Of a stretch of 64,000 nucleotides of DNA, positions 1 to 64,000 are shown in pieces. Position numbers and translations under genes: made by a program. Within the stretch, counting starts at the first letter, position 1, and the number at the start of each line of letters is the position of its first letter. Under the pieces are notes generated by a model. The model did not search any database and was not told the DNA's origin. It saw only the letters and a list, made by a program, of their open reading frames with translations. Origin of the DNA: Perna viridis. Taxonomy: Eukaryota. The stretch lies in assembly GCA_037379345.1 (NCBI GenBank), contig CM074516.1, positions 43,127,626 to 43,191,625 of the forward strand. Reading direction: 5' to 3'.

Positions 1-1199
1 TGACCATTAAACTTTAAATCAAATTTTTGTTTTTTGTTTTGCTTATTTATCTCTGATAATATAAATTTGTAATGAAGCATACTGGTTACCATCAAACTGT
101 CACAACAAATTTCAATATAATAATTTGTTTTGTTTTACAATAAAATGTGTAAGGAAATGTTTTCACATTTTCCTGAAACTTTTTAAATTTGGTCTGATGT
201 GTAGTAAATATGCCTTTTATATGGTCTGTTTTTTTTTTTTTTTAAATCACTAAATGATGACAGTACAACAAAAGCAGCATTCACATAAAAGTTTTATTAA
301 AAATCTAGGACAACATGCATATTTCCTGGTATTGCACATATATAATAAATATTATATCACGATTATAAGTACATGTTTCTTCTGAAAAGTTTACACTTAG
401 AGAATATACATGCAAGAACACCAGTAATAACTCAAAATGGAATGCAGTCAAGATTGCCATCAATAGTTCAAGGAACAACTGATGATTGAAAATGAAAAAT
501 CAATTAATAATTTTATTTGGAAAGCATATATTAAAGGTTACCAGCTTTAAAAATTGTCATGAATATGATGCTGTGTTTCCCAGGTTAAAATTTGTCTATC
601 TCTGATTTTCAGAAATTGATGCTTTGTTTTTAGCCTAAAGAAAGTTTGAACTGGATGTATAATGAAATGTTACTATTATAAAAGTGAGACTTTGAACATG
701 ATGCTGAGGACTGAACAGAAATATGGATTGTCAGTATCAAATGAGGACCTTGATGCTTATTTTCCCTATTTCCATGTCTGTTTATATAATGCCTGTTGTA
801 TGGCTAATTTGTTATTGACTATCTTGATGATATTTGACCCAGGATTAATTCGTTATATTTCTATTACATCAACTGATCTACTGTTCATTAACCAGCCAAT
901 GCTATGTGAACCATTATTATGGCATAAGAAGTAAACTTATAAGATAAAATACACAAATAAAATGTTTCTTTGGACTTTGAACTCCTTTTTAACATAAGAA
1001 ACAAAATGAACTTGTATTAATATGTTTCAAAGGACTACCACCTGATTTGTATTGATACAGTTAGACAGCTTGCTAAAGGAGGGAACATATGTAGGCTGTG
1101 TAAAAAAAAAATGTTTCTGTCTTAGACCTTTCATCTAAATGTTAAGTACAGCATGCAGTACTTTTGAATGAAACAGTGGCAACATCCATATTACAAATA

Positions 1200-1730
1200 C
1201 ATTATAATTTGAAGTTACCATCAAATATCTCTCACAAATTTCATCCTGATGTATGAAAAACTTTCATAATTGCAAACTTTTTGTAATTTACTCTATTTCA
1301 AATGAATGTCAAAACAACTGATACGATGATCACCTCATCATGGTCCATTCAATCCTGATGTTGTACAATAACTTAAGACGTGATGCATTTTGCAATAAAA
1401 TATAAAAATTTAAAATTCATTTTCTTAAACGTCAGTTGAAAGAAATTGCCGGAGAGTATTCTTTACATCATCATCTTTAAAATACATACAAGAGGCCTGT
1501 AATTTACAAGACATATTGCTAGGAAGTCCAAGTTCGGATAAAATCCATTACATTTCATGTAAGACTTCTTCCATTTTCATGAACAATATGACAATGAAAT
1601 GAATTTCTGGGAGAAAATAACATCCAATCTTCAACATATAAATATAAGAGGCTTGTAGTTTACAAGACCAGTTGCCAGAAAGTCCAAGTTTGGTTAAAAT
1701 CCATTTCTCTTCCTGGAAAACTTCATCAAA
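1200..1730. repeat. Degenerate tandem-core interspersed repeat (~156-bp period), bivalve HINE/Helentron-like
   Basis: 1490-1550 and 1646-1706 are near-identical copies (aagaggcYtgtaRtttacaagac...aagtccaagttYggWtaaaatccatt); family assignment is inference. Confidence 0.5.
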
Positions 1731-2799
1731 ATAATAATTTCATCTAGCATTAGTCCAATGGTTAACTATTAATTTTGTGCATGCTAAAAAAAGATCAAAA
1801 TTACCCTAACATTAGCACAATGTCACATATAAATAACATTTTTATTTTCAAAATAAATTTAAATCTCATATTTGTATTTTGGATCTATCTACCTAGCAAA
1901 AAAGATAATATACGATTGAAATCCAAGGGAGGTAACTTAGTGTCCACGTTTTCATAAAAAAATAACAAAAATTCTATACCATGCAGTTAACATCACCATA
2001 ACACAAAGGGGCAAATCCAGAAATTGTGAAAAAAGGGGGAACTGACCAGCCTAATAGGTGGGGAGGCAATCCAGTGCTTTTTTTGTATAATTAACCAAAC
2101 ATAAAGGAAAGGGGGTTCATTGGGCATATTAACTAATAAATTCACATCTCTTCAACTTTGTTCTACATTATTCTGCAGCATTTGATTTAACTCCAATCAA
2201 ACATTAGTATCAAACAATGGATGTGCACTTTCTCCTTTGAAATACTGAAATAAATACAATACTGTAAAATCCATGCACACTAAGAGGTTTGTAAACAAAA
2301 TACCTAATAAAAATAAAACTGGAATGACTATACACGAGGTACTGTTACACACATCCAATACTCATACAACAAAGATAATTCAGATCTAGCCACTACTTCT
2401 ACCAGCAGATTTCATACAGTTACCACAAAATTTATCCACTTAACTTCAGACATAACACTGTGTACAAGCTTAGTTTTGTCTTCCATGTAAATTAAATATT
2501 GGTAATAATATTTGTATTCTGTTTATTTGGCACTGCAGTAGGTTTACTCTCTTCTAGGAGAATCACAATTTGATCAGATCATAACTGCTAATTTAAAAAA
2601 GATAATTATACATTTTAGATGCAATGTATTTTGAAGTATTGTATCAAAATAGAAAAAAAACATCAATACAGTTTAGATTTGACTGTTACACTTCATATAC
2701 TTTTAGTTTGTATATCATGCACAGAACTAAAAGTTTTTTTTTTATACCATAACAGTGAAGCACAGTAAGTTATGAATTTGACATTTAACAATGATATCT

Positions 2800-2961
2800 C
2801 TAGTTTAACATGGAATGTCTATCATAAATATTCTTCCTCTGTTCCTGAACTGTGCCTTTCCATCGCTTCTGTTCATCTGACACACGGTTGATGATGGACC
2901 TCTGACGTGTTAGGTCAGGCCTGGATACCACAGGGGCAGTGGATGTCACTGAATGCTCATC
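2800..2961 (-). CDS. TMEM9: TMEM9 terminal coding exon
   Basis: TTTTACAG acceptor; DEHSVTST...RWKGTVQEQRKNIYDRHSMLN*. Confidence 0.93.
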   Translation of the reverse strand, partial: DEHSVTSTAPVVSRPDLTRQRSIINRVSDEQKRWKGTVQEQRKNIYDRHSMLN

Positions 2962-5900
2962 CTGTAAAATAAAATTACAGGAAAAAATCACATATTAAGT
3001 ATAAAAAAAGTTCTCAGATGAGTTGTTCTGTATGTTCTAATAACTGTTTCTGATACCTTAAGTTCTGCTGAAGTCAAAATCTAGGACATTCGTTGTCAAA
3101 ATAATTTTAGTCAAGATGTTAAGAATGCAATTATTATGTTCCTGAAAACTTTACTTAATGCTTCATATACATTATTCTACAAATATGCATGTTTCCTTCC
3201 GTTACAAAATATATTACTACTGCAGTGTTTTGCTAACAACAGTCTGAAGTGTTAACATCAAATTTTAAAATAGACGTACAGATTAACCAGAACAGACTTT
3301 TGTTCGGAAAAGCAAATATGTTGTAGCCTAAATATCTAGTGCAGTGCAAGCTAGTGACAAATTGCTAGATTTGTATGAAATTTTGATATTTTATGTTAAT
3401 TGGTGTTGGTACTTCACTGGATCTTAGCATTAAATATAGTAATTCATCTAAATTAAAAGTAATCACATTTTTTTAAAGAAAATTAATACCATCTTGCACT
3501 GCATAATACATTTTGGAACAATTTATATGAATTTCAGACTTCAAACCTTGTTTTTGACAGCTGTAGATTTATTCTAAAATATGTTGTTTATATTTTTGTT
3601 TTTAATGTTATATAAAAGTTGTAAAACATTTGTTCCTAAGTTTGACTTGTGCTTGTGTATTATATACATATAAAGATGCATTTAGCAATGTTTCAGTAGT
3701 AAATTTAACGTGTTATTTAAACTAAGAATGAAAACATTTCATTACAGATTATCCTAGATATTGACTTTGGCTGAACCTTAAAACATTGCACATACCAATC
3801 ATCTAAGGAATACTATCTAGATAATTTACACTACACTGAATATTTCTTTCTTTTTCTGGTGGATAAAAGTATGATAGATTTGGCATAGTGAGTCTTATGT
3901 GACAACCACACAAGTAATCATATATGTATACTGTGAAGGTACTTTTATTTGTGAATATCGATTTTCATGGATCATAGGTTCATGGATTCTCATATTTGTG
4001 GTTTGACATTTCCCACAGTTAAAAAAAAAACAAAAACAAAAAACACAAAATATGTTTTTTTTTGTCAGGAATTTAATTACATTGTTTAAGTTTACCACGA
4101 AATCTACAAAAATTTGTATCCCACTTTCTTAGTTTTAATAAAAACAAACATGGTAAAAAAAGCACTGTCTAGTTTTCATCACGGAGTAACTTCATTAGCT
4201 CTTTTCAGCCGCTATAAAATCAATTCTAAATTGTACAAAATACATTAACACAAGTTATATAGGGATATATAAAAGAACAGAATGGGACAAAACAACCGAT
4301 ATACTTATTTTGGTGAAGACATTCTTTTAAGGAAAAAAAACAAAAAGTTAATGCCACACAGCTAAGAGTTTATCTTAAAAAATATAATTTTAAAGTACTG
4401 ACTAGGTACTTCATACTTTCACATCTATAAATTGAAAATGCAACCATCTGTAACTCTTTGTTTAACATTACTACAAAGTCAATGACAGATTCAGAAAACA
4501 CCAGCCATTTTATTAGACCATATTATGGGACAAAAAATATACATGATATGTGTAAAAATCTAGGTCAGTCAGATGGTAAAAAATGACTGCTGTTGTTCAA
4601 GAAATAAGTGGTGTGTATCATGAATAACAGGGTTTGTGTTATTGATTAGTAACTTGATAAGTACATATTGTATTTTAAACATATTTCTGTAATGTTGATT
4701 TTTTGTGCATCAAATTCACTGTAGGTTTGGAATCATTTAAAAAAAATAGGTCACCAAAAAGGCAGACAACAGATAAATCACAACAGGAAAATACAATCTT
4801 TTGTGTTGTGAAAAATAAATTTGCTTTGATTGACTTGATATTGTTTTTGACAAGTGTACTGAATTTCTATCTCTATACCCAAAGGAATTTTACCAGACTG
4901 AACAGCAATACTTTTCAAATAACAGCTAGTAAGTTACAGCAGATATATAACTACTTCTAATTTGTACATACATATTGTTAGTCATCATTAAGTCACATCA
5001 ATGTTAACTAAAATGAGTGAGACCATTGAATATTGTTGACTAATCATGAGAAAAAGGGCAATGATAGAGGAAATGTTGTTGATAAATCATGAGAAAGTGG
5101 GCAATGGTAGAGGAAATGTTGTTGACAAATCAGGAGAAAGTGGGCAATGACCGAGAAAATGTTGTTGACAAATCAAGAGAAAGTGGGCAATGACCGAGGA
5201 AATGTTGTTGACTAATCAGGAGAAAAAGGGCAATGATAGAGGAAATGTTGTTGACAAATCAAGAGAAAGTGGGCAGTGACCGAGGCAATGTTGTTGACTA
5301 ATCAGGAGAAAAAGGGCAATGATAGAGGAATGTTGTTGACAAATCAGGAGAAAGTGGGCAATGATTGAGGAAATGTTGATAAATCAAGAGAAAGTGGGTT
5401 ATGATACAGGAAATGTTGTGGATTAATCAGAAGAAAGTAGGCAATGATAGAGGAAATGTTGTGGTACAGTATACAATGGATGTTTAGACAGGGCAGACAA
5501 AGTTTAAACATAAATGTGTACAATACATCATTTTATGAGGGCTTTCTGAGAGTAACAGATAAATATTTGGTGCTAATTTTTATTAGTAAGCCATGTCACG
5601 CCAACATAGTTATCAATTGAATTTCCATTATCAGAACAAAAAATGATCTTCAGCATTCCCATTCATTTACAGAGGATATTACATGTTTGTTGACACTAGA
5701 ATCACTGCTTAAATGCTATTCAAATTGAAATGAATTCAATAAACCTTTTCAATGGTTTGCTCGTAGTTAATTTCATCATCATGCTAGAGAATTATTGCAG
5801 TATTAATTTTGGACTAGTTCCTCTTTCAAATACAAGTGCATGTAGCTAATAGCAAATTATAAACTGTTATATATATAATCTAATTTTACACAAATATATA

Positions 5901-8900
5901 AATATATAATGTATATTTCTGATTACAAGCTAAAATCATACTATGTCATTACTAGTTTGTTTTTTTTTAACTCCAAGCAATAGATTTGTAAGCAAACAAG
6001 TACTTTAAGTAAACCAATTTTTTAAACTTTGTAAGCTAACCTTATTCAAACTAATATAACATCTCTTAGGATTTAAAGGAAAAACCAAAAACACATAGAT
6101 AAGGTTTTATTACTAATTACTGATCATGAAATTATATGAGTAGATTTAGGAAGGAGTGGTTTTAGTCATTCCTCGAATCATAAAGGTAATAAAATCTAAA
6201 TCTAGCTGTAGAAAGTGTAGAAATTAAGAATTAGCAGAAAAAAATCAATTTCTTACATGAATTTGTAGAAAACTTGAAAAAACTTGTGGAAATTCAATCA
6301 CCATCTAATAGTTTAATAATTGTATGAAGATATAACCTGAGAATGGAAGGAGGAATCACACAAAGTTTTGTGACAGTGCAAGGTGTTGATAACTATTAAT
6401 TACAGAGATAAAGACTACAGTCAAAAGCCACATACCGTATCCTCTTCTTCTTGGTGTATTATGTACTGTATATCATCAGGCTTCCGACAAAATCATACCA
6501 TTCAGTTTTATTTAATGTCATTTTAGATAGAGAAGGGATCAACAGATTTTTTTACCTATAGGATAAGTCTTTCAAAATTGTATTTGAATAAAAGGAGGAA
6601 AATGTAAAGAAATATTTAAAGAGATGTTCATTAGATCTCATGATTTATTGCAACATTCAATATTTTAATGTGACTTAGTTTTTTTCTTTACTTATAATGT
6701 TCCATAGAAACCCTACACAGCAAACTGAAGTTATTAGTGATATCAATCTCTAAATACTGCTGTTGCATTAATACACAAAAACTTATTCCAATTTAGAGCA
6801 TTTTACTGGTTTAAAAATAACAAATATGTAGGACTCACAAACATGTCTGGTTCCACAAACATGTCCGATTTCACATACATATAATACGTCAAATTACCAC
6901 AAACGTCGACTTCTTTGTCATGATATTTAAGCTACAAGTCAACACTGTTGGTTGTTCAGACAGCTGAGGGGTTCTAGTGTTCATGACTATGGTACAAAGT
7001 TCAGCAAAGCGGCTGTGATGCGATAAACATTCCATCATCCTTATGAGCTTGGATGTAGGGTTTAGTTGAAGAGCGATAATATCAATGAGAACCAGTATGT
7101 GTAATTGTGTTTTTATTATCATTATTTCTTTTTCCTTATCATACAACTCGAAATTATAGTTCATTGGTTGTCTCTGCATTTAAGGGATTTTCTTTTTTAA
7201 AATGAGAGAGGGTAAAATATTTAAGCCAGGAACCTGAGAAGAGTTCTAAGGGCCTGAATCAACCAACCAGGAACCTGAGAAGAGTTCTAAGGGCCTGAAC
7301 CAACCAACCAGGAACCTGAGAGGAGTTCTAAGGGCCTGAATCAACCAACAAAACAAACATATGAAAATCAAACACATAATCATTAACTAGTATCCACAAG
7401 TATGAAAGTGTATTAAGTATGTAAGTTCTGTGAGGAAAAACCTTGGAATACAAACTGTGATGTCTGGTTGTTTTCATATCCTCTGAGCCAGATATGCGCC
7501 AACAGACAACTTTAATGTAAAATTGATGTCTCTGTGACAATGTTTTTTTTAATTTTCTAGATCACATCCTTGTAAGTGTTTATGTTTTTCTTGGTTTCAA
7601 CAATTTAAAAGTTTTTGTATGTTGGTTTGTTAGTTGGTTTCCGTCCTTATACACATTTCAAGAAATGCAGCATGGTACAACTGCAGCAGAATGAACTCAG
7701 TTCACTGGGGCAAGTGTGGACACTATTTTAGTTTTTGATACACTACAACAAAGATTTACAGTTCATTATGGACACAACAACTGGTTTGAATCTAGTCTAA
7801 TGACAACACCTATCTTCTCCTTTAGGCCCTTATTTTCAAATTGGGTGAGACAACAACCATAAAAATATATAGAGCTTGTATAAACATGATGAATATGAAT
7901 CATGCATTTTTCTGGTCACACAGTGTCAAGGAAATATCATCTCTCTAAGCTCCAGAAAATTCATAAGACAAAGATAAACAGCTTTGTTTGATGTTTTGTA
8001 AATTGGATATGTTTGTGCAATCAAATAGGACACTTTTATGAGAGTGGCCACGTCATAGTAGGATGTAAAATGTTTTGCAATTTCCATGAGAATAATTGAT
8101 GTCATAATATGAAATGATTGTGAAATCGGACAACTTGTGAAACCGGACTTGCATCTGAGTCTTACAAATATACTTCTGTAAGACTTGGAATATTTAGAAG
8201 CATGTCAAGGTATATGTAACTGTTTACAAGTTATTTCCATAGCTTTTCCTTCAGTCAGTATTAGGATGACGACATTCCTAGCTTTCTGTGACATTACATT
8301 ATAAGCATTGTCAGTCTAACAATACAGTACTATACTAACAAGTCACAAACATCCATATTGTTCCATGCATATAATACACAAATAATAACAGAGGCTATAT
8401 CTGTCAAAAGATTTCAAAATATTATGCAAAACTTGTATACTTAAGTATTTGAAATATATTATATCTTTTTTGGCTGCAAGCCAAATTTGCATCATATTTT
8501 TGTAACAAAATGTTCTTACAATCATCTACATGCTCCAAATAAACAAGTTAAACAGTAATATGCCTGATGCCAAATTTGACTTTAATTTAAAATGTAGTAC
8601 ATGTAGCTGAGATAATTGAGAAAATTTTGGGGAGGATTCATTGATCAACTGACAAGGTGATTCAAATGAATTTAGATTCAACAAAATATTACACAGGACT
8701 AAACTATGGGAATATCTAATGAAGATTTTGTGAGTTACATTAAATTCCATTCAGTGGTGTAGGAAGTTTAACAGATAAAATAAGGTTACGCCTCTGCATA
8801 ACAGAAGTACTGAGGAACTACTGACACCCAAATCAGGGTACCCCCATTTTGCAAACAGGAGGTATAAAAAATATTGAAATTACTTTTTCTGTTTATATTT

Positions 8901-11900
8901 GTGTATTATACAAAAGACTATATAAAACAGGCTTTCCCCAAGCCCTAATGGTTACCAAATTCACCTCCTCACTGACGTGCTGTTGATAAGACGATGGTCG
9001 CCATGACACTAGATGATCCAATAAGAACAGGAATACCATATAAACAAACAGTAAAGACACCACACAAATGGTGAATATTACAACAACCTGTAAGAAACAT
9101 TGGTATATTTGATTCAGTTTGTATTAAATTTCAGTGATCAGATAAGGAATACTTAATGATTCATAGGTTACACAAAAAATAATATGAAATTCCCAAATTA
9201 ATACCACTAGTTCATCTAAGATCTTCCAGTACATAAACTCAAACTTAATCCTGTCTCCCCATAAAATTAAAATGTTACTCTATAAAGTAATATGATCTTT
9301 GAAATTATGTGTACAAACCATGAAACCAATGTTACTAATAATTAATGGTTTTATTTTCCTTTTAAAAATGTCTTGATTTACCTTTATGGTAGTTGTATTT
9401 CTACTTTCATACTTGCATTCACACTGTGGACAAAGCTTTGAAGAAGCGTCTTTCACCACTTCAACACATGTACTAAAACAGTCAGCAAAATTATTTCATG
9501 ATAAAGGCTGATATATAATCATCAAAGCAATACATGTACATCTATATTTTTCATCATATGTATCATCTGGACTTGACAATAAAATCCAACACTTTCTCTT
9601 TAAAATAAGCTAATCAGAAAGAATCCTACTCGGGGTGGATCCAGATACTTTGAAAAGAAGGGGTACCAGCCAGGGTTCCTCAGAAAAAGGGAGTGCTACA
9701 ACATCATTTACCATTTTTGTCAATTTTACACATGAAGACATCAAATTTCCAATAAAAAGGAGGGTTGCCAACCCCTGCAATCTCCTTGGATCCACCACTG
9801 CTACTGCAGAAATAAAAGAAAACAGCTTTTGAATGAAAAATATATTCAAATAAAATCACATTACATATTTCTTTAGTGAAATATAATAGAAAGTGCTGTA
9901 CCTACCACATGTTAGGGTTAACATTAGCACTGATGTAAACAGTGCGATCCTGTATCGTGTCATTTAGCTTTGGACAAACACATCTACACCTGACATCTTC
10001 AAAACTGGTCTCCTCAGAGGCTGCCTAAAAGGCGTCAACATAAATTTATTAACTGTAACACAATCGGTGACTTTTGTAAATTAATAATTTTTTGCATGTA
10101 GACAATGGTCAACCCAAGGCCTAATCTAGACATCAATTATAAGGAGAAGTATTAGTAAATTATGTTTGAAAAATTTCAATATTAACATTTTTGTCTATGT
10201 AATCTATTACAAAAACTCCATTTCAAAGACAAATAGGAGAAGTGAGCACAATCAAAGAGATGTTTTTAATCATTCTCTCTCTAGATAAGGCTTTGGCACA
10301 GTCAACCTAATTTTATATTTCTACAGGAAGAAGCAAGCAATAATGAATTTACTTAAAACTCTTTATAACAGACACAAAAATCTTGGATCTAAAAACAAAA
10401 GTTACAAATCATGAAATAATTAAAATCTACTTAAACCAACAAAATTATATGTCAATTTCCTGATACCCTACTTACCCTACTTTTTATGCCTACCCTAAGG
10501 CAGCAACTATTTAATTTTGGGGAAGGGGGGACAAAGAATTTTTTACCAAAAAGGTTGAATCTAAACATTTGGAGCAAGTATGGACAAACCATTCAAGCCC
10601 GACACAGCTCTCAATTTTTATTCCAATTAAATATTTGATACAGGATAAGAATTTGACCTGAACCAAAGTGACCCATTTAGGCCCTTATTCATACAATTGT
10701 TTTAATGGTTACAGTCACAACCCCTGAAATTCCTTCTGAGGCATGGCACTTTGTGGTACTGTCAGTACAGTTTCACAGAAATCCATTCATTTGTAGTCAA
10801 TTCATTGTCTGGACATTATAAAAATGCTTGTTTGTAACCCCTTTTTGACTCCTCATTCTAAATCAGTTAAAGTAAAAAGACCTAAAAAATCAATGCCAAA
10901 AACCTTTTGCAGTATGGCACCTAGTGCATAATTTCATTAAGACCCATTCAATTGTCTGGATATTATGAAAATGATCACATCTGAATGTCAGAACAATCTT
11001 AGAATATATGATAGCATTATATTTTCAGTCTTATAAAAACATACAAAATTGAATTTTGTTCCTAATCTATAAGATTCAGATATACAAAATGTAGCATGTG
11101 TTTTTCTTGCTCATAACAGTCATTGGTCATTGGACTGCCTATTCAGTTTTCTCAAGTTATCAATTAATCAAGGAGAAACAAATAAAGTTTAGAAAGAGAT
11201 ATATCATAACTGATCATCAACATAGTGGCACACCACTCTGAGACATACCTATTAACCTTATGGGTCCACTTTGCAAGTGAACTCCTGCAATTCATTTCAA
11301 CGCTGCAGGAGATTTTGCATGACAACAATTTCGACAAAATATTTTGTGTGCATCACACATGTATTTACATACATTGTATGTACTTTTTAAGGAATAGTGA
11401 TAACTTTTAAATCCTTATTTCGTCTCCATTCAGTTTGACAGCAATTAGTGGATGGGGAGTGTCTTTAGGCTAATCATTCACATATCTGAATAGCATCAAT
11501 AACTAATGGAATTGTGATGGCAACGCCTGAGTGGTCGCAGAAATATTATCAGCAAATGTACCACTATTCATGGGTTCATAAACTGTGATCATATTTAATA
11601 ACTTGTACAGTTTTCTATTTGTGTTATATACAAGTCGGGCTGCATATTTGATAGTAGGAGCAAGCTCCTGTGCTTAAAAATGGGCAGATTTTATGTTGGT
11701 CAGACACAGAACAAGTCACAGAAGTTATGATGTCTGTCAATGTCAATGCATTGCCTTTACCAGATGTTTAAAAAAATTTGTAATTAAATCTTGACGAAAA
11801 TGTAAATATCCAATGTGTCAAAAAGTACCTCTGTGCTGACACATGCAACGTTCTTAAAATTTTAGTTTCTATAAAGAAGGACCAGTGTGAATGGACATGT

Positions 11901-12724
11901 TTTACATGTGAGGAGAAATTGCCCAACCAAGACTCACTAGTTTGTGGTTGCTGTCTGGAATGGCAGCATTATCAGTTAAAATGTGCCAAAACAATTTCAC
12001 TGGATGTGCAAACTTCAGCTGACATTTTCATACCCATGGGGTTGTTATACACCTTACCTACATGTACAATGTACATGTATTCACGTTATATTTGTTTAAA
12101 ATTGTCTTTCAAGTTTGTTTAATGTGTATCTTGTCTTAATACTAAATGATTTTTAATCAATATTGGTTACATCAGGTAAGATTTATTAACTTTTATTGTT
12201 CTTATATCATTTTGTAAATATTTGTATAAAATGAATATCTCACAAAACTAACGTAAATGAAGGGTTTCTGTCACGATCGTGTATGTTATTGACTGAAACA
12301 AAATGTGTGGCGATTAGCCTGAAGAGGCTCCCCATCCTCAAATGTATGGACAAGCAGCCACTGCCTTTTCTAAACATGACCATTGAAATCACATAAAATT
12401 TCAAGTTGGTCCCTAATTTTCCTCTCATAGACTGATAGAGAAAACTTGACAAATATGTAGTTTCAAAGTTAACACTTAGTCCCTAGGTCAAGCGCAACAC
12501 ATACTGAAATGTGCATCGTTCCATGTTTTTGATCTAGTGAGTGGACCCCGCGATAAAATGGGAACAGAGTATACTGTAATCTGTATATCGTATATTGAAT
12601 TAACCTATTTATTATTAAGCTGTTGCTAATGTCACTATTATCTTTCTGAATTGACATATGAAATTACCTTTGCAGAGGATATAACTAAGATGAAACAGGC
12701 AATGATTACATTGAGATATCCCAT
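2800..12724 (-). CDS. TMEM9: TMEM9/TMEM9B-family single-pass endolysosomal membrane protein, spliced gene, 186 aa
   Basis: Exons 12668-12724, 9906-10024, 9382-9472, 8956-9087 and 2800-2961, all GT-AG with compatible phases (561 nt). Product: signal peptide MGYLNVIIACFILVISSAK, FEDVRCRCVCP, CPQCECKYESRNTTTIK, TM helix VVVIFTICVVSLLFVYMVFLFLL, C-terminus RWKGTVQEQRKNIYDRHSMLN. These match the TMEM9 signatures EDxRCKCICP, CECxYEERSTTTIK and RWKxQVQEQRKxxFDRHxML. Confidence 0.93.
3929..4125. mobile_element. Partial MITE of the TACTGTGAA...TTCACAGTA family
   Basis: Starts tactgtgaaggtact; interior resembles the reverse complement of 63900-63992. Confidence 0.5.
5031..5463. repeat. Minisatellite, ~43-bp unit, about 10 copies, in TMEM9 intron 4
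   Basis: Unit gttgttgacaaatcaggagaaagtgggcaatgatagaggaaat, head-to-tail with no spacers. Confidence 0.95.
6827..8166 (-). mobile_element. Internally deleted TIR DNA transposon (1.34 kb) with transposase 5' remnants
   Basis: Imperfect ~48-bp TIRs at 6827-6875 and 8119-8166 (TGTARGACTCA...GTCCGATTTCACA); AATA repeated on both flanks; broken minus-strand frames MEIAKHFTSYYDV... and LQLNPTSKLIR... Confidence 0.75.
7226..7348. repeat. 41-bp tandem repeat x3 inside the TIR element
   Basis: ccaggaacctgagaagagttctaagggcctgaatcaaccaa repeated three times. Confidence 0.95.
8956..9087 (-). CDS. TMEM9: TMEM9 exon 4 (transmembrane helix)
   Basis: VVVIFTICVVSLLFVYMVFLFLLDHLVSWRPSSYQQHVSEEVNL; an alternative in-frame donor would end the exon at 8965. 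Confidence 0.9.
9382..9472 (-). CDS. TMEM9: TMEM9 exon 3
   Basis: (C)TCVEVVKDASSKLCPQCECKYESRNTTTIK, AG/GT flanks. Confidence 0.92.
9630..9800. mobile_element. MITE with GGTGGATCCA...TGGATCCACC terminal inverted repeats
   Basis: Inverted ends at 9634-9643 and 9787-9796; related single ends near 2007 and 28065; no clear TSD. Confidence 0.6.
9906..10024 (-). CDS. TMEM9: TMEM9 exon 2
   Basis: AASEETSFEDVRCRCVCPKLNDTIQDRTVYISANVNPNM(C), AG/GT flanks. Confidence 0.92.
10565..11000 (+). repeat. Interspersed repeat with degenerate internal tandem units, homologous to 17200-17870
   Basis: gcaagtatggaca...cagct...tttga...ggataa...aatttgacc...cccttattc shared with 17222-17335. Confidence 0.65.
11600..12030 (+). 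pseudogene. Decayed C-terminus of a PHD-finger-bearing (ZSWIM/MULE-type) transposase
   Basis: Frame with stops and frameshifts: QILCW...LDENVNIQCVKKYLCADTCNVLKILVSIKKDQCEWTC/TCEEKLPNQDSLVCGCCLEWQH/PKQFHWMCK, with PHD-like Cys/His spacing. Confidence 0.55.
12668..12724 (-). CDS. TMEM9: TMEM9 first coding exon (signal peptide)
   Basis: ATG at 12724; MGYLNVIIACFILVISSAK; AAG|GTAATT donor, phase 0 into exon 2. Confidence 0.82.
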
Positions 12725-12869
12725 TGCTAAAAGCAGGAGACCTTCAATACATCAATTATTCTGCATTTTTATTATTATCGGAAATGATTTCTTGTGCTCA
12801 AGGGACGTAATTTAAAAAGCGATGTAGAAAATACCGAAAAATAGAGTAACGCACTAAAACGTTCTTTAA

Positions 12870-23500: not shown

Positions 23501-26500
23501 TTAATCTTGCGTCTAATCTTTTTCAGGTTTTTCTCTTCCTGTTTGGTTAGTGGAAGTTTTGTTGGTACAGGGTAGCCCTCAGAAATTAACGTTCTCTTTT
23601 CTTCTTCTGATAAAATTAGCACTCCTGATTGTGGTATCTGTAAATGGCAAGACAAACCATTCAAAATATGTCATAAAACAAGGTTATTTCCCTTTCAATC
23701 AACCAGGGATATTTTGCAATTATACTATTCTGTTAACTTTTTTAAGTAACAATACACATTCCTAAGATACTGTGAAAAAATAGAACTTGCTTGGTTCTTT
23801 TGCCCTATGAAATTTGCTATCTACCACAGGCAACAATTCAATTTGTATTCCTGACGTTCAAGCCCACAATACTAATGTAATACTTCCAATACTATACAAT
23901 ATAAAATGCAGTTTCAATACAAGTTTTCTCTTATTTACAATTTACATGTACTTACTGGATTTGTAAAGAATGGCTGTGAGTATGGCTTTGATGACGGTGA
24001 TGAGGATGAACAATGGGATGATTTCTGTGGCATGTGACGAACTGGACTAGAAGGTGCCGATCGTTGAGGGCTTAGACCACCATCACTGTCACTACAGGAA
24101 CTGCTAGGTGGCGTGGGTGGTAGTGGTAGGGAATCAACATTAACTGAAATAAAATATTATCTTATGACATTTGCTGAGTAATTGGTCCCAAAAAAATGAC
24201 ACATAAAGAAGATTTTGATCTAGGATCAATAAAGCATTTTTAAACAAAGCTGTTTGTTTTTTTCTTTTCGCAGGTCTATCTATAGTTCGTTTATCTGCTA
24301 CATCATTTTAAAATACTTTCAGCTGAAAAAAAAAAAAAAAAAAAACTGCAAAGCTTTCTGGTGATAGATCTGATAAGTGATTTTCAGACTCAAATTTACA
24401 GTAACAAGCTGTCCGTGAAGTAAACTTGTAAAAAGAAAATAACAAATCGCCAAACTCTTGTAAAAACCACTAATTCATACTTTACATATTCCTGGTAAAA
24501 TTACATGATGAATGATATTGGTTTACATATTACATATTCATTGTAACCCTATATCAAGTAAGGTCATTTCAAGTAGTGAATTACAACTTGCCTTACTTGT
24601 GGAAGGGATGTAATACACAGATCAAGTACCAATATTTGTCAATATTTATTACATAGCACATCAACTTGTCCTTCAAAACGGCAGATTTTGTATTCCTTTA
24701 CAGATCAAGGACTCGGTAATGTTACAGTCTTGTGTCATCAAATATCTTTAAAACAGGCAGTCTTTCAAATATATTTTAGCAGCTGAAATTGCCATAAATG
24801 TCCGAGTGAAATAGATAGAAGTGTCATGTCATGTTTGCCTGGTGTAAGAAAAAGGAGTCTTATCCAACTTGATATCAATATAAAAGTCTTGCATGCTCCC
24901 CAGAAGACCAGATATTGAGATCAAGGCCTCTCATGCAAATGTATGATTATTATACATGTATGTACAGCATTTTTCATATCAGTCCCATTGTACTTTCCTC
25001 ACAAATATAAATTAATCTATATTTTCATTTTACCACTTTAAAAAATCCTCCACACCTGTTATGTTGATCAAGCTTTAATTTTATGACCATGAGGTTGACA
25101 TGATGTTAAATTTCTCAGACAGAACTTTTTAAAAAGTTTTTATCCTCACCATAAGGTACACATCTCATTTACTTAACAAGTAGTTATACATGTAATTTGA
25201 ATTTGAAATAAGAAAACATCATAAATGTGGACTGTACTTTCAACTTTCTCACTGAATTTAAATTTGTAATACAGCAAGGTAATAATACGGCATGACTTAA
25301 AAATTCAATAGCTAAGTGTCATAAAAATGATGGAATTTTTTTTATCTTGAATATAACATAGCCTTTGTTCTAGAACAGATCATTGTCACTTGAATTTTAG
25401 TAAGTCTGTACAGGATAAACTAAAGGTAAACGTAGATGGCAAATTTCAAATGCAAATGTTATGGGGCATACATTTGCAAAGTAACATTTAATTTTCTTAG
25501 ACATTTTGACGAACATTTAAATGGTTTTGAATTGACAAAATATAATTACATGTAACTATGAAGAAATTGTGATTCACAAGAATTGACTCTGATGAACTAA
25601 CAAAACTTAGTAATTTATCTGATATTGATTTCAAAATCAAATAAATATAAAACTAAACACAAACAACTTGTTTATTTAGTTATCTCCCTTGTCATTTCAA
25701 TAATATATCATAATTAACTAGATCAAAAAGGAATTTAAAAAAATGTTATAGAACTGGAGGCAATATTCTCAAGATCATAAATCACCCTTTAAATACAAGT
25801 ATTGAGAATAAGATTAAGGATCCATATATCAAAATATCAAATTATTTTTCTTCCTAACACAATATTACATCTGAAATGGCAGGTTTATCTGTCTAATAAA
25901 ACCTTGTCGATTTTTGCTGAAGGCTATAATAACTTAAAAACTGTTGGATCACAAACAATGACCTTAAACAACTTTGACATGTATGTATGAGGAAAAACAA
26001 GTTATCATTTCAGCAAAACAGATATAAATATTATTTTTAGATTATTTCTCATGATAAACAACAATCTTTATAATTGCAATAGCTTCTGAATTTTGCCTTA
26101 CAGCAAGAAACTGATGGTCAAGTTACAAGGAGATCACAAGAAAATAACCAATAAAAACAACCAATTTATTAAGTATTTCTTCAACAATGTTTTACGTACT
26201 ATGCACTTTAATAGTAAACTATTTTATGTTGGTTTTAATTAATACTATTAATTCAGTTTCAGATATTTTTGTTGGGTTTCATAAGTTTCATGGGTAAAAG
26301 GTTATCAGCTGATTCACACTCCAGATGATTGCTATAATTATTGTATCATGATTTTGCACTTATAGGTACAGTATACAATGCACATACCAAGTGTGTGAAG
26401 CATACAACTACTGAACTACTTTGTATAATAGGTGTTAAGAGCTATAACAATAAGGAATTTGTAAATTATTTATCTGCTCATTAGCCTATTAAACCACACA

Positions 26501-29500
26501 CACACACACACACAAAAATGACAAGTCATTACTCAACATCACTACTATGTTCTGTCAAGTTTACTCAGGAAATATCATTACCTAATGCTTAATTACTATG
26601 AAGAAATCATTACTATGTCCAAAAGTTACTACATCTGCAATTAAAATTATTAATTTACACCACATATTCTAATTTCTAATTTTGTTTATCCTAATATAAG
26701 TATCCTATTTGCATGAATATATATATATATATATATTTAACTTTTAATTAAGGGTCTGTATTACCTCAAATGATATCACTCACTGTTCAGAAACGTGACA
26801 TACTAAAGATTCACCAAATCTCTTCTGATGTTTAAATCTGCAGTCTACCATATAGGTCATGAACTTCTCAAAGGTCGATATACTCAAATGATATATCAAA
26901 TATCCAAATTTTCTCTTTATGTAAAAAGAGTCTTGTTTGCTTAGTTTATGGAATATTTACCTGTGCCCTCAGAGTAATCTAGAAAGTCATGGGGTTCTGT
27001 TTTGATGGTGACGATTGGTGCCTGTTGAGAGATGACTTGATGTTCAACCTGTGTTGGTTGACTTTGAGTAGATGTTGCAAGGATGATGGTTGGTTGCTGT
27101 TTGATGGATGATCTTGTTGTTGTTGTAGTTATTGTTGGCAGTGGGGCTGGCTCTGATGGTTCGCTCTTTGGTGCTATGTTCAGAATGGACTGAGTTAAGT
27201 TGATACTCATTTCAGGTGTTGTCTTAGTTGGTGTGTTACCTGTGGTAGCCGATAAGTCCAGAGCTTGGTTGTTTCCAAAGAAATCAAGTTCTACAAAACA
27301 ATCATAAAATAGTATATTTTATGGTAATTCAAACACTGAAAATAATAAAATAAAATCATGATTAATTCATCCAAGATAAAAAAAAAAAAACAATGGAACA
27401 TATTAATAATAAAGATACATGTTTTTTTTTTTTTTTTTAAAGATATTATAAAAATGCACAAAATATTAGAAGACCTTGAAGCTAATAATTTGCATAATTT
27501 ATATTCTATCTGCTATACATTATCAAAATTATTTAAATTAAGAGAATTCATAGCTCATTAAAACTATAAAATTAATAATTAATATTACCATGTCATAAAA
27601 CCTTCATCAGTTTTTCTTAATGTCATGCATATATGTACATACATGTACATAAATTAAACCACACGTATAAAAATGTGTGTGTTTATTCACAAACATACAA
27701 TTCAGGTCAAAGTCTGTTTAACACTGTATAGCATTTAAACAAATATCAATAATTTGATACATGGTCTAGTTTTTGGTTTATTAAATAATTAATTACAATT
27801 TTCTGTACCAGTCTAATAACAGATGTAACACTATGTATAGAAGACACACGACTTAAGTTATATATACTATTACATTCTCATGATAAAGTATTTCACCTGT
27901 TTAATATGCACATGCAACTTTATAAGCTATTTGAGAGGAAATCAATCATCCAAAAAAGACCAATGAAATCACTGGCACATTCAAAAAAAAAAAAAGGTTG
28001 ATAATATTAGAAAAAGCTGGGAATAACCTCAGTGTCCCCCTTTGGAATTTCTAGATCAGCCACTGGAGATTGCAGATGATTTAAACCAGTATTTTATAAT
28101 TAACCTGTCTGTTGTATTTCACTTGTTAAGAACCATGTCTACTTGTAATTGCCAAAGTAAAAGTTTGTCTACCATACCTTCAATTTTGGTAAGTCCAAAT
28201 GGGGATTCAGGATCATTATTAGTGGTTGTAGAATAACTGTGTTCTGACCGTATTCTAGGTGTTGGTACTGCATCTGTTATCATTTTATCATTGAGGACTG
28301 GATCCTCAAAAAAACTATTTAACCAGTCATTATCCATGTAGTCGTCAGAACTCTGTAAATACAAAATGTCAGACAATTAAGTTTTGTACCAGAACAGGAA
28401 TGTCTTTGATATAACAAGTCTTTGTTTAAGGAACATGAATTAGAAATTTTGCTAAAAACAAACTATAAAAAATACATAAAGTGGTGGAACGAGTAAAATT
28501 TATATGTTATAAAACTTCAGATCAACTGTCTATGTCTACATGTCATTTTATTGTGTCATACACAAAATGAGTTGTTTTTTTCCTGTTTAACATGTCATAC
28601 ACTGATCATCTTTATTTAGACTTTTTCAGGCAAGTTGATATGATAATTTGATGTCACTAAATTTATCAAAACTTCCTCTGTGTTTTTTGGGAGGTACGCA
28701 ATATAAATGGGTCTATGTGAACCTTCAATACGAGTCTGATTGCATGAATCAGGTTAAAAAATTGGTAAACAAGTAAACTATATATTTTGCTGTAAACTAA
28801 CCCCCACAATACAGAGTGGTACAGAACAAAGTACAACAAACCACTTCTTGGGTCAGACCAATTATTGGGTTGGAGGTCCTCTTGTATATTAGGCTACTCA
28901 AGATATCAACTTTTAACTGTAAGCATGTGTACCTGTAGTTCTATAAGCTTTTTAAACATTGGTAAAATTTTAAGTTCCTATTTATTGATCAGAATTGAAC
29001 AATAGGAAAGTTAAGAGGAAGAGATCAATCTAGTTAACTCATTGTTAAGAACCTGGTTTAAAACTACTCTTACTATAGACTTGTGTAACCTCATGACCTT
29101 CCATAATAAGACAAGTCCAAAATCTCAAACAGAGTTCATGAACATCTTGAGAACACATCTAACTCCAACCTTACAATTAACAAATATCTAGGAATATGAT
29201 TTATGACTACAAGTTTCTAATCTTCAGGATGTAGTGTATGAACAGGAAACCCCCTTTTTTATTTATCATGGTCTGGAACAAATTAAATCAGGATACAAAA
29301 GTACTTTTCACAGCTCCTTCATCCTGCTTTTTACTATAAACAACCTTTGTTTTCACACTTCGTCTGACCTATTTCCTACTTGGACATCAGACACATCAGG
29401 TTACAAGCACATGTAATAGATATATCACCTTCCATTAGGGATAAAGATAAGAAAATGTGTAATTCTCAGTATCTTTTAACTTATCAAAACTTGCATGTTA

Positions 29501-32500
29501 TGAGTTATAGCTGTAGGTACAAATGTACCATTTCCATGTGTAAACAATACTACCATCTTCCACAAAACCTCTTTTTCATAATACTTGCATCAATGGTATT
29601 TAAACTGGCATAAAAATAGAAAAGGGTGGAGCAATAAGTGCAACAACTACATACAAGTAGGAACAAAAACCTAAAGTTTGTTTCAATATTAAATAATCAC
29701 AAACTCAAATGACTTGGACAAAGAAAAAAGGTACCTCCCTACATAAATTACAAGATTCAATAATGTCTTTCTAAAGATTTTTACATCATTTTAACCCTGC
29801 TTGATTTCCCACAGGTATCAATTTGTTATTAAAACAACTTTAGGGGATATCAAGTCTACAGTCCAATGAATTGCATATAGGATCGGCAAATTTGACTATT
29901 TGTTCAAAAACTCATTGAATTAAATCAGAAATTTAAACAGTCCATTTATTAACACCAAACAGCAAGTTCATGATGTTTGTGCTAGTCATGTTTTGGAAAC
30001 GTCACACCATGTCTGTGACGCAAGTTTGGAGAGAAAATACATCACGATTGAAAATCTTCCCATTTATAACAAAAACTATTATTTTCTATTTTAAGAAGGG
30101 ATTTGATTTAAATGTTCAACTCAGACCATTTTTAACTAACACTCTGTCAGTATTAGGTATCCAATTTACAATATCAGAAGATATAAAATATAGAACTGTT
30201 TTCTTTTATAATTTTAAAGGTTAATTTGTAGAACTGTCATGAATACTACTGTCCATGCCACACTTAATTCACACAAGCTCAAAATACATGTACATTGTCA
30301 ATGCTTTTACAGTACAAGTAAACAAAAATCCATTTACATTAAATAAATCAGTACATACTTTGCAATAACAAGTTTGTTTTCAAATGTTTTACAATCATAC
30401 TAAATACCAGTGTAAAATGTATTAAACCATCCAATTATTATTCCAAGAGATAAAATGATCTAATTACATGTACTTCTGGAAATATTAACAGGTCTTCATC
30501 CACTTCCATTTTCTCATTTCATAACAGTGAATAATATCCTTTAAATGTGAATATATAAATGGTGTTCAAAACAGTAAGGTCCCCCTATATGAACAGGAAT
30601 ACTCTAGCCTTAGGGGTGGGGTTACTATTGATCTCAATCAAAATGCCATCCATTAATCTTATTGAATTCCCACAGCACTAAGGTTATTGTCTTGTAAGTA
30701 ATTACAATGTCAATTAAAATAACTTGGGGGTTAAGGTCAACACTTAAACAAAGGTAAAAGGTCAAACAAACAGAATATTTTAAGTAATTTTGAAAACACT
30801 GTTATCATCTTTGCTGAGAATGTTATCTTTTAATCCTGATTAAATAAACAAAAGTCATGTACTGTTACACAGTATGTAAAAACATATGACTTTTGTATTG
30901 TGTAAACTCTGCCGATACTTGATTACAAGGAAATTGAATAAACCTTTGAACATGAGATAACATCACAAATAATTGATGAATATTGATGAAATAATGACAG
31001 AAATAATAGAGTTATCTCCCTGTATTAAAACAGAAAATAAATGAACAATTACTTGTTATTTTACCACTGTTCATGAAAATACTTATACAGTATCAAACCT
31101 GTTTTTTGGAAGTTAGGATAATGACTTTATAATCCTTAACACCATTGATACAACCACCTTTTGGAAATAACACATTATTTATTCCTCTAACAACATAAAT
31201 TCAAGGGAAGATTTAACATCAGAAAAACTTCATTCATTTAATAATAATCCATCAAAACAAGAAATAACAAAAATTCTATTAATTAACCATAAAGAAGTCC
31301 ACTATGTCATCCATTGTTTCAAACATGGCTGGCCAATATCCTTAACAAGATTACAGAAGGTCTCAAAAATCTTCATTCCATATTGATCAAAATTATCTCT
31401 GTTGCGTCAGCTTGCCAGCTTGGATTTGCCAACTCACATCTTGCAACTAGAGACTCTATAAATTCAGTGTTCCCTATTATATATATCTTTTGTGAAAACC
31501 TTAGCAATACAAAAGTTTATTGGACAACAATAAATATCAATATATATATATATCAGTCCCCTGTTTGATAAAACCTGGTGACAGCTGGTTTGACTTAGGA
31601 ACTAGATATCAATTTCCTTGCAAAACTCAAATGCAACTGTACACAAGGTTTATAAATGGTTTTATCGTGAATGATGTACAGGTGAACAAACTAACGTTCT
31701 CCCTCTTTCTCTGGACATACAACAAGAACAAGTAGGAGAATGTTATAGATCATGACAAAAAAAATAAGTTGCAAAAAAAAAAAACAAACAAACAAAATAC
31801 ATTCTGTAACTCCACATTAACCACTTGTGTAGCAGACATTCTCCAGTCATGGTAGACTTGAATTACAGATCTTTATCAGAACATTGACCTTGTTCTTTTG
31901 TTTCATCTGGTATACTGTACAATCACAGCATGATACATTCTCTCACTCTCACAAGTAATTCAATTACTTTTAATTTATAGCACCATTCTCACAGAGTTGA
32001 ATGACTAAGCATGTATACTGAATTTTTTTCATTTTTATATTTAAATCTGTATATTAGTAAACTGCTTCTCAGTGGTTTTATCAACAATATTCCACATATT
32101 CAATATTCAGTATAGGGAACCAACTTTTTTTTTAAAAACATAAATATGTATAAAGCTCTAAAACTGCATAATTTGTTCTATGGAAAACTCCTGAAACCAA
32201 TAATTCTTGTTATTGATTTAACATATTATATATGTTCAATCAAAACTGTTGTATGTAAAAAAAAATTGTACTGTAATCATGCCCTTTATGGGCCCTTTAT
32301 TGGTGAATAAACAGTTCTTCTTCTTCTTCTATAACAGAATGTATAAACATGTAGGAGGAGGGACTGTAAACTTCAAATGTTAGCATGAAAAGCTATTGGC
32401 TAGTACTTTGTCCTAAAAGTGAAAACTTACACATGATTGAGAGCGCATTCTATATTTCCATTGTTTTAGCGACATGATACACCAGATGACATGTCCCACA

Positions 32501-35500
32501 CATAAGAGGTGTGTGAACCTGATAAGATACATATATTATACTGACATAGAAATCACCTGTAGTTTACCATTTGATAAACATTACCAACTACTGACAAACT
32601 GTCAAAACTATTCAAAAGGTGTTGAAATTCCCAACAATTTTTTTTTTAAATCTCAGTTTTTTTGCAATTGTTTACATGTAGTTTACTAGTATCTAGTAGT
32701 GTATCTTAGGATTCAATTTTACAGTAAGAAGTAGACTTGAAATATTTTATAGAATTATGTCATAATTGTTATAATATTACATGCAAGGTCTAGGAAGAAA
32801 CTGAACTAAATGACATGCACAAAAATCAGTTAAACCTTGTGGTTATGGTATACATGTCAGAGTACAAGTAGTATCACTTGAGAAATTAGACTTCTCTCTT
32901 ACATGTACTGCGATCTTTGTTCCTCAACAACAGTAAATAAATATTGTAAACAAATTTGCACATTAATCTTTTCAACTTATCAATGTTTCTACATAGGTTT
33001 AGCAGAATCAAGGATATATTGAGAAATATTATATTGTTCCTTTATCAGTTATAATCAGCACCAAAACTCTTTAGCAACAAAATAAAAAAAGGGAGAAAAA
33101 TCAATCAAACTGACCCTACATATACCAAACCAAAACATAAATTATTTAGAATACATGTACATGTACCTGTTCTGTGTGATTCTAAGTATATATATTACTT
33201 AGAAAATGACTTGTAACTGGTTATATCTGTTGATAAAATAAAAAATGGGAAAACCTGAAAATTTATGTTTTCTCTGCTCAAGTAAACAGTATAAAAAAGC
33301 AACAATTTTGAAGGGTACCATTAGTCCAGGGTACTTAGGGTTTATTCTGAAGCTATGATTGAAATGTCAGTGTATTTATATACTACCATGGATATTCATC
33401 ATCATTAAAATTCAGTTGCTTTTCGTTTCAATGTCACTTCTTATATACATGATCTAAAAGCAAGTTTTCATCACCACACAAGATTAATTTTGTCTTTTGT
33501 GCTTTAAATTGGTACTAAAAAAAGTTTTCTTACCCTTAATTCTATTTTCAGATATGAAAACAGGATCTGAATGGATAAGAATTAGGCAATGGTTTATCCC
33601 CATAAATCACACTGACTTGAAAGGATCCATGAACACTAAATGGAGTATTTATAAAAGTGCTCATTTCTTTATCAAATATCTGTGTATCAGTCAAGAATCC
33701 CAGGTTTCAATTAAAACATGTAGGATAATGTCTTTGACATTTAATGATAATTAGCTTGCATTAAGAAAATGGAAATCCCCTAAAAGATAAAGAACCTGTT
33801 GAATCAGATTACCCTGTACATAAAATAATTATGATCTTAATGACATACATGTACTGTATACGTGCATGTTTTTAGCTCCTGAACAACAATAAATCAGTGT
33901 GGTAAAATATAAGATTTCAAGACAAAACAACACTGAAACAATTTTTATTTTTTACTACACTACTAGATAGCTTCTTGTACTTTTATTACTAGTATTGTAA
34001 AATACATTTAAGTAGTAGATATCATTTGGGTGATTTTTGTTTTTAAACTTTAGTTCAAAAAGGAAGATAAATGCATGGTACCATGCCAAACTTCAAAGGA
34101 AATACTCAGATCTTATCATTTTAGACCTAGTGAACAGTTTCACACCTGTGTGTCAACTACCCAAATACAACATAAAATGGTGTGCAAATCAAAAACTAGG
34201 AAGGGGATTTCCTAATTATTTTCAGTAATGGGTAGATGGGTTCACAAAACCACCTTTTAGCAGAACAATTAACATTTGAGCTGCCAAAACAATAATAATA
34301 ATGATAAGGTTGTCATACAATCTAACTTAAAGCTTTATTGCTTCATTGTAAGCTGTTACTTTCTCACAAAATGTCAACATTCATTTTGTAATGTTTTTAT
34401 CACAGTTGTCAGTTTCACTTTGCAGAAACAAGTTTTCAACATGTTCTGAATTAAATACACATGGAAATTTGTGATATATTGCACTTCTGTTTAACAAATA
34501 ATTCCAACCAAATCTTAACATGCAAAACCACTTTGTGGTGGGTTTGACAAGGTAAAAAATGTCTGCACTGAGACTTAAAAAAACAGTTCCTGTTAATGTA
34601 CAAATTGTCTAGACTTAAATCTGAATTAACAGGAGCAGTAATGCTGACAGAACTTAAACTTGGATTTATGTATAATATTATTTTTGAATTTTGAACTCCC
34701 AATCTAATTTTCCTGCACTCCAAACTGAAATACTGATAATGCTACAACGTAGTACTATAGGGCTAGGTCACATCTGAAACTCCAAACTAGTAAGCAGGCA
34801 TTGTAGGAAGCCCTAAAGGAGTCCTTAATTCATAATGAATCAACATCATCAACCTGTCTGGGGCTTACCAAAACAAAGACTCATCCAAATGGTCTGAATC
34901 ACACTTCAGTGTAGTAATTATGACTTACTGCAATAGCAATGTGTGATAGGAAACTACTACTTTGCACTATGTTGAAAGATAGCCAGAAGATAATCACATG
35001 TTTATTTACATATCAACAGTCGATTCTGAGAGGCAGTGATGGTCAATCTAATAGGTCAAAGGACAAATGTCTAAAATTTAATGACCAATGTATGTGCTGT
35101 TGATATATTGGTCACTTACCACCTGTCTAATAGCAATATGTTGCATGCTTAATGTGATTTGTGTGTGATGTTTATTTTAAACCATTATCCCAAAAGGGAG
35201 AAACAAACATGCAAGCTGCTCTACAAAAATTATGTTAGACAAGCCTCATTTATAATTCAAGAATAGTTAAATTAAAATACATGTGTAAATGTAAAAACAA
35301 AATTGTTACATGTATTTTGAAAACTTACGTTTCTAAATAAAGTATAAGCAGTAAACCCTATTTCATTTCACAAATCAAGCCTAACATAAATTGAACTATC
35401 ACTTTATTCAGTTAAATAACATTATTTATAAATAAATTTGGCCTAAACCTTTATTCCTTTTTTTTATTAAACAGACATGACAGGCAAATTAATACATGTA

Positions 35501-37125
35501 AGAGTACAGGTACATTTTTGTAAATGCATTTAAGACATTGTAAAGTCTGTCACACACATAAAAAAAAAATAATTTGATAAACTCATATTCAAACTTTATG
35601 AAAAACCATACCCTTTCATCAATGTGCATCATGAAGATTAATTAGAGTTAAGTCAAGATAAAAAACATGTTCTGACAAAATAATGCATCATACACCTATG
35701 TTGTTCTCTTAATGAGTATAAATCATTCTATTTGCAGACAGTTTTTTTTATGGTCTTTTACAATCAAATTTCCTCCTACAACAAAAGTTGTCTAGGAATT
35801 ATGTCCATTGTAGATAATGGACTCTCAGTCTCATAATTTCAACAAGGGTGACAATCACATATCATTCAGTGATAGAAATAAGAGCTCTATCTCAGCCTAC
35901 ATGTAAACTACCTTGTAATGCTTTGCCAGGGGCCAAATTCAGGAGTTTCCCTACACCAAAGTTCATTTTTAAATCGTTAAGTCTTAAGTTTTCACAGTTA
36001 CACATCCCTAGTGATGAGTTATTGTACTTTTAAAAGGTTATGGTGAGGCAAGTCTTGATTTTTTAATGATCTAAATTTTATTTACTGGGTATTTCACGCA
36101 ATCTTTATGTTCTATCATAAAAGTATAATCTGGATATTATACTTCCATGGTTCTATTTAGGAGACTAAGGAGAAAAAATATGAAATTGACAATAAGTATT
36201 CTTAATACCCTATTTTTTTTCTTCTGTATTGTTTCCAAATTACAAATTTATAGCAGTTATACAAACTGCAATTCCAATATTACCTGTTGCTAAACAGGTG
36301 AACATATTCTTTATATTACCTGAAGGCACCAAGACATCACCTATGATGCAATATGTCAATAATAACAAATAATGGGTCCTCACTTGTCACCTTATACAAG
36401 TTTGCTTTTAAGGTCAATAGTCTTTGAACTGGTCAAGAGATGCAGCACATAATGAAACTCTTCTGTTATTGTCACAATCTTTTGTTTCGAAAATTTCAAT
36501 ATGAAACACTAATAAATATAGAAATTTCCAAGTAGGAAGTCTTAGTTTCTATTCTCAGATTTAGAAGGCATTTAAGTCTAACAGGATCACAAACCTTCCT
36601 GTTACCATTTATACATTCAAAACATGCTTTTCTATGCTATTTAAATAACGAAACGGGAGAATGCAGCTGGTCATGGAGTTAAATATTATCTTGATAATAA
36701 CTGGCCCTTCACATGACGAGGTCAATTCTAAAGACTACACCACTGGCTTTCTTATTCGTTTTTTTTCGACATCATTTCACACATTGAAAATACCACTCAT
36801 CCGTAACTGTCAAAAGATGGGCGTGTTACCACATATTTGAAAAACCATATGGAGTTTAATCACGTTTTTGGGGCCGGTTTTACATTTTTTTTGTAAATAC
36901 AGCGACCTAGTTGCACTCTTTTCACGTCTGTTCGATGGTACTCAAGTAGAAACGCAATTTTTAACAATCATGCTTTTGAAATCAGTGTGTACCGTAAACC
37001 CATATGGATAAAATTTACATCCTTACCATAGAAGAGGGGGAGTGAAAAGCGTCGTTGTCCAGTATGTCACACATGTTATCTTCCAAGTCGCCGAGTTTTT
37101 GGTCACTTTCGTATAGCAAGTCCAT
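20233..37125 (-). CDS. CREB3L2: CREB3-like (OASIS/BBF2H7/CrebA-type) ER-membrane-tethered bZIP transcription factor, spliced gene, 560 aa
   Basis: Exons 37027-37125, 28178-28352, 26961-27290, 23956-24143, 23494-23637, 22641-22856, 21073-21265 and 20233-20570, phases compatible (1683 nt). Motifs: acidic N-terminus, [45 protein letters not shown] adjacent to the bZIP, b[33 protein letters not shown] segment [15 protein letters not shown], luminal RVLL. Probably a co-ortholog of CREB3L1 and CREB3L2, so the symbol is approximate. Confidence 0.92.
21073..21265 (-). CDS. CREB3L2: CREB3L exon 7 (transmembrane segment)
   Basis: [13 protein letters not shown]...AYTTPN; GTGAGT donor. Confidence 0.9.
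22641..22856 (-). CDS. CREB3L2: CREB3L exon 6 (basic region end and leucine zipper)
   Basis: [53 protein letters not shown]...TGTVLM. Confidence 0.95.
23494..23637 (-). CDS. CREB3L2: CREB3L exon 5 (ATB region and basic region)
   Basis: [48 protein letters not shown]. Confidence 0.95.
23956..24143 (-). CDS. CREB3L2: CREB3L exon 4
   Basis: [34 protein letters not shown]...FFTNP. Confidence 0.93.
26961..27290 (-). CDS. CREB3L2: CREB3L exon 3
   Basis: [14 protein letters not shown]...[15 protein letters not shown]; 330 nt open, phase 1 to phase 1. Confidence 0.88.
28178..28352 (-). CDS. CREB3L2: CREB3L exon 2
   Basis: [25 protein letters not shown]...RSEHSYS...[10 protein letters not shown]. 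Confidence 0.92.
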
Positions 37126-38100
37126 GGTCGGAAGTCCCAGGAGGTCTCCTAAAACACCTCGGGGGATGGGTCGTTTTCCGTGGGTCAGCCGCCTGTGAAT
37201 TTCTTACTCCTTTCCTTACTCGCCAGTGCTGTCTGTTAGCTAAACAACCTTATTACAAACCACGTGAATCATTCCACCAATAAAATTAGTTTTTCTCAGT
37301 TCGAATCAAAATAGATTATTCAAGCTGTTACGAGTATTTTATGAAATCCATACTGCAAAAAAGAATGACGCACTTATATAAACAAAATGTATAGATCGAT
37401 TTTAAGAGTTAATGTGTGTGTTTTTTTATAGATAATCTTGCAAGCGAAGGGATATATAGGGAATAACCTTTAGGTCAAGTTTAGTAGAACGTCATGCTTA
37501 GACTGACCAATGAAAAGATGGGATAAATATTATTGAGCAAACCACCTGTTTTGACTGATAATGAACGGCGTGCTTACAAATAAGTAACGCATAAAATGTT
37601 TATATATTTTCTTTATTTTGTTTGTGTTAGTTGCCTATATCGTTGTTTTTCGATGACCATTGAAATATTCCCACTTTTAGGGCAGTATTTACTGATCGTG
37701 GAGTCTGTTCGTTCATACACAATTTTTGTCAGTGATTTTTGTAGCCATTCGATATTTTGATATGACATCTAGATTTTTTTTTCACAAATTCTGCCTCAAA
37801 ATTTCAGTCAGCATCGCATCGCTCGACTTAAATTCTATTTACGCCCTACTCCCTCCGCCATAACCTTACCTGACATCCTTGGCTGGATCGACCCCAGCTG
37901 TTTTACCAGTATTTACTGTATATGTCGTTACAACAAATGATAGAACGTAATAAATCTCATAAAAGCATATTCTTTTAGTGTAAGTTTACAGGGCTAAGCT
38001 GTAGCAGACTGGGAAGGAAGATCTGAACGTTTCGCAGTTCGGGCCACTCTAATACGTCTTTGATAGGGGTGCCGATGGGATTAATATATGTAACCCCAAC
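36650..38100 (-). promoter_or_regulatory. CpG-retaining promoter region of the CREB3L gene
   Basis: Visible CpG enrichment relative to the gene body; CCACGTG at 37260-37266; CCAAT at 37277-37281 and 37506-37510. Confidence 0.6.
37027..37125 (-). CDS. CREB3L2: CREB3L first coding exon
   Basis: ACCATGG start context; [33 protein letters not shown]; ATG|GTAAGG donor; lies in a CpG-retaining region. Confidence 0.82.
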
Positions 38101-40179
38101 CTATTCATATATTTTGCTTTTGGAAAAAAAATGTAGACCTTCTCGTATATCTTGTCAAAAAAAAAGACTTAGTCCAATAGATATAAGAGTATAGATATAA
38201 GATATTGAAACACTAGGATATGCTAACAATATCCATCATGCATTCATTCTACAAATACAAAAAAAAAATAGGACAGTGATGTTTTTGACAATCCATATAA
38301 TTCGTAATGTAAATTCTATTAATTTATCGTACAATTGTGTTCGTTTTCCCCCTCCTATTCACATATTTGCAAACTGAAAAAATGGCACCTATTCCAGTGG
38401 CGCGCCCCGTCACCATATACATAGGAAGCCCCCCCCCCTCCCCCCCCGCCCCGATTATTAAAATTGTGTTCATTTGCATTAGTGTCATCATATACTTATT
38501 AATTATAGGTCTATTGTGTTATCTTAATTCGGCCTATTCCTTTCATCTTTTTTTTTCTTTAATCATTGCTAAGTATAATGATTTCTATCTGAAATTCTAG
38601 AGTACTACCCAATATTGTTGGCAATTTCTCTAACAAATGCAATGGACTCCGGTTTCATCTCAGCTATATGGTAGAAAATTCAACGGTCATTACTGGTATA
38701 TATATATATATGAATAATGTGGGCGCCCCGGTGCGTGTACACACGACGTAATTGTCTTTTAATGTGTGCGTTAAATGTTATGATCTAGATATCGGTGAAA
38801 TAGATCTTGCAAAAGTGATATACCAACTAGTACACCCATTTAGTTTTTATTAATGGTAGTTGGTGGTAGGGAAAAAGTCACAAGGTCTTTAAAAAAGACT
38901 GAATCTCTTGAATACAAACTTAAGTCATAAGCATCGTATTTTTGTAGTACTTTTGGTTAATTTTATAGCTCTGTTCAAACGAATTGCGTTATAATAAACA
39001 TTGAAGAGGAATAAGTGAAAATTGTAATTCCACAAAATGGAATCTAAGAATACCAAGTATACATCTTTTGAGTAGAAGTATAAATAGACACACAAGGAAT
39101 GTTTAGGCCAAAATTCCGTTCACTATTTGTGTAAAGATGGAATATGAAAAAGGGTGTTTATTCTACGCCGCCTTTGGGACATGCCTTTTATTTTGAATGG
39201 ATGGATCATAAAAACATTTCAAGTAGTACTTTAAACATTCTGTCAAACAGTATAGTTATATTCTCCAGTTACTTCTTTTACTCTGACTAAGTGCAAAGCA
39301 GTAATTAAAAATGGTAACAAAAAAATGATCTGTCTACATTGTACTTCAATATTGTTAATTTTCCACTTGTCTGTGATAACCGTGCACATTTGCAACCAAT
39401 GTTTCTATCTTACTGTTTGCCATATTGTTAAATACTTGTTTATATATTGCTCTTGTAGCACGTAATTGTGCCCGAGTTGACAAAATAAACTTGTCTTGCC
39501 TTTCTTTTCTGTTTTTGTTTTTTGTTTTGTTTTTCTGGAGTTTGGATTTTTTTATAGCATATAACCAAGGAGTCAAATATATTGCTATATATAAATCATT
39601 GATATAACTGTGAACCTGCGAGTTCACATTTCAATTTGAAATAAATTCAAGAGGAACACAGTTTTCCAATATTTTTAGTTGAAACCTAGCCTCAAGGCGA
39701 AGGGTGAGGCAATTTTTTGTTCAATTGGAATATCATTTGAAAACAGATATACTGACTCCGTCGGGCCAGTGTGTTGCCTATTAAAAACAAATAAAACTAA
39801 TAATAAACAAAACAAAATAACACCTCCGCAAAAAAAAAAAAAAAAAAAACAAAAACAAAACAAAACAAAAGACAAAATACAATCATTTTGGGATGTGGGA
39901 TCGTTTTCAAGAATCAAGTATGTTTATGACATATTATCTTCAGCCTTTCTTTAACTTGTTATTATGGAATACATATGGAATAGCGATATTTATACGAAAT
40001 TGAATAAAAAATCATAGGTCACTTCAAATTCTATTATGATAAATGTATTTTCAGATAAATAAATGTAATTTTTATCCGCATAAGCAGTTTGTGTTGGGCC
40101 TTGTTGAATATTTCTTACAAAAGTATATATAAATCCATACAAACAAAGCTACATAATATGATAATTAAAAAATTGTCTA

Positions 40180-41500
40180 TACAGCTGACCAGGCTTTTTT
40201 CTGAAGTGAAGTAGGGACAACAAAAATACTGCGAAACTGTTAACTCGCGTAGTGGTAATAATCACGTGCATGCGGTTCTCAAAACTCTAAAGGTCTTATA
40301 GATAATCTTAAATCTCGCTCCTTCGCTGCAGTTGATTCAATTATCACCATTACATACTCCCTACACCACGATAAATTGAAAACCCGTCTAAACGAAATCA
40401 TTTACGAAGCATTTTACTTGCAACGATGAGTAATTCTTACAAATTTATTGTTTAAGGCTACAATTATACATAAAATACCACGAGAGAACAAAAACACAGG
40501 AAGATGCTTTACTGAGCAACAGCTAGGTGATCAGTATATGCTAGATTTTCTCCTTGGAAACATATTTGTCACTTTTGGGGGACACTTTTTAAAAAATTTA
40601 TCAGCATTCCAATAGGACATAATTGTGCCCGTCTTCTAACCAATATGTTTCTTTATTCATATGAATCAGAGTTTCTTCAACATCCTGTGAAAGACAACAA
40701 GGTTAAAGAAGTTAGATCCCTTGATTTTACATCGATTTATTGACAATATTCTCGCAATTAATAATCCTAAATTTGGAGAATGGTTTCAATTTATTTGTCC
40801 ACCAGAACTAGAAATGTAAGAGACAGTTTCCTCCGCGTCATTTTTAGACAGTCACTTCGAATTTGACAACAGTAGTCATCTTAGTACAGAAACATACGGC
40901 AAACGAGACGATTTTGAATAACATTATAATTCCCTTGGCTTTCTTGTGCATAATATATCCAGCCTTTTTGATCAAGGTCTCATACGCTGAGAAACAGGCT
41001 TTTGGATCAAGGTTATGAACACATTTGTTTCATATGCTGCACAAAAAAGTTTTATTTCCGGTATCCAGATCTTATTGAGAAATTTTCTGTCTCTGACACA
41101 CAGATAATATAGATGATAGATTTTTATAATATCTACAAATTTATTTTCCGTTCATTTTACTTGTATCTTATTTTCATCCTAAACTTGATGCGCTTCGTCA
41201 CTAAGTTCAAGCCTTATTTTGAAGTTGGTGTCTTTGTTTTACAAGTATTTAATTGTATTTAGATCCTTTTATCTTCACTTTCAATTGTTCATATTTTCTG
41301 TACCGTTTTGACTTCTGATTTTACCCATTCATACTGTATACTGGAAATACTTAATCGTAATAAAAGTGGAAGGTTTAGCGAGCTATAAAACCTGGTTTAA
41401 TCCACCACTTTTTATTGGAAATGCCTGTACTAAGTCGGGACAAATGTTAATTTGTTATACTAACTTTACTTTTTGACTATTCCTTTTGAATATTGCCATG
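40180..41500 (+). mobile_element. Decayed Penelope-like retroelement, second subfamily
   Basis: Broken RT frames TLYTTI..KLKTRL, FLLGNIFVTFG, IPIGHNCA.LL.NMFLYSYESEF, FIDNILAINNPKF, SASFLD, YGKRDDF; tail carries the twister-like motif. Confidence 0.85.
41366..41440 (+). ncRNA. Type-P5 twister-ribozyme-like motif (catalytic G apparently lost)
   Basis: GGA-AGGU ... UAA-UCC-ACC ... G-CCUG-UACU-AA-GU-CGGG; P2, P4, T1 and T2 pairings can all be drawn. Confidence 0.6.
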
Positions 41501-41559
41501 AGTTTATCAATTCAGTTTATAACGGAGATATTTAAACAGGTTTGGGGGATCATAATGTA

Positions 41560-43000
41560 TCTCCACTCAAAATAACTTATTTAGCAATTATAGACCAATC
41601 TCAATACTGCCAATTTTTAGTAAGATTCTCGAACACATGTTTTCAATATTTTTTACAAATATCTAGCCTCAAATAAATTAACAACTTGTTGTCAATCTGG
41701 CTTTAGATTAAAACATTCTTGCGAGACAGCATTAGATAGCCTTGTTGATCCTGGCTGAAACATATATATGATGGTAAATGAACGGATGTATTATTTATTG
41801 ACCTTAGCAAGGCCTTTGACACTGTGCATCATAATGTATCATTATATCAGTTGAAATATCTTGGTATTTGTGTTAATTCACTTTTTATATGGTTTATATC
41901 ATATCTTAGTGATAGGCAACAATGTGTTGCTTGGAATGGATACTTGTTACAGCTCGAAAATATAACTATAGGTGTCCCACAAGGTTCTATACTTGGACCG
42001 TTACTTTTTTTACATCATACTAAGTGATTATCCAAAACGTATAAAATATTCACATGCTACAATCTATGCAGGTGATACAACCCATGATAAATCAATTGAT
42101 ACCATTGAATACAAATTAATAGCAAATTGGAAATTAATCGACAATGAATTAAAAAAAACACAATGTTAATTGGAACAAAGCAAAGGTTGTCGAAATGTAG
42201 AAAAATATGTATTGAAATTAATGATGTTATTCTTGAAACTGTTGATGTATCAAAACTCTTAGGAATAAATATAGATTGTTCTTTGACATGGCCTTATCAA
42301 ACAGATGTTTTAACTAAGAAGATATTGAAAAAAAAAAAAAAAAAATTGGGTATGTGTTACATAGATCAAAAAGTCTTGTCTAGCAATGCTTTACTATGGT
42401 TGATAACTGTGCAATTTTTTCTCATTTTAATTACTGTTGTTCTATTTGGTCTGGTGCAAAATGATAAGATTTTTAAACTTCAAAAAAGAGCAGCATGGAT
42501 AATTTTAAATGAGCATCATGAAATAACTCCATTTATTGTACTTTCTTACAAACTTAAATGGATGGCTGTGCCTGATTATTTTGTATACAGAAAGGCAATT
42601 TTGGTCCTAAAACTGTTGGATCCACAGAACATTTATATGTATTCACCAAGTTAGTGTGAGATCCACCAGACAGAGCAATCAAAATTAATTATAAGTTCCA
42701 AAATATATAAAAAATATAAAACAGAATGTTATAAGCGCTCTTTCATTATATCTGATAGCTATCTATGGAATGTGCCGAGCAACGATTTAAAAAATTGTAC
42801 ATAGGTGGAATCCATTAAAAAGTCATATTTAGAACATTACTTTGGTTAATTAAAATGTATATATCACCTGTATCATTTTTTAATTAGTATTATCATGTAA
42901 TTTTAACAATTTTATAATTTAGGTTGTAAATATATATATATTGCAGGACCATATCATAAACTAGTTAGGTAACTAAATATGTCATACTGCTTAAAAAATA
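41560..43000 (+). mobile_element. Decayed CR1/L2-clade LINE (RT and 3' end)
   Basis: NYRPISILPIFSKILE, QSGFRLKHSCETAL, FIDLSKAFDTVHH, GVPQGSILGPLLF, YAGDTT, KLLGINID..LTW, LQKRAAWIIL, with frameshifts and stops. Confidence 0.92.
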
Positions 43001-44448
43001 AACATCATTTTTAGATAACTCCTTGTTCCTAAGGTTTCCAAATTTCAGACATAATTAACAGCATTGTAAAAATATCTTTAAATATATTGCAGTACTATTT
43101 ATGAAAAAAAATTATTTCATTTCATTAACACTGTAAAAACTGTTGTAAAACTTTTGGTTTGAAATGATTATATTCTAAAATAAATGTTTTATAAGCTTTT
43201 CCAAGTTTTTCACTATTTTGGAAAAATTTTGCCATTTTTCACCCAAAAAATCCATGTTCCCACTAAGATATATTGGTAGACTTTTAGTATGTTACAAAGG
43301 AAGCCTATTAGAATTGAAAAATACCAAAAATAATTCTGTTGCAATTTGTTTAGGTTGGCCACATTTTTCATCTATTTTGACAAGACTATATGACTGACCT
43401 TCTAAATATAAAAAAGGAAATGATCATTTATTAGTTCTGCATTATAATTCACAAAATCTTACCAGTAATGGTCAATATTAAAAGTAACTTTCAGAAATAA
43501 TTTTTTTTTGGGCAATATTTGACCTGCTTGCAAAACCAAAGCTTGGTTATTATTTTTCTCTTGTTCACATCAGCAAAATGACATGGTAGCACCCTCCACC
43601 ATGACATGAAGCCATTTTGGTTAAAGACAGAACAGGCAATACACAGATAAAGACAAAGAGTGTAGAAAAGACCAAATTTTATTATTCTTTGTTCAACATA
43701 TTCTACATTGATCATATGTAGAAAAATATTTATAGTAAGTAATAGATATTAAAACAAAGTTAACAGTAACAAAAAAGTAAAATGATGGACGGAAAAAAAC
43801 TTCTTAATACATGCTAGTACATACTGAAATTTTGTCTGCAGCATAAAAAAATTAAAGGAATGAATTAAGATAGATTTATAACAATACATAACCAATTACA
43901 AAGTGTAAAATATAAATTAGGCCTAAAATAGGGAAATAAAATTTTATCATTTTTGTTTCGACCTTGAATTTTACAATCAAATTAAATATAAAAAAACCGT
44001 TTAACAAATAATGTATTTTATTTTTTTTTTAAAAAGTTAGTTATTCAAAATTTAGAAATAAAATGAATGCCCTGCATATATAGGAGAAATTGAGTTAAGT
44101 TCAGAAATACAGATTTAGTGGACAATAAATAAGATAAAAATAACAAACAATAAATAACTGATATCACAGCAGTTCCAAGTTTAAGGCAAAGAACAAAAAA
44201 TGTTCTAAAAAAAGTTAAATATATATGCCATGTCAAAACTAATGGCTTTTCTTTTTCATTAAAAAAAAAAATAATAATAATTCTTGTAAAATACATTGTG
44301 CTTTTTAAAGCTGTATATGTTTTTCAATACCCGGTACAAGTTTCTTCACATTAGTAACAACCTTGTTTAACTAAAAAGAGAAAAAGTTTCTTATTGGTCA
44401 ATCTGTATTCTACCAATAGCTATTTATCCCAAGCACTGTTCAATAAAG

Positions 44449-44570
44449 TTAGTAATTAAGAGCACACAACATAGCAACACCACGTTTGATCCAATGTTTC
44501 TGTTCCCTTTCTGTTGGAAGTTCCACAGAGAAAACAAAGTTGGTTGAGTGGCCAGTAGTTGACAAGGTAC
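44449..44570 (-). CDS. DNAH1: DNAH1 terminal exon
   Basis: [40 protein letters not shown]. Confidence 0.95.
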
Positions 44571-47500
44571 CTGAAATTAAAAACAAAGAAAAAAATCAAG
44601 GAGTGGCTAAAACACAGTTATCATCCTTGTCAAATTGGGGAGTACATTCCCGGATAAACCAGCACATAATGAGAAAGATCTTGTAGTCACCTACAATTTT
44701 CTTACTGTATCTAGTACATATACAACAAAAGTTTTAGTAATCCTGCAATTGTGGTCTTCTTCCACACCTACAATGTGCAAATATTCAAACATGAAAAGCT
44801 TTCAGTTTAATAGGGGAGCCATCCCATATAAAATAAACATCAAGAGCTGCAGACACTGGTATTAACAGTTTGTAACAAGTGTGCATGTTTCAAACTGTTA
44901 ACACCAATCTTATAAATTTTGTTGAAATCATCAATAACTTAATTGAAAATAATTGTTGTGAAATACTACTAACTTATTAAGAAATGACTTTATCAAAAAG
45001 CTATATCCTCCAAAAATTTATCAATGCTAGCTAAAACTAGCTAAGGTGCAATAGGGTTATTCAAATTTCTACTTGCATGTAAAACATATATAGTATACAA
45101 AAACATATTTGTGTAAGGTATATAAACTTTGTCACCTGGGCTTATTCAGAAGTGCTGTTTACTTAAATCTCCTCAGATAAAGAGTTTAATTGAAGGACTG
45201 CTAACAACTAAGTTTAATGTTTCCAAGAAACCTATAGTCTGTATCTTGGTATAAAGGAAGCATTTGAGATTTTTCTTCCCTACAACTGTGCATAGTTTAT
45301 GCCGACAAATGGTTCCTTTGCTTTACAATGAAAAATAAATCTAGTTTTTTATGTCTAGTCCTTAACATAACTACCATTAATCAAAAATGGGTTAAAGACA
45401 GAAATGGTGAGATTGCCGTAAAGTCGGTAAACATGAAGTAGAAGAGCAGACAGATCTGAAATTGCATCCAAGGATATGGGACCCCATACTGAAGTTGCGA
45501 ACCAAAAATCTATTGGATGTGATTTGTAGTTGCTGACAAAAATGCTACAAAAATATTTTCCCTGCGTGCTTGCCCACCCAACTGACATTCACCAATCTAT
45601 TAGCCGATTTGCTGTGTAACTCAGCCAAATATGATTTCACAGTCCAGCATTATCTTGGTCACTTTGTCATCAATCATCTTTCTTTTTATATGAGATACCA
45701 ATTCCAAACTTGAAATTAACTGCTCATAGACTAAGGGTTCTAACTTAATTTCAAAATAGGAAAGTCTCAAATTGCTGGTTCACTATAGGACAACTAGAAG
45801 TCCTAAATAAAGTGTCAATTAAAAAGGTTGAAGATTGAGGACCCAGGAAAATGATTTTTTTTTTCACATCAGGAACTGATGATCATCGACCATGGACCCA
45901 CACTAAACTAAACATCTGCTGAGGTATATTAGAGCTCTGAATGATGATTAAAGAACATTGAAATACCTTACTTTAGATTCAAAAACATGGTTTCAACAGC
46001 TAAGTTAGGGATTGACGTTTTTTTCTGAATTTGTTCAAGTTGTTCTAAAGTGTCAGTTAAAAATAAATTCATTTTCAGTTGAAAAATCTCATACTAAGAA
46101 CTTTTGTTTGGAGAATTCCATAATAAAAATGGTAGCACTTTTAAATATTAGACTGTTTATAATCTGCCAGTAGGAACAGATTATCAATAAAACATGTGCC
46201 ACCAAGCTATACTAACTAATGTTACAATCAATATACATGTAGATAAATATCGAATGGATTTCTGTATTTATCAATATAAAACATGTATAGTGTCAAATTT
46301 GTTGGCTATTTTTCTTTGCATGGGAACTTGCTTCCTAACATAGGCTAAATACAGTTTCTTAAATCATTCAACAATAAGTGCTCAAGTACATGTACATAGT
46401 ATGAATTTATTAATTCACTGGGAGTGCAATGTAAAACTTGAAAATTTATGTATCTTCCTAAGTAGTAAATAATCTTTCCAATTTTTAGCGGGTGACATTT
46501 GTTATACATGTACTATGGACCAACTTCACCATCAGAAAGTATAAGGAACAACAAAACAAAACATGACAAAGAAACCTCATTTAAATATTCTAAATTACAG
46601 TTGACAAATTTGTGCCACAGAATTTTAAGAAAAGAGCTTACCAGAAAACCTACAGAACATAACCGTAAAATAACAGTAAAACTTTTGAAAACTAAACCCT
46701 GAAATTTCAACCTCAAACCCATTTCATACATAATGAAACTTATTTGAGGGTTACCTTATTCCACAACATTTCAATAAACACTTAGTCCTATTTTCTCCCT
46801 ATCAATATCAAATAGTTTAAAACACCAAAGTCTACTGCATAATGCTTGTTAAAGAAAATCTTATTTCATGAACACAAACCTGCTCTCGTAAGTGTCTTGT
46901 ATACTGGACATTCATAAATTCCTTTGGTAGGAGGCTTCCTGTTGGACTCGGGCTGAAGCCAGATAACAGGCATCTCAGTATACAATTCCTTTGGTCTTGA
47001 CTCGCCTAACATGTGACGGGCAAAGTCCCAGCGGCAACCTTCAGCAAACAAACCATAGATAAAACAACCGTCTTCGGGACTTTCCTTCAGCTCATCTTTG
47101 GATTCCCTCTGGACCTAAAATTACAAAAAAAAAATATTATATACAATTAAACGACAAATATACCAGATATACTTAATTCAGCACAAATAAAAATAAGAAT
47201 GTTTTCTTTTAAAAATCATACTAAAGAGAAAAAAAATAGGCATAAATTAATTTTATATTTGTTTGCCCTTGCCTACCTAGCCCTCCCCCCAAAATTTATG
47301 TTTTAAGATATTACATTGTTTCAAATCCAAATTTTGGGTTATGAATGATAACATAAAATTATTTATCTACCAACACTGAATAGTTTGTGCCATTTAAGGG
47401 AAAACAAACATTATTTTAATTCAAACCTAATCACAAAACTATTATAAACAAGTAATCAAAAACAAAATAACAAGGCTTACACAAATATTGTACACAGCAT

Positions 47501-50500
47501 TTCTTAAATAATACTAACTAAAATTCCCCAAACAAATTTCAGATTAAAAAGTTTTAAACCATTTCACCAAGAAGGAAGTCAGACCTATAAAGCCTAGTAA
47601 GCAGTATACAAATGCTGAGCTTGCAAATATCATAATGGTTTGAATAGCTATACATAAAAATAATTATGCATTCGCTTCAGATTTTATCTGTTGTGCGAAA
47701 ATTTAAAAAAGATCTAAACTTAAATTAATTGTTAAATGGGAATATTAACATTATAAAAATATATGAAAATTGATCTAAGTGTGTAACAGATTGTCCTATT
47801 GTGAAGGACAAAGCAAATTATCTGAATAAAACTTTTCTGAATCAATTTGTCCAGTGAAACTAAGCAACAGGATGAAGGTAACTCCTGTTGGGCCTACTTC
47901 TCATCCTTGACAATAACAGAGGATATAATTCATGACCTAATGCTTAAGCTTTGTTCATTATAATCATGAAAATAGAAATAATAAGGACAGCAGCTGTGAG
48001 ACTGTCAAAGTTATTGGTGGTGTGACATTTGTTTATTCCTGTCTCCTGTGGTTGATAGGTGGAGACTACTGTGATTAATAGTTCAATCAATAAAACAATC
48101 ATTTTTCACGCCAGAGTCAATGGAAATAAATCGGGCCAAGCAAAGATCATCTTAATAAAAAAAAAGTTATAAGGGTTTTGCTTTTAAAAGTTTAAATCTA
48201 TTTAAAAACTGTTCATTTAAGAACTGATCATTTTCTAATCAGTTTGATAGACTTTATTTTATCAAAGGATATATATATGAAAATAAAACTGAACTTAAAA
48301 CAAGTCAGTGAGTAAATCTCTGAGCACTAAGGAAACTCTAATTTGAAAATCAAACTGTTATAATAGAAGAGATGGTGATCCTTTCTGGATCACAACATAC
48401 AATCATGGATATGAAAAAAAACCTTATTCACAACAACCTTCCTTTAATGGGATAAAATGATGTTTGAGCTACCACAGTACTTTGCTTCAATGAAAAGAAC
48501 TACTAAAAACCATGTGTCAAAAGGTATGCAAGAAGTTTGGCAGACAGACAGACTGATTGATAATTGAAGTGGTAAAGCCTAAATGAATACAATAATTTCT
48601 TTTCATCCCTTTAAAAAGATAACTCCAAAGTACATGTAAAGATTTAAGATGTGATTTGAAGTCAATATAGCCCAAGGAATCTGTTCTAATGTATTTTTAA
48701 AGAATACATAACATTGACAAATAAAAGTATTGAAATATATCACATCATGATATCTACTTTCAAATTATAGTTTCGTACATTTACCTTAAATGAATCTTAG
48801 TATAGTTACTTTTAATGACTGGTGAAAAGTGTGCTAAATGGAATGTGTTTCAATTCAATCTGAGTATAAATGCATAGTTTTCATGGATACCTATATACAT
48901 GTGGTAGCTAGGAACAACAGCTCAATCCATATCTTCTGAAACAGGTCTCATCAAATCTACATCCCCCCTTTTGTTTAATGTAGTATGTAAAATGCAAACC
49001 AACAGATTTTTCCTTAACAAATTCTAATTTTTGGTAGGAAAGAAACAAGTGACACAATTTCCAGATGATATTATGTAATAGTTGCAGATTTGTTTTGAAC
49101 AGCTGTATTGAATCATAACTTCTCCTTTCCTAACCACAAATCCTACAAAACTTAATAACATTCTATGGGAAAGTCACTGAATAATTCACCTAAAATAATT
49201 TAGAAGAATTATATGTTGTATAATCAACTAAAAAGTGATCATGTTTACTTATACATTAAATGCAGTTCATGATTAAACTATCAACAAATTTAACTTTCCA
49301 CAAACAACTGGCTCAAATATCAAATAATACTGTTATCTATTAAAATAATTGATTCTGTATCAGGGTGGAATCAAAATTAAAGTTTTCCCATGTTGACGGA
49401 CATCAGATTAAGACAACATATCCTGCTCTAGGCTACATGTAATTATACTTTAAAATGTCAAAACTGGGACTGATACCTAATTAAACTTTCAACTATAAAT
49501 CTTTAATACATTAACAGTACGCATTTCAAATAATATTGATAATTTCTTTGTTCAAATTAACTACAGAACTTAAGTTATTACAAGCCTTAAAAGAATAAAA
49601 TCAGAATCTCTTAAACAGTAATGCAATAATGAATTGATGCCAATCTAAGAAAATGTACAGTACATTTGTAATATGTTATCTGTATATATGAGGCTTTTCA
49701 AGAAAACTGAACATCAACCCTACAGAGAACTTATCCAAGTTGTTGGACTTTTATTTAGCACTTTACAATAACTTATAATGGAAACATTGTAAAACTGCTT
49801 TGGACTTTACTGTGAAGCTATAGTAGTATAAATTTGAATGTTATTCTAGTACAGAAAAGCAATGCTGAACCTGAAGCAAATGGGTCTTAGATATGTAAAG
49901 GGATTATCTTTCTGATCCAAAGCTTGACCCATAAAAAAGGTAGACAACTCATTAGTAATAATTCATGTTATGACCAATATCTTTTCTATGAGGAAGAAGT
50001 AAAATGCTAATTTCATTGTACATCATTATAAAAAGGTAACATTCAATTCTTCTTTTTTTTCATTACCAGGAAGCTATAGTTACCTATTTAGTGTCAGTTT
50101 TTGTATCAAATCAATATGTTTTCAGTTAAGTAACATATGATCTATCAATATATGATTTACATTTTTCAAAATTTGTAGAAAAATCATGCTGAACAAAGAA
50201 CCTTAATTTCAAGGTTTATGCTCACACACTTATAAACAAGTTATAACAATGATAACCTGATACCAAACAAGCAGGATAACAAGGCATGACCTAATATAAA
50301 TGCATTATGTACACAATTGCTTATGAATGCAAGTGAGCAGGATTAAAATCTTGAAAATGTGCCATTTTTGTTGTTGTTATAAATTTCAATGGCCCCTACT
50401 TCTTTACATATTCCTCAATATGCATCTTATAACAGAAGTTCTACATAAAAATATGATATCACAAGTATTGTATCTGATTTAGAAAGAGCTAATATATTCT

Positions 50501-53500
50501 GGCTAAATATTGAGTAAAAAGCTAACTACTCTAGTTAATAATGAATTGATTTTTTTTTATTAAATAAGAAAAAAATTAAATAAAAGACAATATAAATATA
50601 AACTGTTTATATACTAAAGGAGAATACATAATGGTATGTATAGTTCTAACTAAGTTTAGCATTTTAAGTGCTGTTTATGATACTATATAAATAAATTTAT
50701 AAGAAAAAAGTCAGCAGGAAAAGTTTAAAGTATAAATATAATAAACCAGAAATTCCCAAAGCATATAGCTTTATATCTTCTGAGTGCTCGGCCAGCAGTA
50801 TGGCATGCACTGTATTCTCATGCAGTTTACCTTAGGCATAATCTAAAAACAAGTCACACTTATTAAATAACTAGAACATCATAGTTTGTTCAGTGATCTA
50901 GGTCCAATTTCAATGAAGGGTAACATGAATTCTAAAACTTTCAAGCTATACATAAATTCACACTTGTCATTTTGCTCCGAATGACCCCAGATTAGTCTCC
51001 GAATAACCTTTTGATGTCAATAAAACAATGTAATTTTAAATTGAGACGTCATTGATCTTTAAGTTGACAGAGGTTTCAGTACGAAAACAATCGGAAAATA
51101 TATTATTTTTGTCAATGGTGTCCACAAGTGTAAATTCGTCTATTGCTATAAAGAAAATACAAAGCATAAATGTCAAACTGGATTTGTTCTTATCCAAAAT
51201 TAAAGTCAAATGAAAAAAATAATGTTCATAAATCACTTTACATGAAGTGTCTTATATTTTTTAATCATTGGACATTGAACATGGAATAGAATAGAATCAC
51301 CAGCAAAGTCTTTGGGCAACAGATAGCTCAAATAGAAATAAATAGGATTCAAAGTATGATAGCCAGTGACACATGAGCACAGGAAATTACAGATTTGAAT
51401 AGCTGATATATATATATATACATCATTAAAAAGAAAATATATCAAAAGTAATGGGGATATTTCACAAAATAAGAGCAGTCTTTTCTGGATATCAGCAGAA
51501 CACAGTGCTTCAGTAAATAAATATATAAAATCACATCTATGAAGTGCTGGGAAATGATTAAACACAAAATTAAACTATATCCATACTTAGTTCATTTAAC
51601 CAGGTATGTCATACAGTTCTTAAAAAAATACTTCAGTCTGAGAATCTTCAATGGTAACTACAGTCAAAGACTTTGAAATTCTCAGACTTAAGTATATTTT
51701 ACATTTTGTGGCACTGGGATCAGGTATACAGTGTTGAAAAATAAACAACATTCTGAGTAGGGGAAACAGCTTATCTTGTAAACAGTCCAAAGATTATTTC
51801 TACAGCCACAAAAACTATTTTTATTTAGGTTACTTTAAATAAGCTACTAGCCATTAGCTATCACAAATAATGTTGGAGACCATTTACAAGAAATTTTTAT
51901 TAATTTTTTTCAGTCATTTCGAATGGAAATGATTTATATAAGAAAATATAAAGTAGTACCCTTTTAAGTATAAATATAATAAAAATACCTTGAAACCAAA
52001 TGATATCGTATCTATGGAGATGACCTTGCTTCTTGCAAAGTTCTGGAGGGTACCAGTCAGGAAAGCTTGAGGGAAGAAGAATCCTGATATCCAGTAACAC
52101 TGTAATGAAAGAATACAAATATGACCAAAAAATTCCAATAATTTCAAAGTAAAGTTACCAAAATAATACTTAATAGAAATAATAGTGGTGATTTCTCAGA
52201 TTATTCAAGCATAATATATTTTGACACTACACACATTGGTAAGATATATGTAAATATAAGGTATTTATTTTTTTCTTCACAAAATGTTATTAGTTTAACA
52301 AATTGCTGAAATTCTAGAAAATTAAGAAATAGGCTTCTACTCTATTTAATCATTCATCAAACCCGATTAATTCAGCAAAACATTTACTCACAGTAGGATT
52401 TCCATTGTCTATCCAGTTTGTAATGAACTGCATCCTCATTTCTAAATCTGCCACCCACTGTGCCAAAGGTTTTAGTGATGGGTAGGCCTAAAATGTATTT
52501 GATAAATAACATTTAGAGGACAGATATTTTATGTATCATACAGTCATTTTGATTATGTCCTTGAACAGTTACTTGTCAAAGCTGCTGCTTGATTAAAACC
52601 TATCATCCATTTTATTGTCTTGTGTGACATTTTTCAATTTTTGGATTTGGATATTTTATTCAATGTTACTATCAGTTTTGTATAATTCATAAAGGAACAT
52701 AAATCTCTTCCGAAAGCTTGAATTATATTGACAATTAATTTCCACTTCTTCCGAAGTTGTGTTAGACATGTCACTTTCATATTCTTGGTTTGGTATCTTG
52801 TGATATTTTCCTACAGACATATTTAACTATACATCACTTACCTTCTTAGACCAAAGTCCAGGAACACTGTTATCATAAAGACTATTAGCCATCATTTCAA
52901 GTTCTTGTGACAACACAACCAAACCCTTTAATGCCTTCAGAAGGGCTTGTAAACTGTTGTGAATCTCTTTCAACAGTTTGTTGTATCTAATGACTTCTTG
53001 TGTCAATACAGTATTCATGGACTGTTCATACAATACAGGATACTTCTCAATTACAGAATTGATGTTGATAGGTTTGGGAACTCTTTCTAGAATATCCTTA
53101 GCACTTTCTTCCATTACCTAAATAAAGAAAACAATGCTTGTCTTGTATAAATATCAAACAAACTTTAATTTTGCCAGAAAGTTGCCAAATGTATGAATAA
53201 TCTTTTTTTAATGCTATATAAGTTCCCCATCAATGTCAAGTTTACTCATTATCTATGTACTTCGATTCATTAAAATAACTACATGATGGTTGGGATTTTT
53301 ATCAACCTTGAATACCAATACTGGTCTCTCACGGTGGTGGTTAGTGGGATAGTAGAACCACCTGGTGTTGGTAGCGGAGTCTAGCCTTAGGTACCTGACC
53401 AAAGAACTCTACCAGAGTATGTCCTACTACCAGCTGCTGTGTAGACATCCTGGCCTACTCCCAGACCCCTCACTGAACACAGAGTATTTTTGTACAAGGA

Positions 53501-56500
53501 CTTACCTCTTCTCTGGATTTTCCACCACCAGCAGCTGTCTTGGCCTGTAACTTCAGCAGGGAACTCAACATTGAATATGTCTCATTCTGGGCAAAGGTGA
53601 TGTTAGCATTGTCATGGAGACCAAATACTTCAGGTGTGTCGTTAATCGGCAATGATCGTATGTATGACATGTATCCCTGTTAAGTAATTTATACATTAGC
53701 ATACATAAAGCAGTTAAGTACATTTCAAAGAGAATTTAAGCGAACATCTGATTGAGAAAGATGAACATTATGAATTATGGATTTCTTGGTGAATCCTTGG
53801 TTAAATATTTCAACTAGTACTAGACTCCTGAGTGGCTTGAACCAGTATATTTAAGTACCATTCCATGTAAGAATCAGGCAAGGGGTGGCACATCTTAATT
53901 CTCAAATTGGTCTTTTTTGCCTCAAACATATTAAAATACATGTAGAAAACAACTACAATTAAGCTATTTAAATTTCTCCTGAAGCATTGTTGAGGCAGAT
54001 ATATTTTTACTGCTTATAGAAGGAAAAACTTCAGGAAAATTTTCCTGCATTTTTCCGTAGTACATTTCAACTAAATTTGACCTATAAATATCTTGAAAAC
54101 TCTACAAACACTCTGACAGTACTTTCTTGAGGTGATGAGGTATAAATACTTGGATAATGCAATAAAATATCTGTATTTTTTCTTCATGTGCCACACCTTA
54201 TACACATTTTGCCTGACTCTTAGATGGAGGAGTACTTAAATATGCATTTGAGTGAACACACAACACACTGTTAATAGAAATCACAGAAGCAATCATTTAT
54301 CAATAAACTGTTCAAAATCTGAAGACTTTCAACATTGAAACTTCATATAACACTGCACCTACATAAAATCTTGGTATGAAGATATAATTTCATATTGAAA
54401 CATAAGGGGAAAGTTAATAGCATTCCAGGTTAAGACAACTATTTCTATTACTCTATATTCTTATCTTTAAATATGAAGTTTCTAGAGATCTGAAATCTGT
54501 GGCATGAAATTAAAGCTGATCTTAAGTAATTTGTATTTCACTGTCATAATCAATATTTCTTAAAAAAGATTCCTTTTTTCTGAGAAATAGTTCTGCCCTG
54601 AGAACTATACCACAACTTAAAAGTTTACTAAGTTTTATCCAGTGATTTTATAGTGTAAGCAGTGGTACTTAAGGTGTATATCATGATGTACACATTTAGA
54701 ATCAAGAAACTACATGTACAATGAAAGAAAAATATGTATGTATACAGGGCTTCATTTATTTGTTAACTTTTTTTTCACTTATAGGAAGCCAAAACAAAAT
54801 CTTATTTGACTACTGAAGAAAAGATAGAAATATACAAATTCTTTCAAATGAAAGAAGACTGGTATTCTAGTTACTTCAGACTACACTGCATACATCTTTA
54901 TCCTTGCACGCATATTTCACAAAACCCCTTTGAAAGAAATATAAAGAATCTAATTCTAATATAAGAATCTTGAGAACTACAAAGATCTAGTGATAGTACA
55001 GTATTCTATGTAGAATCTAGAGAACTACAAAGATCTAGTGATAGTACAGTATTCTATGTAGAATCTAATGCTAAAAGTCTGAAAACAGCCTAAGAATAAA
55101 CGAATTCTATGTTGTTAGTAAAACAGCTGAATGCTAAATATTAGCCTCATGGAGTTTAGTTTAATCTTCAAGAAAAACGGTTGTTTTTATTCTGATAGAA
55201 CAGCTTTTGAAATATACTCACTATTTTATAGAAAAAAATAACTTAATTGTAAGGTTATGTTCCATGTAAAAAACTGAGACCAATAATACGGTTTTTTGTG
55301 AGACCAAATATTTAGCATCAACAGCAAGATATAGATAAAGCAGTGAACTAAACTCTTTCACACATATAAAAAAAACATTCATTTACAAATGCCAGTACTG
55401 TAGATCTTTATTTGATAATTCTTTGACTGTACTGATTGTATTCAAAATTGAAGCAAAAATCCTTTACAATCAGGAACTCAAGTTCATTAATGTACTTTAA
55501 AAACTGTCTAATTTTTTAGCATATTACATAAAAAAAAAACATTTAATCTTAAAGGTTTTTTTTTTTTAAATTAAACTTTAATGAAAAGCCATTAGCACTA
55601 TTTAATGTCTTTAGCCTAGATAATTAGCCACACATCTTCGATTAACAGAAGACAACACACAACATCAACACAATGGTTGATCTCTCTCACACCCATGTCC
55701 ATAAGATAACCGTGATACATGGCTACTAGAGAAGTATTAAGATAGTACAACTATGTGTACATTTCATGCATCACATAATTACATTATGGTCATTGGTCGT
55801 GGGGATCTGGTGATAAATTCCAGACTCAGAATACTTATAATCCTCATTCAACACGTCAAGGCTGTAGAAATCTGCAAGAATGTTCATCATACAGCGTCTG
55901 TCCCAGTCATCTGATACACGACCACCATAATTAATATGTCCTCCCGTGTACCTCAACACCTAACAAAACATAAGATACATTTGGTTGAATAAACATTCTT
56001 TAAAGAAGCTTCCAGTTCAAAGCTGTATTTATTTTTAAAAAATTGCCATAGGTAACTGAATATTAAAAAAAATTAACAAATGACTAAAAAGAAATAGTGA
56101 CAGAGGAGTACAGCTGTCTGAATCACCAAATGGTTAATCAATTTACTAAAGAATCTTTTCTTTTCTAGTTATACATTACATATATAAAAAAAAAGATTTA
56201 AAAGCATCAAAAGACAAGTTATGAGTTAATCACATAGAAGACAATTAACAAACCTTCAGTGGTATATCTTTGTAGTCTGTTAAGAACATTTTTAGTTGAC
56301 TAACACAGATACGCAAGTCACCATCAGTAAATTCATACGGAATGTTGAATCCAAGAGCACCAAACTTTCTCCTCTCTAATAGTACTCCGTGGAACAGACA
56401 CAGTGATAGCAAAAGGTGTTTAAACTCTGATGGCTGCAGAAAGTAAACAAGGAAGAATTTAGAGAACACATATATAAGTCAAAGACATATATCAGAAAAC

Positions 56501-59500
56501 TATACAATGCTATATTCAATAAATCACGAGTCCATAAAATCTTCAATATTTCCCTAAAATAAGACCATAAAAAATGTCCTGACTGTTTATAAGTTAAATT
56601 TAAAATACAACAAGCATATATAATTCAGAAAGATATTATTTCATTTACTAAGCAATCTACTTATATTACATTATACTAACCCTGGCTTCACAAGAATTAA
56701 GGAAATCATCAGTAAATCCTGTGTAAGACTTGAGAAGATTTGCCTTGATACCTCTAGGTGGTTCCACTGTCATCTTAGATCCATTCTGTAGGATGTATAC
56801 AGGGAACTTGTTACTAGGCATACTAGTCAGCCACAATCGGAAATCTCTGTGTACCTGTAATAACAAAATAATCAATTATAAATCAAATATCTCACAAATC
56901 AGCAATTTTTTAACAAGATGCTCAATCAAGTATCAAAACCAGATTAAATATCCTTCTTGGATTTTTTCTGTACAGAATCATAAGTTGATTAAAAGAATCA
57001 AAATGATGTTTTGTAAACATATTTATGTGTGAATAATCTTCAAACATAGTTCAGGTATGTCCCAACAACCAATTCAATTTACATAAATAAAGTAATAAGC
57101 AAGCATACTCCTTCAGTACAAAAAATTACCATATGTTCTAGATCTAGACTAGTTTTATCCTTACTTTATCTGGATCAATTTGTTCTACAAGTCTTTCTAA
57201 TGTTGGCATAAAACTAGGAGCCAAGTGACAGTTCTGGAAAAAGACCCATTTGCCTCTCTCCATGGCACTTCTCATCATGGCTTCAGCTCTTGGTCCCTAA
57301 AACACAATATGTCAACCGTTATAGTTTTTTTCCATTAACAACATTTACAAAGTCACAAACAAGGACAGAAAATATGATGGAGTTAACCAAAAATTAGTAT
57401 TAAAGACATGAGAAAGTAAAATGTTATTCTATTAAACATGGTTATTAAGTCATAATAAAAAATCCAGAGTACAGACCTGTCCCTGACCAAGAGAAATGGC
57501 ACTCAGTTTCTTGGAGAATCTCAATTTGTCAGCAAATTTATACAAATCAGATGCTGGATCAGTACCAGCAGACAAGACAAAGATAAGTGGAATGGTTGGT
57601 GAGGAATCTTTAAAGACTAAGTCCAAGTCAGCTGTCTGAGGCTCAATAAATCTCTGGCCTAAGAATTTAGCAACATAGTTCTGCATGACATCAGTCACTT
57701 TATCTGGACGCAGACATTTGAGAACAATCATTTTCTGGAAGTCATCCAAGTCATCATTCCAATTTCCAGGCAAATCCTCACTGAAATGGAAAGGTGCAAG
57801 TATCTTATCCCCTTTGCATGATGTAGAAAAATTGTTTCATTTATGTAAACAACATCATTTGGAAAGCGTAAGTTTTAAGTTACTTCATCTATCTGTCATA
57901 AATTCTGCATTTAAATGAGTAAACAAACCTATCTATCTGAATTCATGAAAAGTATTCTTTAGTATAGTATCTGAGATAAACTGTTTCATAAATGAAAAGC
58001 AAAATGAATTAATATAATTACGTATGAGGTGTCTGGCTGTCGAATATTCTCTTATATCCATCTAGATGATTTTTGAAATCTTCTGAAAATTTGGAAAATT
58101 TATCTAGGACTTGAGTTGTAGTGATTTCTAGCCATGATCTTCCAGAAATCCATTCAGGTGCAGGGTTAGGAAGATCCTTTATTACATGAGTACCACCGGC
58201 TAACATAAAACGCCATTCATCCTGTAGGAAATACAAACATGTAACAATGATTGATTGATTAAATTTTAATTTCATTCATTTCAGAACGAGAACATTTGAC
58301 CAATCAAACAGACCCTGCTTTTCAATAGTCTGATAGGCTAAGCAGGATCTTTATTGTGCTAGTTAAAAAAAGCAACAGCCTGGAGATAGGCATGTCACCC
58401 CACTCTAACATATTATTCTGACTCTGAGCCAACCAGTCACCTCCCTATCTTCTAGTAAATCTTGTGTGCTTAGTTGAGAAGTAGTGACTATCATTTTAAG
58501 TCATTGGTGTGAATCCGCCATGGAACAAACCCACAATATTATTCACTTGTGATGAGCACACTAACCTAAGACCAAACTAGTTACAAAACACAGATATATA
58601 TAAAACATTACTTGCCGTGACTAAAAGATCTCTTTACTTACTAATGTTGTATTTAAAACCAAAAAAGAACAAGAATTTTCTGCTTACCATGTTAATTTCT
58701 CCTCTATACATCTTCATCCTAGTACATACAAGGAAGGCAAACAACAACTTATCCTTCTCAAATAAAGATCTGCACACATTGGAGTATAAACTGAATGTAA
58801 AGAAGTTGTTGATGTTGGTCACTCTCTGTGGAATATTGTCTAAAAGAGATGTACCAAAATGTCAGCTTTGATCAAGAGAGTCACAATAAAATGCTTATTT
58901 TATGGCACAGATTATGTACTGTGGTTTAATCATCTGATACATGTGGGATTCTTTTTAATCATGAAAGTCCTAATTAAAATTTGCATGATTCAACAAATTA
59001 AACTTCAATAGAAATAAATTGATTTAAAAAGTATCTATCACATTTTAGAAGTTGTGACACACTTTTGATAATAAGCAAAAGGATAAAAAACATGTTAAAA
59101 TTTCAAATTGATGACATATGATTACCTGCTCTCTCAGCCTGTGCTATACCACCAAGGAATATAGTAACAAACCATTCCAGAGAATATTGGTACATAGGAT
59201 CAATATTGCCCATGTCTGATACACAGAAAAACAAAATCTGTGTGTTAACAGCCACTGGAATATATTGACTTCTGGTCTGGTCAATATCTTTCTCTGTTTG
59301 CTCAGCCACTAACACTTTAGCCTGTTTAAGAAAAAAATATTACATTACCATAAGACAAAACCAAACCTTTCCTAAAATAGATGTCCATAAACAATTCATA
59401 ATATATACTTAAAATTATATTTTCCCAAAAAAAGTTGAATACTAAAATGAATTTATTAAATTTTCTCAATACTTAGACTATACATTTAAATTGTACAGCA

Positions 59501-62500
59501 TGACTTTTTTTTATGAAATATTCAATTTATTAACTGAATGCAGGAATTTACCTGAATTTCCATAGATTTGATCTTAGAAGCATCCAGGGTGGCGATGAGA
59601 TCAATATCATCAACCGGGCTGCCTTCTGATGAACTGAGTCTCTCCAAGATTCTGTCCTCAATCTCCTTCAATTCTTGCTTCATCTTAGCATTGCTGATAA
59701 TCAGCTGATTCTTGGCCTCCTCTAAGTCAGGACGTTCCTCTGCTACTACTATACCTAACATCTGATCTTCTAATCCACTGCAAATATAAACATAAATATA
59801 CATAAAACTTGCTTTGTGCAATTCAAAATACATTCAGTTATTACTTCATCAATAAAAATAAGAAGGAAAAAAAAAAGATATGACATCATCTAAGTCAACT
59901 TACCTTGGTGACAATGTGAAGTTGACTAGTGTGACTTTAGTGGACACCTCTGGTGTGTAGTGAGGATTAGGTAACTTGGTGGTGATGTAGAACTTGAAGT
60001 CATGATGATATGGAATAACAGCATCTCCCAACTTGATAACCAAGCTGCCTTGCTGTTTAAAAGTCTGAAATAAACATAAAATCAATAAACTAATATTCAA
60101 CTAGTTCCATAAAAATTTTGACAAAAATATCCATTTTTTATTTAGAATGCAGATAACAGTAGAACATTGTTGAAATAATACTTTTCTGGCAACATAAATC
60201 ATTACTAAACTAACCTGTTTAAGGAGAATGGGTTCAAGTGCAGGATCCAACTCTACTCCAACATTCTCCAAGAGACAAGGTTTACCAAATCTTACAGCAT
60301 TCTCCAATGATCTCAAGAAATCTTTGTCTGACAATTTGATTACATCCAAACCTGCATCTCTTTCCTGGAATGTATATTTGAGTAAGTTATTTCAAATTCA
60401 TAAGTTGCTTCATTAGATCAAAAACCTTTGATAATGTTTTATTGTCATTGCTAGTTTCTATTTACAAAATATACTGTATTTAAATGACTTGAAAATATTC
60501 TCACCATATTCTTGACCCATTTGTTGGCTTGTCCTTGAGGATCTATAAAAAGAGGCCATCTACGGGAGAACTGTACAATAACACCATTTTCTACTGACAA
60601 ATTATCCTTAGGGAGCCCAGCAATCTGCCAGCTACGAACTTTGACAGGATCACTCATTGTAGTGATCAGAGAGGGATCATCTGTTCTTGGTACTTTGTTG
60701 GCATCAACCTCTTTCTTCCAATCTTCAAACATTCTCTGTCTGAAGTCACCCTGTTTACAAAATAATCAAACAGTGACAACTGTGTAAAGAACATTATTTC
60801 ATTATTGTTTCAAAAAAAGAAAAGCAGAAATGTCAAATTGTTCATCAGGAAAAAAAAAATCAAAGGATACTGAAAAACTTAATGGGAAATAGGAAAATAT
60901 CAAAAATTTTATTACCAGATACAAATTCTGGTTAAACCTTCTTGTTGCTATGAATTAAACCTGTCTTTTCCAGACCTCAATTGATATATCATAATTGAAA
61001 GAGAGAACAACCAGACTCTGCATGGTGACCTCTTGATTTAACTTACAGTGAATGGACCAAGATAAGCAACATATGCTGATGAAATGAGTACATCTCCTAC
61101 AAAGTTGTTAATCACTGATTCTAATTTTTCCACAGATTCCTTCCATCTCTCTTTCTCATCAGCTAACCCACCGATAAGCTAAAATTAGAAATTAGCAATA
61201 TAAATAGAAAGGCATTTCCATGAGACTACTATGCTAATGCAAACATATTGTATACATTATATGGCAGAAACCCAATCAAAAAAATAGTACAAAAAGAATT
61301 ATTCATCATAAATTTGATTAATTTCCATCTTAACTAGTACAAAATGTCTATCAAACTTTCTAATATCTATTAAATACCTACCTTATCTGCTCTGACCAGT
61401 CTCTCTTCACACTCTTTACATTTATTTTCTAAGTCATCCTTCTTTCTGACGACATCTTCATATTTCTCTTGTAAGGTTGCAATACCCTCTGTAACCTCCT
61501 GTAACCTTTTCCTAGCAGCATCTAGAATTCTCTGGGTCTCAGCCAATTCTTCAGAGGCTACTCTAAGCCTTTCTCTCTTTGGTGCTACACCTCTGGCAAC
61601 AAAGTGGTACTTGTGCATAGCTCTGGCCCACATGCAGATGGAAGTACAAGCTTTGGATACCTAAAATAAACAAACATGCCTTTTTAACAGTTCACTAAAA
61701 TACAAACTCCGTAGGTTACTATAATAGGTTTTTAAAAATAAATATACCAAAATTATTGACCAAGCTTGAATATGAGACGCTGCTTTCAGCTGCCCTACTT
61801 TAAAACCTGAATATGAGCTTGAGTATGGACTTCTTGATTGGACTGATTGATTGATTGTGGTTTGACTTCCTGTGCATTTATATTTAATGCATTCAAACAT
61901 GAGAACGTTTAACCAATCAAACAACCCTGCTTAGTACTAGTCCAACCCACTGAGCCAAATTTTTATTGTGCTATCTCACAGAAGCAATAGCCCACGAAAG
62001 GACACAATATTCTGAATCGGAGCCCTTAAGTTCTCACCCTATCCCCTGAGTACTGTGTACTTAGTAGAGAGAAGCAGTGACTACCAATTTTAAAGTCTTA
62101 AGGCTGGGGATCCAACCCACAATCTCCTGCTCTCCAGACAAGCACAGTACCACTTGACCACTGAGGCAGTTTCTTTACTGGAAAATCTGACTAAGTATAG
62201 TACAAACTACGCTTTGTAGATGTTTACCTTAGCAATGGCAGCTGGAGTAAATGATTCATCATCAATGTAAGGCTGGATCCTCTTAATAACATCATCAGGA
62301 ATATTATCCTTATCATATTTGAATAAACTCTCCAAGAACTTGCTAGGTTCTGTCAGCTGAGCTTTACCAACATCCCAATAGTCATCTACCTTCTGTCCTG
62401 GCTGATCAAAGAAAACAAAATTAATGCAATTACCCTGAAAAAATTCATAGTTGTTGAATAAGTCTCTTTTTGAACTATAAAAAAGTTATTGCATGTAGAA

Positions 62501-63542
62501 GTAATATCATTTTTGGCTTCAATACAACAAAAAAAGCCTAACTTAGCAAGAGCATTTTTGAAATTCATACCACATTTTACTATACAGTAAAAGTTTAAGA
62601 TAATGTTATGCCACTACTATCCCCACTTGACCTATCATAAGATCACTGACCTTTTCACCTGCCACTCTCTTTGGTTTGATTCCTTTCATGATACAGACAG
62701 CCTCTATAACCATCCTGACACCCTGAGGTGGATTGTTCAAAGACTTCACTTCTACTACATCTGTCTTGGACAACGATTTCAAACTGGCAACAGCAGCATC
62801 CTTTAAACAAAAATTGTCAATTGTAAGTGCATATTACAAGCAATCAGCTTTTCTATGATTACATCAGAGAATCATATTGTAGTACATTAACAATTTGCCC
62901 AAGCAAACTTGCAGCAAAAAGGTAATTACACTTTCATTCATACAGTTTTCAGCTAAAAATATTATCCGATACAAGACATTGTTTAAGTACAGTAATGTCT
63001 TTTTTATTCATTGGTACTGTCACTTTTATATCCATTTTAAATTTCTTCTGATGATCTATAAATCTATCAACTTACCAAAGCAGGTAAAGCTTCGTTTAGA
63101 TCTCTCTGAGCATCGTCAGCGATGGCCTGGGTTTCCTTTGCTTTAACAGTAGCAGCAGCTTCTTCCTTTTCTACCACTGCTTTAGTCTCATTAGCAACCA
63201 CCTACAATGGACACAATATATGAGAAACTAACCAAAGAAAGTTCCATAAGAAATCACAATAACTTATTATATCTTTGTAAAGTAGCACAGGAATGAGATA
63301 ATGAAAGTCTAGCAACAAGAAACAAATTCTCCAAAACATTTATTATTTATTTACTTCTAAAAAAATTGAATTGGTATACATATCTACTACTTGTGACTCT
63401 ATAATATTAATCAGCTACTCACGGTGTCCTTAGAGATCTGGTCCATGGTAGATACAGATTCTTTAACAGCCTCTTCCAATAAAGGTTTCATTGAAGCCAA
63501 CTCATCCTGTAACTTGTCTACCTCTTCAGCAGTTTTCAGCAA
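44449..63542 (-). CDS. DNAH1: Axonemal inner-arm dynein heavy chain 1, 3' portion (stalk/MTBD, AAA5, AAA6, C-terminal domain); 5' part outside the window
   Basis: 24 GT-AG exons with compatible phases (4290 nt): 63423-63542, 63076-63201, 62651-62800, 62228-62401, 61382-61660, 61047-61178, 60505-60750, 60215-60364, 59904-60064, 59552-59777, 59126-59321, 58688-58839, 58022-58221, 57477-57780, 57165-57296, 56681-56854, 56254-56433, 55783-55959, 53506-53676, 52842-53117, 52392-52487, 51989-52099, 46880-47114, 44449-44570. Motifs [24 protein letters not shown] and [12 protein letters not shown]; C-terminus [13 protein letters not shown]...[15 protein letters not shown] resembles DNAH1. Confidence 0.93.
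46880..47114 (-). CDS. DNAH1: DNAH1 penultimate exon
   Basis: [30 protein letters not shown]...[12 protein letters not shown]. Confidence 0.95.
51989..53676 (-). CDS. DNAH1: DNAH1 exon cluster (51989-52099, 52392-52487, 52842-53117, 53506-53676), C-terminal domain
   Basis: [55 protein letters not shown]. Confidence 0.95.
54965..55067. repeat. 48-bp tandem duplication
   Basis: agaactacaaagatctagtgatagtacagtattctatgtagaatcta occurs twice. Confidence 0.95.
55783..58839 (-). CDS. DNAH1: DNAH1 exon cluster, AAA6 region (7 exons)
   Basis: [73 protein letters not shown]. Confidence 0.95.
58249..58575 (-). mobile_element. tRNA-derived SINE with (AATC)n tail
   Basis: Degenerate A/B-box head near 58575-58510, central domain ...cttctcaactaagcacac..., homologous along its length to 61843-62169. 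Confidence 0.7.
59126..63542 (-). CDS. DNAH1: DNAH1 exon cluster, stalk/MTBD/AAA5 (11 exons)
   Basis: [87 protein letters not shown]. Confidence 0.95.
61843..62169 (-). mobile_element. tRNA-derived SINE with (AATC)n tail, second copy
   Basis: Head ctcagtggtcaagtgg...gtgggttggatcccc; shares tttattgtgcta, gagaagYagtgacta and gagaac..ttNaccaatcaaaca blocks with 58249-58575. Confidence 0.75.
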
Positions 63543-63781
63543 CTTATTAAAAAAAGTTCACAGAAAATTTAGAAACTTGAAGATGCATGATTTACTATGT
63601 CAAGAAATATTACACACATGTAATCTTCTATTGTTGGCATTGTCAAGTCAGTGATGTTGCAAAGGGTAAAGCTATATATATTCCTCATTGACTTGCAGTT
63701 AATTTTCAGATATAATAAAGGAATAAAAAAAATTTATAAGAAGATTTGCTTGCAATCTTAAAAGAAAGAGTACAAGTTGAC

Positions 63782-63992
63782 TACTGTGAATGTACTATCA
63801 ATAGTTGAGTACCAGTTTTTGTGGTTTTCTTGGGTTGATCAAACCACAAAAATTTTGTTCCCATTGAATAGTAGATTCCCACTGATGTGTATACTGAAAA
63901 GTTCAAAACCATGAATTCAAGAATCCATGAACTTGTATTTCTTCCCTGATCCAAGAAAATTAGTATCCATGAATTAAAGTACTTTCACAGTA
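63782..63992. mobile_element. MITE with 15-bp TIRs including terminal TA
   Basis: tactgtgaatgtact versus reverse complement of agtactttcacagta (14 of 15 match). Confidence 0.8.
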
Positions 63993-64000
63993 TATTGTAC

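Follow-up and report, generated by a model that had tools for sequence, protein, structure and literature searches.

The stretch of DNA analysed here (64,000 nt of Perna viridis contig CM074516.1, referred to as the window) has a G+C content of 31%, contains no N, and carries on its forward strand a decayed reverse transcriptase (RT) remnant of a Penelope-like element followed by a folded RNA module of roughly 100 nt in the tail of the same element (Table 1). The RT similarity ends at 41094, and a short motif at 41366-41440, about 270 nt further on, had been likened in an earlier note to a circularly permuted (type-P5) twister ribozyme. The element belongs to a repeat family referred to here as F1, and a second element of the kind, whose tail module belongs to a sister family referred to as F2, lies elsewhere in the same window. 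Other copies are named by locus: L011 and L058a are well-kept F1 copies, L069 is an F2 copy, L063 is a locus of this genome with a related RT, and L119 is a metagenome contig with a nearly intact element. A2 is an alignment of 32 F1 copies and R1 a covariance model built from F1 alone. Strings quoted for a family are what most copies read at that place.

Table 1. Features of the two elements in the window, with the basis for each assignment.
Feature	Position	Strand	Reading in this copy	Reading in most copies	Basis
RT remnant of a Naiad-type Penelope-like element (F1), decayed and 5'-truncated	40280-41094	+			tblastn with the RT pieces of L063, 31-43% identity, E 1e-29; RT motifs in three-frame pieces; Pfam gave no match in the short pieces
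Whole twister-type module, F1 version, decayed copy	41351-41454	+			R1, 96.9 bits; most conserved block of the repeat
Closing helix P5, remnant of 5' strand	41355-41363	+	TCGTAATAA	CCGTAATGG	A2 and pair counts; helix perfect in L011, L058a and L119
P2 3' strand, then L1 with the T1 strand GGT	41368-41374	+	GGA (41368-70), AGGT (41371-74), no spare G between them	GGG-AGGT, family-wide	A2
Palindrome 1	41376-41385	+	TAGCGAGCTA, broken at 41381	TAGCGCGCTA	Other lineages carry other perfect palindromes at this place
Palindrome 2	41388-41398	+	AAACCTGGTTT, self-complementary around a central T, ending at the T before the predicted cut		5 of 5 self-pairs in 21 of 32 F1 copies; other versions in other lineages
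TAA loop	41398-41400	+	TAA; by homology the scissile bond would lie between 41398 and 41399		Nearly invariant in F1 and F2; aligned to UAA of Rfam Twister-P5 in L069
P2 5' strand and L2 dinucleotide	41401-41405	+	TCC (41401-03), AC (41404-05; ACC 41404-06), AC being the partner of GT in L4 (T2)		A2
P3 hairpin, A/U-rich stem and variable loop	41406-41423	+	G at 41423		Stem kept while loop length and sequence vary among copies; quite different sequence, still paired, in F2 and metagenome lineages
P4 with 8-nt loop L4	41424-41439	+	CCTG (41424-27), CGGG (41436-39); loop TACTAAGT, made up of TACT (41428-31), AA (41432-33) and GT (41434-35)	Loop TACCAAGT; canonical TCCCAAGC	Aligned to the P4/L4 part of Rfam twister-P1 in L119
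P5, decayed 3' strand	41441-41449	+	CAAATGTTA; a deletion of about 45 nt follows, relative to other copies	CCATTGCGG	A2
Rest of the tail	41455-41515	+	Cut short	About 170-200 nt past the TAA	Comparison of copies
LINE RT, 5'-truncated	from about 41540				Pfam
Second element: RT remnant (15009-15477) followed by a decayed copy of the canonical-type module F2 (15575-15695)	15009-15695	+			RT 77-82% identical to L063; 40 genomic copies matched, 30 aligned

The Motif and Its Repeat Family

The observation made in the earlier note is confirmed, as all letters lie where it placed them and the proposed pairs P2 (GGA/UCC), P4 (CCUG/CGGG, with one U-G), T1 (GGU/ACU) and T2 (AC/GU) are all complementary. 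Recognition by the Rfam twister models and covariation across copies had both been named beforehand as tests of the twister reading, and the first of these was negative for F1. Rfam returned nothing at gathering score in the whole window, no ribozyme family at E up to 10 in 41200-41600, none in 20 other genomic copies of F1 (6 kb in all), and none on L011 taken alone. By the curated models, then, this motif is not a twister. A genome-wide search with Twister-P5, in which only 79 of 8367 candidates were scored, found one unrelated canonical type-P1-like site.

The motif is nevertheless part of an abundant, old repeat. A 251-nt query around it has at least 666 candidate relatives in the 723-Mb genome, and these copies are variably 5'-truncated but share a 3' end, which is the pattern of a retroelement tail. 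Window positions 41337-41441 form the best-conserved block, and sampled copies differ from one another by about 10-30% in the conserved core. Read across the 32 copies of A2, F1 has more structure than the earlier note described, which missed the closing helix P5, the two palindromes in place of P1, and the canonical sister family. A 9-bp long-range helix (CCGUAAUGG with CCAUUGCGG), perfect Watson-Crick in L011 and L058a, closes the whole block. It is followed by the linker AAGC, GGG, AGGU, a perfect 10-nt palindrome (UAGCGCGCUA), a second self-complementary stretch of 11 nt (AAACCUGGUUU) that ends at the U of UAA, CCC, AC, the P3 hairpin, and CCUG/CAGG closing the loop UACCAAGU. The minimum-energy fold of L058a reproduces P5, P2, P3 and P4 (z = -3.4).

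Within F1 the differences among copies are neutral decay. RNAalifold on 34 F1 copies predicted no structure, and although the named structure has 81% of cells paired, against 31-44% when partners are slid (P4 89%, T1 as ACC/GGU 87.5%, T2 as AC/GU 86%), covariation within F1 and within F2 was no better than in shuffles, because the copies differ by neutral decay. None of the 32 F1 copies passed a strict all-features descriptor, and the same descriptor gave two chance hits in A/T-rich DNA.

The copy in the window is a relic. Besides the traits of its family it has both P5 strands decayed, the first palindrome broken, ACU in the loop, a U-G pair in P4, a deletion of about 45 nt after 41446, and a tail cut at about 41515. 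The suggestion in the earlier note that this copy may be dead was right.

A Sister Family with a Canonical Twister Core

The second remnant in the window, at 15596-15670, led to the F2 family, for which 40 matches were found and 30 aligned. Most F2 copies read, in order, CAGGUU extended by CCACUG, GGGG(G)AGGG, UGAGCGCUCA, AAACAUGUUU (whose last U is the U of UAA) and then AA, CCCC, GC, CACAUA-loop-UAUGUG, CCUG, UCCCAAGC, CAGG, and AACCUG extended by CAGUGG; P5 of F2 is 6 + 6 bp. On L069 the best of all 4227 Rfam families was Twister-P5 (23.0 bits, E 0.0039), with GAGGG, UAA, GC and GUCCCAAGCC all aligned and the P1 part skipped, while locus L096 matched twister-P1 at 23.2 bits. These scores remain below the curated gathering scores (Twister-P5 37.6 bits, twister-P1 67.2 bits). 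R1 found the F2 module at the expected place in 25 of 27 F2 loci (best 32.7 bits, E 8e-6). F1 and F2 are therefore homologous, and both lie behind homologous RTs, the F1 RT in the window being about 40% identical to L063.

The differences between F1 and F2 fall as a conserved fold predicts. P5 and P3 have unrelated sequences that are each complementary, and both palindromes differ in sequence while remaining self-complementary. T1 reads GGU/ACC in F1 against GGG/CCC in F2, T2 reads AC/GU against GC/GC, and P2 is one G and one C shorter in F1. The unpaired core letters (UAA, the A of L1, and U and AA of the loop) are identical. A local hairpin AGGUUU/AAACCU in F1 would compete with T1, but was rejected because F2 has no equivalent at the same places, whereas T1 covaries. 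A local hairpin ACCAU/GUGGU at the P5 3' strand was likewise rejected, because the L058/L119 lineage loses it while the long-range P5 becomes perfect.

Conservation of the Fold Across Lineages

To look for the module in other organisms, we searched metagenome contigs with a pattern that fixes only TTTAACCC and CCTGTNCCAAGNCAGG, with a gap of 10-35 nt between them. This returned 88 stretches from many projects, of which 80 loci representing 77 distinct places were examined; they show the same layout, although a few look like chance bacterial hits. Where L1 could be parsed, the second (free) loop base and the free last base of L1 go together (A-T 8, C-G 12, C-A 2, T-G 1, and no A-G or C-T). In a MAFFT alignment of 24 representatives (A5) the same pair reads G-C 14, U-A 9, G-U 1, with none unpaired, and its covariation score was 0.190 against 0.096 +/- 0.019 for shuffles, reached by 0 of 500; slid partners give 19-48% paired against 97%. 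The A-U state occurs in the F1 type, in a lineage with a canonical T2 and a 4-nt P2 (L166, L158, L121), and in L110, but the switch may go back to only one or two events. For T2, the states G-C, G-U and A-U all occur across lineages, but AC is as frequent with loop C as with loop U, which fits CpG decay.

P5 is built from at least seven unrelated pairs of complementary strands, and P3 also differs between lineages and stays paired. At least six different perfect palindromes occupy the place of the first palindrome (UAGCGCGCUA, UGAGCGCUCA, UGAGAUCUCA, UGGGAUCCCA, UGGGCCCA and GGCGCGCC), and the second palindrome comes in several versions. These counts rest on a strict reading of parsed copies, as automatic scans for palindromes and P5 with G-U allowed were no better than shuffled controls. 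There is no P1 stem in any lineage. The 21-24 nt between L1 and UAA have no fold of their own (0 kcal/mol), but as a homodimer form a 10-bp duplex of about -18 kcal/mol.

In light of these data, a chance look-alike, in which an A/U-rich repeat happens to contain a hairpin with a twister-like loop, is very unlikely. In its favor, this copy and the F1 copies examined fail the Rfam twister models, a loose descriptor also hit two A/T-rich chance sites in about 0.4 Mb of the sequence searched, and RNAalifold gave no consensus fold for F1. However, this reading is contradicted by the homology to F2, by the alignment of every core letter of L069 to Twister-P5, and by the recurrence of the layout in metagenome loci with covarying P5, P3 and T1 and with palindromes.

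The Host Element

Craig et al. (PMC8557442) define Naiads by an N-terminal GIY-YIG endonuclease, a CxC linker, DKA in place of DKG, and the absence of canonical hammerheads; the word 'twister' does not occur in that paper. Contig L119 (3574 nt) holds on one strand a nearly intact element with GIY-YIG (PF01541, 27.3 bits, cut-off 22.6), the CxC motif TCDC, VPADKAS, and the RT motifs (RVT_1, 20.5 bits), and a well-kept F1-type module begins about 85 nt after the stop; the order of these protein domains is the Naiad layout. The last part of its tail is repeated just upstream of its 5' end, which fits the pseudo-LTR layout. L063 also has CxC (DCFC) and DKA (PADKAQ) but shows no endonuclease, and the window copy is 5'-truncated and cannot show this domain. 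Rfam found no hammerhead in the window, and (TA)n lies next to the truncated copy in locus L078. RT relatives number in the thousands, some carrying PF00078, and in 9 of 72 metagenome places with enough upstream sequence the RT was found upstream on the same strand. Pfam, NCBIfam and PDB sequence searches with the RT pieces of the window and of L063 gave nothing useful, and a protein atlas search gave only a DUF.

Other known tail elements are also very unlikely. Some Naiads code for selenoproteins, Naiads of clams and spiders carry SECIS elements in their 3' UTRs (PMC8557442), and in-frame TGA codons are frequent in the RT remnants. However, no SECIS, hammerhead or other Rfam family appeared at gathering score in the window or at E up to 10 around the motif, no AUGA...GA quartet sits at a conserved place, and ARAGORN found no tRNA-like gene, as in a SINE head, in the window stretch or in L119, L069 and L011.

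Departures from the Canonical Twister

The module has the order of parts of the type-P5 twister (Rfam RF02684, clan CL00120), namely P5, P2', GAGGG, [P1], UAA, P2, GC, P3, and P4 with its loop. P4 is closed by a G-C pair and the 8-nt L4 loop consists of U, three T1 bases, AA and two T2 bases, which would form two pseudoknots, T1 being supported by covariation across lineages and T2 by its complementarity in F1 and in F2. F2 carries the loop UCCCAAGC, and F2 and several metagenome lineages carry every conserved core letter. It differs in having two palindromes of about 10 nt in place of the P1 hairpin, and all copies score below the gathering score. The F1 type differs further in having AGGU for GAGGG, AC for GC, and the loop UACCAAGU (6 of 8 letters canonical). 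In addition, P2 has three rather than the canonical four pairs, and the G run before AGGU has exactly as many Gs as P2 has Cs (3), so that either the conserved guanine of GAGGG, the proposed general base, is missing or P2 has only two pairs; this also holds in L119. Part of F2 shows the same with four Gs, while other F2 copies and most canonical-type metagenome lineages have GGGG-GAGGG with CCCC. On L119, the best-kept F1-type copy, the best Rfam family is twister-P1, but only over P3-P4 (14 bits, E 1.4).

We also looked for traces of cleavage in the genome and in RNA. A pile-up of 5' truncation points at the UAA, expected if cut RNA were the template, was not found. Reads from one raw RNA run and three contig runs placed on L069 were few (68), came mostly from other copies, and showed no pile of ends.

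Possible Roles of the Module

The interpretation offered in the earlier note is partly supported. It was right that the element is Penelope-like (here, of the Naiad type), that the motif has the order of a type-P5 twister, and that the general-base guanine is missing. The double change it noted in T1 relative to the canonical core is real and covaries across lineages, whereas the double change in T2 is fixed in this family but does not covary cleanly across lineages. Its inference that this lineage uses a twister to process its transcript ends is not shown.

The reading we consider most likely, with moderate confidence, is that the window holds a dead copy of a twister-type ribozyme module in the 3' untranslated tail of Naiad-type Penelope-like retroelements. 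The homology, the layout, and selection on the fold including the T1 pseudoknot are shown by our analysis, whereas self-cleavage is inferred, namely that the master copies would cut their own RNA between U and AA. By analogy with the hammerheads of other Penelope-like elements, which have palindromic loops and act as dimers (PMC6765202), this would process tandem or read-through transcripts that start in an upstream partial copy, and the two palindromes would make cutting likely to depend on pairing between two copies. Weak cutting without P1 is possible (PMC8501958). In this view F1 is a derived form, with T1 changed from C-G to A-U, T2 from G-C to A-U, a P2 of three pairs and no spare guanine, and may cut poorly or not at all.

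The main alternative, which appears less likely, is that the F1-type module is a twister-derived fold that no longer cuts and is kept for another job in the tail, such as recognition of the template RNA by the element's own RT for target-primed reverse transcription, or pairing of two RNAs through the palindromes. The F1 type lacks the spare guanine and one P2 pair in all lineages seen, yet its sequence is strongly conserved and is not recognized by the Rfam twister models. Furthermore, a related Naiad lineage (L063, P0069) carries a different conserved tail module with no R1 match, so cutting is not obligatory for the group. However, the T1 and T2 partners are kept complementary in F1, UAA is nearly invariant, and the covariation of T1 across lineages points to selection on the pseudoknotted tertiary fold that builds the active site, more than a set of protein-binding hairpins would need.

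Twister-class motifs in retrotransposons are known as twister variants (T-variants) at the 5' end of Perere-3/RTE non-LTR elements, where they are thought to process the transcript and P1 is weak or unusual (PMC8501958; PMC7761336). Those are type P1 and lie at the 5' end, whereas the motif described here is type P5 and lies in the 3' tail of a Penelope-like element. In the literature searched, twisters were linked only to those 5' ends, and no paper contained both 'twister' and 'Naiad' or linked twisters to the tails of Penelope-like elements. The dimeric minimal hammerheads of Penelope-like elements (Cervera and de la Pena 2014; Lunse et al. 2017; reviewed in PMC6765202) share the kind of host element, the place near the 3' end in the pseudo-LTR, and a palindrome where a closing stem should be, suggesting action in pairs within tandem copies, but are a different ribozyme class.

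Naiads dominate many invertebrate genomes. Hammerheads are reported in all the other Penelope-like clades, while Naiads and most Chlamys elements lack canonical ones, an absence that was taken as a sign that the ribozyme is dispensable (PMC8557442). It is possible, though still tentative, that Naiads carry instead a type-P5 twister without P1, whose palindromes make it cut only when two copies pair, as in tandem pseudo-LTR transcripts, and that the F1 type is a further variant that works with a 3-pair P2 and without the usual general-base guanine. If Naiads carry a twister in the same place, a self-cutting RNA near the 3' end becomes a general feature of the group, filled by two unrelated ribozyme classes, which would argue for a real role in their odd tandem, pseudo-LTR life cycle. 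It would also add a natural twister form in which P1 is replaced by palindromes, and the F1 type would be a natural test of how much of the P2/guanine active-site geometry is needed.

Sequences Adjoining and Resembling the Tail Modules

The cut end of the Naiad tail in the window is abutted by a 5′-truncated non-LTR (LINE-type) RT fragment, in which RVT_1 scored 32.3 bits on the 41782-42024 piece. In another Naiad lineage, a different conserved tail module was found to follow the RT. This module is 80-90% alike between scattered copies and reads through as an ORF extension in locus L063, but gave no match to R1, the covariance model built from family F1.

A canonical type-P1 twister-like sequence was also observed in locus L067, with CAA in place of UAA and the loop GUCCCAAGCC. 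Rfam twister-P1 scored 32.1 bits on this sequence (E 2e-5 in a 251-nt search), which is below the gathering score of 67.2, and there was no ORF or RT nearby.

Analysis of runs X1-X3 and X21 against L069, a copy of family F2, showed an abundant transcript or contig (2460 nt, depth 62 in X1; 26 + 22 raw reads in X21) that shares only the 35 nt from GGG-AGGG through both palindromes to UAA-CCCC, corresponding to the first half of the module without P3 or P4. The flanks of this sequence repeat each other, and it therefore looks like a tandem array of half modules.

In loci L058-L062, two F1-type modules lie in tandem 265 nt apart behind one RT remnant, and the whole unit is repeated at least five times within 200 kb, as a segmental or tandem array. 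In locus L081, an F2 copy and an F1 copy (the one also fetched as L029/L032) lie about 700 nt apart on the same strand, and loci L095 and L080 likewise hold one module of each type. In locus L078, a long (TA)n microsatellite lies about 30 nt upstream of a 5′-truncated F2 copy, in line with the (TA)n target bias reported for Naiads.

Positions of the additional features within the window or the named locus
Feature	Locus	Position	Strand	Genome coordinates
LINE-type RT fragment	window	41540-42650	+	
Type-P1 twister-like sequence	L067	1516-1572	+	G000:C3:2746883-2746939
Half module shared with the transcript or contig	L069	1558-1592		
Different tail module	L063	about 5560-5900		
Different tail module	L098	2290-2420		
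Different tail module	window	12855-13421	-	
Different tail module	window	13961-14191	+	
Tandem F1-type modules	L058-L062	2157-2260 and 2422-2524		G000:C1:11.01-11.21 Mb
(TA)n microsatellite	L078	1366-1445		
Locus holding an F2 and an F1 copy	L081			G000:C6:35898441-35901550
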